NCBI GenBank assembly: GCA_965215505.1 | Contig: OZ244065.1 | Span: 4,736,001 to 4,800,000 of the forward strand | From: Capsulimonadaceae bacterium | Lineage (GTDB): Bacteria; Armatimonadota; Armatimonadia; Armatimonadales; Capsulimonadaceae | Direction: 5' to 3' | DNA length: 64,000 nucleotides | Shown here: positions 1 through 64,000 of the stretch, in pieces | Position numbering within the stretch: position 1 is the stretch's first letter | How the letters are laid out: the number at the start of each line of letters is the position of its first letter | Position numbers and translations under genes: made by a program | Notes under the pieces: generated by a model | Database searches by the model: none | The model's input: only the letters and a program-made list of their open reading frames with translations | Told to the model about the DNA's origin: nothing

Positions 1-521
1 TGCAGCAGCAGACCGGTCCGGTAGCCGCTGACGTACACGTCCTCGTAGCCGTCGTTGTCGTAGTCGCCGACCGCGCACCCCAGGAAGTGCCCGCGCAGCC
101 GGTCCAGTCCGGCCTGACGGGACACGTCGGCGAAGTGGCCGCGCCCGTCGCCCTTGAAGAGGGCGAGGCGGTCCGCCCCGATCAGCAGGACGGAGAGGTG
201 GCCGGAGTTGTCGTAGTCGAGGAGGGCGCAGCCGTTGCCGATGGTCTGGAGGATGTCGAGGGGGCGGGGTCCGGGGATGGCCCAGCGGTAGCGCAGGCCC
301 GCATTGGCCGCCACATCTACGAAGAGCGCCTTCGCCTCGCCAACGCTGCCGACGGCCGCCGCCCCGGTCGGGGCGCTCGGCGGCGTCTTGTGGGTCGCGA
401 GCCAGGAGCCGGGCCGGGGGGGGCCGAGGTGGTGCGGGGTGGCGGCCTCTTCCTCCGGCCCGCAGCCCGCCAGGAGCAGGAGGAGCAGAGGAAGGAGCCG
501 GCTAAGGCTCCTGGACGACAC
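1..521 (-). CDS. CRTAC1/ASPIC-UnbV-like FG-GAP repeat lipoprotein (runs off the window start)
   Basis: Manual translation from GTG at 521 gives the lipobox LLAGC, then FVDVAANAGL, GCALLDYDNSG and GCAVGDYDNDGYEDVYVS FG-GAP motifs; overlaps the stop of the upstream paralog. Confidence 0.75.
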   Translation of the reverse strand, partial: MSSRSLSRLLPLLLLLLAGCGPEEEAATPHHLGPPRPGSWLATHKTPPSAPTGAAAVGSVGEAKALFVDVAANAGLRYRWAIPGPRPLDILQTIGNGCALLDYDNSGHLSVLLIGADRLALFKGDGRGHFADVSRQAGLDRLRGHFLGCAVGDYDNDGYEDVYVSGYRTGLLL

Positions 522-2319
522 GCAGTTTGTCTGTCTGTAGCGCCGAAGCGGGGAGGGTCTGCGCGGCCCGGCCGTCGGGCCAGCGGATGACGGCCTTTTC
601 AAGCTGCGCGTTCTTGCCCAGGCCGAAATGCAGGCGGTGGTCGTTCTGGGCGCAGAAGCCGCTGGCCGCCGTGACCTGCTGGAGCTGCGACACCTCCCCG
701 CCCTTGTCGTCCTTCCAATAGAGCCGCACCGACGCGCCCACGGCGTCGCGGTTGGCGTGCGTCCCGACAAGCTCGAACCCGGCCCACTGCCGGCCCGGCG
801 CGACCGTGTTCTTGTAGAGCAGCAGCGGCCCGCGCTGTGTCGCCACCAGGATGTCCAGAGCGCCCGTGTTCCACAGGTCCGCCTCGGCCACCGCCCGCCC
901 GTCGTGCGTGTCGCCGACCCCGACCGCGCCGGCCACGTCCTTGAAGGTGCCGTAGCCGTCGTTCAGCCAGACGTGTTTGCGCTCGTACCCGGACAGGCTC
1001 ATGTCGTGCATCGGCGGCCAGTTCTGAGCATCTGAAATGACACCGCCGTTCGCGCCCGCGATTTTGCCGTAGTCGTACCAGTAGCTCTTGTCGGGGCTGG
1101 CCGAGACGTAGCCGTTGGTCAGGAACAGGTCCAGAGTGCCGTCGTTGTTCAGGTCCCCGAACTGCGCCCCGAAGCTCCACCCGCCCATCTCGACCTTCGC
1201 CACGGTGGCGATGTTGTCGTAGTGCAGCCGGGACGGAGGACCCGACGGCATCCACAGGTTGTTGCCCTGGACCAGATTGCCCGGTGCGCTGATGTTGGTG
1301 ATGTAGAGGGCGAACCGGCCCGAGTTCTGGACGTCGCCGAAGGACAGGCTCATGCCGCTCTTGGCCTGGTAGCCGACGTTCGCGCTGTTGCCGATCTCCC
1401 GGAAGCTTCTGCCCCCGTCGTTCGCGTAGATCTCGGCCGCGCCGTAGTCGTTCGCCAGCACGATGTCCTGGAAGCCGGTCCCGCGCAGGTCCGCCGTCCC
1501 GCAGGCCAGTGTCCAGCGCTGGTCCCCGCCCAGGCCCATCTTCCGGGTCACGTCTTCAAACCTCCCGCCCCCGACATTATGCAGCAGGTATTTGTGGCCC
1601 CCGTTGTTTGCGAACTCGAAGGACGACGGCATCATGCGCGTATTCTTCAGGTGCCATAAATCCACGTCCTCCGGGTAGTAGCCGCAGATCAGCAAATCCA
1701 GTTTGCCGTCGTTGTCGTAATCCACCCAGGTCGCGCTGTTGGCATTCACCCAACGGGGCAGGCCCGCCGAGCCGGTGACGCGCGTGAATCCCTTGCCGCC
1801 GTCGTTGTGGAACAGCTCGGGCCGACCCCACTTGTAGACCAGCAGGTCCGGGTAGCCGTCGTTGTCGTAGTCGCCCCAGACCGCGCCCATGCATGCCCCC
1901 GTGTCCGGCTTGTTCAGGTCGGCCACGCCCATCTTCTCGGCGACATCGGTGAACGTGCCGTCGTGGTTGTTGTGGTACAGACGGTTCTGGCTGCCCTCGG
2001 CGCTGTTGGTGACGTAGATGTCCGGCCAGCCGTCCTTGTCGAAGTCGGCGACCGTGACCGAGGCCCCCATCGAAGCCACCTGCGGCATGATGTGGGCCAG
2101 CTTGGAATCGAGCGTGGGGGCCTCATGCGTGAAGTCAATCCCGCTCTTGTGGGCAACTTCTTGCAGCGTGAACCCGTAGTTCCTGATCGCATCAGGGCTT
2201 GCCACCAGCCCCGGCCCGCCAATATCCGGCGGGACCACGCGGCGGTTCAGCGCGGCGACTGACACGAGCAGGGCGACGAGGATGACGGCTAGGAGCGGTT
2301 GTGGTATGCGGCTTTGCAT
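502..2319 (-). CDS. CRTAC1 family protein (FG-GAP repeats + ASPIC/UnbV C-terminal domain)
   Basis: N-terminal hydrophobic segment, repeated D[F/Y]DxDGxxD motifs, C-terminal GFCAQNDHRLHFGLG...IRWPDG. Confidence 0.9.
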   Translation of the reverse strand: MQSRIPQPLLAVILVALLVSVAALNRRVVPPDIGGPGLVASPDAIRNYGFTLQEVAHKSGIDFTHEAPTLDSKLAHIMPQVASMGASVTVADFDKDGWPDIYVTNSAEGSQNRLYHNNHDGTFTDVAEKMGVADLNKPDTGACMGAVWGDYDNDGYPDLLVYKWGRPELFHNDGGKGFTRVTGSAGLPRWVNANSATWVDYDNDGKLDLLICGYYPEDVDLWHLKNTRMMPSSFEFANNGGHKYLLHNVGGGRFEDVTRKMGLGGDQRWTLACGTADLRGTGFQDIVLANDYGAAEIYANDGGRSFREIGNSANVGYQAKSGMSLSFGDVQNSGRFALYITNISAPGNLVQGNNLWMPSGPPSRLHYDNIATVAKVEMGGWSFGAQFGDLNNDGTLDLFLTNGYVSASPDKSYWYDYGKIAGANGGVISDAQNWPPMHDMSLSGYERKHVWLNDGYGTFKDVAGAVGVGDTHDGRAVAEADLWNTGALDILVATQRGPLLLYKNTVAPGRQWAGFELVGTHANRDAVGASVRLYWKDDKGGEVSQLQQVTAASGFCAQNDHRLHFGLGKNAQLEKAVIRWPDGRAAQTLPASALQTDKLRVVQEP

Positions 2320-2375
2320 GAATCTGTTCTAAGCGCCGGGTGCGGCGCGCGGCGCGGTGGAAAAGGCTGCCCGCG

Positions 2376-2654
2376 TCAAGAGGGCACTGTTTCGCGCGGG
2401 CCTGCTTCCTGCAAGCCGGCGACGGTGTGTTCCGATCCGATGGCACGGAGTTGACCCGCTGGGGACCACCCCGCAGGCGGCAGAATACGGCGGCTATGCC
2501 ACTTCGCCCCTCCATCGAGCCACCTGTTCCTCAACTCGGTATGGCTGAACAGACTGTCGTGGTGGCCGAACTGGGTGCCGCAGCAGACACAGATCATGCT
2601 GTCTTGGACCTGCTCGCCGAAATCATATCCGCAGACCAGGCACAAGTTGTTCAT
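2376..2654 (-). CDS. small hypothetical protein with two CxxC motifs (putative zinc ribbon)
   Basis: MNNLCLVCGY...ICVCCGTQFG; start chosen at ATG 2654. Confidence 0.6.
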   Translation of the reverse strand: MNNLCLVCGYDFGEQVQDSMICVCCGTQFGHHDSLFSHTELRNRWLDGGAKWHSRRILPPAGWSPAGQLRAIGSEHTVAGLQEAGPRETVPS

Positions 2655-2690
2655 GGAGGCATCCATCACCAGAGCGGCGACAAGACTTGC

Positions 2691-2867
2691 CACGGGTTGG
2701 AACCCGAGGCACCGAAAAGCCCCGCCTCCAGGGGACGCAAGAGACAGGAAATACGCGCGTAGGGGCGGGGTCCCCCCGCCCTCCCGTCTTATCCGTTTCC
2801 TTGCCTGGACTTGTCTCGCGTCCCCTGGACGCTGGGAACTTGGCAGCCTCGGGTTTCAACCCGTGGC
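2691..2867. repeat. inverted pair of REP-like elements (GGGTTTCAACCC-hairpin family) with a GTAG-type REP at 2759-2781 between them
   Basis: 2691-2750 is an imperfect reverse complement of 2810-2867; a further copy lies at 22435-22488. Confidence 0.6.
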
Positions 2868-2956
2868 TCTTTGCGGGCGTAACACCATTATAGCATACTC
2901 CCCCGGCTCGCCCGCAGTTCCAGCCCCGTGGCCTACCTCCCTGCTCTGCCGCGACA

Positions 2957-4501
2957 CTACCCCGTCCGCCGCCGCTCCGCCGCCCCCCGCTTCGCCCGCA
3001 GGTGCGGCAGCAGGTCGCGGCCCGGTACGAACTGATACCGGCGCTCCAGCATCGCCGCCAGCCGCCCCCGCGCGGGCAGGTCGCTCCCGTCGGCGGCCCC
3101 GTCCAGGCACGGACTCGGGCCGAGGATGCCGTCACGGCGCAGCGCTTCCAAAGCATCCCCCCACTGCTTGATCACCTTGCCGGGGTTCGTCCGCGCCGTC
3201 TCCTCCCACGCTACCTGCCCGCCGCTCAGGACCGTCCGCATCTTGAGCGGGTGCTGCGGCGTGACCAGCGTGCGCGTCTTGCCGTCCTTGGTCACGTCCT
3301 GGAATGTCATTTTAGAAGCCTGGTTGTTCATCTGGAAGACCAGATACCAGCCGATCCGCCGCTCCCACCCCTGCCGCTGCAAGTCGTACTCGGCCAGGCG
3401 CTTCAGCGAGACGCCCAGCATCGCCCGTTCGGCCACCAGGGGCCGCGCCCACTCGCCCAGCGACAGCAGATACCCCGCCGTCTCCGGCTCCGACTCGCCC
3501 GCGCCCGCCGTGGGCCGGAAGAAGCGGGACCGCCGAACCAGCAGAGGCCCTTCCGCCACCATCGCCGTCTTCCGGCGACGTCCCGTGTCCGGGTCCGTCA
3601 GCCACAGGTCGGCCGCGCTGCGGGTCTGCATCCGGCCCGAGCAGAGGAATTCCAGACGGGCCGCCACCTGCTCCCGCAGCTCGCGCGAGCGTTTGCGCGG
3701 GTCGGTCCCGCGCCACGCGAAGTAGTCCTCCACCAGCACCGGAAAGGCCGCATCAAAGTCGTCCCCGCCGGTGCGGACATAGAAGGCGCTGACCGCCAGG
3801 GCCGCCACGTCCCAGGTCATCGCATCCAGGAGCGGCTCGCCACCCGACCAGGCCAGCGCGTTCCCGCCCCGGATGCACTCCGCCGCTTCGCGGCCCTGCA
3901 TCTCCGAATCCTGATGACAGGCGGCGAACAGCAAGGCCATCAGGGGCGGCTGCAAGAGGAGGCGGCTGCGGACGCGCGGGGCCGCCAGCGGGGTGGGGGA
4001 GCCGGTCGCCGCCCCCCGCAGCGCCTCGTAGTGAGCCTGATAGGAGGCCGTCACCCGCCCGACGGCCTCGAAATAGCCGTCCCGGATCGCCTCGGACTCC
4101 AGCCAGCGTTCCTCGTCACTCGCCCCCGCGTGCCCCCAAGCGGCGGCCAGGGCGGCGTCGCGCTCCCGCAGCAGATGCTCGCGCTCGGCCAATTCGCCGC
4201 TCTCGCGCATGAGCCGCAGCACCGGCTCGCAGACGCAAAGCTCGTGCAGGCGTGGCAGACGCCCGTCCTGCCCCCGCGCCTGCCGCCCCGGCGGACCCTC
4301 CCACAGATCCCAGGCGCGGCTCCCCGCCACCAGGTCACTCAGCAGGCGGCCCGCCCGCGTCGCCGTCGCGCCGTGTTCGCGCTCCGCCGTCCGCAGGTCG
4401 GCGCGCGAAGGGCTGCCGCCGCCCGATGCGCCGCCCAGGGCGGCCTGGAGCTGCCTCAGCAGCGCCTCGGCGGCCCCTTCGGTGGCAGAAAGCGCGTTCA
4501 T
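2957..4501 (-). CDS. hypothetical protein, possibly replication-initiator/winged-helix-like
   Basis: 514-aa ORF; its ATG overlaps the TGA of the upstream acyl-CoA dehydrogenase (ATGA); fold call is a guess. Confidence 0.6.
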   Translation of the reverse strand: MNALSATEGAAEALLRQLQAALGGASGGGSPSRADLRTAEREHGATATRAGRLLSDLVAGSRAWDLWEGPPGRQARGQDGRLPRLHELCVCEPVLRLMRESGELAEREHLLRERDAALAAAWGHAGASDEERWLESEAIRDGYFEAVGRVTASYQAHYEALRGAATGSPTPLAAPRVRSRLLLQPPLMALLFAACHQDSEMQGREAAECIRGGNALAWSGGEPLLDAMTWDVAALAVSAFYVRTGGDDFDAAFPVLVEDYFAWRGTDPRKRSRELREQVAARLEFLCSGRMQTRSAADLWLTDPDTGRRRKTAMVAEGPLLVRRSRFFRPTAGAGESEPETAGYLLSLGEWARPLVAERAMLGVSLKRLAEYDLQRQGWERRIGWYLVFQMNNQASKMTFQDVTKDGKTRTLVTPQHPLKMRTVLSGGQVAWEETARTNPGKVIKQWGDALEALRRDGILGPSPCLDGAADGSDLPARGRLAAMLERRYQFVPGRDLLPHLRAKRGAAERRRTG

Positions 4502-5583
4502 AGCCCGAAGAACGGCGAGATCAACTGGTCCAGCGTGCTGGCCTGGACCTCCGGCGTCAGCACCGCCGTGCCGTAGAACTGCGCCTCGCGCAGAAGCCGC
4601 TGCGGGGCGGACGTGACCAGGTGCGCGCTGCCCCCCGTCGCGATCACGGTCGCGTGGGCCGCCCGCAGGGCCAGGACGTTCGCCGTGGCCCGCGCCCGCA
4701 GCGCGTGAGTCTTGTAATCGGGATGGGCCGCGCAGTCGCACCAGGTCAGCGCCTCGCGCCGGCAGCCGTCGATCTCCAAGGTCAGCGCGAACGCCGTCTG
4801 GCCCAGCGTCTCGCGCCCAGGCCGGGCCGCCAGCTCGCGCAGATAGCGCGCGCAGCCCCGCGCGTTGCCAAGCGGCAGCGCGGCGTGGGTCGTGATGGCC
4901 TTATCATCGGCCACCTTCAGCGCCTCGGCGGGCCGAACGGCCAGCACGCGCTCATCAGGGATGAATAAGTCGCGCACCTCCACTTCAACGGTGTCCGAGG
5001 CCGCCATGACGATCAGCGCCAGTGGGGCGCTCGCCGAGAGCGCCGCCCCGTCCTGTTTCTTATCCACATAGGTAAACAGATGGTCGCCGCCCTCCAGAGT
5101 GGCCCCCAGCGCGAACCCGTCCACCAGCCCCCAGCCGGTGATCCACGGGATGAGGCCGTCCACCCTGTAGCCGCCCGCGACCTCCGCCGCCCGCACGACC
5201 GGCGGCCCGTGACGGCGCAGGTGGGACAGCGCGACCCCGCAGCGCCCTCGCCCCGAGGCCAGCGCGGGCAGCAGTTCGCGCTTCAGGGCCTCGTTCTCGC
5301 CCTCCGCGATGAGCCTGGTCCCCGTCTGGATCTGCTGCTGGGTGAACGCCGTCACTCCGCAAGCCGAAGCCAAAATCTCGGCGTACTCGTGCCGCGTCAC
5401 CGCGTCCGCCCCCAGGCCGCCGTACTCAGTAGGGATTCCCAGCCCGAACATTCCCGCCGCGCCCAGCCGCCGGACATTGTCCGCGACCGGCCCGGCCACG
5501 CCGCCCCGGTCGGCCTCGGCGGCGCAGGGCCGCAGGAACTCGTCGGCGATCTGCCATACGGCATGCAGCAGTTCTCTATCCAT
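4498..5583 (-). CDS. acyl-CoA dehydrogenase-family flavoprotein
   Basis: GMFGLGIPTEYGGLG, YRVDGLIPWITG, GGSAH...PQRLLREAQF. Confidence 0.85.
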   Translation of the reverse strand: MDRELLHAVWQIADEFLRPCAAEADRGGVAGPVADNVRRLGAAGMFGLGIPTEYGGLGADAVTRHEYAEILASACGVTAFTQQQIQTGTRLIAEGENEALKRELLPALASGRGRCGVALSHLRRHGPPVVRAAEVAGGYRVDGLIPWITGWGLVDGFALGATLEGGDHLFTYVDKKQDGAALSASAPLALIVMAASDTVEVEVRDLFIPDERVLAVRPAEALKVADDKAITTHAALPLGNARGCARYLRELAARPGRETLGQTAFALTLEIDGCRREALTWCDCAAHPDYKTHALRARATANVLALRAAHATVIATGGSAHLVTSAPQRLLREAQFYGTAVLTPEVQASTLDQLISPFFGL

Positions 5584-5589
5584 AACCTG

Positions 5590-5618
5590 ATGATAACATA
5601 ACCCCCCGTTTTCGTCAA
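5590..5618 (-). promoter_or_regulatory. sigma70-type promoter, likely giving a leaderless mRNA
   Basis: Minus strand reads TTGACG-17 nt-TATCAT with an extended TG, 6 nt before ATG 5583. Confidence 0.6.
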
Positions 5619-5818
5619 CAAGCCACTTTGCCGGGTGTAGGACTTTTCACCTCACATCCGCCCCCGTTCACCTGATGTCCGGCGGCTGCACCCTGACTAC
5701 ACGAGCAACGGGCGCGGCGGCCCGTCAAGGAGTTCAAGGCGTGGCCTCCGGCGCGGGACTCCCGGCGCGCATTTCGTGATATGATGCGGGACACGCCGAA
5801 GTATCAGGAGATGAACCC

Positions 5819-6880
5819 ATGTATCGCCTACCGCTCCCCCCTCTGCCGCTCCTCGGTCTGCTGTGCGCCGCCGCGCTCCTGCCCGCGCCGCGCACCGCCG
5901 CGCAGGCCCCCGCCCCGACCGCCCCGGAAGCGACCTACCGCATCCACCACACGCTCACCGTCCGGGACATCCCGGCGGGGACAAAAAAGGTGCGCCTCTG
6001 GTTCTGGCTGCCCCAGGAAGACGAGGCGCAGAAGGTGCTGGACTTCACCGTCGCCCAGGCGCCGGCCGGCTTCCGCACGGAAGTAGACCCCGCGACGGGG
6101 ACGACCTACCTTTACGCCGAAGTTGACCGGCCGCAGGCCGCCGCGATCGCCGTCTCCACCGACTTCACCCTCTGCCGGCGCGTGACGGCGACCGCGCTGG
6201 ACCCCCAACGGGCCGGGCCGCTGACCGACCGGCACCGGGCGGCCTTCGCCGACGATCTGCGGACGGACGTCCCGCACATGGTCGTGGACGCCAAAATGAG
6301 GGCGCTGGCCGACCGTCTGTGCGGCTCCGAGACCAACGTCGTCCGCCAGGCGCGGCTGCTGTACGACTATGTGGTGGACAACACCCAGCACTACTCCAAG
6401 AGCGCCACCGCGCCCAAGTCGTCCAACCTGGGCGACGCGGAATACTGCCTGGCGAGCGGCGGCGGGGCCTGTACCGACCTGCACTCCCTGTTCGGCGCGC
6501 TGGCCCGCGCGCGGGGCATCCCCACCCGGATCTGCTTCGGGTCACTGCTGAAGGCGCAGAACGAGGGCAAGGAGACCGACCCCGGCTACCGCTGCTGGGT
6601 GCTGTTCTTCGTCCCCGGCTACGGCTGGACCCCCGCCGATCTCGCCGCCGCGAACCTCGCCCCGGAGAAGAAGGACTTCTATTTCGGCGGCCTGGACTCC
6701 CGCCGCGTCCTGTTCTCGCGCGGCCGTGACCTGACCCTGGCACCGAAGCAGGACGGGCCGCCGGTCAACCTGTTCATTCGCGCCTATGTGGAGGTAGACG
6801 GAGCGCCCTACACGAGTTTCGACCGGAAGATGACGTTCGTCACGCAGCCGGCCCCGGCACTCGCCTCGGCGGCCCGATGA
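5819..6880 (+). CDS. secreted transglutaminase-like domain protein
   Basis: Signal peptide; GACTDLHSLFGALARARGIPTR core with catalytic Cys; CW...GYGWTPAD. Confidence 0.85.
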   Translation: MYRLPLPPLPLLGLLCAAALLPAPRTAAQAPAPTAPEATYRIHHTLTVRDIPAGTKKVRLWFWLPQEDEAQKVLDFTVAQAPAGFRTEVDPATGTTYLYAEVDRPQAAAIAVSTDFTLCRRVTATALDPQRAGPLTDRHRAAFADDLRTDVPHMVVDAKMRALADRLCGSETNVVRQARLLYDYVVDNTQHYSKSATAPKSSNLGDAEYCLASGGGACTDLHSLFGALARARGIPTRICFGSLLKAQNEGKETDPGYRCWVLFFVPGYGWTPADLAAANLAPEKKDFYFGGLDSRRVLFSRGRDLTLAPKQDGPPVNLFIRAYVEVDGAPYTSFDRKMTFVTQPAPALASAAR

Positions 6881-7043
6881 TTTTCACTTCGCGTCCGATT
6901 TCGTTCACCTGGCGTCAGCAAACATACCGGACGCCCCTTCTGTACGGGCCGCTCTCGTGCCTCTAAGGACTCTGACGGCCGCCGCGCCCACCCCTGGCGC
7001 GGCGGGCGGACCCGTGCTAAACTACAGCATCAAGGAAATCGTC

Positions 7044-7586
7044 ATGGCACACATCACACTCCCCGAAGGCGTCCCCGGCATCGGCGGGCCGCTGAGACAG
7101 TACCCCGAGACGGCCCAGCACCTCCTGGGGCTGGCGCAGGCCCTCCTGCGCGGGCCGTCGTCACTGACGGAGGCCGAGCGAGAGGTCATCGCCACCTACG
7201 TCTCGTCCCAGAACGGCTGCAACTTCTGTAGGGACTCCCACGGCGCGGCGGCCCGCGCCCTGCTCGGGGACGAGGCCCACATCGTGGACTCGGTAAAAGC
7301 CGACTTCGAATGCGCCCCCGTCAGCGAGAAGCTGAAGGCGCTGCTGGCCATCGCCGGGAGAGTCCAGCAGGGCGGGCGCACTGTCTCCGATGGGGACGTG
7401 GCACGGGCCAGGGCAGCCGGGGCCGACGACAAGGCCGTCCACGACACCGTCCTCATCGCCGCCGCCTTCTGCATGTACAACCGCTATGTGGACGGCCTGG
7501 CGACGCCGACGCCCACCGACCCCGCCGACTACGACCGCATGGGCGTCGCCCTGGCCCGCCACGGCTACGGGCGCGGCGCCCAGTAG
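7044..7586 (+). CDS. AhpD/carboxymuconolactone decarboxylase family peroxidase-related protein
   Basis: EREVIATYVSSQNGCNFCRDSH (CxxC...H); RBS AAGGA upstream. Confidence 0.85.
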   Translation: MAHITLPEGVPGIGGPLRQYPETAQHLLGLAQALLRGPSSLTEAEREVIATYVSSQNGCNFCRDSHGAAARALLGDEAHIVDSVKADFECAPVSEKLKALLAIAGRVQQGGRTVSDGDVARARAAGADDKAVHDTVLIAAAFCMYNRYVDGLATPTPTDPADYDRMGVALARHGYGRGAQ

Positions 7587-7610
7587 AACGAACCGACAAG
7601 GAGCAGACCC

Positions 7611-7811
7611 ATGGCGACGACACGGCAGCACTCACAGGCAAGCGCCCGGCAGGAAGAGGCCCGGAAGTGTCGGCAGACGATGCAGCGCCTCCTCGGCAGC
7701 CTCGCCGTCCACCTGCCCGCCGAACACCCCTCGTTCCGGTCGGCATTCCTGCTGGAATACCAGCGCGCCGCGAAGGCGAACACACCCAGACAACGCAAAG
7801 GAGCATCCTAG
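7611..7811 (+). CDS. small hypothetical protein
   Basis: AAGGAG RBS; fills the operon gap. Confidence 0.4.
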   Translation: MATTRQHSQASARQEEARKCRQTMQRLLGSLAVHLPAEHPSFRSAFLLEYQRAAKANTPRQRKGAS

Positions 7812-7814
7812 AAC

Positions 7815-8033
7815 ATGGCAGACACGACCAACGACCAACTGCTTCTGGACAACCAGAAGACGATCCTGGCGAACCAGAAGACCATCGAAGCCAACCAGCA
7901 CGACATCAAGGCGAACCAGGAGCAGATCAAGTCTAACCAGGACAAGCTCGACAGCATCCTGAGCAACCAGGAGGAGATCAAGGACAACCAGAAGACGATC
8001 ATCGCCAACCAGGAGAAGATCCTCGCCAAATAA
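7815..8033 (+). CDS. small heptad-repeat (IxxNQxx) coiled-coil protein
   Basis: AAGGAG RBS; host-like codon usage; about eight NQ heptads. Confidence 0.75.
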   Translation: MADTTNDQLLLDNQKTILANQKTIEANQHDIKANQEQIKSNQDKLDSILSNQEEIKDNQKTIIANQEKILAK

Positions 8034-8213
8034 TGGCCGACCCCGGCCAGTCCGGGATCTGGCCCGAAGCCCCGAAGGGGCGGCCCACCGGCGCAGCCGG
8101 GAGTAGACCGGCCCTTCAGGGCCGGTGCCTCTGCCCATCGGGCCGGGGCCTCTGTCTCCGGCTCCGGCACCGCCTCGTGGCGAAGCGCCCCCGTTCTGTG
8201 CTATCATTACAGC

Positions 8214-9062
8214 GTGTCAACACTCACAAACGCGCCCGCCCCGGCGACCGACGCCCCGGCGGCTAAATCCGCACCGACGCAGACCCGCCGGGACATCGCC
8301 GCCCTCGTCCTGCCCCTGGCCGTCCTGCTGGGCGCGCTCGCCCTCTGGGCCGGCATCACCAGCCTGCGCGTCCACGGGCAGCTCCTGGTCCCGACCTACG
8401 GGACGCCCTCGCCGCTCGCCGTCGCACAGGGCGTCCCGGACGAGCTGCACTCGGGGCGGCTGTTCTCGGACACTGTCGCGTCCCTGTTCCGGGTCGGAGT
8501 CGGGTTCGGCCTGGCCGTCGTCCTCGGCATCCCACTCGGTTTGTGGATGGGCGGGCAGCCGCTCGCCCGCGCCGCCTTCCTGCCCGGCGTCAACTTCTTC
8601 CGGTGCCTGTCGCCGCTGGCCTGGTTCCCCTTCGCCATCCTCTGGTTCGGCGTCGGGGACGCCCCGGCGATCTTCTTGATCTTCATGGCCTCGTTCTTCC
8701 CGCTGGCCCTGACTACCATGGCCGCCGTGGCGAACATCCCCGCCGTGCATTTCCGGGTCGCCCGCGACTACGGCTTCCGGGGCCGCGAGCTGCTGACCCA
8801 TGTGACCCTGCCGGCCATCCTGCCCCAGGTCATCACCGCCCTGCGCGTGACCGCAGGCGTCGCCTGGGTGGTCATCGTGGCCGCCGAGATGGTCGGCTGC
8901 AAGGACGGCCTGGGCTACGGCGTGTCCGACGCCAACAACGCCCTGCGGCTCGATCTGGTCGTGCTGTACATGCTCCTCATCGGCGCTCTGGGCGTCACCC
9001 TGGACCGCGTGCTGGCGCAGCTCACCCGCCTGCCCTCCGTCCGCTGGGGCTACGAGCGTTAG
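8214..9062 (+). CDS. ABC transporter permease, NitT/TauT family
   Basis: Multiple TM segments; LPAILPQVITALRV...AWVVIVAAEM...GLGY. Confidence 0.9.
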   Translation: MSTLTNAPAPATDAPAAKSAPTQTRRDIAALVLPLAVLLGALALWAGITSLRVHGQLLVPTYGTPSPLAVAQGVPDELHSGRLFSDTVASLFRVGVGFGLAVVLGIPLGLWMGGQPLARAAFLPGVNFFRCLSPLAWFPFAILWFGVGDAPAIFLIFMASFFPLALTTMAAVANIPAVHFRVARDYGFRGRELLTHVTLPAILPQVITALRVTAGVAWVVIVAAEMVGCKDGLGYGVSDANNALRLDLVVLYMLLIGALGVTLDRVLAQLTRLPSVRWGYER

Positions 9063-9077
9063 AACACGGGTGTTAGC

Positions 9078-9806
9078 ATGACCGACCCGCAAGTGGCCCT
9101 GCGCCTGGACCGCGTTTCGCGCTCGTTCGGGGCCGTCTCCGTTCTGGAAGACCTCTCGCTGACCGTCGCGAAGGGCGAGTTCGTCGTCCTCGTCGGCCCG
9201 TCCGGGTGCGGCAAGAGTACCCTGCTGAACGTGCTTTCCGGCGCGCTGCCCCCCACCTCGGGGGCCGTGGCGGCGGACGGCATCCTGCGGACCGTCTACC
9301 AGCAGGACGGCCTGTTCCCCTGGCTGACCGTCCGGGACAACATCGCCCTGGGCCTGCGGACCCTGCCCGACGGGCCGGAAAAGGCGCGCGAGCTGGACGA
9401 GCTGATGGCGCTCATCCGCTTGGCCGAGTTTGCCGGTCACTATCCGCATCAGCTCTCCGGCGGGATGCGCCAGCGCGTCGAACTCGCCCGCGCCCTCGCC
9501 GGCCGCTCCGACATCCTGCTGCTGGATGAGCCGTTCTCGGCCCTCGACTACCAGACCCGCCTGCGCCTGCGCCGCGAGCTGGCCCGCCTGCTCGCCCAGC
9601 GCCCGCGCACCGTCGTCTTCGTGACCCACGACATCGAAGAAGCCGCCCAACTCGCCGACCGCGTCCTGGTCCTGACCGAGCGGCCCGCCCGCATCCGCAC
9701 CGAGCTTCGGCTGACCACCCCGCGCCCGCGCGACCTGACCCAGCCCGACGTCGTCCAGGCGACGAAGCGGATCATCCATGAACTCGGGCTGGACGAGGCG
9801 GAGTGA
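9078..9806 (+). CDS. ABC transporter ATP-binding protein, NitT/TauT family
   Basis: GPSGCGKS, LSGGMRQR, LLLDEPF, VTHD. Confidence 0.95.
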   Translation: MTDPQVALRLDRVSRSFGAVSVLEDLSLTVAKGEFVVLVGPSGCGKSTLLNVLSGALPPTSGAVAADGILRTVYQQDGLFPWLTVRDNIALGLRTLPDGPEKARELDELMALIRLAEFAGHYPHQLSGGMRQRVELARALAGRSDILLLDEPFSALDYQTRLRLRRELARLLAQRPRTVVFVTHDIEEAAQLADRVLVLTERPARIRTELRLTTPRPRDLTQPDVVQATKRIIHELGLDEAE

Positions 9807-9849
9807 TCCTACCCCCGGCGCGAGCGCGGAGCAACTGCACCCGACCGAC

Positions 9850-9978
9850 CCCTCCCTCGGAGGGAAGGGTGGGTGGCGGAGGCCAGGGCGCGTCTGGTCA
9901 TGCGGCTTCCCGTGACCGGGTGGCCTCTCGGCAATACGGATAAACCTTCATTCACCCACCCTTCCCTCCGAGGGAGGG
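9850..9978. repeat. inverted REP-like pair
   Basis: CCCTCCCTCGGAGGGAAGGGTGGGTG near 9850 and its reverse complement near 9953. Confidence 0.6.
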
Positions 9979-10030
9979 GTCGGCACTTGTGCCGGGGGTA
10001 GGATCAGATCACATCAAAGGAGAAAGCCAC

Positions 10031-11077
10031 ATGTCCTCATCACCCAAAATCGGTCTCGGCGTCGTCGCCGCCATCGTCCTGCTGGCCCTGCTCCGCTTCC
10101 AGCCCTGGCACCACGCCCAGAACGCAGCAGACAACACCGTCCACTCCGGCCCCAACACCGCCGCCCGGCAGGAGCTGACCGTCGGCTTCCTGCCCGTCAC
10201 CTGCCACCTGACCTGCCCGGTCACCGATTACGCCTCGCACCAGAGTACGACCGGGACGAATTTCAACTCGCAAAGGTTCACCGACTTCCCCACCGTCGCC
10301 GCCGCCGTCAAGGCCAAAAAACTTCAGGCGACGTTCATGATCGTCCCGCTCGCCATGAAACTGCGCGAACAGGGCGTCCCCGTCAAGATCTGCTACCTGG
10401 GCCACCGCGACGGGTCGGAGATCGTCGTCGCCAAGAACAGCCCCGCCAAGAGCCTGCGCGACATGATCGGCAAGACCTTCGCCATCCCCAGCCCCTACAG
10501 CAACCAGAACCTGGTCCTGCACGAGCTGATGCACAAGCAAGGGATGTCCCCCACCGACATCAACTGCATCCCGCTCCCGCCCGCCCAGATGCCCACCGCC
10601 CTCGCCAGCGGCAAGATCGACGGCTACTTCGTCGGCGAGCCGTTCTGCGGCAAGGCCGAGATGGACGGCACGGGCCGCGTCCTCTACTACGCCAAGGACG
10701 TCTGGCCGCACTTCATCTCCTGCGCCCTCGTCGTCCATGAGGACCTGATCCGGGACCACCCCGACCAGGTGCGCGACCTTGTCACCGGCATCGCCCGCTC
10801 GGGCGCGTGGGCCGACGCCCACCGCTTGGAGGCCGCCAAGATCGTCGCCCCCATGTACCACCAGAACCAGAAGTTATTAGAGTTCGTCCTGACCCAGCCC
10901 AAAGACCGCGTCAGCTACTCCATGCTGACGCCGAGCAAAGAGGACTTGCAGGCCATCGCCGACGCCGCCCTGGACCAGAAGGTCCTGACCAAGCCTTGCA
11001 ACGTCGCCGACCTGATGGACCTCGACTTCATCCCCAAAGACATCCAGCCCGCCGACATCAAGGTGGCGGCCAAGTAG
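10031..11077 (+). CDS. ABC transporter substrate-binding protein (NMT1/NrtA-like)
   Basis: N-terminal anchor; VGFLPVTCHLTCP, IDGYFVGEPF; adjacent to permease and ATPase. Confidence 0.88.
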   Translation: MSSSPKIGLGVVAAIVLLALLRFQPWHHAQNAADNTVHSGPNTAARQELTVGFLPVTCHLTCPVTDYASHQSTTGTNFNSQRFTDFPTVAAAVKAKKLQATFMIVPLAMKLREQGVPVKICYLGHRDGSEIVVAKNSPAKSLRDMIGKTFAIPSPYSNQNLVLHELMHKQGMSPTDINCIPLPPAQMPTALASGKIDGYFVGEPFCGKAEMDGTGRVLYYAKDVWPHFISCALVVHEDLIRDHPDQVRDLVTGIARSGAWADAHRLEAAKIVAPMYHQNQKLLEFVLTQPKDRVSYSMLTPSKEDLQAIADAALDQKVLTKPCNVADLMDLDFIPKDIQPADIKVAAK

Positions 11078-11150
11078 CAAGGTACCGGCAAAATAGATGG
11101 TATACTCGTTCCAGCCCGGCCCACACGCCGGGCTGGAATCGCGAGTAGCC

Positions 11151-12224
11151 ATGAACATCCAGAAGTCCACCCAGGCTTACGAGGCCTGGCTCGCCCAGCA
11201 CACCACCCTGGTGCCATCCGACCTCGCCTTCAAGCACGAGCAGATGGCCGAGGGCGCGTTCCCCTTCCTCCGCTCCACCTTCTATCGCTGGGCGCAGGTC
11301 TTCCCCAAGGCCTGCCCCGAACTCGTCAAGGCACCCGTCCTGCTCGCCGTCGGCGACCTGCACATCGAGAACTTCGGGACCTGGCGGGACGCCGAGGGCC
11401 GCCTGATCTGGGGCGTCAACGACTTCGACGAGGCGCACGAGATGCCCTACACCCTCGACCTCGTCCGGCTGGCCGCCTCCGCCCACCTCGCCGACGGCCT
11501 GCGCTGCCGGGCCGAGGCCGCCGCAGGCGCGATCCTCGACGGCTACTCGGCCGGCCTGAAGGCCGGCGGCAAGCCGTTCGTGCTGGCCGAGGACCACGCC
11601 TGGCTCCGCACCGTCGCCGTGCAGCACCTCGGCGACCCCGTGCAGTTCTGGAAGAAGATGGGCGGCCTGCCCTCCGTGGATGACGGCCTCCCCGCCAGCG
11701 CCCGCGAGGGCCTGGAACACCTCCTGCCCAAGCCCCGCCCTCCCTACCGCGTCGCCCGCCGCCGGGCCGGCCTGGGCAGCCTGGGCCACATGCGCTTCGT
11801 CGGCCTGGCCGAGCGCGCGGGCGGACAGGTCGCCCGCGAGGCCAAGGCCCTCGTCCCCTCCGCCTGGCTGTGGGCCGAGAACCATCAAGGCCCGCTCGAA
11901 ATCCTCTACCAAGCACTCCTCACCCGCGCCGTCCGCTGCCCCGACCCGTTCGTCGAGCTGCGTGGCCAGTGGATACTGCGCCGGCTGGCCCCCGACTGCA
12001 CCCGCGTTCCACTGGAGGGTCTCGGCACCGAGGACGACGAGCTGCGCCTCCTGCGCGCGATGGGCTGGGAGACGGCCAATATCCACCTCGGCAGCCCCGA
12101 CGCCATCAAAGCCGTCCTGAAAGACCTAAAAAGCCGCCCCGCCGGTTGGCTCCGGGCCGCCGCCGAAGCCATGTCCGAGGCCACCGAGCGCGACTGGCGG
12201 GAGTGGAAGAAGTCGGGTTCTTAG
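11151..12224 (+). CDS. DUF2252 family (kinase-like) protein
   Basis: FPFLRSTFYRW, GDLHIENFG, GVNDFDEA, RRAGLGSLG. Confidence 0.85.
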   Translation: MNIQKSTQAYEAWLAQHTTLVPSDLAFKHEQMAEGAFPFLRSTFYRWAQVFPKACPELVKAPVLLAVGDLHIENFGTWRDAEGRLIWGVNDFDEAHEMPYTLDLVRLAASAHLADGLRCRAEAAAGAILDGYSAGLKAGGKPFVLAEDHAWLRTVAVQHLGDPVQFWKKMGGLPSVDDGLPASAREGLEHLLPKPRPPYRVARRRAGLGSLGHMRFVGLAERAGGQVAREAKALVPSAWLWAENHQGPLEILYQALLTRAVRCPDPFVELRGQWILRRLAPDCTRVPLEGLGTEDDELRLLRAMGWETANIHLGSPDAIKAVLKDLKSRPAGWLRAAAEAMSEATERDWREWKKSGS

Positions 12225-12259
12225 AGCGGGGGTGTCTGCTATCACCGGGGATTGAGGCA

Positions 12260-12685
12260 ATGAGCAGCGGTGACAACCTGATAGCCAGTCGTCGGCAACT
12301 GCGCCTGTTCCGGGCGGCTCAGGCGGGGGACGTGCCGCTCGTGGAGCAGCTATTGGCGGAGGGATCTGACGTGGAAGGGCGAAACAGCGCCTCCCTGTCT
12401 GCGCTCCACTTCGCCGCCGCCAGCGGGCAATCGGGGGCTGTCAGATGCTTGCTCAGGCATGGCGCGGACGTCAACGCCGCAAGTCATATCGGATTATCCC
12501 CGCTGATGATTGCGGCGCGCGACGGTCATGCGGAGATCGTCAGCCTACTGATAGAGGCCGGGGCCGACATCCGGGCGACCGTTGCCACCGTTCCAGAAGC
12601 CCGCGACCATGCAGGCCGGAGTGCTTTGTCACTGGCCTCCGACAGCCAGATCATTGCCCTCTTGGAACAGCCCCGATCTGCTTGA
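12260..12685 (+). CDS. ankyrin repeat protein
   Basis: SALHFAAASGQ, SPLMIAARDGH, GADVNA. Confidence 0.85.
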   Translation: MSSGDNLIASRRQLRLFRAAQAGDVPLVEQLLAEGSDVEGRNSASLSALHFAAASGQSGAVRCLLRHGADVNAASHIGLSPLMIAARDGHAEIVSLLIEAGADIRATVATVPEARDHAGRSALSLASDSQIIALLEQPRSA

Positions 12686-12868
12686 GTGCCTGTGGGTGTC
12701 CCCTGCCCTTCCGGGCCGGGGTTGAAGAGCATCACGCCGAAGGTTACGCCATCCACTAGACTTCTTCTGCTCGCGCCTCCTAGTCGCTGCGCTCCATAGC
12801 GGAGTGAAAGGTGGGGAGTTGCAAGGCTAAAGTACGGGGGTTCAGCCCCGTGCCTCCCCCACCGACAA

Positions 12869-12901
12869 ACGGCCCCCGGCACTTCAAGTGCCGGGGGCCG
12901 T
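12869..12901 (-). terminator. intrinsic terminator of the azoR operon
   Basis: 15-bp perfect stem ACGGCCCCCGGCACT/AGTGCCGGGGGCCGT just after the azoR stop. Confidence 0.7.
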
Positions 12902-12917
12902 CTCGCCCTGCCTCAAC

Positions 12918-13694
12918 CTACTTCGCCGACACCAGTGCGGCGATCTTCGCCCGCGCCTCCGCGAGCGCGCCGTTCGTCACGTCGTCGCCCCCCGCTGTGT
13001 TGTTGACGTGAATGAACTCCAGGTCCGTGACTCCCATGAAGCCGAAGACGTTTTTGACGGTGGGGTCCTGCACGTTGTAGGCCTCGCGCGCCTCGCCCGG
13101 CCCGTAACCCCCGCCGCCGCGCGCGGTCACGACGATGGCCTTCTTGTTCTTCAGCAGACCCTCATAGGTGGCCGGGTTGAACGTCTCGCCCGCCCGCGCG
13201 ACCTGGTCAATGTAGGACTTGAAGACGCCAGGGACGCTGAAGTTGTACATGGGGATGCCGATGACATAGACGTCGGCTGCCTTCAGCTCGGCGATCAGCT
13301 CGTCGGAGAGCGCCAGCACGGCCTTCTGCTCGGGGGTGCGGGCCTCGGCGGGCGTGTACATGGCGTAGATGAACGGCTCGGAGACGTAGGGAATCTCCTG
13401 GTGGCCGAGGTCTCGGTAGGTTACGGTCGCGGTCGGGTCGGCGTCCTTCATCGCCTGGACAAGCTCGCCGGAGATCGTCCGGGAGTGGGAAGCGCTGCCG
13501 CGGGCGCTGGAGTCAAGGTGCAGGATGTGTGTCATCGTCGTTCCCTTCGGTGTCTCTTTACTGGGTGCCTCTTTGATCGTTTCCATCGTCGCGGGCGGCG
13601 CGGCGGTGTCCTTCCGGGCGTACCTCCAGAGGAAATAGCCCCCGACGGCCGCCCCGGCGAGCAGGGCGACGTTGCGGGCTGTCTTGTCAGCCAT
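12918..13694 (-). CDS. azoR: FMN-dependent NADH-azoreductase (alternative start at 13535)
   Basis: ILHLDSSAR, YRDL, PMYNFSVPGVFKSYIDQV, TARGG. Confidence 0.9.
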   Translation of the reverse strand: MADKTARNVALLAGAAVGGYFLWRYARKDTAAPPATMETIKEAPSKETPKGTTMTHILHLDSSARGSASHSRTISGELVQAMKDADPTATVTYRDLGHQEIPYVSEPFIYAMYTPAEARTPEQKAVLALSDELIAELKAADVYVIGIPMYNFSVPGVFKSYIDQVARAGETFNPATYEGLLKNKKAIVVTARGGGGYGPGEAREAYNVQDPTVKNVFGFMGVTDLEFIHVNNTAGGDDVTNGALAEARAKIAALVSAK

Positions 13695-14766
13695 TGGCGT
13701 GATCTGTCCTTTCAGCGGTTCGTGGCTTGTCGAAAAGGGGGGACTGCCTCACGAGAGGCGCGACGCGGCTGCCGATCAGCTCGATCGCGCGCATCAGCTT
13801 TTCATGAGGGAGCGAAGCGTTGTCCATCTGGAACGAGACGCGCGAGACCCCGCCCAGGGCCGCGCTGTGCCGCAGAATCTTCTCGGCAACTTCTTCCGGG
13901 CCGCCGACCAGCAAGGCCCCCTTCGGCCCCGCCTGCGCGTCGAACTGGGCGCGCGTCACCGGCGGCCAGCCGCGCTCCTTGCCGATCTTCGTGAAGGTGT
14001 GGGCGTAGCCGGGGAAGAACTCGTCGGCGGCCTCCCGCGTCGTCTCCCCCACATAGCCCAAGGAGTGCAGGCCGACCTTGAGCTGATCGGGTGCGTGGCC
14101 CGCCCTCCTGCCCGCCTCCCGGTACAACTCGACCAGCGGGCCGAACCGGTGCGTCTCCCCGCCGATGATCGCCACCATCAGCGGCAGCCCCAGAGTCCCC
14201 GCCCGGACGAACGATTCGGGCGTCCCGCCCACGCCCAGCCAGATCGGCAGCGGGTCCTGCACGGGGCGCGGGTAGATGCCCTGGCCCGTCAGAGGCGCGC
14301 GGTGCCGGCCGGACCAGTGGACGTGTTCGTTCGCCCTGATGTTGAGCAGCAGATCCAGCTTCTCCGTGAAGAGCGAGTCATAGTCGTTCAGCTTCAGGCC
14401 GAACAGCGGGAACGACTCGGTGAACGAGCCGCGCCCGACCACCATCTCCGCCCGGCCCTCCGAGATCAGGTCGAGCGTGGCGAACTGCTGGAAGACCCGC
14501 ACAGGGTCGGCCGCACTCAGCACCGTCACCGCGCTGGTCAGCCGGATGCGCCTGGTGCGCGCCGCCGCCGCCGCCAGGATGACGGCGGGGGCCGAGTCGA
14601 GGAACTCCGGGCGGTGGTGTTCCCCGATCCCGAACACGTCCAGGCCCACCGCGTCGGCGTGTTCGACCCGCTCAAGCAGCCGGCCCATCGCTTCGGGCGC
14701 GCTGGCCTGGGTGCCGGTGGCTTCGTCGAAGAACGCCGCCGCGAAGCTGTCAATCCCGAACTGCAT
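13687..14766 (-). CDS. LLM-class flavin-dependent oxidoreductase (luciferase-like)
   Basis: FGIGEHHR, LSAADPVRVFQQFATLD, GVGGTPES. Confidence 0.92.
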   Translation of the reverse strand: MQFGIDSFAAAFFDEATGTQASAPEAMGRLLERVEHADAVGLDVFGIGEHHRPEFLDSAPAVILAAAAARTRRIRLTSAVTVLSAADPVRVFQQFATLDLISEGRAEMVVGRGSFTESFPLFGLKLNDYDSLFTEKLDLLLNIRANEHVHWSGRHRAPLTGQGIYPRPVQDPLPIWLGVGGTPESFVRAGTLGLPLMVAIIGGETHRFGPLVELYREAGRRAGHAPDQLKVGLHSLGYVGETTREAADEFFPGYAHTFTKIGKERGWPPVTRAQFDAQAGPKGALLVGGPEEVAEKILRHSAALGGVSRVSFQMDNASLPHEKLMRAIELIGSRVAPLVRQSPLFDKPRTAERTDHANG

Positions 14767-15175
14767 TGTAGTTCCCCGCGCGCACCGTCTCCGGGCTGTC
14801 CACCCGCATGGCGAAGACGCCCGCGAAGGCGGACCGCACGCTGTAGAAGACGATCCCCCAGAGGATCAGCGTCACCAGGCCGGGCGGCAGGCCCTTCGGG
14901 TCCAGCAGGGTGTGATACAGCAGGATGCTCACGATGACCGGCCCGAGCAGCACCAGCGCGATGGGGACGAAGCGGTTGGCAAGAAGCAGCGCGCCGCCGA
15001 TCGTCTGGAGCAGGAACACCGGCACCATGAAGTGCGAGCTGCCCAAGGCCGAAAGGAACTTCAAGCCCTCGGGCGGGGGCGGCGGCTGGGGGAGGAAATG
15101 GAAAAACCCGTTCAGCCCGAAGACCAGAAACATCAGGCCGAGCAGGTTGCGCGCGATGAGCATGACGATTTTCAT
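14750..15175 (-). CDS. DoxX family membrane protein
   Basis: ARNLLGLMFLVFGLNGFF; four TM segments. Confidence 0.8.
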   Translation of the reverse strand: MKIVMLIARNLLGLMFLVFGLNGFFHFLPQPPPPPEGLKFLSALGSSHFMVPVFLLQTIGGALLLANRFVPIALVLLGPVIVSILLYHTLLDPKGLPPGLVTLILWGIVFYSVRSAFAGVFAMRVDSPETVRAGNYNAVRD

Positions 15176-15376
15176 GGGGACCCTTTCACGAACAGTGCGA
15201 TGCGTGTATTCCGGAACCGCGCGGCTCCGGTGTATTGATTATGTTCCCAATACTTTAATTTGTCAAGCGCATTATAAAATAACACACAAAGTATATTCAT
15301 GTCCTGATGGGGTGAGGTACAATGGGGGCAGAGTGAGTAGGCGTTCCTCCCGGAATCAGAGAGCGAGTGGCTGAGG

Positions 15377-15787
15377 ATGAGAGTTCAAGATGAGGTTAAG
15401 GACCACAGGGAATTTGAGAACCATGAGGCTGACAGTGCGGTGCCACACTGCCCCGCCTCGGCCTTCATCCGGGGTGCCCTGCTGCTCCAGGAAAAATGGG
15501 TCCTGATGATCGTCTATAGTCTGGGGGGCGGGGCGGTCGGCTTCAGCGAGCTGATGCGCCGGGGCGGCATCAACACGACGACACTCACCCAGCGGCTCAA
15601 CCTCCTGGAACAGGCGGGGGTACTCGTCAGGACGGTCCATTCAACCATGCCGCCCCGGACGAGCTACGAGCTGACCGAGGCCGGGCAGGCGCTCCGCCCC
15701 GTCTTGGAAGCCATCACGGAATGGAGCGGGACCTATCTGCCTGCTCGGGAGGCGGCGGAAGTGTGTTCGGGGGCGGACACTTCTTAG
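15377..15787 (+). CDS. HxlR family winged-helix transcriptional regulator
   Basis: HCP...KWVLMIV...FSEL...TLTQRL...PPRTSYELTEAG; divergent from the DoxX-LLM-AzoR operon. Confidence 0.9.
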   Translation: MRVQDEVKDHREFENHEADSAVPHCPASAFIRGALLLQEKWVLMIVYSLGGGAVGFSELMRRGGINTTTLTQRLNLLEQAGVLVRTVHSTMPPRTSYELTEAGQALRPVLEAITEWSGTYLPAREAAEVCSGADTS

Positions 15788-16067
15788 GGTTCCGTGGGTC
15801 CGCCCCGTCTGGAGCCGCCTCGCCTTGGAAAAGAAGGTTCATGGGGGGAGCGAATGGGAAAGAGAGAGCGGCATATCCCATCCACTCCCGAGGCGACCCT
15901 TCCGGCTGGCGTCACATGATGTAAGCCATAGCACATCCCAATGTTAAGTCAGCGTTAAAACAGCGACGCTCCCAAAGAACTTCTTTGCCGAAGCGCCTAA
16001 TCCGATGGATTGGCATGATTTATGCACTAGATAAATACTGGAAAACTACTGAGCCGAGGAAAAAATC

Positions 16068-16781
16068 ATGAGCGTTCCAGTCTCGACCCGAGTCTCAAGC
16101 CAATCTTCAAGCCAATCCTCGTCACAGGCGTCGGCCCACGCGGCGATCCGATATGCGCTCCCTCAAACGGGGACTTCGCGCGCCGACGCGGCGGCGCGAC
16201 GCGCCCTGGATCTGGCGGTTTCCGCCATCGCCCTGCTGCTGCTGCTGCCGCTCTTCGCCCTGATCGCCCTGGCGATCCGCCTCGACAGCCACGGCCCCGT
16301 CCTGTTCATCCAGCGCCGCGTCGGCAAGGACGGGCGCGAGTTCCCCGTCTTCAAGTTCCGCTCCATGTTCACCGACGCCGAGCAGCGCCTCGACATCCTG
16401 CTGGGCGCGAACGAGCGGAACGGCCCGGTCTTCAAGATGCGCCAGGACCCGCGCGTCACCCGCGTCGGCCGCATCCTGCGGAAGTGTTCCTTCGACGAGC
16501 TGCCCCAGCTCATCAACATCCTGCGCGGCGAGATGTCCCTGGTTGGGCCACGCCCCGCCCTCCCCCGCGAGGTCGCCCTGTATTCCCCCGAGCAGCACCT
16601 GCGGCTCTCGGTGACGCCCGGCCTGACCGGCTTGTGGCAGGTTTCGGGCCGCGCGAACCTCACCTTCGAGCAGGCGATGGACCTGGACCTGGAATACATC
16701 CGCCGCCAGTCCTTCGCCCTGAACGTCGTCCTGATCGCCCGCACCGTGCCCGCCGTCCTGACCGCGCACGGGGCCTACTGA
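16068..16781 (+). CDS. bacterial sugar transferase (priming glycosyl-1-phosphate transferase)
   Basis: FKFRSM, DPRVTRVGR, DELPQLINILRGEMSLVGPRP, PGLTGLWQVSGR. Confidence 0.93.
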   Translation: MSVPVSTRVSSQSSSQSSSQASAHAAIRYALPQTGTSRADAAARRALDLAVSAIALLLLLPLFALIALAIRLDSHGPVLFIQRRVGKDGREFPVFKFRSMFTDAEQRLDILLGANERNGPVFKMRQDPRVTRVGRILRKCSFDELPQLINILRGEMSLVGPRPALPREVALYSPEQHLRLSVTPGLTGLWQVSGRANLTFEQAMDLDLEYIRRQSFALNVVLIARTVPAVLTAHGAY

Positions 16782-16803
16782 CGGCCCTTTCCTTGCTTGC
16801 CCG

Positions 16804-16836
16804 AAAGGCCGCCGACAAGCTCTGTCGGCGGTCTTT
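16804..16836. terminator. bidirectional terminator-like hairpin
   Basis: AAAGGCCGCCGACA...TGTCGGCGGTCTTT between convergent genes. Confidence 0.6.
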
Positions 16837-16861
16837 CTTGTGGGAGCGCTCTGGGGAGGTC

Positions 16862-17680
16862 CTACCGCGGCCCCATGCCGAAGCCCATGCCGTAGTCGGC
16901 GTTGATGCGGATACGGGTAGCGGCCAGCACGCCGTCGTCGCCCGCCTTGCCGTTCGCCATCACCCGGTCCCCCGCCTTCAGGTCGCCCAGCTTCTCCGAG
17001 ACGTTCCGGCTCACCTTCACCGTCGGCCCGACCTTCAGCGTCACCAGGACGCCGTCCGCGACCGAGACCGTCAGCGGGCTGAGGCCCGTGATCGTGCCCG
17101 TCGCCTGCGCCGAGGCCGCCTGCGCCCCGCCCGGCTGCCCCGCTCCGGGCCGAGGCCCCATCGGCATCATGCCCGGCATCATCCCCATGCCGCCCCCGCC
17201 CATGTCGGCGCTGTCCCCCGCCGTGATCTGCGAGGCGGTGATGCCCGTCGGTACGCCCCGCACCTGGATCGTGTCCCCGACCTTCAGGTCCCCGACCGTC
17301 CCCTCCCGCGTCGCCGTGATCTTCGTCTCGCCCGTCACCCGCACCGTCTGCGGCGTCCCCCCGTTGAACATGGGGGCCAGCGTGACCGTCCCCGCCGCTG
17401 CGTCCACCGCCGTGACCGTGCCGTTCGCGAACGGCAGCCGCCCCATGCCGAAGGGATTGCCCCCGGTCATGTTCGGCCTGCCGCTCATCGGCACCCCGTT
17501 CGGCCCGCCCCCCATCGGCATCCCCGTCGTCGGCACGCCCGTCGGCGCGGGCGGCACCATCGGCCCGCCCCCGCCGAACTGTGCCCACGCCGCCGTGGTG
17601 AGCGCCGTGCCCGCCAGGAGCGCGGCGGCCACTGTCTTGCCGCTGCGTGTCATGCGTCGTGTCATGCGAAATCTTATCAT
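16862..17680 (-). CDS. secreted Gly/Pro/Met-rich protein with two DUF5666-like OB-fold repeats
   Basis: Signal peptide ending AWA; GDLKVGDTIQVRG and GDLKAGDRVMANG repeats. Confidence 0.65.
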   Translation of the reverse strand: MIRFRMTRRMTRSGKTVAAALLAGTALTTAAWAQFGGGGPMVPPAPTGVPTTGMPMGGGPNGVPMSGRPNMTGGNPFGMGRLPFANGTVTAVDAAAGTVTLAPMFNGGTPQTVRVTGETKITATREGTVGDLKVGDTIQVRGVPTGITASQITAGDSADMGGGGMGMMPGMMPMGPRPGAGQPGGAQAASAQATGTITGLSPLTVSVADGVLVTLKVGPTVKVSRNVSEKLGDLKAGDRVMANGKAGDDGVLAATRIRINADYGMGFGMGPR

Positions 17681-17762
17681 CAGTGCTGTTCCTCCGCCTG
17701 TTATACGCCCCCCCGCCGGGATTTGTTCGCCCCACAAGGGCCGTATCAGGTATAATGCTTCC

Positions 17763-18755
17763 ATGGTTCTGCCGATCACTGTCAACACCACATCACAAGA
17801 CCGCCCGATGAAAGCACTCCTCGCCAGCCCGCGCGGCTTCTGCGCCGGGGTAGACCGGGCCATTGATGTCGTCGAAGAATGCCTGGAGATCTTCGGTGCC
17901 CCCGTCTACGTCCGCCACGAGATCGTCCACAACGAACACGTCGTGGAGCGCCTGCGCCGCCGGGGCGCGGTCTTCACCGACGACCTCGCCGACGTCCCCG
18001 AAGGCAGCGTGCTCATCTTCTCCGCCCACGGCGTCTCCCCCGCCGTGCGGACCGAGGCGACGGCGCGCGGCCTGAAGGTCATTGACGCCACCTGCCCCCT
18101 CGTCACCAAGATTCATCTGGAAGTCCATAAGTTCCTCAAGCGCGGCTACGGCATCTTCTACATCGGACATAAAGGCCACGTCGAGACCGAAGGCACCCTG
18201 GGCGAAGCGCCGGGCCGCCTCCACCTCGTCACCGAAGTCTCCGAGGTCGCCGGCCTGCCCGAGCCGTCCGAAGCGAGATTGATCTACCTGACCCAGACCA
18301 CCCTCTCCATTGACGAGACCAGCGACATCGTGGCCGCCCTCCGCGCCCGCTTCCCGCGCCTGGAAGACCCGCCCACCGGCGACATCTGCTATGCCACCCA
18401 GAACCGCCAGGACGCCATCAAGGTCATCGCCCCCCGCTCCGACGTGGTGCTTGTCATCGGGTCGCAGACCTCCTCCAACACCAAGTCCCTGCGCCAGGTC
18501 GCCGAAACCCTCGGTGCCCGCGCCTACCTCATCGGAGGCCGCGAAGACATCACCGCCGACATGCTGGTTGACGCCCAGACCGTCGGCGTCACCAGCGGCG
18601 CCAGCGCCCCCGAAGACCGCGTCCAAGGCGTCCTGGACGAACTCGCCGCGCGGGGCGTCTCCGCCGTCGAGGAGATCAAGGTGCGCGACGAAGACGTCGC
18701 CTTCACCCCGCCCCGCGAGATGAAACTGCTGCGGATGGCGAAGATGGGAAGTTGA
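17763..18755 (+). CDS. ispH: 4-hydroxy-3-methylbut-2-enyl diphosphate reductase (alternative start 17808)
   Basis: PRGFCAGV, EIVHN, SAHGV, DATCPLV, ICYATQNRQ, SGASAP. Confidence 0.97.
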   Translation: MVLPITVNTTSQDRPMKALLASPRGFCAGVDRAIDVVEECLEIFGAPVYVRHEIVHNEHVVERLRRRGAVFTDDLADVPEGSVLIFSAHGVSPAVRTEATARGLKVIDATCPLVTKIHLEVHKFLKRGYGIFYIGHKGHVETEGTLGEAPGRLHLVTEVSEVAGLPEPSEARLIYLTQTTLSIDETSDIVAALRARFPRLEDPPTGDICYATQNRQDAIKVIAPRSDVVLVIGSQTSSNTKSLRQVAETLGARAYLIGGREDITADMLVDAQTVGVTSGASAPEDRVQGVLDELAARGVSAVEEIKVRDEDVAFTPPREMKLLRMAKMGS

Positions 18756-18806
18756 AGGCCGCGCCCACAGTTTGTGCGGTTAAACACTGTAGAGGGGGAA
18801 ACCAAG

Positions 18807-19037
18807 ATGCTGAGTCCGCTTGTCGAGCAAGAAATCTACCAACAACTCGAAGTCCTACCCACCAGTCAACAGCGCCAGGTCCTTGACTTCGCCCGCGCTT
18901 TGGCCCTCGCCCGACCGCGCGGCGTTCCAGGGCAGAGCCTGTTATCCTTGGCCGGCACCATAGATGCGCCTGATTTGGCCGTCATCTCCCAGGCCATCAA
19001 GGAAGACTGCGAACAGATAAACTCAGAAGGCTGGTAA
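18807..19037 (+). CDS. putative antitoxin (DUF2281-like)
   Basis: LPTSQQRQVLDFARAL; directly upstream of the PIN toxin. Confidence 0.7.
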   Translation: MLSPLVEQEIYQQLEVLPTSQQRQVLDFARALALARPRGVPGQSLLSLAGTIDAPDLAVISQAIKEDCEQINSEGW

Positions 19038-19041
19038 TCCC

Positions 19042-19443
19042 ATGCTGAGTGCCACTTCCCTCCGCTTCCTGCTGGATACTAACATCGTCATCGCGCTCTT
19101 CGCTCAAGAGGCCGCCGTGTTACAGCAGTTGAGCCAGGCCCTTGAGGTCTTCGTCCCGAGCATCGTCCTGGGCGAACTGTACTATGGGGCGGAGAAGTCC
19201 GCGAACGCCGCCACGAACGTCCTGCGGGTAAGTGAACTAGCGGGCCGAAGCGCGGTCCTGGCCTGTGACGCCGAAACCGCGCAGCACTACGGGCAGATCA
19301 AAAACCGGCTGCGCGCTAAAGGGAAGCCGCTGCCCGAGAATGACATCTGGATCGCTGCCCTGGCGTTACAGCATGGCTTGGTTCTAGTCACACGGGACGC
19401 CCACTTCAACGAAATTGCTGGCCTGTCTGTGGTTGCCTGGTAA
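19042..19443 (+). CDS. vapC: VapC-family PIN-domain toxin
   Basis: LLDTNIVI, VLGELYYG, NDIWIAA, LVTRDAHF. Confidence 0.92.
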   Translation: MLSATSLRFLLDTNIVIALFAQEAAVLQQLSQALEVFVPSIVLGELYYGAEKSANAATNVLRVSELAGRSAVLACDAETAQHYGQIKNRLRAKGKPLPENDIWIAALALQHGLVLVTRDAHFNEIAGLSVVAW

Positions 19444-19546
19444 TTTCGTTGGTCCTGTCGCATTGCAGCCGGCACCACTCCCCGCCCCTTGCCCTACAAC
19501 ACGGTACTGTTTGTCGTGTCTTCGGCTGATGCTAAGAGGCTTCGTC

Positions 19547-20284
19547 ATGCGCGCTTTTCTCCACCGGGGCACCGACAACGAGTACCAGTCCGTGAACTTT
19601 GCCGTCGCCGCTCAAGGTTTCAAGGAGATGGGATGGGAGTTGATCGGCTATCAGGATGTCGCATCCATACTGCCCGAACTCAGCCTGGAAGACGTGGTCG
19701 TAGATTTCGTTGATGAGTCGCGGGAGGCGCTGAATCGCCTCGGCATTAAACCTGCTCCCGTTCCCACTTATCCCGAAGTGCTGCACCAGTATTTGGGAAG
19801 AAAGCTGTGGACCTCGACCATTGACAGGATCGCCTCCGCGCCGGAACTCTGGCCCGTCTTCGTCAAGCCGCGCGACGATTCAAAGAAGTTCACGGGGGTG
19901 CTTGTCAGGGGGACGGGCGACCTTGTAGGCTGTGGTGACCCGTCCCACGACACGCCTGTCTGGTGTTCCCAACCCGTGAACTTCATCAGCGAATGGCGCT
20001 GCTTTGTGCGCTACGGGAGAATCCTTGATGTCAGGCCCTACAAAGGGAACTGGCGCAGCCACTTCGACGCGCGGGTCATCGAAGAAGCGGTTGGGAGTTG
20101 GCAGGAGAAGCCGCGCGGGTGCGCGCTTGACTTCGGACTTGACGCGCAGGGCCGCACACTTATGGTCGAAGTCAATGACGGCTTTGCCCTGGGCGCTTAC
20201 GGCCTTCCTCCCCTCCTCTACGCGCGTCTTCTTTCGGCCCGCTGGTCGCAGCTGACAGGGGCCAAAGACTTTTGCGACTTCTAA
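19547..20284 (+). CDS. ATP-grasp domain protein (DUF4343/R2K-like)
   Basis: PVFVKP, KKFTG, EWRCFV, LDFG, VEVND. Confidence 0.8.
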   Translation: MRAFLHRGTDNEYQSVNFAVAAQGFKEMGWELIGYQDVASILPELSLEDVVVDFVDESREALNRLGIKPAPVPTYPEVLHQYLGRKLWTSTIDRIASAPELWPVFVKPRDDSKKFTGVLVRGTGDLVGCGDPSHDTPVWCSQPVNFISEWRCFVRYGRILDVRPYKGNWRSHFDARVIEEAVGSWQEKPRGCALDFGLDAQGRTLMVEVNDGFALGAYGLPPLLYARLLSARWSQLTGAKDFCDF

Positions 20285-20305
20285 CCAACTGCTAACAGGA
20301 ACACA

Positions 20306-21040
20306 ATGCTGCTCGAAAACAAAATCGCCCTCGTCACCGGCGCGGGCCGGGGCATCGGCGCGGTCGTCGCCCGCCGGTTCGCCGAAGAGGGCGCGCGCGT
20401 CGTCGTCCACTATCGGGGCAGCCGCGAACCTGCCGAGGCGCTGGCCCAGGAGATCAGCGGCATCGCGCTTCAGGCGGACCTGACGGACGCCCTCGCGACC
20501 GAGGCGATGGTGGCGGACGCCCTCTCGCACTTCGGGCGCATTGACGTCCTGGTGAACAACGCCGCCTCCTTCGCCGCCGACCTCACGTTTGCCTCGGCCA
20601 CCTGGGACGACTTCCGAACCGAGTTCGAGGGGGTGGTGGGGGCGACGGTCAACCCGACCAAAGCCGTCGCGCCCGTGATGATCTCGCAGGGGGAGGGGCG
20701 CATCGTCAACTTCGTCGCCACCCTTGTGCAGCGGCCCGCCGCCGAGTATGTCGTTCACACGACCGCCAAGAGCGCCCTCATCGGCCTGACGCGGACCCTG
20801 GCACGCGACCTCGGCCCGCACGGCATCACGGTCAACATGGTTTCGCCGGGCATGACCCTGACCGACTACTCCCAGAGCCTCCCGGACGACGTGAAGGCGC
20901 GCGTCAGCGGCCTGACCCCCCTGCGCCGCCTGGCGACGCCTGAAGACGTAGCGAACGTCGTCCTGTTCTACGCCTCCCCGCTGGCCGGCTTCGTCACCGG
21001 CGCGAACATCGCCCCCGACGGCGGTCTTGCCGTATTCTGA
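20306..21040 (+). CDS. SDR family oxidoreductase
   Basis: TGAGRGIG, VNNA, GITVNMVSPG; the YxxxK position reads HTTAK. Confidence 0.9.
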   Translation: MLLENKIALVTGAGRGIGAVVARRFAEEGARVVVHYRGSREPAEALAQEISGIALQADLTDALATEAMVADALSHFGRIDVLVNNAASFAADLTFASATWDDFRTEFEGVVGATVNPTKAVAPVMISQGEGRIVNFVATLVQRPAAEYVVHTTAKSALIGLTRTLARDLGPHGITVNMVSPGMTLTDYSQSLPDDVKARVSGLTPLRRLATPEDVANVVLFYASPLAGFVTGANIAPDGGLAVF

Positions 21041-21050
21041 GGGGGACGGA

Positions 21051-21178
21051 CCCCTACCCCCCGCCCCTGCCCCCGCAAGCGGGAGAGGGGAGTCAAAATA
21101 TGACTATGGTAGCGGCCGTCCCGGCATGAATTCTCCTTCATGCCCCCCTCTCCCGCTTGCGGGGGCGGGGCGGGGGGG
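21051..21178. repeat. inverted REP-like pair (CCCCTCTCCCGCTTGC family)
   Basis: 21051-21090 is the reverse complement of about 21143-21178; another copy near 45083. Confidence 0.55.
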
Positions 21179-21222
21179 CCCCACGTTCCGCCACGCCGCC
21201 ACATGGGTAAACATAACCACCC

Positions 21223-22410
21223 ATGAAAATCGCCTACTTCGACTGCTTCTCCGGCGTGAGCGGAGACATGACCCTCGCCGCCCTGCTGGCCTGTGGCGCG
21301 GACGAAGCCGCCTTCCGCGACCGCCTTGCCGCCCTCAACGTCCCCGGCTATGAACTGCGCGTTCAGCGCATCACGCGCGAGGGCATCACGGCCACCGACG
21401 TTGACGTGAAACTGATCGAAACCGAGCAAGGCCACGGGCGGCACCTCTCGGACATCGCCGCCATCCTGGACTCCAGCCCCCTGCCGCCGCGTGTCCGGCA
21501 GAACGCCCTCGCCGTCTTCACCCGCCTGGCCGACGCCGAGGCGAAGATCCACGGCACGACCCGCGAGCAGATCCATTTCCATGAGGTCGGGGCTGTGGAC
21601 GCCATCGTGGACATCGTCGGCTCCTGCCTGCTGCTGGACATGCTGGGCGTCGAGCGCGTCGTGATGTCCTCCATCCCCTGCGGCTACGGCACCATCCAGT
21701 GCCAGCACGGCATCATGCCCGTCCCCGCCCCGGCCACGATGGAGCTATTGCAAGGATTTCCCGTCCACTCGGTAGACATCAAGGGCGAACTGGTCACGCC
21801 GACCGGGGCTGCCCTCCTGACGACACTGGCTGATCCCCAATCGGCAGGCAGGATGCCCGCCATGCGCGTCCTGACCAGCGGCTTCGGGGCGGGCAAGAAG
21901 CAGTTCAAGCCGGACATGCCGAACCTCCTGCGCGTCATCCTCGGCGAGACCGAAGAGGCCGAGGCGGGGCGGGACAAAACGCCGCAGACCGTCGCCGTGC
22001 TGGAAACGAATCTGGACGACCAGAACCCCGAGGGCTTCGACCTGCTCATGGAACGCGCCTTCGCGGCGGGCGCTCTGGACGTCTTCTTCGCGCCCATCCA
22101 GATGAAGAAGAACCGCCCCGCTACGCTTCTTTCCGTCCTCTGCCCGCCCGACAAGGCCGATGCTTTGGCTGCCCTGCTGTTCCGCGAAACCGGCACCTTC
22201 GGCATCCGCGCCCGTGAGCAGCGCCGCTACACCTTGGCCCGCTCCTGGCGCACCGTCGCCACTGAGTTTGGTGACATCCGCCTCAAGGCCGGGGCCTGGC
22301 AAGGGGAGGAAGTCACGGTCGCCCCCGAATACGAGGACTGCAAGCGCGCCGCCCTCGCCCACGGCATCCCCCTCCGCCGCGTCTACGAAGCCGCCCTGCG
22401 GCAATCGTGA
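21223..22410 (+). CDS. larC: nickel-pincer cofactor biosynthesis nickel insertase
   Basis: YFDCFSGVSGDM, IHFHEVGAVDAIVD, ELVTPTGAA, ETNLDD, MKKNRP, PEYEDC. Confidence 0.95.
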   Translation: MKIAYFDCFSGVSGDMTLAALLACGADEAAFRDRLAALNVPGYELRVQRITREGITATDVDVKLIETEQGHGRHLSDIAAILDSSPLPPRVRQNALAVFTRLADAEAKIHGTTREQIHFHEVGAVDAIVDIVGSCLLLDMLGVERVVMSSIPCGYGTIQCQHGIMPVPAPATMELLQGFPVHSVDIKGELVTPTGAALLTTLADPQSAGRMPAMRVLTSGFGAGKKQFKPDMPNLLRVILGETEEAEAGRDKTPQTVAVLETNLDDQNPEGFDLLMERAFAAGALDVFFAPIQMKKNRPATLLSVLCPPDKADALAALLFRETGTFGIRAREQRRYTLARSWRTVATEFGDIRLKAGAWQGEEVTVAPEYEDCKRAALAHGIPLRRVYEAALRQS

Positions 22411-22603
22411 TCTCTCGCCGCCTTATCCTCTTCCCTCTCGCGTCCCCTGGACGCTGGGCTTTTCGGAGCCTCGGGTTTCAACCCGTGGCAATACCCGCCT
22501 GCCCGGTTTACAAACAATCCCCTGATGGTAAGTCGGTAACAGAAAAGACTTCACGCAATTCTAGGCTTCACGCAATCCTCGTAGCACGATCAGGAGCGAC
22601 CGC

Positions 22604-23974
22604 ATGGAACGAGACGACCACTCCCCCCGACCTTCAGACACCCCTACAGACGCCGACCCACACACTTCCGACTCCGAACTGAGCCGCCGCCAGTTCCTCC
22701 GCACTGCCGGCCTTCTCGGTGCGGGCATCGCCCTGACCGGACGCGCCGCCGCCCAGGGGGGCGGCAACAACAGCGGCAGCCCCCAGGCCGGCGACACGGC
22801 GGCGTCAGGCCAGCAGTCCGGCGGCCAAGGGGGCGGTCAGTCCGGCGGCCAGTCCCAGACCCCCCCGTCAGGGACCCAGGACAACGGCCCCACACGGTCC
22901 TCGCGCCGGACGACGGGCGCACTCGGCAGCCAGAGCAAAGGCTCCTCGGCCCCGAAGGGCGTCCTCGACGGCTCCCCGACCGGCGAGGGCGAGATCCCGC
23001 GCCGTCCGCTAGGCAAGACCGGCATGACCGTCTCCGCGCTTGGCCTGGGTGGGCACCACCTCGGCGACGCCGACAGCGTGAACGAGGCCATGAACATCGT
23101 CCACGAGGCCATTGACACCGGCATCACCTTCTTCGACAACTGCTGGGAGTATCACAACGGCAAGAGCGAGGACTGGCTGGGCCGTGCGCTGGACGGCGGG
23201 CGGCGCGATAAGGTCGTCCTGATGACCAAGGTGTGTACGCACGGCCGGACCAAGGCGCTGGCGATGAAGATGCTGGAGGAGTCCCTGCGGCGGCTCCAGA
23301 CCGACCACCTGGACGTCTGGCAGATCCACGCCATCACCTACGACAACGACCCCGAATTGGCCTACGCCACCGGCGGCGTTCTGGAAGCGATGACCGAGGC
23401 GAAGCAGCAGGGGAAGGTGCGCGCGGTCGGCTTCACCGGCCACAAGGACCCCGGCCTGCACCTGAAGATGATCCAGATGGGATACCCGTTCGACACCTGC
23501 CAGCTCCCCCTGAACCCCTTCGATGCGGGCTTCTTCAGCTTTGAACAGCAGGTCCTGCCCGTCCTGAACCAGAAGGGCATCGCGCCGCTGGGCATGAAGA
23601 GCATGAACGGCGGCGGCGAAGCCATCAAGCACGGCCTGATCACGGCGGAAGAAATGTTGCGCTACGCCATGGGCCTGCCCGTCGCCGTGACTATCGCCGG
23701 CATGGACTCGCTGGACGTGCTGCACCAGAACCTCCGCATCGCCCGAGGCTTCAAGCCTCTGTCGCCCGCCGAGACCGCCGAGCTGCGCGCCCGCTGCGCC
23801 CCGACCGCCGCCGACGGGCGGTACGAGCCGTACAAGGTCAGCATCCGCTACGACAACCCGATGACGCGCCAGCCGCACGGGTTCCCGGATGACCCCATGA
23901 ATAAGGAAGTCATAGACATGATGGAGACCGGCATCGCCCGCCCCGGCAACGCCGGACTCAACCTGTCCCTGTAA
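22604..23974 (+). CDS. aldo/keto reductase with Tat signal peptide
   Basis: SRRQFL Tat motif; RPLGKTG, FFDNCWEY, LMTK, WQIH, GFTGHKDP. Confidence 0.9.
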   Translation: MERDDHSPRPSDTPTDADPHTSDSELSRRQFLRTAGLLGAGIALTGRAAAQGGGNNSGSPQAGDTAASGQQSGGQGGGQSGGQSQTPPSGTQDNGPTRSSRRTTGALGSQSKGSSAPKGVLDGSPTGEGEIPRRPLGKTGMTVSALGLGGHHLGDADSVNEAMNIVHEAIDTGITFFDNCWEYHNGKSEDWLGRALDGGRRDKVVLMTKVCTHGRTKALAMKMLEESLRRLQTDHLDVWQIHAITYDNDPELAYATGGVLEAMTEAKQQGKVRAVGFTGHKDPGLHLKMIQMGYPFDTCQLPLNPFDAGFFSFEQQVLPVLNQKGIAPLGMKSMNGGGEAIKHGLITAEEMLRYAMGLPVAVTIAGMDSLDVLHQNLRIARGFKPLSPAETAELRARCAPTAADGRYEPYKVSIRYDNPMTRQPHGFPDDPMNKEVIDMMETGIARPGNAGLNLSL

Positions 23975-23997
23975 GCGACTCGCGAGAGGAACGAACC

Positions 23998-25206
23998 ATG
24001 CCGCAGAGCAACACGACGCCCGACCCACAGGCGCCTGACATGATGCCCACACCCGCCGACGAGCAGGTGGACAAGGGGCCGGAGGGCGTCCAGAACCACA
24101 GCACCGGCGGCAACGCCGTCGCGCACGACGCCGACCCGAAGCCACCCGTCCTACAGCGCCCCGGTGCGGCGGGCGGCCTGGGGACCGCAACGCCCGTCGC
24201 GATGGCACAGGCCTACCTGCCGTCCCCGCTCGTGCCGCCACCCGCGCCCCTGCCGATGACAAACACCGGACCGGGCCAGATCCCCAAAAAGCCGCTGGGC
24301 CGGACCGGCGAACACGTCAGCATCATCGGCCTTGGCGGGTCCAGCTTGGGCGACGCCAGCTCCTTGGAAGAGGCCGTGCAGATCGCCCACGAGGCCATAG
24401 ACGCGGGCGTCAACTTCATGGACAACGCCTGGGAATACAACAACCACCGGAGCGAGGACTGGATGGGCCGCGCCCTGCAAGGCCGCCGCGACCGCGTCTT
24501 CCTGATGACCAAGTGTTGCACCCACGGGCGCGACAAGAAAGTCGCCATGCAGCAGCTTGAGGAGTCCCTGACCCGCCTCCGCACGGATCATTTGGACCTG
24601 TGGCAGATCCACGAGTGCGTCTACTACGACGACCCCGACCTGCACTTCGCCCCTGGCGGCGTCTGGGAGGCCATGCTGGAGGCCAAGAAGCAGGGCAAGG
24701 TCCGCTTCATCGGCTTTACGGGCCACAAGACGCCCCAAATCCACCTGCGGATGATGGCGATGGCCGACCAGCACAACATGAAATTCGACACCGTCCAGAT
24801 GCCGCTGAACGCCTTTGACGCCACTTACCGGAGTTTCCAGCAGTACGTTCTGCCGGAAGCCAACCGGCGCGGCATGGGCGTCCTGGGCATGAAGAGCCTC
24901 GGTGGAGCGGGCGAACCCGTCCAGCAGGGCGCGGTGACCGCCCGCGAGGCCCTGCGCTACGCCATGAGCCTGCCGGTCGCGACGACGATCAGCGGCATTG
25001 ACTCGCTTCAAGTCCTGCGCCAAAACCTCGCCGTCGCCCGCGACTTCCAGCCCATGACGGCGGACGAGATGACCGCCCTGGCCCGGCGCTGCCAGGCGTT
25101 GGCCGGGGACGGGCACCTGGAACTCTACAAGAGTACCAAGAAGTACGACGCCAACGTGGGCCGCTCCCAGCACAACTACCCGTCGCTGGAAGAACTCCCA
25201 ATGTGA
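23998..25206 (+). CDS. aldo/keto reductase (paralog)
   Basis: PLGRTG, FMDNAWEY, LMTK, WQIH, GFTGHK. Confidence 0.9.
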   Translation: MPQSNTTPDPQAPDMMPTPADEQVDKGPEGVQNHSTGGNAVAHDADPKPPVLQRPGAAGGLGTATPVAMAQAYLPSPLVPPPAPLPMTNTGPGQIPKKPLGRTGEHVSIIGLGGSSLGDASSLEEAVQIAHEAIDAGVNFMDNAWEYNNHRSEDWMGRALQGRRDRVFLMTKCCTHGRDKKVAMQQLEESLTRLRTDHLDLWQIHECVYYDDPDLHFAPGGVWEAMLEAKKQGKVRFIGFTGHKTPQIHLRMMAMADQHNMKFDTVQMPLNAFDATYRSFQQYVLPEANRRGMGVLGMKSLGGAGEPVQQGAVTAREALRYAMSLPVATTISGIDSLQVLRQNLAVARDFQPMTADEMTALARRCQALAGDGHLELYKSTKKYDANVGRSQHNYPSLEELPM

Positions 25207-26400
25207 CCGCTGCCTCTCCTGAAACAGACCGGATGAACTGGCCCGTGCTGATCGCAGTCGGCACGGGCACGTTCATGTCGGCCCTCGACGGCAGTGTCGC
25301 CAACACCGTCCTGCCGGTCCTAACCCACGCCCTGCACGGCAGCATCGCCAATGCGGAGTGGGTCGTCACCGTCTACCTGCTCGTCACCAGCGCCCTGCTG
25401 CTCAGTGCCGGGCGCTGGGGCGACCTGCACGGCCACAAGCCGATGTACCTGGTGGGGTTCGTCGTCTTCATCCTCGGGTCGGCCCTCTGCGGCCTGGCGA
25501 CGACCCTCCCCCTGCTGGTCGTCATGCGCGGCTTGCAGGCACTCGGCGCGACCTGCCTCTTCGCCTCCTCCCCGGCCATCGTCACCCTGAACTTCCCCGC
25601 CAAGCGGCGCGGGCAGGCCTTGGGCTTGCAGGCGACCCTAACCTATCTCGGCATCACGGCCGGGCCGCTGCTCGGCGGCTGGCTGACCTCTCACCTCGGC
25701 TGGCGCTCCGTCTTCTTCCTCAACGTCCCCATCGGCCTGCTCGCACTCGGCCTGAGCCAGCGCTTCGTCCCGCGCGACCATCCGCGCTCGACCTCGGCCG
25801 CCTTCGACATCCCCGGCTCCGCCCTGTTCGCCGCCGGCCTGGTCGCCCTGCTGCTGGCCTTGAACCAGGGCCACGCCTGGGGCTGGGCCTCGCTGCCCAC
25901 TCTCGGCCTTCTCCTGCTCGCCGCCGTTTCCCTGGCCGGGTTCGTCGCGTGGGAGCGGCGCACGGCCACCCCGATGCTCGACCTGGGCCTGTTCCGCGAC
26001 CGCAGCTTTTCCGCCGCGGGCGTCAGCGCCCTGCTCAATTTCGTCTGCCTGAGCGGCCTCCTGTTCCTACTGCCCTTCTATCTTATCGAAGGTCGGGGCC
26101 TGTCCGCCGCCCGCGCCGGTTTCTTCATCTGTGCCCTGCCGCTCGCCATGGCCGCCGTCGCCCCCGCTTCCGGCTGGCTCTCCGACCGTGTGGGGGCCGC
26201 CCTGCCCGCGACAACCGGCATGGCCCTCCTCGCCGCCGCGACACTGCTGCTGACCCGCCTCGGCCCTGAGTCAAGCCTGCACACCCTCGCCTGGGAACTC
26301 GCCCTGGCGGGCCTGGGCGTCGGCCTCTTCCTGTCCCCCAACAACAGCGCCCTGATGGGGTCCGCCCCGCGCGACCGCCAGGGCGTCGCGTCCGGCGTCC
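25203..26400 (+). pseudogene. DHA2-family MFS transporter, C-terminally truncated
   Basis: FMSALDGSVAN, GRWGDLHGHK, PMLDLGLF; membrane-protein character ends at RQGVASGV and the frame continues antisense into lacZ. Confidence 0.65.
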
Positions 26401-26423
26401 GCGCCGGGGGTGGGGGCTTCCCC

Positions 26424-29666
<3,243 letters not shown>

Positions 29667-29675
29667 CTACGCGGT

Positions 29676-31130
29676 TTAACGCCGGGACGCGCCTCTGAAA
29701 TAATCCAGCCTCTTCACCCCGTACTTCAGCCCCGCGCTCCGGGCAAGCACCAAAGCCGCCGTCCGGTCCGCAGTCGCGCCGAAAACCGGCTCCGGCTGGT
29801 AGTCGTTCCTCAGCACGCTCCCACCGTTCCTCACCCGGCTGGACGTGATCCAGCACGGGACGACCGAAGCCCCCACCGTTCCCACTTTCCCGCCCCGCGC
29901 CCGGAAACGCAGCCTCAGAATAAAGGTGTCGGGGGAGCGGGCCAGCGAGTTCCCGCCGAACGCGAAGTTGCCCAGGCTGTAGGCGATGTACCTGCCCCTG
30001 TAAAGCTCGACGCCCTGCACGACATGGGGGTGATGGCCGACCACCGCATCCGCCCCGGCGTCTATGAACCTCCGCCCCATCGCCTGCTGCCACGGCCTGG
30101 GGGTCGGGTCGAGTTCACTGCCCCAATGCATCACCACGATCACGATGTTGCCGGGCCGCTTGTAACGCCTGATCTGGCGGAGGACTCGTTCCGGCACCCC
30201 GCCAATCATCGTGGTGTTCTCGCCGACCACCGTGCAGTCCCCGATGATGACCGTTTGCACGCCTTGAAGCGTCGTGACATAGGGCGTGTCCTGGTAGAAG
30301 GCCGGGACGTGCGCCTTTCTGAAGTTGGCGACGGTGTCGCTGAACCCCGCCTGGAGGTAATCGCCCGAGTGGTTGTTGGACAGGCCGACGGCCTCCACCG
30401 ACCCGGCCGGGAAGATCGCGGCGTACCGAGCCGCCCCCTTGAACTTCCACTGCTTGTCGGCGGTCCGGGCGGCGTCCGTGAGTGTGCATTCGAAGTTGAC
30501 AACGGTAAGATCGTCGTTCAGGAACCAGGGCCTCACCAGAGCGAAAGGGTAATCCAACCGCCCGGCCCGCCGGTACACCGAGGGAAAGCGGGCCGCGCTG
30601 TCGTCCCCGTTGACCGTGCCGAACGTGCAGTCGCCGGCAAAGGACAGCACCACCTCCCCCCGCTTCCTGCGGTTTCTGGCGTCGCAGGCGGCGGCGGCAA
30701 GGTCAATCAGGTTTCGGGGGATGCCGGGAAGTCGTGGCATGGATGCCGCCGACTGAGGCGAAAGGACGCCCCCCAGCATGGCAGAAAGTCTTTCCGCGAA
30801 GGGGGTAGGGGTGGCGTCAAGCCGTGCCAAAAGGCCGCGCGTCTCGCCGAGAGCGGCCCGCGATGCGCCGGTGTCACAGAGGGCTTCCAGGCAGTGCAAA
30901 GCCCCTCGGGTCGCCGCCCTCCGGTCGAATATGCCTGGGTTGACCTTCGCAACGACCGCCTTGACAGGCGACACGATGACGGGGCGACTGGCCGCGCGCC
31001 GGGTCAGCGCAGCAGTTTGCCTGCCGAGCGTCCTGACCAGGAGTACAGCCACCGACACAAGCAGCGCCACCAGGAGGAGAACGGCGAGCATGCGGGCGGA
31101 CGGCGACTTCCTTGCTAAACGTGGGGCCAT
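29676..31130 (-). CDS. CapA family (PGA_cap) metallophosphatase-like protein
   Basis: FAGD, VNFE, LSNNH, MHWG, GHHPHV, YSLGNF; N-terminal TM segment. Confidence 0.88.
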   Translation of the reverse strand: MAPRLARKSPSARMLAVLLLVALLVSVAVLLVRTLGRQTAALTRRAASRPVIVSPVKAVVAKVNPGIFDRRAATRGALHCLEALCDTGASRAALGETRGLLARLDATPTPFAERLSAMLGGVLSPQSAASMPRLPGIPRNLIDLAAAACDARNRRKRGEVVLSFAGDCTFGTVNGDDSAARFPSVYRRAGRLDYPFALVRPWFLNDDLTVVNFECTLTDAARTADKQWKFKGAARYAAIFPAGSVEAVGLSNNHSGDYLQAGFSDTVANFRKAHVPAFYQDTPYVTTLQGVQTVIIGDCTVVGENTTMIGGVPERVLRQIRRYKRPGNIVIVVMHWGSELDPTPRPWQQAMGRRFIDAGADAVVGHHPHVVQGVELYRGRYIAYSLGNFAFGGNSLARSPDTFILRLRFRARGGKVGTVGASVVPCWITSSRVRNGGSVLRNDYQPEPVFGATADRTAALVLARSAGLKYGVKRLDYFRGASRR

Positions 31131-31270
31131 GAAACCTCTGGTCACGGGGCGAATGCAGGGATTCCGGGCGGATATGTTGAAACTCGTGCAACCCCATGAC
31201 GACCAACGACTCCGTTCTACCCCCCACAAAAGCTGCCACCTATAGGGTCGCGAAAGCGTGTCCGGGAACG

Positions 31271-31867
31271 GTGCGGCTGTGGACCATCCAGCCGCTTCAT
31301 GTATGGGAGAAGCTACGCCAACAAGGGACGCTCTGGGTTGATCCTACGGATGAGGGATTCTCCCGAATACTTCAAGAGGAGTACGACTAGATGTGCCAAC
31401 AGATGCGCCGCCGTCTGCCCGAATACGAGGGCCATTACCCGTGGTGGGCGTATGATTACAGGCTAGACCTGCGCTCGTTCCGGCATCAGGTGTATGGGGG
31501 CCGTCAGGTGCTTATGGAGTTGGCTGTTCCATCGGAGCGGGTGCTGCTCTCCGCCTATGGGGCTTGGCACTGCGTACTCAACCGCTTTCACCTGCCCTAT
31601 GCCGTAGATGAAGAGGGATACGAACGTGAACAGGACGCTTGGGACGCAGAGTTAGAAGCCGAGGGCCTTGACCCCTACCGGGACAGTATGCTTCCTGAAC
31701 CCTGGCAGTCACGAATGGCCGCCAGTTGGGACCGAATCTTTGACGTGGACGACCTGCGGGACACGAACACCATCCAGGCTTGTTTCGAGCGGCTGGACTT
31801 GAGCGATGTTGTGAAGGTAACAGAGTTTACCCCGGCGAAACGGAGAACTAGAGTACGCCGCTGTTGA
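31271..31867 (+). pseudogene. DUF3841-like protein interrupted by an in-frame TAG at 31388-31390
   Basis: RLWTIQ...EEYD*MCQQMRRRL...YPWWAY...VLLS...WHCVLN...SWDRIF...IQACF in one frame. Confidence 0.7.
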
Positions 31868-32606
31868 TCCGATGCGCGTACACCGCCGCCCCGAACCCGT
31901 TGTCAATGTTGACCACGGCCACCCCGCCCGCGCAGGAATTCAGCATCGTCAGCAGAGCCGAAACGCCCCCGAAAGACGTCCCATAGCCAACGCTCGTCGG
32001 CACGGCGACGACGGGCCGGGACACCAGCCCCGCCACCACGCTCGCCAGTGCCCCCTCCATGCCCGCACAGACCACCAGCGCGTGAGCATTCTGAACGGTG
32101 TCCAGGCGACCCAGAATCCGGTGCAGGCCGGCAACCCCGACATCGTACAGCCGCTCAATACGGCTCCCGTGCCACTCCAACGTCAGGGCCGCCTCCTCGC
32201 CGACCGGCGTGTCCGCCGTCCCCGCCGTCAGCACCGCAACGTAGCGTTCGGGGTTGGCTGGCTTGGGCGGCTCACCCACTGTGATCAGCCGGGGGAGGGT
32301 ATGGTACACCGCCTGCGGCAGCACGTCTTTGACCGCCGCGTACTGCGCCGCCGTCGCCCGCGTCGCCAGCACCCGGTCCGAGTGTTCGGTCAGTCGGTGC
32401 ATGATCGCCGCCACCTGCTCCTCGGACTTGCCGGGGCAATACACCACTTCGGGCGCTCCCGTCCGCACGGCGCGGTGCGTGTCGAGCTGTGCGAAGTCCC
32501 CGACGCTGTCAAACGGCAGCGACCGCAGCCGCTCCAAAGCGTCCGCGACGGCGACCTCACCGCTCTGGACACCCCCCAGCAGCGCGGCCAGGCGATCAAT
32601 GTCCAT
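31848..32606 (-). CDS. larB: nickel-pincer cofactor biosynthesis carboxylase/hydrolase
   Basis: PEVVYCPGK, AGTAD, DVGVAGLHR, AGMEGAL, PTSVGYG, VNIDNGFGAA. Confidence 0.96.
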   Translation of the reverse strand: MDIDRLAALLGGVQSGEVAVADALERLRSLPFDSVGDFAQLDTHRAVRTGAPEVVYCPGKSEEQVAAIMHRLTEHSDRVLATRATAAQYAAVKDVLPQAVYHTLPRLITVGEPPKPANPERYVAVLTAGTADTPVGEEAALTLEWHGSRIERLYDVGVAGLHRILGRLDTVQNAHALVVCAGMEGALASVVAGLVSRPVVAVPTSVGYGTSFGGVSALLTMLNSCAGGVAVVNIDNGFGAAVYAHRINSGVL

Positions 32607-33474
32607 GCGTTTCTCCCAGGGCGGCGTTCAGGCTGCCGCTCTTGTACCCGCCCAGCTCGACAGCGACATAGGTGTACCCCAGCGCCTTCAGCCGCTCGCT
32701 GACCTGCCCGCGCAGGTTCGGGTCGAGCAGCCGGTTCATCTCGGCAGGGTCCACTTCCAGCCTTGCTATGCTGTCATGGTGCCGGACGCGCACCTGCCGA
32801 AAGCCCAGGTCATGCCGCAAATAGTCTTCGGCGGCGTCCAGCCGCGCCAGAAGCTCCGCCGTGATGCGCGTCCCGTAAGGGAACCGCGACGACAGGCAGG
32901 CCAGCGCGGGCTTGTCCCAGGTCGCCAGTCCCAGCACTTTGGACAGGTGGCGTATCTCCGCCTTGGTCATCCCGACTTCCAGCAGCGGGGCGCGCGCCCC
33001 GAACTCCTGCGCCGCCGTCTGGCCGGGCCTATAGTCCCCCAGGTCGTCGTGGTTCGCCCCGTAGGCGATCCAGCGGATGCCGCGCTCCTCCGCCACCCGC
33101 GCCAGATGCGTGAACAGCTCGGCCTTGCAGTAGTAGCAGCGGTTGGTCGGGTTGGAAGCGTAGTTTTCGTCTTCCAATTCGCGCGCCTCCACCGTCAGCA
33201 CCGGCACGCCGATGGCCGCCGCCAGAGCCAGGGCGTCGTCGCGCTCGCGCTTCGGATAGGACTCCGACAGGGCGATCACGGCCAATGCCTTGTCCCCCAG
33301 CACGTCGTGGGCGACCCTGGCAAGCAGGGCACTGTCCGCCCCACCCGAGAAGCCGATCACGACCGCCCCCAGCGACCGCAGGTTTTCGCGCAGGGCCTCA
33401 TATTTCTCTTCCAGCGTCGGCGTCTCAGGGCCTAGTTCGGCGTTGACGGGCAGAAATCGTGAAAGTGTTTGCAT
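32596..33474 (-). CDS. larE: ATP-dependent sulfur transferase of nickel-pincer cofactor biosynthesis
   Basis: FSGGADS PP-loop, RCYYCK, DYRPG, KPALACLSSRFPYG, QVRVRHH. Confidence 0.95.
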   Translation of the reverse strand: MQTLSRFLPVNAELGPETPTLEEKYEALRENLRSLGAVVIGFSGGADSALLARVAHDVLGDKALAVIALSESYPKRERDDALALAAAIGVPVLTVEARELEDENYASNPTNRCYYCKAELFTHLARVAEERGIRWIAYGANHDDLGDYRPGQTAAQEFGARAPLLEVGMTKAEIRHLSKVLGLATWDKPALACLSSRFPYGTRITAELLARLDAAEDYLRHDLGFRQVRVRHHDSIARLEVDPAEMNRLLDPNLRGQVSERLKALGYTYVAVELGGYKSGSLNAALGETHGH

Positions 33475-33488
33475 GGATGCTCTATCGT

Positions 33489-33549
33489 GTAGGGGCGCGA
33501 TTCATCGCGCCCTCTTCTCCGCCCGGCCCTCTTCTCCGCCCGGCTCTAC
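33489..33549. repeat. GTAG-type REP element
   Basis: GTAGGGGCGCGATTCATCGCGCCC; relatives at 2759, 29547, 29640, 37172, 44719, 51766 (inverted) and 51800. Confidence 0.7.
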
Positions 33550-34595
33550 TCCCCCAGCGAGGCCATGTCAATGACGAATCGGTACTTGACGTCGTTCTTG
33601 AGCATCCGCTCATACGCCTCGTTTATCTTGCTGATGGGCGTCATCTCGATGTCGCTGACGATCCCGTGTTCGGCGCAGTAGTCCAGCATCTCCTGCGTCT
33701 CCTGGATGCCGCCGATGTTCGAGCCGGCCAGCGAGCGCCGCTTGCCCGCCAGCGGGAAGGCCGAAACCTGGGCCGGGTTCTCCGGCAGGCCCACCAGGAC
33801 CATGCTGCCGTCGCGCCGGAGCAGCGAAAGGTACATGTTCAGGTCGTGCGGGGCCGAAACCGTGTCCAGGATAAAGTGGAACGTGCCCGCCAGCGCCTTC
33901 AGCGCCTCCGGGTCCCGCGTCAGCACTACCTCGTCTGCCCCCAGCCGCCGCGCGTCTTCTTCCTTGCCCGGCGAGGTCGTGAACTGCGTGACCTGTGCGC
34001 CGAACGAGTGGGCGAACTTCAGGGCCATGTGCCCCAGCCCGCCCAGGCCGACGACGCCGACCTTCTGGCCCGGCTGGATGTTCCAATGCTTCATCGGGGA
34101 GTAGGTCGTGATCCCCGCGCACAGCAGCGGCGCGGTCGCGGCCAGGTCCAGCTTGGGCGAGATCTTCAGCGCAAAGGCTTCACTGACGACGATATTGTCC
34201 GAATAGCCTCCATACGTCGGCGTCCCGTCCGGGAAGCGGCTGTTATAGGTGAAAACGGTTTTGCTGCGGTCGCAGTACTGCTCCAGGCCGGCCTGACAGC
34301 TCTCGCACTCCCGGCAGCTATCCACCATGCACCCGACCCCGGCCAGGTCGCCGACCGCGAACTTCGTGACACCCGCACCCACCTGTGCGACCTGCCCGAC
34401 GATTTCGTGGCCCGGAACCATCGGGTAGATGGACCCGCCCCACTCGTCGCGCACCTGATGGATGTCCGAGTGGCAGACCCCGCAGAACAGGATCTCGATG
34501 CGGATGTCGTCCGCCCCCAGCTCGCGCCGCTCGAATTCGAACGGCCCCACTTGCCCCGTCGCGTTCTGCGCGGCGTAGCCCATTGTCTTGGTCAT
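33546..34595 (-). CDS. zinc-dependent NAD(P) alcohol dehydrogenase (cinnamyl-ADH/YahK-like)
   Basis: CGVCHSD, GHEIVG, four-Cys structural Zn site, LCAGITTY, GLGGLG. Confidence 0.95.
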   Translation of the reverse strand: MTKTMGYAAQNATGQVGPFEFERRELGADDIRIEILFCGVCHSDIHQVRDEWGGSIYPMVPGHEIVGQVAQVGAGVTKFAVGDLAGVGCMVDSCRECESCQAGLEQYCDRSKTVFTYNSRFPDGTPTYGGYSDNIVVSEAFALKISPKLDLAATAPLLCAGITTYSPMKHWNIQPGQKVGVVGLGGLGHMALKFAHSFGAQVTQFTTSPGKEEDARRLGADEVVLTRDPEALKALAGTFHFILDTVSAPHDLNMYLSLLRRDGSMVLVGLPENPAQVSAFPLAGKRRSLAGSNIGGIQETQEMLDYCAEHGIVSDIEMTPISKINEAYERMLKNDVKYRFVIDMASLGE

Positions 34596-34621
34596 AAAAC
34601 TTCCTTCTGTTCGCGTCTACG

Positions 34622-35932
34622 TCAGCCCGGAACCACGATCTCTTTCTCTTTCGGAATCGCCGCCAGTGTTTCGCGGCTCAGGTCCAGATGCTGCATCACC
34701 AGAGCGGGCGGCGTGTGCGACAGCCACTCCGAGAGCGCGATGTCCTGATAGCGGTCGCTCTTGAACATCTCCAAGTAGATCAGGTCCGTGTCGCCGGTGT
34801 TCTCGATATAATGGCCCATCGTCTTCGGCGCGTACCCGACATCCCCGGCATTGAAGTTCATCGTCCGCGCCTTCGCCCCCGTCATGAACAGCGTCATCCG
34901 GCCCTTGCCCTGAATGTAGTACTGCCACTCGTCGGCATTCGGGTGCCAGTGCAATTCGCGCAGCGCGCCCGGCTTGACGACGACATGGGCGGCGGCGATA
35001 GTCGTAGAAACGGGGAAGTTGCGCGAATCGATGATGCGGACCTCACCGCCCCCCGTCGTCTTGGTCGCCGCCATCGCGTGCATCGGGAAATCAAACGACG
35101 CCGGGGACGGCCCCCGCGACCCCGACACCGCCCGCCTGTCCTCGGCCAGCGGGCCGGGAAGCGCGGCAGGGAAGATGTACCGTTCCGCCTTCGGCATGTT
35201 CGCCAGGGCGCGCTCGGGGACGCCCCAGTTCTTCGCCAGCACCTCTTTGGGCGTGTGCGCCGCCCATTCCGAGAGCAGGGTCGTGTCGAACTCGGAGAAC
35301 TCGCCGTCGTCGAAGACCAGCAGGAACTCGCACCCGTCCGGCCCCAGGCCCTGAATCGAGTGCGGGATGCCCGCCGGGAAGTACCACAGGTCGTTCTTCA
35401 CCACGTCGTTGACATACGAGCGGCCGTCCGCGTCAACCGCCGTCAGCCGGGCGCTCCCCGACAACATGAGGGACCACTCCCCGGCCTGATGCCAGTGCAG
35501 CTCGCGCACCCCGCCCGCTATCAGACGCATGTTGACGCCCGCGATGTCTTTAGAGATCGGCAGGTCCTTGACGTTCACCTGCCGCGCCCACCCGCCCTCC
35601 TGGATGCGCCGGTGGGCCAGCGCGAACGAGTACCAGAAGGTCGGAACGTCCCCGTGGTCGGTGGGGGGAGGCATGACGGAAGAAGGGTTCTGCGCGGCCA
35701 CCGGCGCGTTCTCCGGCCCGGCGTCGCTCGCGCTCCGGTCCCGCTCGGCCTGCGAAACCTCGGCGGCGGAGGGCGTCTGCGCCCCGACCCGCCCCCCCGC
35801 CAGGGCCGCCGCCGCAAGCGCCGCCGACCCCGCCCCCAGGAACCCGCGCCGCGAGATCATCGCGGACGGTCCTTGCCGTTCCTCCCCCGCCGGAGCATCC
35901 CGCTCCGGCATCCCTTCCGTCGTCTCAGGCAT
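34622..35932 (-). CDS. oxdC: oxalate decarboxylase family bicupin with Tat signal
   Basis: SRRGFL; GGWARQV, RELHWH (twice), PHSIQGL, GHYIENTG. Confidence 0.9.
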   Translation of the reverse strand: MPETTEGMPERDAPAGEERQGPSAMISRRGFLGAGSAALAAAALAGGRVGAQTPSAAEVSQAERDRSASDAGPENAPVAAQNPSSVMPPPTDHGDVPTFWYSFALAHRRIQEGGWARQVNVKDLPISKDIAGVNMRLIAGGVRELHWHQAGEWSLMLSGSARLTAVDADGRSYVNDVVKNDLWYFPAGIPHSIQGLGPDGCEFLLVFDDGEFSEFDTTLLSEWAAHTPKEVLAKNWGVPERALANMPKAERYIFPAALPGPLAEDRRAVSGSRGPSPASFDFPMHAMAATKTTGGGEVRIIDSRNFPVSTTIAAAHVVVKPGALRELHWHPNADEWQYYIQGKGRMTLFMTGAKARTMNFNAGDVGYAPKTMGHYIENTGDTDLIYLEMFKSDRYQDIALSEWLSHTPPALVMQHLDLSRETLAAIPKEKEIVVPG

Positions 35933-36039
35933 CGCAGACTTTCTATTCTTTGGGATTTCCCCCCATGTCTTACCCGGCGGTTCGGGGGCGGAAACATTGG
36001 GTAGAAAATACCAGAGACAGACAGGAACGAGGCTAATCC

Positions 36040-37122
36040 ATGGACACGACACGACGAGACTTGTTGAAGACCGGGGCCGCAATCGCCGGCACGGCGGCGG
36101 GCCTTGCCCTCGCCGGCGGCGCGCTCGCCCAGGGCGCACAGACGGACGTTGCGCCCGAAACCGCCGCCCCCGCCATGCCGCCGACTCCCCCCAGCACCCG
36201 CAAGGGCGACATGCCCTACCGCACCCTGGGGCGCACCGGCGCGGAGGTCTCCATCGTCGGCATGGGCGGCTTCCACATCGGCAAGCCGGACATGGACGCC
36301 GAGGGCATCAAGCTGATCCACTCCGGCATCGACCGGGGCATCAACTTCATGGACAACTCCTGGGACTACAACAACGGCAACAGCGAGGTCCGCATGGGCA
36401 AGGCGCTGGCCCAAGGGGGCTACCGCCAAAAAGTGTTCCTAATGACCAAGATAGACGGCCGCACGGCGGCCTCGTTCAACAGCCAGTTAGAGCAGTCTTT
36501 GACCCGCCTCCAGACCGACCATGTGGACCTGGTCCAGTTCCACGAGGTCATCCGCATGGAGGACCCCGACCGCATCTTCGCCAAAGGCGGCGCGCTCGAA
36601 GCCGCCGTCGCCGCCCGTCAGGCCGGCAAGGTCCGCCACATCGGGTTCACCGGCCACAAGGACCCGCTCGTCCACCGACGCATGCTGGAAGTGGCCGACA
36701 AGCACGGCTTCCAGTTCGACACCGTCCAGATGCCCGTCAACGTCATGGACGCCCACTTCCGCTCGTTCACCCATCAGGTCCTGCCGCTGGCCGTCCAGAA
36801 GAACATCGCCGTCCTCGCCATGAAGACCTTCGGCGACCACTTCATCCTGGACCGCGTCCTTGCCGAGAAGATCGCCACCCCCACCGAGATGCTGCACTAT
36901 TCCATGACCATGCCCGTCGCCGTCGTCATCACCGGCATTGACCGCATGGAGATTCTGGACCAGGCATTGAACGCCGCCAAGACCTTCACCCCCATGAGCC
37001 AGGAGCGCATGGCCTCCCTCCTCGGCCACACCCAGGTCGCCGCCCTCGAAGGCACGACCGAACTGTTCAAGACCTCGCCCCACTTCGACAGCACCGCCCA
37101 GAACCCCGCCTGGCTGGGCTGA
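36040..37122 (+). CDS. aldo/keto reductase with Tat signal (third paralog)
   Basis: TRRDLL; YRTLGRTG, FMDNSWDY, LMTK, QFHE, GFTGHKDP. Confidence 0.9.
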   Translation: MDTTRRDLLKTGAAIAGTAAGLALAGGALAQGAQTDVAPETAAPAMPPTPPSTRKGDMPYRTLGRTGAEVSIVGMGGFHIGKPDMDAEGIKLIHSGIDRGINFMDNSWDYNNGNSEVRMGKALAQGGYRQKVFLMTKIDGRTAASFNSQLEQSLTRLQTDHVDLVQFHEVIRMEDPDRIFAKGGALEAAVAARQAGKVRHIGFTGHKDPLVHRRMLEVADKHGFQFDTVQMPVNVMDAHFRSFTHQVLPLAVQKNIAVLAMKTFGDHFILDRVLAEKIATPTEMLHYSMTMPVAVVITGIDRMEILDQALNAAKTFTPMSQERMASLLGHTQVAALEGTTELFKTSPHFDSTAQNPAWLG

Positions 37123-37129
37123 CAAACAC

Positions 37130-37159
37130 AGCGGCCCGGCCCCAAAAGGCCGGGCCGCT
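37130..37159. terminator. terminator-like hairpin
   Basis: 12-bp stem AGCGGCCCGGCC/GGCCGGGCCGCT. Confidence 0.55.
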
Positions 37160-37229
37160 CACCGCTCGCCCGTAGGGGCGCAATTCATCGCGCCCTCTTC
37201 TCCCGTCCGCGCCCTCCGCCCGGCAGGCT

Positions 37230-37859
37230 CTACGGCAGGCCCTCCCGCCGGACGTGTGCCTCGCGGTAGTCGTTCAAGCGCCCCACGAACTCATCCGACG
37301 TCACCGCCATCAGCCCGTCGTAGATGATCAGCCGCCCCCGCACCCACTCCAGGCGCAGGGCGGCGGCCTTCAGCCAGGGCAGGCGCGGCAGGAACCCCGT
37401 GACGTCCCGGAGCATGAGGAACACCGGGCGCGGCACCGCGCCGCACCGGATCAGGCCGGGCGTGTCCCACGGGTAGGCGCGGGCGAGGTCCGGCCAGGGG
37501 ATGAGGCCGACCTGGTAGAAGGAGGCGTTGTCCACGAGGCCGTCGCGCCGGAATACCACGGCGGGCAGGTCGTCCCGCAGGCAGCGGCCCAGCGACAGCG
37601 CCCACCGCACGATGCACAGGACGCACGGGCAGTAGAAGACCAGGACCACGGCGAGTATGCCCCGCACCACCAGCCCGGACTGACCGTGCAGCACCAGCCC
37701 CTTGTGCAGAGTGCCGGACAGGACGCCGTTGCCGAGGACGTCCAGGATTGCCAGCCCGCCCGCCGACAGGATGACCGCGTGGAGGAACATCAGTCGCAGG
37801 TTTCCCCGGTCAAAAGGGATCGCTACCTCGTCCCCGCTCCTCATGTCCTCGTTTGTCAC
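37230..37859 (-). CDS. hypothetical membrane protein (STM3941-like)
   Basis: AGGAGG RBS before GTG; two TM segments, then PAVVFRRDGLVDNAS...GLIPW. Confidence 0.6.
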   Translation of the reverse strand: MTNEDMRSGDEVAIPFDRGNLRLMFLHAVILSAGGLAILDVLGNGVLSGTLHKGLVLHGQSGLVVRGILAVVLVFYCPCVLCIVRWALSLGRCLRDDLPAVVFRRDGLVDNASFYQVGLIPWPDLARAYPWDTPGLIRCGAVPRPVFLMLRDVTGFLPRLPWLKAAALRLEWVRGRLIIYDGLMAVTSDEFVGRLNDYREAHVRREGLP

Positions 37860-37887
37860 CGTGAAGCCTCCTGGACTCAGAACATCA

Positions 37888-38100
37888 TCAGGGCGCGGCG
37901 GGGCGAGACATCTGCGACAATACCTCGTTGAGCATCGCACCGTAAATCCTGCCGCTTGGCTCGCCGGATGGCAGCGGCAGACTGTACCGCGTTGCCCGCG
38001 GCCCGACTCTGACGATCACGACCTCCTGCCACCCGGCAGGGCCGCCCCGGTCATCGCAGACTTCGACCAAAATATGGTCGCCGACTTCGTATGGATGCAT
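37888..38100 (-). CDS. small hypothetical protein
   Basis: GGAG upstream of ATG 38100; fills the gap between co-oriented genes. Confidence 0.35.
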   Translation of the reverse strand: MHPYEVGDHILVEVCDDRGGPAGWQEVVIVRVGPRATRYSLPLPSGEPSGRIYGAMLNEVLSQMSRPAAP

Positions 38101-38132
38101 CTCTTGCTCCGAGGACCACGCGCGGGGAGGGG

Positions 38133-38651
38133 TCAGGCCGGCTTCGCGCCAGGCTTGACGACGCGGGCCTTCCCGTCCGTCGTGATCGTCTGCGACAACT
38201 GCGTCTCCCGCCAAACAAGCCACGTCGGCCCGCTTTTCACCCAGACGCTCCGCCAAAGCCCGTCGAAAATCAGGGCGTGCGTCTTGTGGGTGCGGCGGCC
38301 GATGATATGTAAAACCGTATGCTCACGCGACAGAACGACCGCGCCCTTCGATGTGGCCTGGACCGTGAGGATCGTCGGCTCGCTTTCCATGGACTGGGAG
38401 TAGGAGAGCGACCTCCCGAGGTTTTGCTGTGCCTGCCGCTTGTCGTAGACGCCTCCCGAGATGTCGCGGCCCTGGAAGTCGTCCGCGTAGCCTGCCATGT
38501 ACCCCTTGACGTCCCTGTGGACCATCCTCTGCTCGCCCCGATGAACAGCGGCCTGGATCTGTTCTCTGACGCTGCCGACGCCGCCTGAAGCGGCGTGAGA
38601 CGATAACCCCCAAACGGTCAGCGCCACCATCGTCTTGACCACCTTGTGCAT
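38133..38651 (-). CDS. secreted NTF2-like (DUF4440) protein
   Basis: Signal peptide; DVKGYMAGYADDF, SVWVKSGPTW; GAGGGG RBS. Confidence 0.65.
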   Translation of the reverse strand: MHKVVKTMVALTVWGLSSHAASGGVGSVREQIQAAVHRGEQRMVHRDVKGYMAGYADDFQGRDISGGVYDKRQAQQNLGRSLSYSQSMESEPTILTVQATSKGAVVLSREHTVLHIIGRRTHKTHALIFDGLWRSVWVKSGPTWLVWRETQLSQTITTDGKARVVKPGAKPA

Positions 38652-38849
38652 CAATCCCCCTCACGATGACAGCCGCCCATCTTCACATTGCGCGCCCGCG
38701 TGAACCAAAGGAAGCGGTTTCCGTTCGCCTGCATGGGCCGGGGGCTTGCCCCGGCACGGAGCGATGAAGACGAGCCACCGGGTCCCCACTGGAAACTCGG
38801 AAGGCTTTAGAACGCCGGACTCCAGGCAAACCCGATGCCTCGCCCTGCG

Positions 38850-38946
38850 GCCTCACAGCGAACCACCCGGCAACACCGTCTGTACAGCCGCGCGGACCCG
38901 CAGGAACAACGGCAGCAGTGGCGTCCGGCGCAGCGCGATGTTAGGC
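38850..38946 (-). repeat. attC site A (degenerate, R' GTGAGGC)
   Basis: + strand GCCTCAC...GTGGCGTCCGGCGCAGCGCGATGTTAGGC. Confidence 0.7.
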
Positions 38947-38961
38947 CGACACCCGGAAGGC

Positions 38962-39195
38962 TTACTCCTCAACGCCCACGTCAAACGCCTGCGCCCGAAG
39001 CTCCTCCGAGAGTCGGTGGGCCGATGCAAGCGGGACACCCTCCCGGATCACCGTTCTGCCCGCATCCGTGCAGTCCGCCGCCATGTCCACGGCCTCCCGG
39101 ATTGAGCAGGAGAGGTGTTCCCGCAGGGCCTTGACGAGAAGGAGCAGGGGCCGTTCACTGCCGGGCATCCATCCCCGGAGTATGATCTTAGCCAT
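38962..39195 (-). CDS. cassette ORF resembling the ribosomal protein L7/L12 C-terminal domain
   Basis: LVKALREHLSCSIREAVDM...VIREGV...A.RL.EEL...VGVE. Confidence 0.6.
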   Translation of the reverse strand: MAKIILRGWMPGSERPLLLLVKALREHLSCSIREAVDMAADCTDAGRTVIREGVPLASAHRLSEELRAQAFDVGVEE

Positions 39196-39234
39196 CGTCA
39201 ACACTCCCGGAACACTCCCGGATCATGAGCAGCG

Positions 39235-39332
39235 GCCTGACGGCCGCGCCCTCCGGCGACACCGGCCCGCACAGCCAACCGATCCCACAGAGCAAAAGGA
39301 CAGGTGGCGTCCGGTGCAGCGCCGTGTTAGGC
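39235..39332 (-). repeat. attC site B (R' GTCAGGC)
   Basis: + strand GCCTGAC...CCGGCGACACC...GGTGGCGTCCGGTGCAGCGCCGTGTTAGGC. Confidence 0.8.
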
Positions 39333-39560
39333 TGCTGGCTTGTCAGGCTTACGCCGCTGAAGGATTTTTCGGAGTGCCGTATGATACCCGCAAAAAGTCA
39401 CGGCCCATAAACCGAAATCCAGCCCTAGCTCACCGACATTCAACGGGCCGGAAAGGATATTGTAATGAAAGCCCGCTAACCGTTCTAGTAGCCGTGTAGT
39501 CACATAGGTCGCTACCAAAACAGCCCAGAACTTGCCATCTTGCCAAAACTTGCCGTTCAT
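39327..39560 (-). CDS. cassette ORF: small membrane protein
   Basis: GGAG RBS; TAA stop inside the attC R'' (GCCTAAC). Confidence 0.7.
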   Translation of the reverse strand: MNGKFWQDGKFWAVLVATYVTTRLLERLAGFHYNILSGPLNVGELGLDFGLWAVTFCGYHTALRKILQRRKPDKPAA

Positions 39561-39600
39561 AGTGATTTGTCTCCGTGCAAGAATAGCCTTTCACCCAGCG

Positions 39601-39698
39601 GTCTAACGGCTGCGCTCACCGGCGACGCCTGATTGCACAGCCGCTCGACCCCGCAGAACACAAGGACAGGTGGCGTCCGGTGCAGCGCTGTGTTAGGC
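39601..39698 (-). repeat. attC site C
   Basis: + strand GTCTAAC...GCTCACC...GGTGCAGC...GTTAGGC. Confidence 0.9.
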
Positions 39699-39968
39699 CG
39701 CAGACTGGTCACCGTCATCGTGTATCACAGCCATTGGACAGGCAATCAGGGCTTCGTGACACTGACGCTCTTCCTCTTCTGTTTCTGGTTGCTTGTAAAT
39801 GAAATAGCTCCAGGAAACCCCGCCCTCTTCATTGTAACGAAACCCGCCCTCTTCATTGTAACGAAAGTTGTTTGGTGCAAGGTCGGCACAAATGCCATGG
39901 GCCAAGCAGCCTTCACAATCAATCCAATATTTGCCTGCTACGCTTTGCGGGTGCTTTTCGCCTTGCAT
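39693..39968 (-). CDS. cassette ORF: single-cluster ferredoxin (CxxHxxC...CP)
   Basis: GCLAHGICADLAPNNF...YKQPETEEE...ACPMAVIHDDG; stop inside R''. Confidence 0.85.
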   Translation of the reverse strand: MQGEKHPQSVAGKYWIDCEGCLAHGICADLAPNNFRYNEEGGFRYNEEGGVSWSYFIYKQPETEEEERQCHEALIACPMAVIHDDGDQSAA

Positions 39969-40003
39969 TCTGTTTTCGCCTCAAGAGAGCCGTTCGCTCT
40001 GCG

Positions 40004-40102
40004 GCCTAACGGGGGCGCTCACCGGCGACACCGCCGCACTCGATTTGCGATACTAGCCACGACACCGGCAGCGGTGGCGTCCGGTGCAGCGCAGTGTTAG
40101 GC
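40004..40102 (-). repeat. attC site D
   Basis: Minus strand GCCTAAC-5nt-GCTGCACC...GGTGAGC-6nt-GTTAGGC. Confidence 0.92.
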
Positions 40103-40124
40103 CGCTGGTTGTTTCGCTACCATG

Positions 40125-40532
40125 TCAAGAGCATTCCGAGATTGTGGACCCTACACGTCTGGAAGAATATTCGTGTCCCCAGTAGTCAGTGACATCATAC
40201 CAATTGGGATCAGATATATCTGTCTCTGCCTCCATCGGGAAATCCCAACTCGCTTTAAGTTGAAGATGTTGAATGTATGCTGGTGACCAAACTATCTCTC
40301 CTATCACATTCTTTTCGTCGAAGCATACCACCCCGGTTGCCTTCGCCAATACAAGTTGACAGGAAAAACCATCCAAGCTACCTTCCGCGATACAGCAACC
40401 ACACCAACCCGCCAATTGTTTGACCTCGGCAGCCGCCTCCAAAAATATCTGCCGCAAATTGGGATCGGCTATTTGCCCCTGGTTCTTTTCCAGTGATTGC
40501 CCATCTTTTGTTAAGTATGCTTCCCAGCCCAT
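40125..40532 (-). CDS. cassette ORF: hypothetical protein
   Basis: 135-aa AT-rich ORF filling the D-E interval. Confidence 0.7.
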   Translation of the reverse strand: MGWEAYLTKDGQSLEKNQGQIADPNLRQIFLEAAAEVKQLAGWCGCCIAEGSLDGFSCQLVLAKATGVVCFDEKNVIGEIVWSPAYIQHLQLKASWDFPMEAETDISDPNWYDVTDYWGHEYSSRRVGSTISECS

Positions 40533-40574
40533 ATTTATTCCTGTGACCGCCTCAAAAGAGCCTTCAGCCCAGCG

Positions 40575-40673
40575 GCCTAACGGGGGCGCTCACCGGCGAC
40601 ACCTGAATTGCACAGCCAACCGACCCCGCAGAGCCAAAGGACAGGTGGCGTCAGGTGCAGTGCAATGTTAGGC
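40575..40673 (-). repeat. attC site E
   Basis: + strand GCCTAAC...GCTCACC...GGTGCAGT...GTTAGGC. Confidence 0.9.
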
Positions 40674-40973
40674 CGATTGCCCTGTAGATTTAGGGGTCGG
40701 TTCGCCACTCGATCTTGGCGTGATCCCCTGTAAGACCTGAGCGACAATAAAAAAAGTTACTGCAATGCCAACACGCAAATAAAGAGGGAACGAGTGTGGC
40801 ATACAGTTCATAACGGCGAATATACCGGCGAAGCACGCACCGGCGAGAGACGACAGGATGACAGAGCGCTGGCTACCATCAATGCTGCCGAGCCGCCTTT
40901 GAATCCAGATGCGGAAGAGAAGCATTGGTATACAGACCGCAAGCCAAATCGCCAATTTTTGGGACCATTCCAT
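40668..40973 (-). CDS. cassette ORF: small three-TM membrane protein
   Basis: MEWSQKLAIW...; stop inside R''. Confidence 0.7.
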   Translation of the reverse strand: MEWSQKLAIWLAVCIPMLLFRIWIQRRLGSIDGSQRSVILSSLAGACFAGIFAVMNCMPHSFPLYLRVGIAVTFFIVAQVLQGITPRSSGEPTPKSTGQSA

Positions 40974-41049
40974 AATCAACCCCTGCTCAATCCATACTGC
41001 TGTTGATTTCGAGCGGTACGTGGACTTGCCTTTGCCATCGCCGCAAACG

Positions 41050-41149
41050 GCCCAACGGCTGCGCTCACCGGCGGCACCTGAACTGCACAGCCAACCGAAC
41101 TTGCAAAGCAATCCCGACAGGTGGCGTCCGGTGCAGCGCGGTGTTGGGC
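41050..41149 (-). repeat. attC site F
   Basis: + strand GCCCAAC...GCTCACC...GGTGCAGC...GTTGGGC. Confidence 0.92.
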
Positions 41150-41233
41150 CGTCTGGAAGCGCTACTCCCGATAACGGACCTTATGCAATCTTTAGAACCG
41201 ATGGCGATACGGCATCGGCTACAATGGACTGTG

Positions 41234-41587
41234 CTAGTGGTGATCCACGTCGGCAGCGGCATGATTTCGACCGATGCCCTGCATCGTCCTAGAAGGCTGA
41301 GTGAGAAGCATGCCGACGCCGACAGCCACGAGCATAGCTCCCAGAAGGAGACACCAAGCCCAGTAGGAGAAGGTTTGCCAACGCACCAGTTTCGGGCTGT
41401 CCACCAATGCCCCTTCCCCCGTCTTCTCCAAACCAAAGACCTTCATTTGCCACCGTAAGATCGCCTCTTGGAACCGGAGATTAAGCCGGACAATCACGGG
41501 AGTTAAAAGCAGCACGGCGATTCCTATAACTATTAAGGCAACGCACTCCCATGGAGGCGCAGAGGCTTCAGACACAGAATGAGACAT
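41234..41587 (-). CDS. cassette ORF: two-TM membrane protein
   Basis: MSHSVSE...; two hydrophobic helices. Confidence 0.6.
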   Translation of the reverse strand: MSHSVSEASAPPWECVALIVIGIAVLLLTPVIVRLNLRFQEAILRWQMKVFGLEKTGEGALVDSPKLVRWQTFSYWAWCLLLGAMLVAVGVGMLLTQPSRTMQGIGRNHAAADVDHH

Positions 41588-41706
41588 AATCACTTTTTCT
41601 AGCAATAAATCAGGCCACAGCCACCCGAAACGGAGAGGCAGGGTTCCCGCTTCCCATCTGTTTCCTATAAGTTGCGTTCTGCAACAGTGAAGCATCCCGC
41701 CCAGCG

Positions 41707-41804
41707 GCCCAACGGCCAAGCTCACCGGCGGCACCACCTGCATAGCCAACCGACCCAGAACGGGACAAGGCAGCGGTGGCGTCCGGTGCAGCGCCTTGTT
41801 AGGT
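41707..41804 (-). repeat. attC site G
   Basis: + strand GCCCAAC...GCTCACC...GGTGCAGC...GTTAGGT. Confidence 0.92.
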
Positions 41805-42383
41805 GGCAGGCTTAACTAGCCTTGCGCCACGGCGGCTTCGGTTCACACTCCATATGAGGAGAAGACAAATCAAGGCGCCCAAAGCTACAACATTAAGACC
41901 CGTAACTGCTACCGCTGGTAAGGCGACCACAACAGCTCCCGCATCTGAAACCAACGTCGAAGGCGTATTCCAAGACGCCCGTAACGAAGCCAACAAGCCC
42001 CAGCTGAAACCCAGATTGTTCCCATCTTCGCCAGTATAATAGCCCACCACCAACTTCGGCCCACAGACAAACGAGTAAATGACGCCCGCTGTACTGATCT
42101 GGAACAGTTGCAATGCTTGAACGATGAGCGAGAGAATGATGCCCGCGTTCTTATTCGCCACGAGCAGAACGCCAGCCACGAGCGCCAGCAGAAAGAGACT
42201 GAAAGCTGCGGCAGTGACGAGGAAACTCGATCCGCTGGCGTCGGTAACAGCAAAATAGATGCCTGCCGCACCTCCCATAACTTGAATGGAGGCAATCAGC
42301 ATTCGCCAGAACTTCAGCCAGAATAAGTAAACAGCGGGATTGTCTTGCTCGATAGTGTCTTGCTCTGGTGTTGCGAAAGCCAT
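41799..42383 (-). CDS. cassette ORF: multi-TM membrane protein
   Basis: MAFATPEQ...; several hydrophobic helices; stop inside R'' (ACCTAAC). Confidence 0.7.
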   Translation of the reverse strand: MAFATPEQDTIEQDNPAVYLFWLKFWRMLIASIQVMGGAAGIYFAVTDASGSSFLVTAAAFSLFLLALVAGVLLVANKNAGIILSLIVQALQLFQISTAGVIYSFVCGPKLVVGYYTGEDGNNLGFSWGLLASLRASWNTPSTLVSDAGAVVVALPAVAVTGLNVVALGALICLLLIWSVNRSRRGARLVKPAT

Positions 42384-42423
42384 TTCTTCTTGCCTTATGT
42401 CCCAGGAGACGCCTGCTCCTGCC

Positions 42424-42520
42424 ACCTAACGGCTAAGCTCAGCCGCGACACCGCAAGCAGAGCCGAACGAACTTGCACAGCATACGGCAGCGGTGGCGTC
42501 GGCTGCAGCGGGTGTTAGGC
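42424..42520 (-). repeat. attC site H
   Basis: + strand ACCTAAC...GCTCAGC...GCTGCAGC...GTTAGGC (L-box changes are compensatory). Confidence 0.9.
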
Positions 42521-42534
42521 CGCTGTTAGTAACG

Positions 42535-42657
42535 TGTCCGTGACGGGGGTTGAACCCGCGACCTCCGGGCCGCCGCTGACGGAGCCACCGCCAGCGACTC
42601 CGCGCCGTGGCGAGCGACGCTTATCCGGCGCTCTCAACCGGTCTGAGCTACACGGAC
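42535..42657 (-). ncRNA. tRNA-like RNA with a 54-nt structured insert replacing the anticodon loop, carried in an ORF-less cassette
   Basis: Acceptor GTCCGTG/CACGGAC; TA; D arm GCTC-AGACCGGTTGA-GAGC; stem CCGG/CCGG; variable AGGTC; T arm GCGGG-TTCAACC-CCCGT; discriminator A; no encoded CCA. Confidence 0.75.
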
Positions 42658-42667
42658 ATGGAAGCCG

Positions 42668-42767
42668 CTGACGGCAAGGCTTTGTCAGCGGCCTGACGGC
42701 AAGGCTTTGTCAGCGGCCTGACGGCAAGGCTTTGTCAGCGGCCTGACGGCAAGGCTTTGTCAGCGGC
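42668..42767. repeat. perfect 25-bp tandem repeat x4 (CTGACGGCAAGGCTTTGTCAGCGGC)
   Basis: Four exact copies abutting attC I. Confidence 0.95.
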
Positions 42768-42863
42768 CTAACGGGGGTGCTCACCGGCGACACCTGACTG
42801 CACAGCCAACCGACCTCGCAGAGACAAGGGACAGGTGGCGTCCGGTGCAGCGCCTTGTTGGGC
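42766..42863 (-). repeat. attC site I
   Basis: + strand GCCTAAC...GCTCACC...GGTGCAGC...GTTGGGC. Confidence 0.92.
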
Positions 42864-42909
42864 CGTCTGGCTGTTAAGGTATTGTCCCAAGTCTCACGCG
42901 ATGCAACCG

Positions 42910-43266
42910 CTAATGCCTACCAACCAGTATCAATAATTTCTTCAAGCCAAGTCCTAACACGGCTATCGGCAGAATTGTAACCATCAGAACCATTACATCC
43001 CGTAAGCCCCGCGAGAAGGCAGGTAGCTTATGCAAAAACAATAGACAAAGAATACCCGGCAGCACAAAAACCATAGGAAATACGATGAGGTCAGCGACAT
43101 AAGGGATACCCGTTAGTCTTACCAAATGCTTGAGCGGAAAAAGACACCAAATTGTCAGGAAAAGTGACGGAAGAATCATGGCATAACCAAGAGTATACTG
43201 ACGTATATTTTGTTGGGTTGCTGGCAAATTGTGTTTTTTAAGTTGTGACTCTGCGGTAGGGTTCAT
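42910..43266 (-). CDS. cassette ORF: three-TM membrane protein
   Basis: 118-aa AT-rich hydrophobic ORF. Confidence 0.7.
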   Translation of the reverse strand: MNPTAESQLKKHNLPATQQNIRQYTLGYAMILPSLFLTIWCLFPLKHLVRLTGIPYVADLIVFPMVFVLPGILCLLFLHKLPAFSRGLRDVMVLMVTILPIAVLGLGLKKLLILVGRH

Positions 43267-43306
43267 GTCAATTATTCCGATATCGTTTCAAGTTAGCGGT
43301 GACACC

Positions 43307-43534
43307 CTATCTTTGGCCCCCAAGCAAATAGTAGGCGGCATAAGCGACGGGCAATGTCCCCAACAAAATCAATCCAACAGTTGTAAATCGCTTTTGAACT
43401 TCTTTGGCGCGGGTTATTGAATCGCCTGATTGTCCTGCTTTGAGTGTGATAAGAAATACTCGCACGATGAGTACCACGCCAAGTAACATCCACAAGCCAA
43501 AGGGAATAAAAAATGCCTGTTGATGCTGATTCAT
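43307..43534 (-). CDS. cassette ORF: two-TM small membrane protein
   Basis: AAGGAG RBS; MNQHQQAFFIPFGLW... Confidence 0.7.
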   Translation of the reverse strand: MNQHQQAFFIPFGLWMLLGVVLIVRVFLITLKAGQSGDSITRAKEVQKRFTTVGLILLGTLPVAYAAYYLLGGQR

Positions 43535-43575
43535 CTTGTTCTCTCCTTTCGTCCCTGCACTGCCTTCGTCCAGCG

Positions 43576-43674
43576 GCCCAACGGTGGCGCTCACCGGCGG
43601 CACCTGAACTGCAAAGCCAAATGAACTCGCAGAGCCAAGGGACAGGTGGCGTCCGGTGCAGCGCAATGTTAGAC
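43576..43674 (-). repeat. attC site J (array-proximal)
   Basis: + strand GCCCAAC...GCTCACC...GGTGCAGC...GTTAGAC. Confidence 0.92.
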
Positions 43675-43795
43675 CGCTGACCCTCGTTACCAAGTGAATA
43701 AGATTGCGAGACCGTTTTGGGCACATGTTTCTAGGAACAAGCGTGTCTCCCATCGTTGGTATTCATCTAAATCCCGATCGCGACAAGGCCACACC

Positions 43796-44722
43796 ATGTC
43801 CGCCGCCACTCTGCCCGGTCCTCACGCTGCCGCCACATCCCACACCGCCGCCACCGGCCCCCGCACGCCCGCCGGCAAGGCCGTCGCCGCCCGCAATGCC
43901 ACCACCCACGGCCTCTTCGCCCGCGACATCGTCCTGCCCGCCCTCGGCGAAGACCCCGAAGGCTACCGGCAGGTCGCCGACGAACTCGCCGCACAGCTCC
44001 AGCCCGAAAACCTCCTCGAACAGCACTACGTCGAGAAGATCGCCGCCGCCTCCTGGCGTCTGCGCCGCCTCCACCGCTGGCAGGCCCAGCTCTTCGAGGA
44101 CCGCGCGCTCACCGAGGACGAGCGCCTGGACAAGCTCGACAAGGTCCTCCGCCATGAGAGCCGCCTGCATCGGCAAATAGACACAGCGGTAAGGATGCTC
44201 AACCGGGAAGTCCCCGACCTCCACCAGAGCCGCGCCCGACGCCGGGCACTCCTCAACACCCAGAAGTTCGAGGCCGAGTGCCGCGCCGACCTGGAGGCCG
44301 ACCTGGAAGTGACTGTCGAGGCCCGCCGCCTCTTGCAGCCCCTCACCGCCGCGCCCGCCCTCGACACCGCCCTGCTGGACACCGCCCCGACCGCCCAGGA
44401 CGAGGAAGACCGCATCAGCGAAGAAAAACGACAAAACGAACCCCCGCCCTGGCTGGCGGCGCGTCAGGAGGCCGCCGGGCGCGAGCGGGCGCGTCTCCTG
44501 GCGACCCTGGATCACGACATCTCCGAAATCCTCCCCGACGGCCGCCCCGTCTATGTGGACGAAAACACCTGGGCGACCATGCAGCGCCGGCACGAAATGG
44601 GTCGCCCCGAAGAAGCCGCCCGGTACGCCGCCTCCGACCGCGAAGACTTCCTCAAAGACCAGGCCGCCGCCCGCGCCCTCCGCGCCGCCGAAGCCGCCCT
44701 CCCCATGGAGGCCCCCGCGTAG
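43796..44722 (+). CDS. hypothetical protein (TGPRTxxGK...RNA..HGL motif family)
   Basis: TGPRTPAGKAVAARNATTHGL, WRLRR; host-like codon usage; no tyrosine-recombinase motifs seen. Confidence 0.7.
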   Translation: MSAATLPGPHAAATSHTAATGPRTPAGKAVAARNATTHGLFARDIVLPALGEDPEGYRQVADELAAQLQPENLLEQHYVEKIAAASWRLRRLHRWQAQLFEDRALTEDERLDKLDKVLRHESRLHRQIDTAVRMLNREVPDLHQSRARRRALLNTQKFEAECRADLEADLEVTVEARRLLQPLTAAPALDTALLDTAPTAQDEEDRISEEKRQNEPPPWLAARQEAAGRERARLLATLDHDISEILPDGRPVYVDENTWATMQRRHEMGRPEEAARYAASDREDFLKDQAAARALRAAEAALPMEAPA

Positions 44723-44797
44723 GGGCGGGGTCCCCCGCCCTCATCCTATTCTGACTAACTGACGTTAGGCATGGTCCGCTATAGTGCCCACGCCAGT

Positions 44798-45034
44798 CAG
44801 GACGAGTGATCAAAATCACTCGCTCCATTCGGATTTGTCCCAGGGACAAGGGAGCAGGCTTCCAGAGACTGATCGCTGAGTGCGGGGTCTTTGGAGTGCG
44901 GGGTCTTTGGAGGGCGGGGTCTTTGGAGTGCGGGGTCTTTGGAGGGCGGGGTCTTTGGAGTGCGGGGTCTTTGGCCGGTCTTCTGTCCCCTGGACAGGTC
45001 CGGCGGCAGCGAGTGATTTCAATCACTCGTCCTG
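44798..45034. mobile_element. MITE-like element with 27-bp terminal inverted repeats and an internal 16-bp x6 VNTR
   Basis: CAGGACGAGTGATCAAAATCACTCGCT matches the reverse complement of 45008-45034 at 25/27; GAG[T/G]GCGGGGTCTTTG x6 at 44878-44973. Confidence 0.55.
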
Positions 45035-45237
45035 TCTCGTCCTGCCTCCCCTCCCGCCCTCATCCTAATCTGACTAATCTGACCCCCCTCTCCCGCTTGC
45101 AGGGGCAGGGGCGGGGGGTGGGGGTCCCAAAGCCCTGCGAATCGTCGAACTGTGGTAACATGACCGTGCCCGCCGCACACTGCCCGCCGCGCACTGCCCG
45201 CCGCGCACTGCCCGCCGCCGTCAACCGAGGAGAACAA

Positions 45238-46803
45238 ATGGACACCGAAAACCCACTGCCGCGCCTGATCCAGAGAGACGGCCGCCACGCCCTGTTCGTG
45301 GACGACGCCCCGTACCTCATGCTCGGCGCACAGGTCAACAATTCCAGCGCCTGGCCCAGCGAACTGCCCAAAGTCTGGCCCGCGATGGACTTTCTGGGGG
45401 CCAACACCGTCGAGATTCCCCTCTACTGGGAGCAGATGGAACCCGAGCCGGGGCGGTTCGACTTCTCGCTCGTGGACACCCTGCTCGCCCAGGCCCGTGA
45501 ACACGAGATGCGCCTGGTCCTGCTCTGGTTCGGGACCTGGAAGAACGGCAGCGCCCACTACATGCCGGAATGGATGAAACTCCGGCCTGACCTCTACCCC
45601 AACATCGTCGGCGCGGACGGCAAGTTCGTGGACTCGCCTTCGCCGCACGCCCCCGCCACGCTCGAAGCCGACATCAAGGCGTTCACGGCCCTGATGGCAC
45701 ACCTGAAAGCATCCGACCCGCAGCGCACCGTCCTCATGGTGCAGGTGGAGAACGAGCCGGGGGCCTGGGGCAGTGTCCGCGACTTCTCCCCCGCCGCCCA
45801 GCACCTCTTTGACGGGCCGGTGCCTGACACACTCCTCAGCGCGCTCGGCAGAGGGGCGACGGGGGCGAACTGGAGCGCGGCCTTCGGGGAGGACGCCGAC
45901 GAGTTCTTTCACGCCTGGTCGGTCGCCCACTTCATCGGGCAGGTGGCCGCCGCTGGGAAGGCGGTGTACCCGCTGCCGCTGTATGCCAATGCCGCCCTGC
46001 GCGACCCCCTGAAGCCGACCCGCCCGCCGTCCTACGAAAGCGGCGGCCCGACCGACAACGTGCTGGACATCTGGAAGGCCGCCGCCCCCGCCCTGGACCT
46101 GCTGGCCCCCGACATCTACCTCAGCGGCAGCCCCCGCTGCCTGCGCGCCCTCGACCTGTACGCCCGGCCCGACAACGCCCTGTTCGTCCCGGAGATCGGG
46201 CGCTCCCCCGAGTACGCCCGCTACTTCCACGCCGCGCTCGGGCGTGGTGCCATCGGGTTCGCGCCCTTCGGGCTGGACTACACCGGGTACGCCGACGCCC
46301 CCCTGGGCGCGCCCCCGGTCACGGAAGAGACGCTCGCGCCGTTCGCCTTGAACTACCGGGCGATAGGCCCGATGATGCGCGAGATCGCGCGGCTGAATTT
46401 CGAGGGCAGTGTTTATGCCGATGTTGAGCAGGACGACGTGGCGCAGCCGGACGTGCCGCTCCGGACTCTCGCATTGGGCGCGTGGGAGGCGACGGTCGCC
46501 TACGGCCTCCCCTCCTTCGGCGACGGCGTGGTCCCGCGCGGCAACCCCCAGCCCGTCGGGCGCGCTCTCATCGCCCGGCTTGCCGAAGACCAGTTCCTCG
46601 TCACCGGCTTTTTCTGCCGCGTCCGGTTCCGACCTGCCGGTGCGGACGCCGACCGGCCCTGGCAGTACCTCCATGTGGAGGAAGGCCGCTACGAAAACGG
46701 CGTGTTCCGCGCAAGCCGCTTGTGGAACGGCGACCAGACCGATTGGGGCCTCAACTTCGCCTCCGGCCCGCAGGTCCTGCGCGTCTCGCTCTCGCTGCGC
46801 TGA
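45238..46803 (+). CDS. beta-galactosidase-like glycoside hydrolase (GH35/GH42-type) with DUF5597
   Basis: [38 protein letters not shown]. Confidence 0.85.
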
Positions 46804-46913
46804 CCGCCTGCGGCCAAGAAATGCCCATTCCCAGTGCCGCGAAGCGGTACTTCCCGGCGTCTGCGCCGTATAGCCGTGCCATTTATGGCATGGCCCGCTC
46901 TCGAACACGGTCT

Positions 46914-46964
46914 GCGCTCGCGCATGGTCCGCGCTCGCGCATGGTTCGCGCTCGCGCATGGTCC
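46914..46964. repeat. 17-bp tandem repeat x3
   Basis: GCGCTCGCGCATGGT[C/T]C x3. Confidence 0.85.
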
Positions 46965-47057
46965 GCTCGGACGCGGTTCCCGCCCGCGATCCGCCCGCCC
47001 TTGCTTCTGCCTTGCTCCTGCCCTTGCCAACCGCAAGGCGATATGCTATAATTGCGC

Positions 47058-47843
47058 GTGTCAGTGGCGCGCAAGTCAACATCGGCGGCAACGGCGGGGG
47101 GCAAGTCACCCCTGAAGGGCGATCGTCGGAACATCAACGAATTTCGCCAAAACGAACTCCGGGCCAAAGCCGCCCGCATCGAGGCCGTCATGACCGAAGC
47201 CTACGGCCCGCGCGTCTGGCGCGCGGAGAACCACCTTGACGACGTTTTGGGCGCACTCGTCGCGACCGTCCTGTCCCAGAACACCAGCGACCTGAACTCG
47301 GGCCGCGCCTATGCGTCCCTAAAAATGGCCTTCCCCGGCGGCTGGGACGATGTCCGCACCGCAAGCGTCACGGCTGTGGCCGACGCCATCCGGGCGGGCG
47401 GACTAGCCAACATCAAAGCCCCGCGCATCCAGGCCATCCTGTCGGACGTGTACGAGCGCAGCGGGCGCACCGACCTTGACCACATCCGGGAGTGGGATGA
47501 CGCGACCATTCGGGACTATTTACGCTCCTTCCACGGCGTCGGCGCGAAGACCGCCGCCTGCGTCCTGATGTTCAACCTGGGCCGCCCCGTCCTGCCCGTG
47601 GACACCCATGTCCACCGCGTCTCGCAGCGGCTCGGCCTCATCGGGCCGGCCGCCAACGCCGACCAGGCCCACGACCTGCTGCCGGGGCTGCTCGACGACG
47701 ACCAGATCTACTCGTATCACGTCCATTTTGTTGAACACGGCCGCCGCGTCTGCCATGCCCGGAACCCGGCCTGTGATGCCTGTCCGGTTCGTAGTGAGTG
47801 TGACTATCACAGCGACCGGCTCTGGGCGGACGTGCCTGAATGA
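47058..47843 (+). CDS. nth: endonuclease III-family (HhH-GPD, 4Fe-4S) DNA glycosylase
   Basis: VLSQNT, GVGAKTA, PVDTHVHRV, C-x6-C-x2-C-x5-C. Confidence 0.88.
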   Translation: MSVARKSTSAATAGGKSPLKGDRRNINEFRQNELRAKAARIEAVMTEAYGPRVWRAENHLDDVLGALVATVLSQNTSDLNSGRAYASLKMAFPGGWDDVRTASVTAVADAIRAGGLANIKAPRIQAILSDVYERSGRTDLDHIREWDDATIRDYLRSFHGVGAKTAACVLMFNLGRPVLPVDTHVHRVSQRLGLIGPAANADQAHDLLPGLLDDDQIYSYHVHFVEHGRRVCHARNPACDACPVRSECDYHSDRLWADVPE

Positions 47844-48244
47844 GCGACGCGCGTCTTACCGATGACGGCCTGTGCTTCGGGTGTGGTCCCCATAACGACA
47901 CCGGCCTGAAGCTGACCTTCGCCTGGGAAGGCGACTCCTGCGTCACCTCTTGGACGCCCCGGCCCGAGCATCAGGGCTGGGCCGACCGGGTCCACGGCGG
48001 CCTGCTGGCCCTCGTGCTGGACGAAGTCTTGTCGCGAGCCGCCCTGGAGCGCCACGGCCTGCATTGGGTGACGGCCGAACTGACGATGCGCCTGAAGCGC
48101 CCCGCCCCCGTCGGCCACCCGCTGCGCGCGCGAGCCTCTATCGTCGCCGTCCGCCCGCGCCTGATCGTCTGCGAAGGCGACATCCGGACCGAGGCCGGCC
48201 TGGTCGTAGCCACCGGCGCGGCCAAGCTCATGCGCGCGCCCTGA
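47840..48244 (+). CDS. PaaI-family hotdog thioesterase
   Basis: CFGCG, HQGW...VHGG...LDE. Confidence 0.88.
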   Translation: MSDARLTDDGLCFGCGPHNDTGLKLTFAWEGDSCVTSWTPRPEHQGWADRVHGGLLALVLDEVLSRAALERHGLHWVTAELTMRLKRPAPVGHPLRARASIVAVRPRLIVCEGDIRTEAGLVVATGAAKLMRAP

Positions 48245-48265
48245 ACCCGCTTCTGGAACCAACCG

Positions 48266-48841
48266 ATGCCCGAAAACCCGTATCTAAAGAGTGACAGCGC
48301 GGACCCGGAGGCCGCCGAGACGGCCATCGCCGAAACCCCGCTCGAAGCCGCCACCCGGCACGAGGAGCAGGAGGCGGACATGCTCGTCGCCGACATCGAC
48401 GCCTACGTCGCCGAAACCGACCCGGACTCGCTGCCCGAGGCCGAGCAGGCTCTAAACGACTGGCAGATCCCGACCGACCCGCTCGAAGGCGTGCCCGACA
48501 ATATCGCCCTGAACCCCGACGCCGAGACGGAGCCGCTGGTCGCCGTCCTCGCCGCCGGGAGCGAGATGGAGGCGAACATCGTGCGCGGCCTGCTCGAAGC
48601 CGCCGGCATCCCGGCCACCTTCGACGGCCTGCCCGCCCCCATGCTGGGGAACGTCTTCCAGGCCGGCGAGACCCGCTGGGCCGACATCCTCGTCCCCGCC
48701 CGCCTGGCCGACCAGGCCCGCGCCGCCATCGCCGAGGCCACCGCCTCCGCCCAGGCCGACGACCAGACTCTGACCGACAGCCAGACTTTGACCGACAGCC
48801 AGACTCTGACCGACAGCCAGACTTTGACAGATAATCCGTAA
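48266..48841 (+). CDS. DUF2007-like protein with C-terminal (D[D/S]QTLT)x4 repeat
   Basis: EMEANIVRGLLEAAGI; 18-bp repeats at the 3' end. Confidence 0.7.
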   Translation: MPENPYLKSDSADPEAAETAIAETPLEAATRHEEQEADMLVADIDAYVAETDPDSLPEAEQALNDWQIPTDPLEGVPDNIALNPDAETEPLVAVLAAGSEMEANIVRGLLEAAGIPATFDGLPAPMLGNVFQAGETRWADILVPARLADQARAAIAEATASAQADDQTLTDSQTLTDSQTLTDSQTLTDNP

Positions 48842-48856
48842 CCGAGGTCCATCATC

Positions 48857-50344
48857 ATGCGTAACCCATCGGCAACAACGATCGCCCTTCTCGCCCTGAC
48901 CGGCACGCTGGCGACCGGGGCCATCCTGGCACAGACCGCCACGACCGCACCCGCCGCCCTGGCCCCCGCCGGCCCCATCCAGATCGCGCTGCCGTTCAAC
49001 AAGGCCATCGTCCGCGAGTCCGTCCCGATCCGCCTGCGCGAGTTCCCCAAAGGCGGCTACGTCTCCATCAGCATTGATGGCCGGTTCGTCACCGCCCAGG
49101 CCCTCCCCGACAACCCGCGCGAACCCGTCTACATCTGGGACACCAAGGCCCCGTATGCCCCGACCGACTCGCCCGACACGCTCCGCACCTACAATGACGG
49201 CCCGCACGCCCTCACCCTGGCCGTCTATGAGGGCCTGCGCGGGAGCCGCCTCATCGGCCAGGACACCGTCTCCGTCCAGCTCGCCAACAAGATCAACCTG
49301 CCCTCCGGCCAGGGCATCACCATGACCTACCCCTGGAAGACCAGCCGCGACCTGCGCTACCAGCGGCGCACCGACCTGACCGCCGCCGCGACCGATGCCG
49401 CCCCCACCACCGCGCCGCCGCCCATCCAGGAGTCGCGCCTGCGCTTCACCCGCAGCGTCGAGAACGCCGAAGGCGGCGAGTATCTCATCCGCGATGAGAT
49501 CATCCCCGTGGACCACGCCGCGCGGCCCAAGCCGTTCGTCTCCTACGTCTCCACGCGCGGCAGCGTCGCCCCGCTCGGCACGGTCCGCGCCCTGTACCGC
49601 ACCGTGGACGCGCGCGGGCGCGTCCTGTCCGACCTGCCCTCCCAGAACCGGGGCGACGCCGTCGGCTTCTCCATCCCCGTGCTGCCCCCGCGCCGCGTCT
49701 CCGTCGGCGCGCACTGGGAAACCCCGGTCAAGCTCACCCTGGACTGGACCTCGCCCACGCCCGCGTCCGTGACGGCCACCAGCACGCTCGAAGACTTCGA
49801 GTGGCAGGACCGCTACCCGACCGCCAAGATCCGCGAAACCTATGTCGGCCCCGCCCTCTTCCGGCCCGCCCCCGGCTCGCCCCTGCCGCCGCTCGCGGCC
49901 CAAGACATCAAGTTCGAGCGCGTCATCTACTTCGCCTACAATGCCGGCCGGGTCGTCCGCACGCAGACGACACTGTCCGTGACCACGACCACGCCGGGCC
50001 TCCTCTCGGGCGGCGGGGGCTTCGGCGGGGGCTTCCCCGGCGGCGGCTACCCCGGTGCGGGTGGCGGCGGATTCCCCGGCGCAGGCGGTTTCCCCGGCGG
50101 CGGCTACCCTGGGGCCGGCGGCGGCTTCGGCGGTGCCGCCAATGAAGAAGGGCGGCCACAAGGCGGCTTCGGCGGCGGCTACCCTGGGGCCGGCGGCGGG
50201 GGCTTCCCCGGCGGCGGGGGCTTCCCCGGCGGCGGCGGCTATCCCGGCGCGGGCGGCGGCTTCGGCGGCGGGTTCACCGGCGGCGCGGGCAATCCCAATT
50301 CGCCCACCAAGCTCGTCTACACCGAAACCACCGTGATCATCTAG
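48857..50344 (+). CDS. secreted hypothetical protein with a Gly-rich (GGGYPG/GGFPG) insertion
   Basis: Signal peptide; host-like codon usage. Confidence 0.7.
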   Translation: MRNPSATTIALLALTGTLATGAILAQTATTAPAALAPAGPIQIALPFNKAIVRESVPIRLREFPKGGYVSISIDGRFVTAQALPDNPREPVYIWDTKAPYAPTDSPDTLRTYNDGPHALTLAVYEGLRGSRLIGQDTVSVQLANKINLPSGQGITMTYPWKTSRDLRYQRRTDLTAAATDAAPTTAPPPIQESRLRFTRSVENAEGGEYLIRDEIIPVDHAARPKPFVSYVSTRGSVAPLGTVRALYRTVDARGRVLSDLPSQNRGDAVGFSIPVLPPRRVSVGAHWETPVKLTLDWTSPTPASVTATSTLEDFEWQDRYPTAKIRETYVGPALFRPAPGSPLPPLAAQDIKFERVIYFAYNAGRVVRTQTTLSVTTTTPGLLSGGGGFGGGFPGGGYPGAGGGGFPGAGGFPGGGYPGAGGGFGGAANEEGRPQGGFGGGYPGAGGGGFPGGGGFPGGGGYPGAGGGFGGGFTGGAGNPNSPTKLVYTETTVII

Positions 50345-50410
50345 CGTCATCATCTAGGCAGCGACGGCGGGGCGGGTTTCAACCCCCGCCCCCGACGGCA
50401 TAATTGAACC

Positions 50411-51214
50411 ATGTCCACCAAACTCCAACTCAGCGGCCCGGAACAGGACCCGAAGCGCGACGAAGAACGGAAGGCCGAGCTGACCGAACACCTGGCCGAG
50501 CTGCGGACGCGCCTCATCCGCGCCTGCCTCTACGTCCTCTTCGGCATGGTCGCCGTTTACCTCCTCAGCAGTCAGATCGAGACGACGCTGATGGCCCCGA
50601 TCAACAAGGTCATCAACGCCCGCAAGGTCGTGGACGGGCAGACGCAGCTCCCGCCCTTTGCCTTCCACTCCTTCACCGACGGCTTCTTCCTGACTCTCCA
50701 GATCGCCACCGTGGGCGGCCTGATCGTCGCCCTGCCGTTCGTGATCCTGGAACTCTGGGGCTTCATCGCCCCCGCCCTGACGACGCACGAGAAGAAGGGC
50801 GTCTACTTCATCGCCCCCATGTCCGTCGTCCTGTTCCTCATGGGCCTGTCCTGCGCCTACCTCATCCTGCCCATGGCCGTCCATTGGTTCCTGAGTTACA
50901 TCCCGCCCGGCGCGGTCCTGATGCAGAACCCGCTGACCTACATCGTCTTCGTCGTCAAGCTCCTGCTCGTCTTCGGCCTGCTCTTCGAGCTGCCCGTCGT
51001 CCTCATGTTCCTCGGCAAGATCGGCATCATCAACTCCGCCCTGATGATCCAGTACTGGCGTCAGATCGCCGTCGCCCTCTTCACCCTGGCGATGGTCGTC
51101 GCCCCCTCCAATGACCCCGGCACCATGCTGGCACTCGCCATCCCGCTCACCCTGCTCTTCTTCGCCTCCATCGGCTTGGTCAAACTGGTCGAGCCGAAGG
51201 TCCAGCTAGACTAG
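50411..51214 (+). CDS. tatC: twin-arginine translocase subunit
   Basis: LTEHLAELRTRLI, WGFIAPAL, FELPVV; six TM segments. Confidence 0.95.
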   Translation: MSTKLQLSGPEQDPKRDEERKAELTEHLAELRTRLIRACLYVLFGMVAVYLLSSQIETTLMAPINKVINARKVVDGQTQLPPFAFHSFTDGFFLTLQIATVGGLIVALPFVILELWGFIAPALTTHEKKGVYFIAPMSVVLFLMGLSCAYLILPMAVHWFLSYIPPGAVLMQNPLTYIVFVVKLLLVFGLLFELPVVLMFLGKIGIINSALMIQYWRQIAVALFTLAMVVAPSNDPGTMLALAIPLTLLFFASIGLVKLVEPKVQLD

Positions 51215-51430
51215 ACCTGTATCCGCAAAAATACCGGTTTCGCCGCCCCCCGCGCGAATCCCGGTATCCCCCACAGGCCCCCGGCGGGGACTTGGCCCGG
51301 TTTGTGGATAAGAGGTAGGTGTAAGTCCGCAATAGAAGGCCGTGATGGGGGAGGGGAACGCGCAATGGTCGCTTTGGAACAGCAGAACGCTCGCAAGCAG
51401 AACGCTCGCAAGCAGAACGACGGGGGGACG

Positions 51431-51742
51431 ATGACATGGGGCCGTGCCTGGCTCGCCTGGGACAGCCTGCTCCTCTTCCTGATCTGCACCGCCGACATGT
51501 GTTCGACTCTGTACTGGGTGCATGCCGGGGCGGCCTCGGAGGCGAACCCCTGGATGGCCTTCTGCCTGCACCACGGCGACCTCGCCTTCTGCGCCGCCAA
51601 GATGGTCAGCTTCCTGCCCCTGCTCGCCTTCGCCGCTTACTACCGCCCGCGCCGCCCCCGCCTGATCGCCGTCTCCCTGCGCGGCACCGCCGCCCTGTAT
51701 GTGGGGATCTACCTGATGGCCGTCGGGGGACAGTGGCTATAG
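51431..51742 (+). CDS. DUF5658-like membrane protein
   Basis: D...T...GAASEANPWM; start uncertain. Confidence 0.65.
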   Translation: MTWGRAWLAWDSLLLFLICTADMCSTLYWVHAGAASEANPWMAFCLHHGDLAFCAAKMVSFLPLLAFAAYYRPRRPRLIAVSLRGTAALYVGIYLMAVGGQWL

Positions 51743-51860
51743 GCCAGAAGAGGGCAGACAAAAAGAGGGCAGGGAAACCCTGCCCCTACGCCGCATCTCG
51801 TAGGGGCGGGGTCCCCCCGCCCTCCTCATCCCCGCCCTTTATCCTCTGCGGAATCCAGCC

Positions 51861-52313
51861 CTAAATATAGTACATCAGCGCCTCGACCGCCTCACCCGTC
51901 CGCGCCGGGCTGGCCGCCCCGTCCTCCGCCAGCACCTCGATGGACGTGTTCTCCAGGATGTCCCTGATGCTGTCCCGGACCCGGCGCAGGACGCGGGCCA
52001 ATTCCGACGAATCCGCGTTGTCGTCCGCCCACTTCGGGATCGGCATCAGCAGGCCCTCCAGGTGACGCAGGGCCTCCGCCAGCGACACGTCGCTCGGCTC
52101 CCGGTTCAGCCGGTAGCCGCCGTGCTGCCCGCGCTTGCTCTCCAAAATGCCCGCATGGGACAACGGCAGCAGAACCTGCTCCAGGTACTTCTGGGACGTG
52201 TCGCAGCGCGAAGCCAGCTCCCCGACTTGCAGGTAGCCGTTGCCCGCCCGCCAGTTGCGGATGAGGTCGCCCAGTACGCGCAGGCCGTACTGGCTCTTAG
52301 TAGTGAGTCGCAT
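51861..52313 (-). CDS. Rrf2-family transcriptional regulator (CymR-like, lacks Fe-S Cys triad)
   Basis: MRLTTKSQYGLR, KYLEQVL, SKRGQHGGYRL. Confidence 0.9.
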   Translation of the reverse strand: MRLTTKSQYGLRVLGDLIRNWRAGNGYLQVGELASRCDTSQKYLEQVLLPLSHAGILESKRGQHGGYRLNREPSDVSLAEALRHLEGLLMPIPKWADDNADSSELARVLRRVRDSIRDILENTSIEVLAEDGAASPARTGEAVEALMYYI

Positions 52314-52347
52314 AGAGGTGAATGAAGGCGGGGAAAAGGAACAAAAG

Positions 52348-52371
52348 AGGGCGCACCCACGGGTGCGCCCT
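52348..52371 (-). terminator. intrinsic terminator after the sulfurtransferase
   Basis: AGGGCGCACCC/GGGTGCGCCCT followed by a U-rich tract on the minus strand. Confidence 0.65.
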
Positions 52372-52385
52372 TCGTCTAGTGGCTG

Positions 52386-53291
52386 TTACGGGGGGCAGAC
52401 TTTGCCGCCGCCGTCCGTTCCGGCCACAGTCGGTACTTCGCGCTCGATAGGGGCACCGATGATGGACCCCCATTCGGTCCACGAGCCGTCATAATTCTTG
52501 GCGTTCTCGTAGCCCAGCAGGTTGTACAGCACGAACCAGGTGTGCGACGACCGCTCGCCGATTCGGCAGTACGCGATTACGTCCTTACCCTCGCTGACGC
52601 CCTTGCCCGCGTAGAACGCCTTCAGGTCCTCGGCGGATTTGAATGTGCCGTCGTCCTTCACCGCGTTCAGCCACGGGGCCGACTGCGCGCCGGGGATGTG
52701 GCCGCCGCGCTGCGCCGTCTCGCTCATGCCCGGAGGTGCAATCACCTTGCCGGTGAACTCATCGGGTGAACGGACGTCAATCAGGGTCAGATTGGGGTCG
52801 TTCAGCTTCTGGAGGACCTGGTCGCGGTAGGCCCGCAGTTCCCAGTTCGGCTCCGAAGCCTGGTACTGCGCCGGGGTGGGGGAGGGGGCCTCGGTCGTCA
52901 GTTCGCGGCCCTCGGCCACCCACTTTTTTCGGCCGCCGTTGACCAGCTTCAGCTTGCTCCGGTCATGGCCGTAGATCAGGAACAGCCAGTAGCCGAAGGT
53001 CGCGAACCAGTTGTTGTTGTCGCCGTAAAGCACCAGGGTGTCGCCGTTACCGATCCCCGCGCGGCTCAACAGTCTCTCCCACTGGCCCTTGTCCGGCACG
53101 TCGCGCCGCAGGGTGTCTTCAAGCTCCGTCTGCCAGTTGAAGCCAATCGCGCCCGCGATGTGGCCCTGGGCGTAGGCCTCGGTGTCCACATCAATTTCAA
53201 TCAGCTTGAACTCGCCGGAGTCCAGATGCTGCGCCACCCAATCGGTCTCGACAAGGACCTCCGGGTGCGCGTAATTGCTTCCGTCTGCCAT
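52386..53291 (-). CDS. two-domain rhodanese sulfurtransferase (CysA/SseA type)
   Basis: GHIAGA, GHIPGA, YCRIGERSS, YDGSWTEWG. Confidence 0.93.
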   Translation of the reverse strand: MADGSNYAHPEVLVETDWVAQHLDSGEFKLIEIDVDTEAYAQGHIAGAIGFNWQTELEDTLRRDVPDKGQWERLLSRAGIGNGDTLVLYGDNNNWFATFGYWLFLIYGHDRSKLKLVNGGRKKWVAEGRELTTEAPSPTPAQYQASEPNWELRAYRDQVLQKLNDPNLTLIDVRSPDEFTGKVIAPPGMSETAQRGGHIPGAQSAPWLNAVKDDGTFKSAEDLKAFYAGKGVSEGKDVIAYCRIGERSSHTWFVLYNLLGYENAKNYDGSWTEWGSIIGAPIEREVPTVAGTDGGGKVCPP

Positions 53292-53323
53292 CGTTGGTGT
53301 TCTCCTCTGCCCCTTCGGGCGAC

Positions 53324-53596
53324 TTAATACGCCTGCACTTCTTCCGCGCCGATGAAGCCGACGCCGACGCCGAACGCCTTCCAGAATGCGATGCTCTCGT
53401 CGATCTGTTTTTCGGTGCCGGTCAGCTCCAGCATGATATAGCCGCCCGTCTGCGGCTCGACCTGCGCCCGCCGGATGTCGGCGATGACACCGAAGTTCCG
53501 GATCGCCTGCGCCAAAAGCGGCTGGTCCACGCGCTCGACCGGGAATGTCAGGTTTAGCCGGACGGACTGCGAACTGTCGGGGGATGTGATGCTCAT
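53324..53596 (-). CDS. NIL-domain protein
   Basis: LTFP...QPLL...DIRRAQV...GYIMLELTG. Confidence 0.75.
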   Translation of the reverse strand: MSITSPDSSQSVRLNLTFPVERVDQPLLAQAIRNFGVIADIRRAQVEPQTGGYIMLELTGTEKQIDESIAFWKAFGVGVGFIGAEEVQAY

Positions 53597-53761
53597 GGTG
53601 AATGACCCGGCCTGACCGGCTGTTAAGCCTTTGTTTACATTGTCTAGCGATTTACAGGACAAAGCATCCTGTGTTCGGGCAATATACCCGGCAGGCGGGG
53701 GAGGTGTCAAGAGGCCAGTGACACGAAAGGGGACGCACCGGCAGTGCGCCCCCCTGCCCGA

Positions 53762-55240
53762 TTAATACTTCGGAACACTCGGGTCTACGTCGTCCGACCA
53801 GGCCAGGATGCCGCCAGTCAGGTTGTGCAGCTTCTTGAACCCCGCCTCCTTGAAGATCTGCAAAGCCTCGGAGGACCGCTTGCCGCTCTTGCAATGCAGG
53901 ACGATGTCATCCGCCGTGTCGAACTCGTGCAGGCGCTCTTTGACTGTCCCCAGTGGCACCAGCTTGGAGCCGGGAATGTGGCCGATGGCGTACTCATACG
54001 GCTCGCGCACGTCAAGCAGGGTGAACTTGTCGCCCCGTTCCTGCCGCGCCTTCAGCGCGAGGGCCGTGATCTCCTCGCCGTCCGTCAGTGCCGGGCCTTC
54101 GTTCCCGCGCCCGACGCCGCAGAACTCGTCGTAGTCGATCAAGTGCGTGATCGTGGGGTTCTGGCCGCAGACCGGGCAGTTTGGGTCTTTACGCAGCTTC
54201 AGCTCGCGGAAGGACATCTTCAAGGCGTTGAACAGCATCAAGCGCCCGACGAGCGGCTGGCCTTCGCTCAGGATCAGCTTGACGACCTCGATGGCCTGGA
54301 TGACCCCGATGATGCCGGGCAGGACGCCCAGCACGCCGCCCTCGGCGCACGAGGGGACCAGGCCGGGCGGGGGAGGCTCCGGGTACAGGCAGCGGTAGCA
54401 GGGGCCGTCCTGGGCGTAGAAGACGCTGGCCTGACCCTCGAACCGGAAGATGGAGCCGTAGACGTTCGGCTTGCCCAGCAGCACGCAGGCGTCGTTGACG
54501 AGGTAGCGAGTCTGGAAATTGTCCGTGCCGTCCGCGATGACGTCGTAGTCCTTCAGGATGTCCATCGCGTTCTCCGAGGTCAGCATGACCTCGTGCTTGA
54601 CGATGTTGACATACGGGTTGATCTCTTTGAGCGTCTGTTCGGCGCTGTCGATCTTCGGCATCCCGATGGAGCTTTCCCGGTGGACGATCTGCCGCTGCAA
54701 GTTGGTCACGTCCACGGTGTCAAAGTCCACCAGGCCGATGGTGCCGACGCCCGCCGCCGCCAGGTACATGGTCAGGGGTGCGCCCAGGCCGCCCGTGCCG
54801 ACGCACAGCACCTTTGCCGCCTTGAGCCGCTTCTGGCCCTCCATCGTCACTTCCGGCATGATGAGGTGCCGCGAGTACCGCATCACCTCATCGTTGGAGA
54901 GGTCGATCAGGTCAGGATTCTGCGCCAGGTGGAACGAAGGCGACCCGCCCGAGCCGACCGCGTCCAGGCCGCCCGCGATGCTCGGCACGATGGTCAAGGT
55001 GTCGCCGTCCTTCACCGGCGTCGCCCCCGCCTGCAAGTACCGGCTGTCCTCGTCGTTGACGTAGACGTTGACAAAGGCCCGCAGCGTTCCGTCGTCGTTG
55101 AACAGGTGCTTGCGGATGTCGGGGTAGTTCTCGGCGAGGTGCTGCAAGGCGTGGTCCACGGTCGCACCGCCCACCTCCACCTCTTCCTTGTTCATCGTGT
55201 ACCGCTGCATCGGGGTCGGTACGACTATCTTCACGGACAT
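53762..55240 (-). CDS. moeB: MoaD/ThiS(CysO)-like ubiquitin domain fused to MoeB/E1 and rhodanese (MoeZ-like)
   Basis: N-terminal beta-grasp ending PSIAGG; RYSRHL, GTGGLG, NLQRQ, CYRC, CPVC; C-terminal rhodanese HCKSGKRS. Confidence 0.9.
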   Translation of the reverse strand: MSVKIVVPTPMQRYTMNKEEVEVGGATVDHALQHLAENYPDIRKHLFNDDGTLRAFVNVYVNDEDSRYLQAGATPVKDGDTLTIVPSIAGGLDAVGSGGSPSFHLAQNPDLIDLSNDEVMRYSRHLIMPEVTMEGQKRLKAAKVLCVGTGGLGAPLTMYLAAAGVGTIGLVDFDTVDVTNLQRQIVHRESSIGMPKIDSAEQTLKEINPYVNIVKHEVMLTSENAMDILKDYDVIADGTDNFQTRYLVNDACVLLGKPNVYGSIFRFEGQASVFYAQDGPCYRCLYPEPPPPGLVPSCAEGGVLGVLPGIIGVIQAIEVVKLILSEGQPLVGRLMLFNALKMSFRELKLRKDPNCPVCGQNPTITHLIDYDEFCGVGRGNEGPALTDGEEITALALKARQERGDKFTLLDVREPYEYAIGHIPGSKLVPLGTVKERLHEFDTADDIVLHCKSGKRSSEALQIFKEAGFKKLHNLTGGILAWSDDVDPSVPKY

Positions 55241-55258
55241 GGTCTCATCTCCTCGGGA

Positions 55259-55684
55259 TCATTCTACCAAAGTAACGGCGTCTTCGTCGAAGCCACCCCG
55301 GTCCTCACGCAGCAGCCAGTTCCGCATCTCCTGCGGGACGCCCTGCCGGACCGACACGATGACGTAACAGTACCCCGGCCAGGCGTGTTCCCGGTCGAAG
55401 TTTGACGGCTGCGCGGGTGCGTCCGGGTGTGAGTGGTAGAACCCGACCACGCCCAGTCCTTCCGCCCGCGCCGCCCGGTCGGTCCTGACTAGCTCGCCGG
55501 GGTCAATCTCGAAGCGGTTGCGCGGCGAGTCCTCCCGCGTGTTCGCGGCGGGGACGGTCCGGGCCACCGTCACCGCGTCCCCGTCTGCTCTGCCTACGAG
55601 GAACCCGCAGCACTCGTGCGGGTAATCCCGCGCCCCGTGCGCGCGCATGGCAGCGTCGTGTTCGGCTGTGATAACTAAAGGCAT
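55259..55684 (-). CDS. JAB/MPN (Mov34) metallopeptidase, Mec-like
   Basis: YPHECCGFL, GFYHSHPD...PS..D. Confidence 0.92.
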   Translation of the reverse strand: MPLVITAEHDAAMRAHGARDYPHECCGFLVGRADGDAVTVARTVPAANTREDSPRNRFEIDPGELVRTDRAARAEGLGVVGFYHSHPDAPAQPSNFDREHAWPGYCYVIVSVRQGVPQEMRNWLLREDRGGFDEDAVTLVE

Positions 55685-55691
55685 GATGTGT

Positions 55692-56075
55692 TCACTTTAC
55701 AGGCGGGGGCGGCCAAACCCCTTCATCCACTTGATTGGGACGGGGGGCAGCTTGCGGCTCGCCATTATCCCAGCGCACTTCTACTCTGTTCGAGAACAGC
55801 CCTAGCCACTCCGCGCCGCAGCAGACCCATCCGCCGTGTTCCTGGCCCAGACTGTCGCGCACCGTGACATGGTAGAAGGTCCTGCCATGGGGGTTCTCCC
55901 AGCGGAAAGGCCCGAGGTTGACCAGCGGCTGCTTCTTCGCGAGAACGGTGTACCCAAGTTCCTCAGCCCAGTCGGAAATCATCCTGCTGGACCGTCGCGA
56001 CTCCCAGAAGATCGCCGCAAGTGCAACGACAACTAAGAGCAGAAAGCCGACGAGGATGATGACAAAAGGGTCCAT
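55692..56075 (-). CDS. hypothetical membrane-anchored protein
   Basis: N-terminal TM segment; lies within the operon. Confidence 0.65.
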   Translation of the reverse strand: MDPFVIILVGFLLLVVVALAAIFWESRRSSRMISDWAEELGYTVLAKKQPLVNLGPFRWENPHGRTFYHVTVRDSLGQEHGGWVCCGAEWLGLFSNRVEVRWDNGEPQAAPRPNQVDEGVWPPPPVK

Positions 56076-56107
56076 GCTGACGGCCGCCGCCTTTCGCCTT
56101 TGACGTG

Positions 56108-57049
56108 CTAAATCTGCGGGTGCGGCTCTTCCTCGCCCTCTGTCCAGAACCGCTCGGATAGATACCGGTCCGCGCTGTCACACAGAATGGTCACGATGAC
56201 GCTGCCGGGCGGCGCGGTCTTCGCCACTTGCAGGGCGCTGTGGACGTTGCCGCCCGCCGAGATGCCGACAAGCAGGCCCTCCTCGCGGGCCAGGCGCTTG
56301 ACCATGACGTAGGCGTCCTCGGTGCGGCACTCGACGTTCTCGTCGGCCACGGTCGGGTCATAGATGGGAGGCACGATGGCCGTCTCCAGGTGCTTCAAGC
56401 CTTCCAGGCCGTTAAAGGGCGAGTCGGGCTGCATGGAGATCAGCTTGATGCCGGGATGCACCTCTTTGAGGTAGCGCCCCGTCCCCATCATGGTCCCGGT
56501 CGTTCCCAGGCCGGCGAGGAAGTGGGTGATGCGGCCCTCCGTCTGCTGCCAGATCTCCGGCCCGGTCCCCTTGTAGTGCGCCCGCCAGTTGTTGTCGTTG
56601 CCGTACTGGTCGGGGTAGAAGTAGAGGTCCGGGTCCTCGGCGTACAGCTTCTTGACCATCCGAATGGCCCCATCCGACTGCTCGGCGGGCGGCGTGTAGA
56701 CGATCTCCGCGCCATAGGCCTGCAAGATCTTCTTACGCTCCGGCGAGACGTTCTTGGGCAGGCACAGGCGCACCTTGTAGCCCCGCGCCGCGCCGATCAT
56801 GGCATAGGCGATGCCCGTATTGCCCGAGGTCGCGTCCAGGATGACCTTGCCGGGATGCAGCAGCCCGGCCTTCTCGCCCTCCAGGATCATGTTGAGCGCG
56901 GGCCGGTCCTTGACCGAGCCGCCGGGGTTGAAGAATTCGGCCTTGCCGTACAGCTCGACGCCGGGCGCGTCCCGCTCGATGCGGCACAGGCGGACGAGGG
57001 GCGTGTTCCCGACGAGGTCTTCCAGGCGATGGGCGGACGGGGTGGGCAT
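56108..57049 (-). CDS. cysM: PLP-dependent cysteine synthase (CysM-like)
   Basis: GNTPLV, NPGGSVKDR, TSGNTG, GTTGT. Confidence 0.88.
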   Translation of the reverse strand: MPTPSAHRLEDLVGNTPLVRLCRIERDAPGVELYGKAEFFNPGGSVKDRPALNMILEGEKAGLLHPGKVILDATSGNTGIAYAMIGAARGYKVRLCLPKNVSPERKKILQAYGAEIVYTPPAEQSDGAIRMVKKLYAEDPDLYFYPDQYGNDNNWRAHYKGTGPEIWQQTEGRITHFLAGLGTTGTMMGTGRYLKEVHPGIKLISMQPDSPFNGLEGLKHLETAIVPPIYDPTVADENVECRTEDAYVMVKRLAREEGLLVGISAGGNVHSALQVAKTAPPGSVIVTILCDSADRYLSERFWTEGEEEPHPQI

Positions 57050-57208
57050 GGTCTTTTCCTAGTAAGGTACTAGGGAATAGTATACCCACATTCCTGCGCG
57101 CTGTTGGCGGCTCCGCGTGAGAGGATGATACTACGCCGCCCCGGTTTTGCCCGATTTAATGGTGGGAAAATCGTCTGTGAGACACGGATTTTGTAGGAAG
57201 GTAAGAAC

Positions 57209-58018
57209 ATGGCAGACAGTTATCCCAGCCCGGAGCGGCAGAAGAACGAGCAGCAGACCCAGGAAGTGATCCAGGAGAAGGTAAAGGCCAAGAACCTCCT
57301 CCCGTTCGTCATCGCGGGAGTCATTGCAATCGCCCTGATCGCCTGGCTTGCGACCAGCCACTACCGGGCCAGCACGGATGCCAGCCGGGGCGGCCCGGAT
57401 GGCAACGTCTCCACAGCGGGCGCGTCCGGCGGTGGCGCATCGGGCAGCAGCGCCGGAGGCGGCGGGACATCCGGGGCGGGTGCGACCGGCGGCGGCGCTC
57501 CCGGCACCGTCGGCGGGTCGTCCGGCGCGACAAGCGGCGGCGCGGCGGGCACCACGACGAGCGGCGGGAATTCGTCCACGAGCAGCACGGCGACCGGCAG
57601 CGGCGCGACCGGCAGCAGCGGCGGTAACAGCTCCAGCGGCACGACGCCGGGCACGGGCGCGACGAGCGGCGGAGCCTCCGGCTCTGGCGCGGCCGGCGCG
57701 AGCGGCGGGGCGGGCGGTGGGGCTACAGCGGGCGCAGGCGGCGGCGCTACGCCCGGTCCGGCCGGCGCGGGCATGACCGGCGGTAATGCCCCGGCGGCGG
57801 CATCCTCCGGTGCGCCCGGCGCGGGCGGAACCGGCACGACTGGTGCGGCGGGCGCGACCGGAGCAGGTGCGGGTGCCGGAGGCACGGCGGGCGCAGCCGG
57901 AGCGGGCGCGAGCGGCGTCGGCGGGACCGCTGCCGGCAGCTCGTCGGCGGGCGGCTCTAGCGGCGGCGGCGCGGGTGCCAGTGGCGGTGGGGCCGGTGGT
58001 GCAGGCGGCGGCGGTTAA
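57209..58018 (+). CDS. single-TM protein with a long Gly/Ala/Ser/Thr low-complexity tail
   Basis: AGGAAGG RBS; TM segment followed by about 200 residues of G/A/S/T. Confidence 0.7.
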   Translation: MADSYPSPERQKNEQQTQEVIQEKVKAKNLLPFVIAGVIAIALIAWLATSHYRASTDASRGGPDGNVSTAGASGGGASGSSAGGGGTSGAGATGGGAPGTVGGSSGATSGGAAGTTTSGGNSSTSSTATGSGATGSSGGNSSSGTTPGTGATSGGASGSGAAGASGGAGGGATAGAGGGATPGPAGAGMTGGNAPAAASSGAPGAGGTGTTGAAGATGAGAGAGGTAGAAGAGASGVGGTAAGSSSAGGSSGGGAGASGGGAGGAGGGG

Positions 58019-58069
58019 CGGGCCTGTACCCGCTTTCCGGCGGGAGGAAGCAGGCGAAGGAGAACACCC

Positions 58070-58576
58070 ATGGCGACTGACTATCCTGGTCCCGGTGCGG
58101 GCGGTGACAAAACCCAGAGCATCCCCAAGAAGCTGATGTTCGTGCTTCTGATGGGGATCGTGGCGCTCGTGTTCGTGACAATGCTTGTTCTGATGCATAA
58201 CCACGGCGGCACGAGTTCCGGCAAGGCCGGCCAGCCCGCCGACGCTGCGACCGGGCCGCAGATGGGAACGGAAGGCCCGGCTCGGCAGGGACGCGGACCG
58301 GCGGCGCGTCGAGCGGGTCGCCCGCCGCCCCTAACGCGGGAGCGCCAGGGGCGGCGGCACCTTAAACGGAGGGGCGGGGTTCACCCCCGCCCCTTTGACT
58401 CTCCTCCGCGCCTTGGAGCAGAAACACATAGTCGAAATTCGGCGGGGCAATCCCCATCCGCTGCAAGGCCATCGAGATCTGCCCCGTGTGCCACGTCTGG
58501 TGATTGCATAAGTGCAGCAGGACCTCTTCCGCCGTCAGCCGCACCGTCCGGCCCCACTGCGGCAGGTCGGTCGTGA
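58070..58576 (+). CDS. small membrane protein (3' part overlaps the DinB gene antisense; end uncertain)
   Basis: AAGGAG RBS; one TM segment. Confidence 0.45.
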   Translation: MATDYPGPGAGGDKTQSIPKKLMFVLLMGIVALVFVTMLVLMHNHGGTSSGKAGQPADAATGPQMGTEGPARQGRGPAARRAGRPPPLTRERQGRRHLKRRGGVHPRPFDSPPRLGAETHSRNSAGQSPSAARPSRSAPCATSGDCISAAGPLPPSAAPSGPTAAGRS

Positions 58577-58895
58577 TGACGCGGCTCAACGCCTCGGCAT
58601 CAGCGCGGGCGGCGAACTCCAAAGTGCGGGCGCGAATCCGGTCCCAATCGGCGAACAGTCCTTCCAGCGTCCCTGCCGGTGCGTCCTCATAGCGGGGCGG
58701 CGGGCCTTCCCCGTAGAGCCGCCCCAGGGTCCAGCGCCGCTCCGCGCCGACGAGGTGCGCGACGAGCTGCCCGACCGTCTTGTAGGCCGCCGTCGTCTCG
58801 AACGGCACGCCCAGCGTCTCCGGGTGCGCGGTCAAAGTCTCATGCAAAAGGCGGCGGGCGTTCTCGGCGTAGGCGAGTTGGCGGCGGATGTCCAT
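58362..58895 (-). CDS. DinB family protein
   Basis: HLVGAE, HLCNHQTWHTGQI. Confidence 0.85.
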   Translation of the reverse strand: MDIRRQLAYAENARRLLHETLTAHPETLGVPFETTAAYKTVGQLVAHLVGAERRWTLGRLYGEGPPPRYEDAPAGTLEGLFADWDRIRARTLEFAARADAEALSRVITTDLPQWGRTVRLTAEEVLLHLCNHQTWHTGQISMALQRMGIAPPNFDYVFLLQGAEESQRGGGEPRPSV

Positions 58896-58945
58896 GCCGC
58901 CATTGTACCTCATGCCGCACCCCCTAATCGGGTACAATGGAGGCC

Positions 58946-59716
58946 ATGAAAGTCACCGTCCTCGGCTGCGGCACCTCCCACGGCGTCCCCATGATCGGCT
59001 GCGACTGCGCGGTCTGCACCTCCCCCGACCCGCGCAACCGACGCCTGCGCCCCTCCATCCTGGTCACCGCCGACGACGGCGCGAACGTCCTGGTGGACAC
59101 GCCGCCCGAGATGCGGATCGCCTTCCTGGAAAACCACGTCCGGCGGCTCGATGCCATCCTCTACACGCACTCCCACGCCGACCACATCTTCGGGCTGGAC
59201 GACGTCCGCACCTTCAACTACCGCAGCGGGGCCGCCATGCCGGTCTACGCCGAGCCGAACGTGCTGACCGACATCCGGCGCATCTACGCCTACATCTTCC
59301 AGCCCACCCAGGTCGGCGGCGGCAAGCCCCAGGTGGAGCTGCTTGAAACCGGGCCGGGCGTGGCTATGGCCCTGCACGGCCTGGACATCCTGCCCCTGCG
59401 CGTCTGCCACGGCCGCCTGCCCATACTCGCCTACAAGTTCGGCCCGCGCTTCGCCTACGTCACCGACGTCAGCGTCATCCCGCCCGAAACCTGGCCGCAC
59501 CTCGAAGGCCTCGACGTGCTGATGCTTGACGCCGTCCGCCGCGACCCGCACGAAACCCATTTCCACCTCGACGCCGCTTTAGAAACCATCGCCCTGCTCC
59601 AGCCCAAGCGCACGCTGTTGACCCACCTCTCCCACGACTACGACTACGCCCCGACCAACCTCGAACTCCCCCCCGGCGTCGAACTCGCCTACGACGGCCA
59701 GACCCTGGAACTGTGA
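58946..59716 (+). CDS. MBL-fold metallohydrolase (PhnP/YycJ-like)
   Basis: LGCGTSHGVP, CDCAVC, THSHADH, THLSH, AYDG. Confidence 0.92.
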   Translation: MKVTVLGCGTSHGVPMIGCDCAVCTSPDPRNRRLRPSILVTADDGANVLVDTPPEMRIAFLENHVRRLDAILYTHSHADHIFGLDDVRTFNYRSGAAMPVYAEPNVLTDIRRIYAYIFQPTQVGGGKPQVELLETGPGVAMALHGLDILPLRVCHGRLPILAYKFGPRFAYVTDVSVIPPETWPHLEGLDVLMLDAVRRDPHETHFHLDAALETIALLQPKRTLLTHLSHDYDYAPTNLELPPGVELAYDGQTLEL

Positions 59717-59783
59717 TCGTGCAGGAATTTCGCCCCGCTCCGCCGAATGACCAGTCTGTCAATCACCAGGCAAGCAAGTCCCC

Positions 59784-62333
59784 ATGCCCAAAGAAGCCAA
59801 AGCGCGCATCAAGATCAATAAACTGCTGGAAGAGGCCGGATGGCGCTTCTTCGACGATGAGAACGGCCCGGCAAACATTGCCCTAGAGCCGAACGTCAAG
59901 CTCACGCAGACAAAAGTGGATGCTCTCGGGCAGGACTTCGAAACCGCCATGAACGGCTTCATTGATTTCCTGCTGCTGGACGCCAATGGTTTCCCCGTCG
60001 CCGTACTCGAAGCCAAGGCGGAGGATAAAAACCCACTCATCGGCAAGGAGCAGGCCCGAAAGTACGCCAGAGCGCAGGACTGCCGCTTTGTGATCCTCTC
60101 CAACGGCGACCTGCATTATTTCTGGGACTTGCTCCACGGCAACCCCCACCAGATCACCGACTTCCCCCAGCCGGACTCCATCCAAACCCGCACCACCTTC
60201 CAGCCCAGCCCCGACAATCTCGTCGCCGAGCCGGTGGGGCGGGATTACATCGCGCTGACCCAGATGCCGGGCTACGCGCAGGAAGTCGGCTGGAAAGACG
60301 AGGTCGAGCGGCCCGCGTTTTTGGAGAAGAACAAACTGCGGCTGCTGCGCCGGTATCAGGAGCAGGCCGTTCATAAGCTGCAAGCGGCGGTCCAGGCCGG
60401 CAAAGATCGGTTCCTGTTCGAGATGGCGACCGGCACCGGCAAGACCCTCACGTCGGCGGCCGTCATCAAGCTCTTCCTGCGGAGCGGCAACGCCCGCCGG
60501 GTCCTGTTCCTGGTGGACCGCCTGGAACTCGAAGACCAGGCTGACAAAGCCTTCACGGCACTGCTGAAGAATGATTTCAGTTCCGTGATCTACAAGGAGA
60601 AGCGGGACGAGTGGCGCAAAGCGGAGATCGTTGTCACCACGGTACAGTCTCTGCTTCACAACAACCGCTTCAAATCTCTCTTCTCGCCGACCGACTTTGA
60701 CCTCGTGATCTCCGATGAAGCCCACCGCTCGATCAGCGGGGACGCCCGCGCCGTCTTTGAATATTTCGTCGGCTACAAGCTGGGCCTGACGGCTACGCCC
60801 AAAGACTACCTGCGGAAGAATCACCAGGCCACCCCTGCCACACGCGACCCGCGCGAGATCGAGCGCCGGCACCTGCTGGACACCTACAAGACCTTTGGCT
60901 GCGACTCCGGCGAGCCGACCTTCCGGTACACGCTGCTGCAAGGCGTTGAAGATGGGTATCTCATCAACCCGATTGTGGTGGATGCCCGCACGGATGTCAC
61001 GACCGAGTTGATCTCGGAAGAGGGCTACGCGGTGATCGTGGCCTCGGAAGAGGAAGGGGAACCCGAGGGGGAAGCGACGTTCGTTCACAAGGACTTTGAG
61101 AAAAAGTTCTTTTCCGAGCCGACCAACCGCCTCTTCTGCGAGACGTTCCTCAAGAACGCGCTGCGGGACCCGATCAGCGGCGAGATCGGCAAAACCCTCG
61201 TGTTCGCCGTCAGCCAGAACCACGCGGCGAAGCTGACCCAGATCCTCAACGAGATGGCGGATGCCCTGTTCCCTGGCAAGTACCAGTCTGATTTTGCCGT
61301 GCAGGTCACGTCCCAGGTTGACCATGCCCAGCAGTTCACGATCAACTTCACCAACAACACCCTGCTCGGCTCAGGCAACTTCCTGGACAGCTACAAGACC
61401 AGCAAAGCCCGCGTCTGCGTTACTGTCGGCATGATGACGACGGGCTACGACTGCCCCGACCTGCTCAACCTCGCCCTGATGCGTCCGATCTTCTCCCCCG
61501 CTGACTTCGTGCAGATCAAAGGACGCGGCACCCGCAAGCACCGGTTTACCGATGAGCTGTTCGATGCCGCCTCAAGAGCCGACGTGGCCCACCCGGATAA
61601 GCTGCACTATAAGCTCTTTGACTTCTTCGCCAACTGCGAATACTTCGAGGAGAAGTTCGTCTACAATGAGGTCCTGAAGCTGCCGCGCCTCAGCAGCCCG
61701 CGGAAGATCAGGGAGAACACGGACGGCGATCAAGGCGGTGCGTATCAGTACGGCTATGAGTACGCCGGCCCGGACGACGTGCAGACCTTCACCGAAACCC
61801 AGATCGGGCTGGACGGCATGAAGATCGACCGGATGCTGTTCCAGAAGTTTGAAAAGGCCGTGACCGGCGATGCCGCAGTCCAGGCCCTGGTGGACGATGA
61901 CCGCTGGGAGCAGGCGGCCACTTATGTCGTGGAACACCTGCTGGATAAGCCCGCCGAATACTTCACCCTGGACAAGCTCCGCAAGGCCGCCGGCATAGAC
62001 CGGCGGCTCGGCCTGCGCGAGATCCTGGAAAAAGCCTTCGGGCGCATCAGCCGCTTCAAGTCCAAAGACGAGCTGCTGGAAGAGGAGTTCGGCAAGTTCC
62101 TCCTGACCAACCATGTCACCGAGGTCGAGAACATGGCCGCCCTGCGCTACTTCTTCAAAGCGTATGCCACCGACAGCCACCTGCGCCAGATCCTCGACAG
62201 CGGCGAGTTGACCAAACTGAACACGAACCCCACGCTCACGGTTTCCGACTTCAAAGCCGTGCCGGAGGAATGGCGGAAGCGCCTCCCCGAGTACATCAAA
62301 GACTACGTCTCGCTTAACTCGTTCCTGTCGTGA
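59784..62333 (+). CDS. hsdR: type I restriction endonuclease R subunit (EcoAI-like)
   Basis: D..L...LEAK nuclease motif, MATGTGKT, DEAHRS, LTATP, TTGYD, QIKGRGTR. Confidence 0.9.
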   Translation: MPKEAKARIKINKLLEEAGWRFFDDENGPANIALEPNVKLTQTKVDALGQDFETAMNGFIDFLLLDANGFPVAVLEAKAEDKNPLIGKEQARKYARAQDCRFVILSNGDLHYFWDLLHGNPHQITDFPQPDSIQTRTTFQPSPDNLVAEPVGRDYIALTQMPGYAQEVGWKDEVERPAFLEKNKLRLLRRYQEQAVHKLQAAVQAGKDRFLFEMATGTGKTLTSAAVIKLFLRSGNARRVLFLVDRLELEDQADKAFTALLKNDFSSVIYKEKRDEWRKAEIVVTTVQSLLHNNRFKSLFSPTDFDLVISDEAHRSISGDARAVFEYFVGYKLGLTATPKDYLRKNHQATPATRDPREIERRHLLDTYKTFGCDSGEPTFRYTLLQGVEDGYLINPIVVDARTDVTTELISEEGYAVIVASEEEGEPEGEATFVHKDFEKKFFSEPTNRLFCETFLKNALRDPISGEIGKTLVFAVSQNHAAKLTQILNEMADALFPGKYQSDFAVQVTSQVDHAQQFTINFTNNTLLGSGNFLDSYKTSKARVCVTVGMMTTGYDCPDLLNLALMRPIFSPADFVQIKGRGTRKHRFTDELFDAASRADVAHPDKLHYKLFDFFANCEYFEEKFVYNEVLKLPRLSSPRKIRENTDGDQGGAYQYGYEYAGPDDVQTFTETQIGLDGMKIDRMLFQKFEKAVTGDAAVQALVDDDRWEQAATYVVEHLLDKPAEYFTLDKLRKAAGIDRRLGLREILEKAFGRISRFKSKDELLEEEFGKFLLTNHVTEVENMAALRYFFKAYATDSHLRQILDSGELTKLNTNPTLTVSDFKAVPEEWRKRLPEYIKDYVSLNSFLS

Positions 62334-62347
62334 CGGAGTCGCAAGCC

Positions 62348-63210
62348 GAGTCCCCTCCCGTCTCGTCCCTCGCCACCCTCCCCACTCCGTGGAGAGGGTT
62401 AGCAAAGAAACACAGGGGCGACGGGGCGCGGTCGGAAAAAGAAGCGGTATTTCCGTTGCCGGCACCAATCATCCGGCATCTTAACCCTCTCCACGGAGTG
62501 GGGAGGGTGGCGAGGGACGAGACGGGAGGGGACTCCTTTTCCCCTGCCCAGGCCAAGGAGAGCCCTATGACACCCGAAGAAGCGCGGCGGCGCGAAGAGG
62601 CCCGAAACAACCGGCAGATGCAGTGGAGGCTGGCCCGCGAGGCCCGACGGGAGCCGACTCCCGCTGAGAAGGCGCTCTGGGAGCGGGTGCGCGCCCACCG
62701 CTGCGGTGGCCTGAGCATCCGGCGGCAGACCCTCGTCGGCCCGTTCCGCCTCGACTTCTACTGCCCCGCCAAGAAGCTGGTCATCGAGGTAGACGGCGGC
62801 ATCCATCAAGAGCCGGAGGTCGCCCGCCGGGACCGCGACCGGCAGCAGGCCCTGGAACACGACTTCGGCTTCCGATTCCTGCGGCTGACCAACGACGTCG
62901 TACTCAGGCGGCCGGACGAAGCCGTCGCCGCCATCCTGGCCGCCGCCCGTGCGTCAGAGGACATGTCAGAGGATGTGGAGGACGCGGAATAGGAAGCCGG
63001 AGTCCCCTCCCGTCTCGTTCCTCGCCACCCTCCCCACTCCGTGGAGAGGGTTGGAAGTTAGGAAAGAGGGGGTGCGCGGGTGAGTAGGCGTGGCCCCACG
63101 CGCCGACCCACACGCCGACCCCACATGGCAGCGCCGCATGAATCCTCGTCTTATCTTGACCTTCTCCACGCAGTGGGGAGGGTGGCGAGGAACGAGACGG
63201 GAGGGGACTC
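62348..63210. repeat. four copies of a ~53-bp REP-like element in two inverted doublets flanking the DUF559 gene
   Basis: GAGTCCCCTCCCGTCTCGT[C/T]CCTCGCCACCCTCCCCACTCCGTGGAGAGGGTT at 62348 (+), 62483 (-), 63000 (+) and ~63159 (-). Confidence 0.9.
62567..62992 (+). CDS. DUF559 / Vsr-like endonuclease
   Basis: TPAEKALW, RRQ..GPFRLDFYC, IEVDGGIH, RFLRLTN; AAGGAG RBS. Confidence 0.88.
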   Translation: MTPEEARRREEARNNRQMQWRLAREARREPTPAEKALWERVRAHRCGGLSIRRQTLVGPFRLDFYCPAKKLVIEVDGGIHQEPEVARRDRDRQQALEHDFGFRFLRLTNDVVLRRPDEAVAAILAAARASEDMSEDVEDAE

Positions 63211-63278
63211 CCTTCCGCTTTCCTCCCAGTGGCCGCCGCTTCCCAGTGGCCGCCGCTTCACCTTGAAAGTCCTACTAT

Positions 63279-64000
63279 ATGCTAGACTCCGTCACCAAAC
63301 GCCGCATTGACTCCTGCCGGGATATTCTTGTCGGCAAAGTGCCCGATCCCAAATCCCAGGTCGAACAGATCACCATCGCCCTCATCTACAAGTTCATGGA
63401 CGACATGGATGCCGAGTCGGAACTACTCGGTGGCAGGCGCTCCTTTTTTGCCGGGGACTTCGCCAAGTACGGCTGGGCCAAGCTGCTCTCCCCCGCCGTC
63501 GGCGGCTTCGACATGATCGCCCTTTACAGCGAAGCCATCGCCAAGATGCCCCAGAACCCCGGCGTTCCGACCCTCTTCCGCGACATCTTCAAGAACGCCT
63601 ACCTGCCGTACCGCGACCCCGAAACCCTGCGCGCCTTCCTCAAGGAGATCAACGGCTTTACCTACGAACACTCCGAGAAGCTGGGCGATGCCTTCGAGTA
63701 CCTGCTGTCCGTGCTGGGCAGCCAGGGCGATGCCGGCCAGTTCCGTACCCCACGCCACATCATCGACTTCATCGTGTCCGTCGTGGACCCCCAGAAGGAA
63801 GATACCGTCCTCGACCCCGCCTGCGGCACGGCCGGCTTCCTGATCTCCTCCTACAAGCATATCCTCCAGGCCAATGGGAAGGACCGGCCCGGCGATCTGC
63901 TCACCGCCGACGAGCGCATCCGACTGGCCAAGAACCTGACCGGCTACGACATTTCCCCCGATATGGTCCGGCTCTCCCTCGCCAATCTCTACCTGCATGG
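63279..64000 (+). CDS. hsdM: type I R-M N6-adenine methyltransferase (runs off the window end)
   Basis: Manual translation gives MLDSVTKRRID...LGDAFEYLL...GQFRTPRHI...LDPACGTAGFL. Confidence 0.9.
   Translation, partial: MLDSVTKRRIDSCRDILVGKVPDPKSQVEQITIALIYKFMDDMDAESELLGGRRSFFAGDFAKYGWAKLLSPAVGGFDMIALYSEAIAKMPQNPGVPTLFRDIFKNAYLPYRDPETLRAFLKEINGFTYEHSEKLGDAFEYLLSVLGSQGDAGQFRTPRHIIDFIVSVVDPQKEDTVLDPACGTAGFLISSYKHILQANGKDRPGDLLTADERIRLAKNLTGYDISPDMVRLSLANLYLH

Follow-up and report, generated by a model that had tools for sequence, protein, structure and literature searches.

A ten-site cassette array without an integrase, very probably derived from a chromosomal integron of an Armatimonadota lineage

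Positions 38850–43674 (minus strand) of the window, i.e. of the whole 64,000-nucleotide stretch analysed here, very probably represent a CALIN, i.e. the cassettes of a chromosomal integron, specific to its lineage, from which the integrase has disappeared. The array consists of ten attC sites of 97–100 bp, which delimit nine cassettes. Its first site abuts a gene of no known family (p342) at the place where four relatives have intI; as far as can be judged from gene order, the most likely history is therefore an in situ loss of intI together with attI. The first-pass annotation had claimed a host that does not look proteobacterial, and this agrees with the closest relatives found for the flanking gene, which place the host in Armatimonadota, probably in the Capsulimonadaceae.

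The attC sites and the cassettes

All ten sites claimed on the minus strand were located (Table 1), and their spans, counted from the start of R'' through the end of R', show the two array ends to be exact; the start-to-start spacing is 342–811 bp. The inverted core sites of attC are, on the top strand, RYYYAAC at the 5' end (R'') and GTTRRRY at the 3' end (R'); here the terminal AAC of R'' is present in 10 of 10 sites and the initial GTT of R' in 8 of 10, site 9 having GTC and site 10 GTG. The proposed anatomy, GCCTAAC-5 nt-GCTGCACC-GGACG...CGCC-GGTGAGC-6 nt-GTTAGGC, occurs letter for letter in site 7 and with slight deviations in the others. L'' (GCTGCACC, 8 nt) is one base longer than L' (GGTGAGC, 7 nt), and the expected unpaired T of the bottom strand bulges in 7 of the 10 predicted folds, as had been proposed. 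The site lengths fall within the range of attC, an imperfect palindrome of ~55–140 bp that keeps its structure around a variable centre; in the alignment the central columns are variable and the stems conserved. The mean column identity of 81% supports the claimed homogeneity of the sites. They are of a lineage-wide attC type, which in congeners builds very large chromosomal arrays beside bona fide IntI genes.

The bottom (plus) strands of the ten sites were folded as DNA. The minimum-energy structure is the full hairpin of R and L boxes in six of them (sites 1, 2, 3, 5, 7 and 8), and in seven it contains an L stem with two single-base bulges (T and C) in the arm complementary to R''/L''. Sites 6, 9 and 10 have minimum-energy structures that differ from the canonical fold; the fold z-scores range from -0.99 to -5.94, several being modest. 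The consensus fold of the ten sites comprises 33 pairs, and compensatory changes are seen in 8. For the 30 IntI-linked attC sites of other genomes from which model R2 (below) was built, 93.2% of cells were paired (25–46% in slid controls), 10 of the 26 pairs had changed on both sides, and the observed covariation score was reached by none of 500 shuffles.

Two covariance models were used, both lineage-specific: R1, built from the ten window sites, and R2, built solely from 30 attC sites beside integron integrases of other genomes. R2 matched all ten window sites at 47.5–98.9 bits, with sites 9 and 10 lowest. R1 combined with nhmmer identified 17 attC sites in the 6.18-Mb genome, every one within four clusters (the window array and three further clusters of 2, 2 and 3 sites), and R2 recovered the same 17. 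The repeats are not chance occurrences; Rfam contained no matching family (0 hits). In all four clusters the template of the leading strand carries the attC bottom strands, as PMC5371416 reports for 25 of 30 sedentary integrons.

The cassettes had been described as AT-richer; seven interiors have 45–54% G+C and the other two 65–66%, against 66.5% for the genome. Four open reading frames, ending at 41799, 40668, 39693 and 39327, do stop at the TAA of R'' as claimed, and cassette 2 lacks an ORF. A search of 5.8 billion proteins with the cassette 6 product found, apart from itself, only two relatives, at identities of 81% and 75%. Neither a toxin-antitoxin cassette nor resistance cassettes were recognised in the array, which has no cargo of obvious applied or medical importance.

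Table 1. Features of the cassette array and its flank (positions in the window; scores for models R1 and R2)
Feature	Position	Strand	Description
p342 gene	43796..44722	+	308 aa, all-helical, no known family; in four relatives the homologue immediately follows intI
junction DNA	43675..43785		111 bp between attC1 and p342 gene; relatives have first cassette, attI and intI there
attC1	43576..43674	-	99 bp; R'' GTCTAAC, R' GTTGGGC; first site, abuts junction to p342 gene; R1 118.5 bits, R2 96.5 bits
cassette 1 ORF a	43307..43534	-	75 aa from ATG, hydrophobic; no family match
cassette 1 ORF b	42910..43266	-	118 aa, hydrophobic
attC2	42766..42863	-	98 bp; closes cassette 1; R2 94.8 bits
cassette 2 tandem repeat	42668..42767		25-nt unit, four copies (repeat family D5)
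cassette 2 tRNA-like RNA	42535..42657	-	two hairpins replace anticodon loop
attC3	42424..42520	-	97 bp; closes cassette 2; R2 93.2 bits
cassette 3 ORF	41799..42383	-	194 aa, membrane-like; stop within R''
attC4	41707..41804	-	98 bp; closes cassette 3; R2 98.3 bits
cassette 4 ORF	41234..41587	-	117 aa, membrane-like
attC5	41050..41149	-	100 bp; closes cassette 4; fold z -5.73; R2 98.9 bits
cassette 5 ORF	40668..40973	-	101 aa, membrane-like; stop within R''
attC6	40575..40673	-	99 bp; closes cassette 5; R2 87.6 bits
cassette 6 ORF	40125..40532	-	135 aa
attC7	40004..40102	-	99 bp; closes cassette 6; fold z -5.94; R2 88.1 bits
cassette 7 ORF	39693..39968	-	91 aa; single-cluster 4Fe-4S ferredoxin (PF13370, E 2e-13); stop within R''
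attC8	39601..39698	-	98 bp; closes cassette 7; R2 92.2 bits
cassette 8 ORF	39327..39560	-	77 aa; stop within R''
attC9	39235..39332	-	98 bp; R' GTCAGGC, GTT triplet lost; closes cassette 8; non-canonical fold; R2 79.9 bits
cassette 9 ORF	38962..39195	-	77 aa, G+C-rich
attC10	38850..38946	-	97 bp; R' GTGAGGC; most decayed; distal array end; R2 47.5 bits, weakest

The integrase in the host genome and in its relatives

The host assembly is a single contig of 6.18 Mb with a marker completeness of 96%. Searches of this whole genome revealed no integron integrase (best TIGR02249 score 71.5 bits, cut-off 265), and all four attC clusters are without one. The genome encodes five ordinary tyrosine recombinases (PF00589, matched spans of 159–176 residues), which show no sign of the added stretch specific to integron integrases and are at least 90 kb from every attC cluster, the nearest lying ~90 kb from the array; a tblastn search with the IntI of a congener returned the PF00589 genes and chance-level matches, with nothing further. 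The claim of an array without an integrase is thus upheld for the assembled genome, although this assembly, being one contig, could have missed an intI carried on a plasmid. The array has what defines a CALIN (at least two clustered attC sites, gaps below ~4 kb, no intI nearby) and lacks what defines a complete integron, i.e. an intI with the additional domain and an attI adjoining the array.

The situation is different in the relatives. The TIGR02249 cut-off is exceeded in 9 of 61 genomes, with 462.8 bits in the congener G020, whose IntI of 320 aa aligns end to end with IntI4 of V. cholerae (2a3v, E 5e-94), the extra domain between patches II and III included. A full IntI is present in 6 of the 23 other genomes of the genus, and the attC type of the window in 20 of these 23, in 26 of 36 genomes of the family and in 3 of 24 from the sister family. 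Fourteen of the 23 congeners, many of them draft assemblies, have this attC type and no full IntI, and loss of the integrase in the genus looks repeated. The congener G006 carries arrays of ~240 and ~249 attC sites, and ~490 such sites amount to roughly 7% of one 4-Mb genome of the lineage. The proposal of a resident integron system stands for the lineage, where arrays linked to IntI occur in congeners, but not for the genome studied here, which retains integrase-less remnants only. Its array resembles a sedentary chromosomal integron in its location on the chromosome and in the homogeneity of its attC sites, whose type is specific to the lineage, and, with exactly ten sites, stays under the large-array threshold of >10 attC (as given for IntegronFinder 2.0 in PMC9024848) or >19 (as given in the 2016 paper, PMC4889954).

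The p342 locus and the origin of the array

Between attC1 and the start codon of p342 there are 121 bp. In four relatives intI sits between the array and the p342 homologue, and the layout in G020 is that of the window plus intI: a group of four attC sites, there on the opposite strand, is followed by an attI-like site, IntI and then the p342 homologue (74.6% identity over 118 aa). The order intI–p342 was found at 4 of the 10 IntI loci fetched (G020, G005, G014 and G035); attC sites alone precede p342 at six loci (L058, L062, L076, L088, L101 and L107), and a partial intI at two (L075 and L109). There is no synteny beyond p342 between the window and G020. The junction 43675–43785 has no match in the 40 relatives searched, and neither a deletion scar nor an intI pseudogene is visible; the loss event itself is therefore deduced from gene order.

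Judging from how integrons work, the nine cassettes would have been inserted singly by IntI at an attI beside intI. The folded bottom strand (the plus strand of the window), with its R and L boxes paired and two bases bulging, would serve as the IntI substrate, to be cut between A and C of AAC, which corresponds to G/TT on the top strand. Subsequently the intI–attI module would have been removed, probably with part of the first cassette, and the cassettes would have been deprived of the promoter normally located in the intI/attI region. Since no IntI is encoded in the genome, the host presumably can no longer excise or reshuffle the cassettes. The array may now be a frozen reservoir, in which GTT has already gone from the two sites most distant from where intI once lay; the remaining eight look usable, should an IntI arrive from outside.

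Other genomes may preserve traces of cassette movement. The whole of cassette 1 recurs at 97–98% identity in two other species (G022 and G010), where it comes after an attI-like site, upstream of which lies an intI remnant of 33 residues. The shared stretch begins precisely at the G of GTTGGGCC, i.e. at the G/TT crossover point, and stops just past the next R'. Such boundaries are likely to be a natural footprint of recombination. In a contig from another population, cassettes 8 and 6 are bridged by DNA other than cassette 7, which indicates recent turnover of the array; very recent loss of intI, or IntI acting in trans, fits this better than a long-dead array.

An improbable alternative is that intI never resided at this locus: the array could stem from secondary-site insertion, or be a rearranged part of a larger array that came to lie beside p342, the integrase having been lost separately elsewhere. 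Both routes to CALIN are among those that Cury et al. (PMC4889954) list. Several copies of p342 exist (three in the host genome, 73 loci in the species collection), and in a quick, partly unresolved tree the intI-adjacent members of the family do not form one clade (4 changes are required, and 78 of 500 shuffles give a value as low), so that adjacency to p342 is weaker evidence of orthology than it first appears. The junction DNA has no recognisable origin, and of the three small clusters elsewhere one (C1:1358847) begins at an attI-like sequence, which points to more than one platform or insertion place. Loss in place is nevertheless favoured, since order, strands and the side of p342 are identical to those in the four IntI-bearing relatives and match the attC-only and partial-intI loci listed above, and it is unlikely that ten sites so oriented came to adjoin one of the three p342 copies by chance.

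Even less probable is an array that is still active, through an unrecognised recombinase (one of the five tyrosine recombinases or another enzyme) or through an IntI on an unassembled replicon. The intact R boxes of eight sites, the differences in array content between closely related populations and the single-contig assembly with its 96% marker completeness would agree with it, but the stretch specific to IntI is absent from all five PF00589 proteins, which are also far from every cluster, relatives with the same attC type use a canonical IntI, and the two distal sites are decaying. That the repeats belong to another palindromic family (REP or MITE-like) separating small genes is effectively refuted: they are imperfect, intergenic palindromes of ~100 bp, but they possess R''/R' core sites, the extra L'' base and two bulged bases, occur 17 out of 17 in four co-oriented clusters, are matched by R2, adjoin IntI genes in relatives and bound a cassette common to several species exactly at G/TT.

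Comparison with known integrons

To our knowledge, integron research has dealt almost wholly with Proteobacteria. Gammaproteobacteria account for 93% of the complete integrons in complete genomes, according to the figures quoted from IntegronFinder 2.0 (PMC9024848). The Armatimonadota family studied here has a homogeneous attC type of its own together with canonical IntI genes, and offers recombination assays an IntI/attC pair from outside the Proteobacteria.

The closest parallels are the sedentary integrons of Vibrio (the V. cholerae superintegron with its VCR sites), which are likewise chromosomal with homogeneous, lineage-specific attC, have short promoter-less cassettes, mostly ORFans, and bottom strands on the leading-strand template; moreover, the congener IntI aligns over its full length with VchIntIA. 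The window genome differs in having neither intI nor attI, and in several Capsulimonadaceae relatives a conserved gene of unassigned family follows intI. No toxin-antitoxin cassette was recognised in the window, which is a further difference. The attC sites of the window are ~98 bp long with T and C bulging from the bottom strand, whereas the bulged bases of VCR are T and G. The two arrays of G006 (see above) are at least as large as any Vibrio array quoted in PMC5371416 (up to 203 cassettes). Mobile (class 1–5) integrons share the logic of the recombination sites; unlike them, the window array is carried by neither a transposon nor a plasmid, its attC sites are homogeneous (theirs are heterogeneous), and it is without resistance cassettes and without IntI.

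Among CALIN, for which loss of intI, the probable origin here, is one of the routes proposed by Cury et al. 2016 (PMC4889954), the window array is comparatively large, with ten sites where the survey gives fewer than 6 for 83%. Its origin, unlike that of 95% of the CALIN in the survey, can be argued from intI-keeping relatives with the same gene order; most of the surveyed CALIN were without a recognisable intI remnant in the vicinity. The window is one well-resolved case of CALIN formation, in which the intI-loss route becomes testable by comparison within the genus. We found no printed description of CALIN in Armatimonadota.

More tentatively, array, intI and p342 could form a three-part module in Capsulimonadaceae, with p342 as a lineage-specific accessory factor, cassette stockpiling at or above the Vibrio scale and a cargo that includes a tRNA-like non-coding cassette; we regard this as a rather doubtful possibility.

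In this reading p342 has been retained in the window after the presumed loss of intI; in L065, L075 and L109 the gene follows a full or decayed intI although its own copies have diverged strongly.

Integron kinship and the slot beside p342

The array, ten attC sites and nine cassettes on the minus strand, is by definition a CALIN, i.e. a cluster of attC sites lacking an integron integrase (IntI), and by kinship it belongs, in decayed form, to a family of sedentary chromosomal integrons; a complete integron was rejected, as neither intI nor attI is present at the array. The closest relatives of p342, the gene adjoining the attC1 side, come from Armatimonadota, Armatimonadales or Capsulimonadaceae bacteria, and 60 genomes of relatives (61 with the host) were searched. 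The NCBIfam model for the integrase, TIGR02249, scored above its cut-off in 9 of the 61, six of these nine being among the host's 23 congeneric genomes (G002, G005, which has one internal TAA, G006, G009, G014 and G020). G020 encodes an IntI of 320 aa whose alignment with V. cholerae IntI4 (2a3v, E 5e-94) runs over the full length and takes in the integron-specific stretch. Sites matching R1, a covariance model built from the ten window sites, occur in 20/23 other genomes of the genus, in 26/36 genomes of the family and, weakly, in 3/24 genomes of the sister family. Fourteen genomes of the genus carry attC sites without a full IntI; many of these are drafts, and six have at most five contigs.

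The largest arrays were found in G006 with an nhmmer profile of foreign sites: 240 attC sites at C1:3277324-3406085, starting about 1 kb from a full intI, and 249 at C1:3737494-3885793, all 489 on one strand and none on the other. Together they occupy about 277 kb, or about 7% of a genome of about 4.0 Mb, and in site number they equal or exceed the 203 cassettes that PMC5371416 quotes for Vibrio. The arrays of relatives have 51–54% G+C vs 57–62% in their flanks. Full-text searches found no paper describing integrons of Armatimonadota, PMC13554262 included; supplements of large surveys may list such elements. The more unusual material lies around the array: the very large arrays of one congener, an intI-associated gene whose family is unknown, and a tRNA-like RNA as a cassette.

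The gene order of G020 suggests what may once have stood beside p342. There, four attC sites on one strand give way to a first cassette and an attI-like point (…TACTT|GTTAGACC); next comes intI, on the opposite strand, and about 120 bp beyond it a gene of 284 aa that is 74.6% identical to p342 (window 43796-44722) over 118 aa. The order intI-then-p342 recurs in G005, G014 and G035 (the last from another genus), i.e. in 4 of 10 IntI loci, each taken with flanks of 1.5 kb. Conversely, among 73 loci of the species collection that encode p342 relatives, five carry intI, full or partial, immediately upstream in the same orientation and nine are preceded by R1-type attC sites on the other strand, so that one or the other is found at eleven. 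The three with a full intI are probably the same genomes as G005, G014 and G035, since their p342 sequences are identical.

Position 43674 is the end of attC1 and 43796 the start of p342; the 111 bp at 43675-43785 match nothing in 40 relatives. Contigs from three sequencing runs of other studies (X4, X5 and X8) fit the window from 43786 rightwards with 0–1 differences and are unlike it to the left, in the X8 contig (2005 nt, the longest of the three) for 1905 nt, so that a lineage-specific breakpoint lies at 43785/43786. The junction 43675-43870, compared by BLAST with 40 relatives, gave nothing upstream of 43845, where similarity to the paralogues begins, and an exact-pattern scan of metagenome contigs with a 43-nt junction stretch gave no match. 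We infer from these comparisons that intI, attI and part of a first cassette were lost in place, with the caveat that p342 belongs to a multi-copy family, represented three times in this genome. A quick tree (63 rows, those shorter than the query's 40–110 core left out) does not join the intI-adjacent p342 copies in one clade (27 of 57 inner branches are open), and the window shares no synteny with G020 beyond p342. An origin of the array at a secondary site or by rearrangement has the multiple, scattered p342 copies on its side and the recurrent intI-then-p342 order facing it, and we regard it as improbable.

Integrase absence and the nature of the attC sites

The host genome, assembled in one contig of 6,177,771 bases, has a marker completeness of 96%; the window corresponds to C1:4736001-4800000. 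The claim of the first-pass annotation that the array lacks an integrase held genome-wide by three approaches. The best TIGR02249 match reached 71.5 bits vs the cut-off of 265, the sub-threshold matches consisting of two pieces that skip model positions 181–244. PF00589 identified five tyrosine recombinases (at 0.63, 2.15, 2.20, 4.68 and 5.21 Mb) whose domains span 159–176 residues, with no sign of an added integron-specific stretch. Finally, tblastn with the IntI of a congener retrieved four of the tyrosine recombinases and chance-level matches, none near any attC cluster. That the array is still active, served by an unrecognised enzyme or from an unassembled replicon, is highly improbable next to these searches, even if completeness falls short of 100%.

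According to the preferred reading, loss in place, the attC sites would be substrates of an IntI that this genome no longer encodes. Lacking intI, attI and Pc, the array would be expected neither to move nor, for the most part, to be expressed. Its eight structurally intact sites could serve an incoming IntI, a use of CALIN sites speculated on by Cury et al. (PMC4889954).

R1 and an nhmmer profile found 17 attC sites in the 6.18-Mb genome, all within four clusters (see the table below). The three small ones all lack an integrase and are low in G+C. The cluster at C1:1358847 starts with an attI-like motif, similar to one in G022 and G010, within a 500-bp gap after an aconitase gene; at C1:1607739 a third, half-decayed site is possible at 1609578-1609644. 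[quoted passage not shown] The same orientation is given for 25/30 sedentary chromosomal integrons in PMC5371416; with four clusters the agreement is suggestive only.

Coordinates of attC clusters and tRNA-like RNA copies in the host genome
Feature	Location	Strand	Remark
attC cluster, 2 sites	C1:1358847-1359387	+	L028-L030 group
attC cluster, 2 sites	C1:1607739-1608489	+	L028-L030 group
attC cluster, 3 sites	C1:4523589-4524787	-	L028-L030 group
attC cluster, 10 sites	window array	-	
tRNA-like RNA, 123 nt	window 42535-42657	-	inside cassette 2
tRNA-like RNA, second copy	C1:1210608-1210732		

The canonical attC anatomy proposed from the sequence was borne out, and the array ends, 38850 and 43674, proved exact. 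Read on the minus strand from 43674 to 38850, the ten repeats (97–100 bp) share one plan. The R'' core, GCCTAAC or a sequence close to it (AAC in 10/10), comes first, and L'' (GCTGCACC) follows after 5 nt. The two halves of a short, conserved stem then enclose the variable centre, and beyond them L' (GGTGAGC) is separated by 6 nt from R' (GTTRGGC in 8/10). The deviating R' sequences, GTCAGGC in site 9 and GTGAGGC in site 10, are both at the low-coordinate end. The sites are homogeneous, as had been stated, with a mean column identity of 81% over the ten. The bottom (+) strands were folded as DNA, the failure to form R/L-box hairpins having been named beforehand as a refutation. In 6/10 sites the fold of lowest energy is the complete hairpin of R and L boxes, and 7/10 have an L stem with two single-base bulges (T and C) in its 3' arm; sites 6, 9 and 10 have other minimum-energy folds, and the z-scores lie between -0.99 and -5.94. 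Of the 33 pairs in the consensus fold, 8 show compensatory changes.

To escape circularity, a second covariance model, R2, was built from 30 attC sites of other genomes only, taken from arrays beside full IntI genes (G006, G020 and locus L081) or beside a partial one (G008). It matches 10/10 window sites at 47.5–98.9 bits (lowest for site 10, next lowest for site 9) and genome-wide it finds the same 17 sites as R1. In the foreign sites 93.2% of cells are paired, a figure somewhat favoured by the fitting of their alignment to the R1 structure; both-side changes occur in 10/26 pairs, the covariation score was reached by none of 500 shuffles, and pairing falls to 25–46% in a slid-partner control. 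That the repeats are something other than attC sites is a reading of negligible probability. A candidate eleventh site (37582-37607, a 26-nt similarity of family D6) was rejected: no attC architecture follows it, it lies inside a G+C-rich ORF, and neither R1 nor R2 matches it. The Rfam gathering scan of the whole window gave no hits.

Cassettes and footprints of their movement

The nine complete cassettes measure, in order from attC1, 810, 342, 717, 657, 475, 571, 403, 366 and 385 bp. The annotation had described their ORFs as AT-richer, four of them ending inside R''; both descriptions stand, with 45–54% G+C in seven interiors and 65–66% in two (array 55.4%, genome 66.5%), and with four ORFs that end at a TAA within R''. 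Pfam and PADLOC were applied to all 11 proteins, those of the ten cassette ORFs and p342, and NCBIfam to five of them. A single protein passed a cut-off, that of cassette 7, which is a single-cluster 4Fe-4S ferredoxin (PF13370, E 2e-13). For the remaining ORFs (75, 118, 194, 117, 101, 135, 77 and 77 aa) there is no above-cut-off Pfam match and no PADLOC match, and the three of these eight checked against NCBIfam have none there. Five of the eight have the look of small membrane proteins, and a search of 5.8 billion proteins gave just two relatives for the one of 135 aa. The ferredoxin ORF contains a 24-nt direct duplication (39816-39863, 96% identical) that repeats eight residues (…RYNEEGGF RYNEEGG…).

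A BLAST comparison of the array with 40 relatives found cassette 1 (window 43582 to 42761) in G022 at 97% and in G010 at 98% identity, the latter copy cut by a contig end. The identity starts exactly at the G of GTTGGGCC and in G022 stops a few bases past the R' of attC2, to be followed by a different cassette. Upstream of cassette 1 both genomes have not an attC but an attI-like sequence (…TATAGTAACAA|GTT) and, about 360–460 bp further upstream on the other strand, a 33-residue remnant of an IntI N-terminus. The two contigs (G022:C566 and G010:C57, loci L139 and L140), which come from species representatives, are 99.9% identical over 1442 nt upstream of cassette 1; with both elements in it, this stretch is another decayed platform in the genus.

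A 1315-nt contig of X8 joins cassettes 8 and 6, with 552 nt of other DNA in place of cassette 7, and the flanks of X4, X5 and X8 are more than 99% identical to the window over 38600-39327; the cassette content has therefore differed in the recent course of closely similar populations. Many apparent short joints from one attC site to another, with sides below 40 nt inside repeats, were left out, and no conclusion is drawn from the holes in cover of X4 (40772-40952 and 41315-41495) or of X5 and X8 (most of 40772-42762 and 42944-43486).

The tRNA-like RNA of cassette 2 and the p342 family

Cassette 2, which lacks an ORF, carries a 25-nt repeat in four copies and, next to it, a tRNA-like RNA, which scores 44.4 bits (E 2.9e-8) against the Rfam tRNA model and has 56 nt in the anticodon loop region, where the model expects 9. 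Its structure comprises acceptor, D and T arms and a 4-bp stem opening to two hairpins. Five copies occur in 3/39 family genomes (two in this genome, two in G033, one in G062), with both-side changes at 9/36 pairs among four of them. It duplicates none of the 63 tRNAs in the genome, and ARAGORN at default settings finds no tRNA in the window. In intron mode ARAGORN proposed a tRNA-Arg(GCG) with a 49-nt intron; this was rejected, as the mode also gave dozens of implausible calls genome-wide and the flanking parts resemble none of the 63 ordinary tRNAs beyond generic arms. The tandem repeat (42668-42767, exact copies) lies directly upstream of the RNA, and each unit is able to form a small hairpin.

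The p342 family has no Pfam, NCBIfam or PADLOC match. The AlphaFold model of p342 consists entirely of helices, with fairly good local confidence and an overall topology that is tentative, and its comparison with the PDB gave nothing at E <= 0.001 (best 0.94). There are 380 relatives at E<=1e-5, mostly from Armatimonadota and some from Bryobacteraceae. The host paralogues of the window copy (+ strand) are at C1:1121387-1121851 and C1:1913686-1914150. The repeated unit of the family is the gene with about 250 bp upstream, copies within a genome are often near-identical, and several directly follow full or decayed intI genes. Short repeats lie downstream of p342 (44734-45218), namely a 16-nt unit in about eight copies (44862-44989), a 14-nt unit in three (45167-45218) and one of 25 nt found at both 44734 and 45053; segments of 50–65 nt from this region recur near the paralogue at 1.91 Mb.
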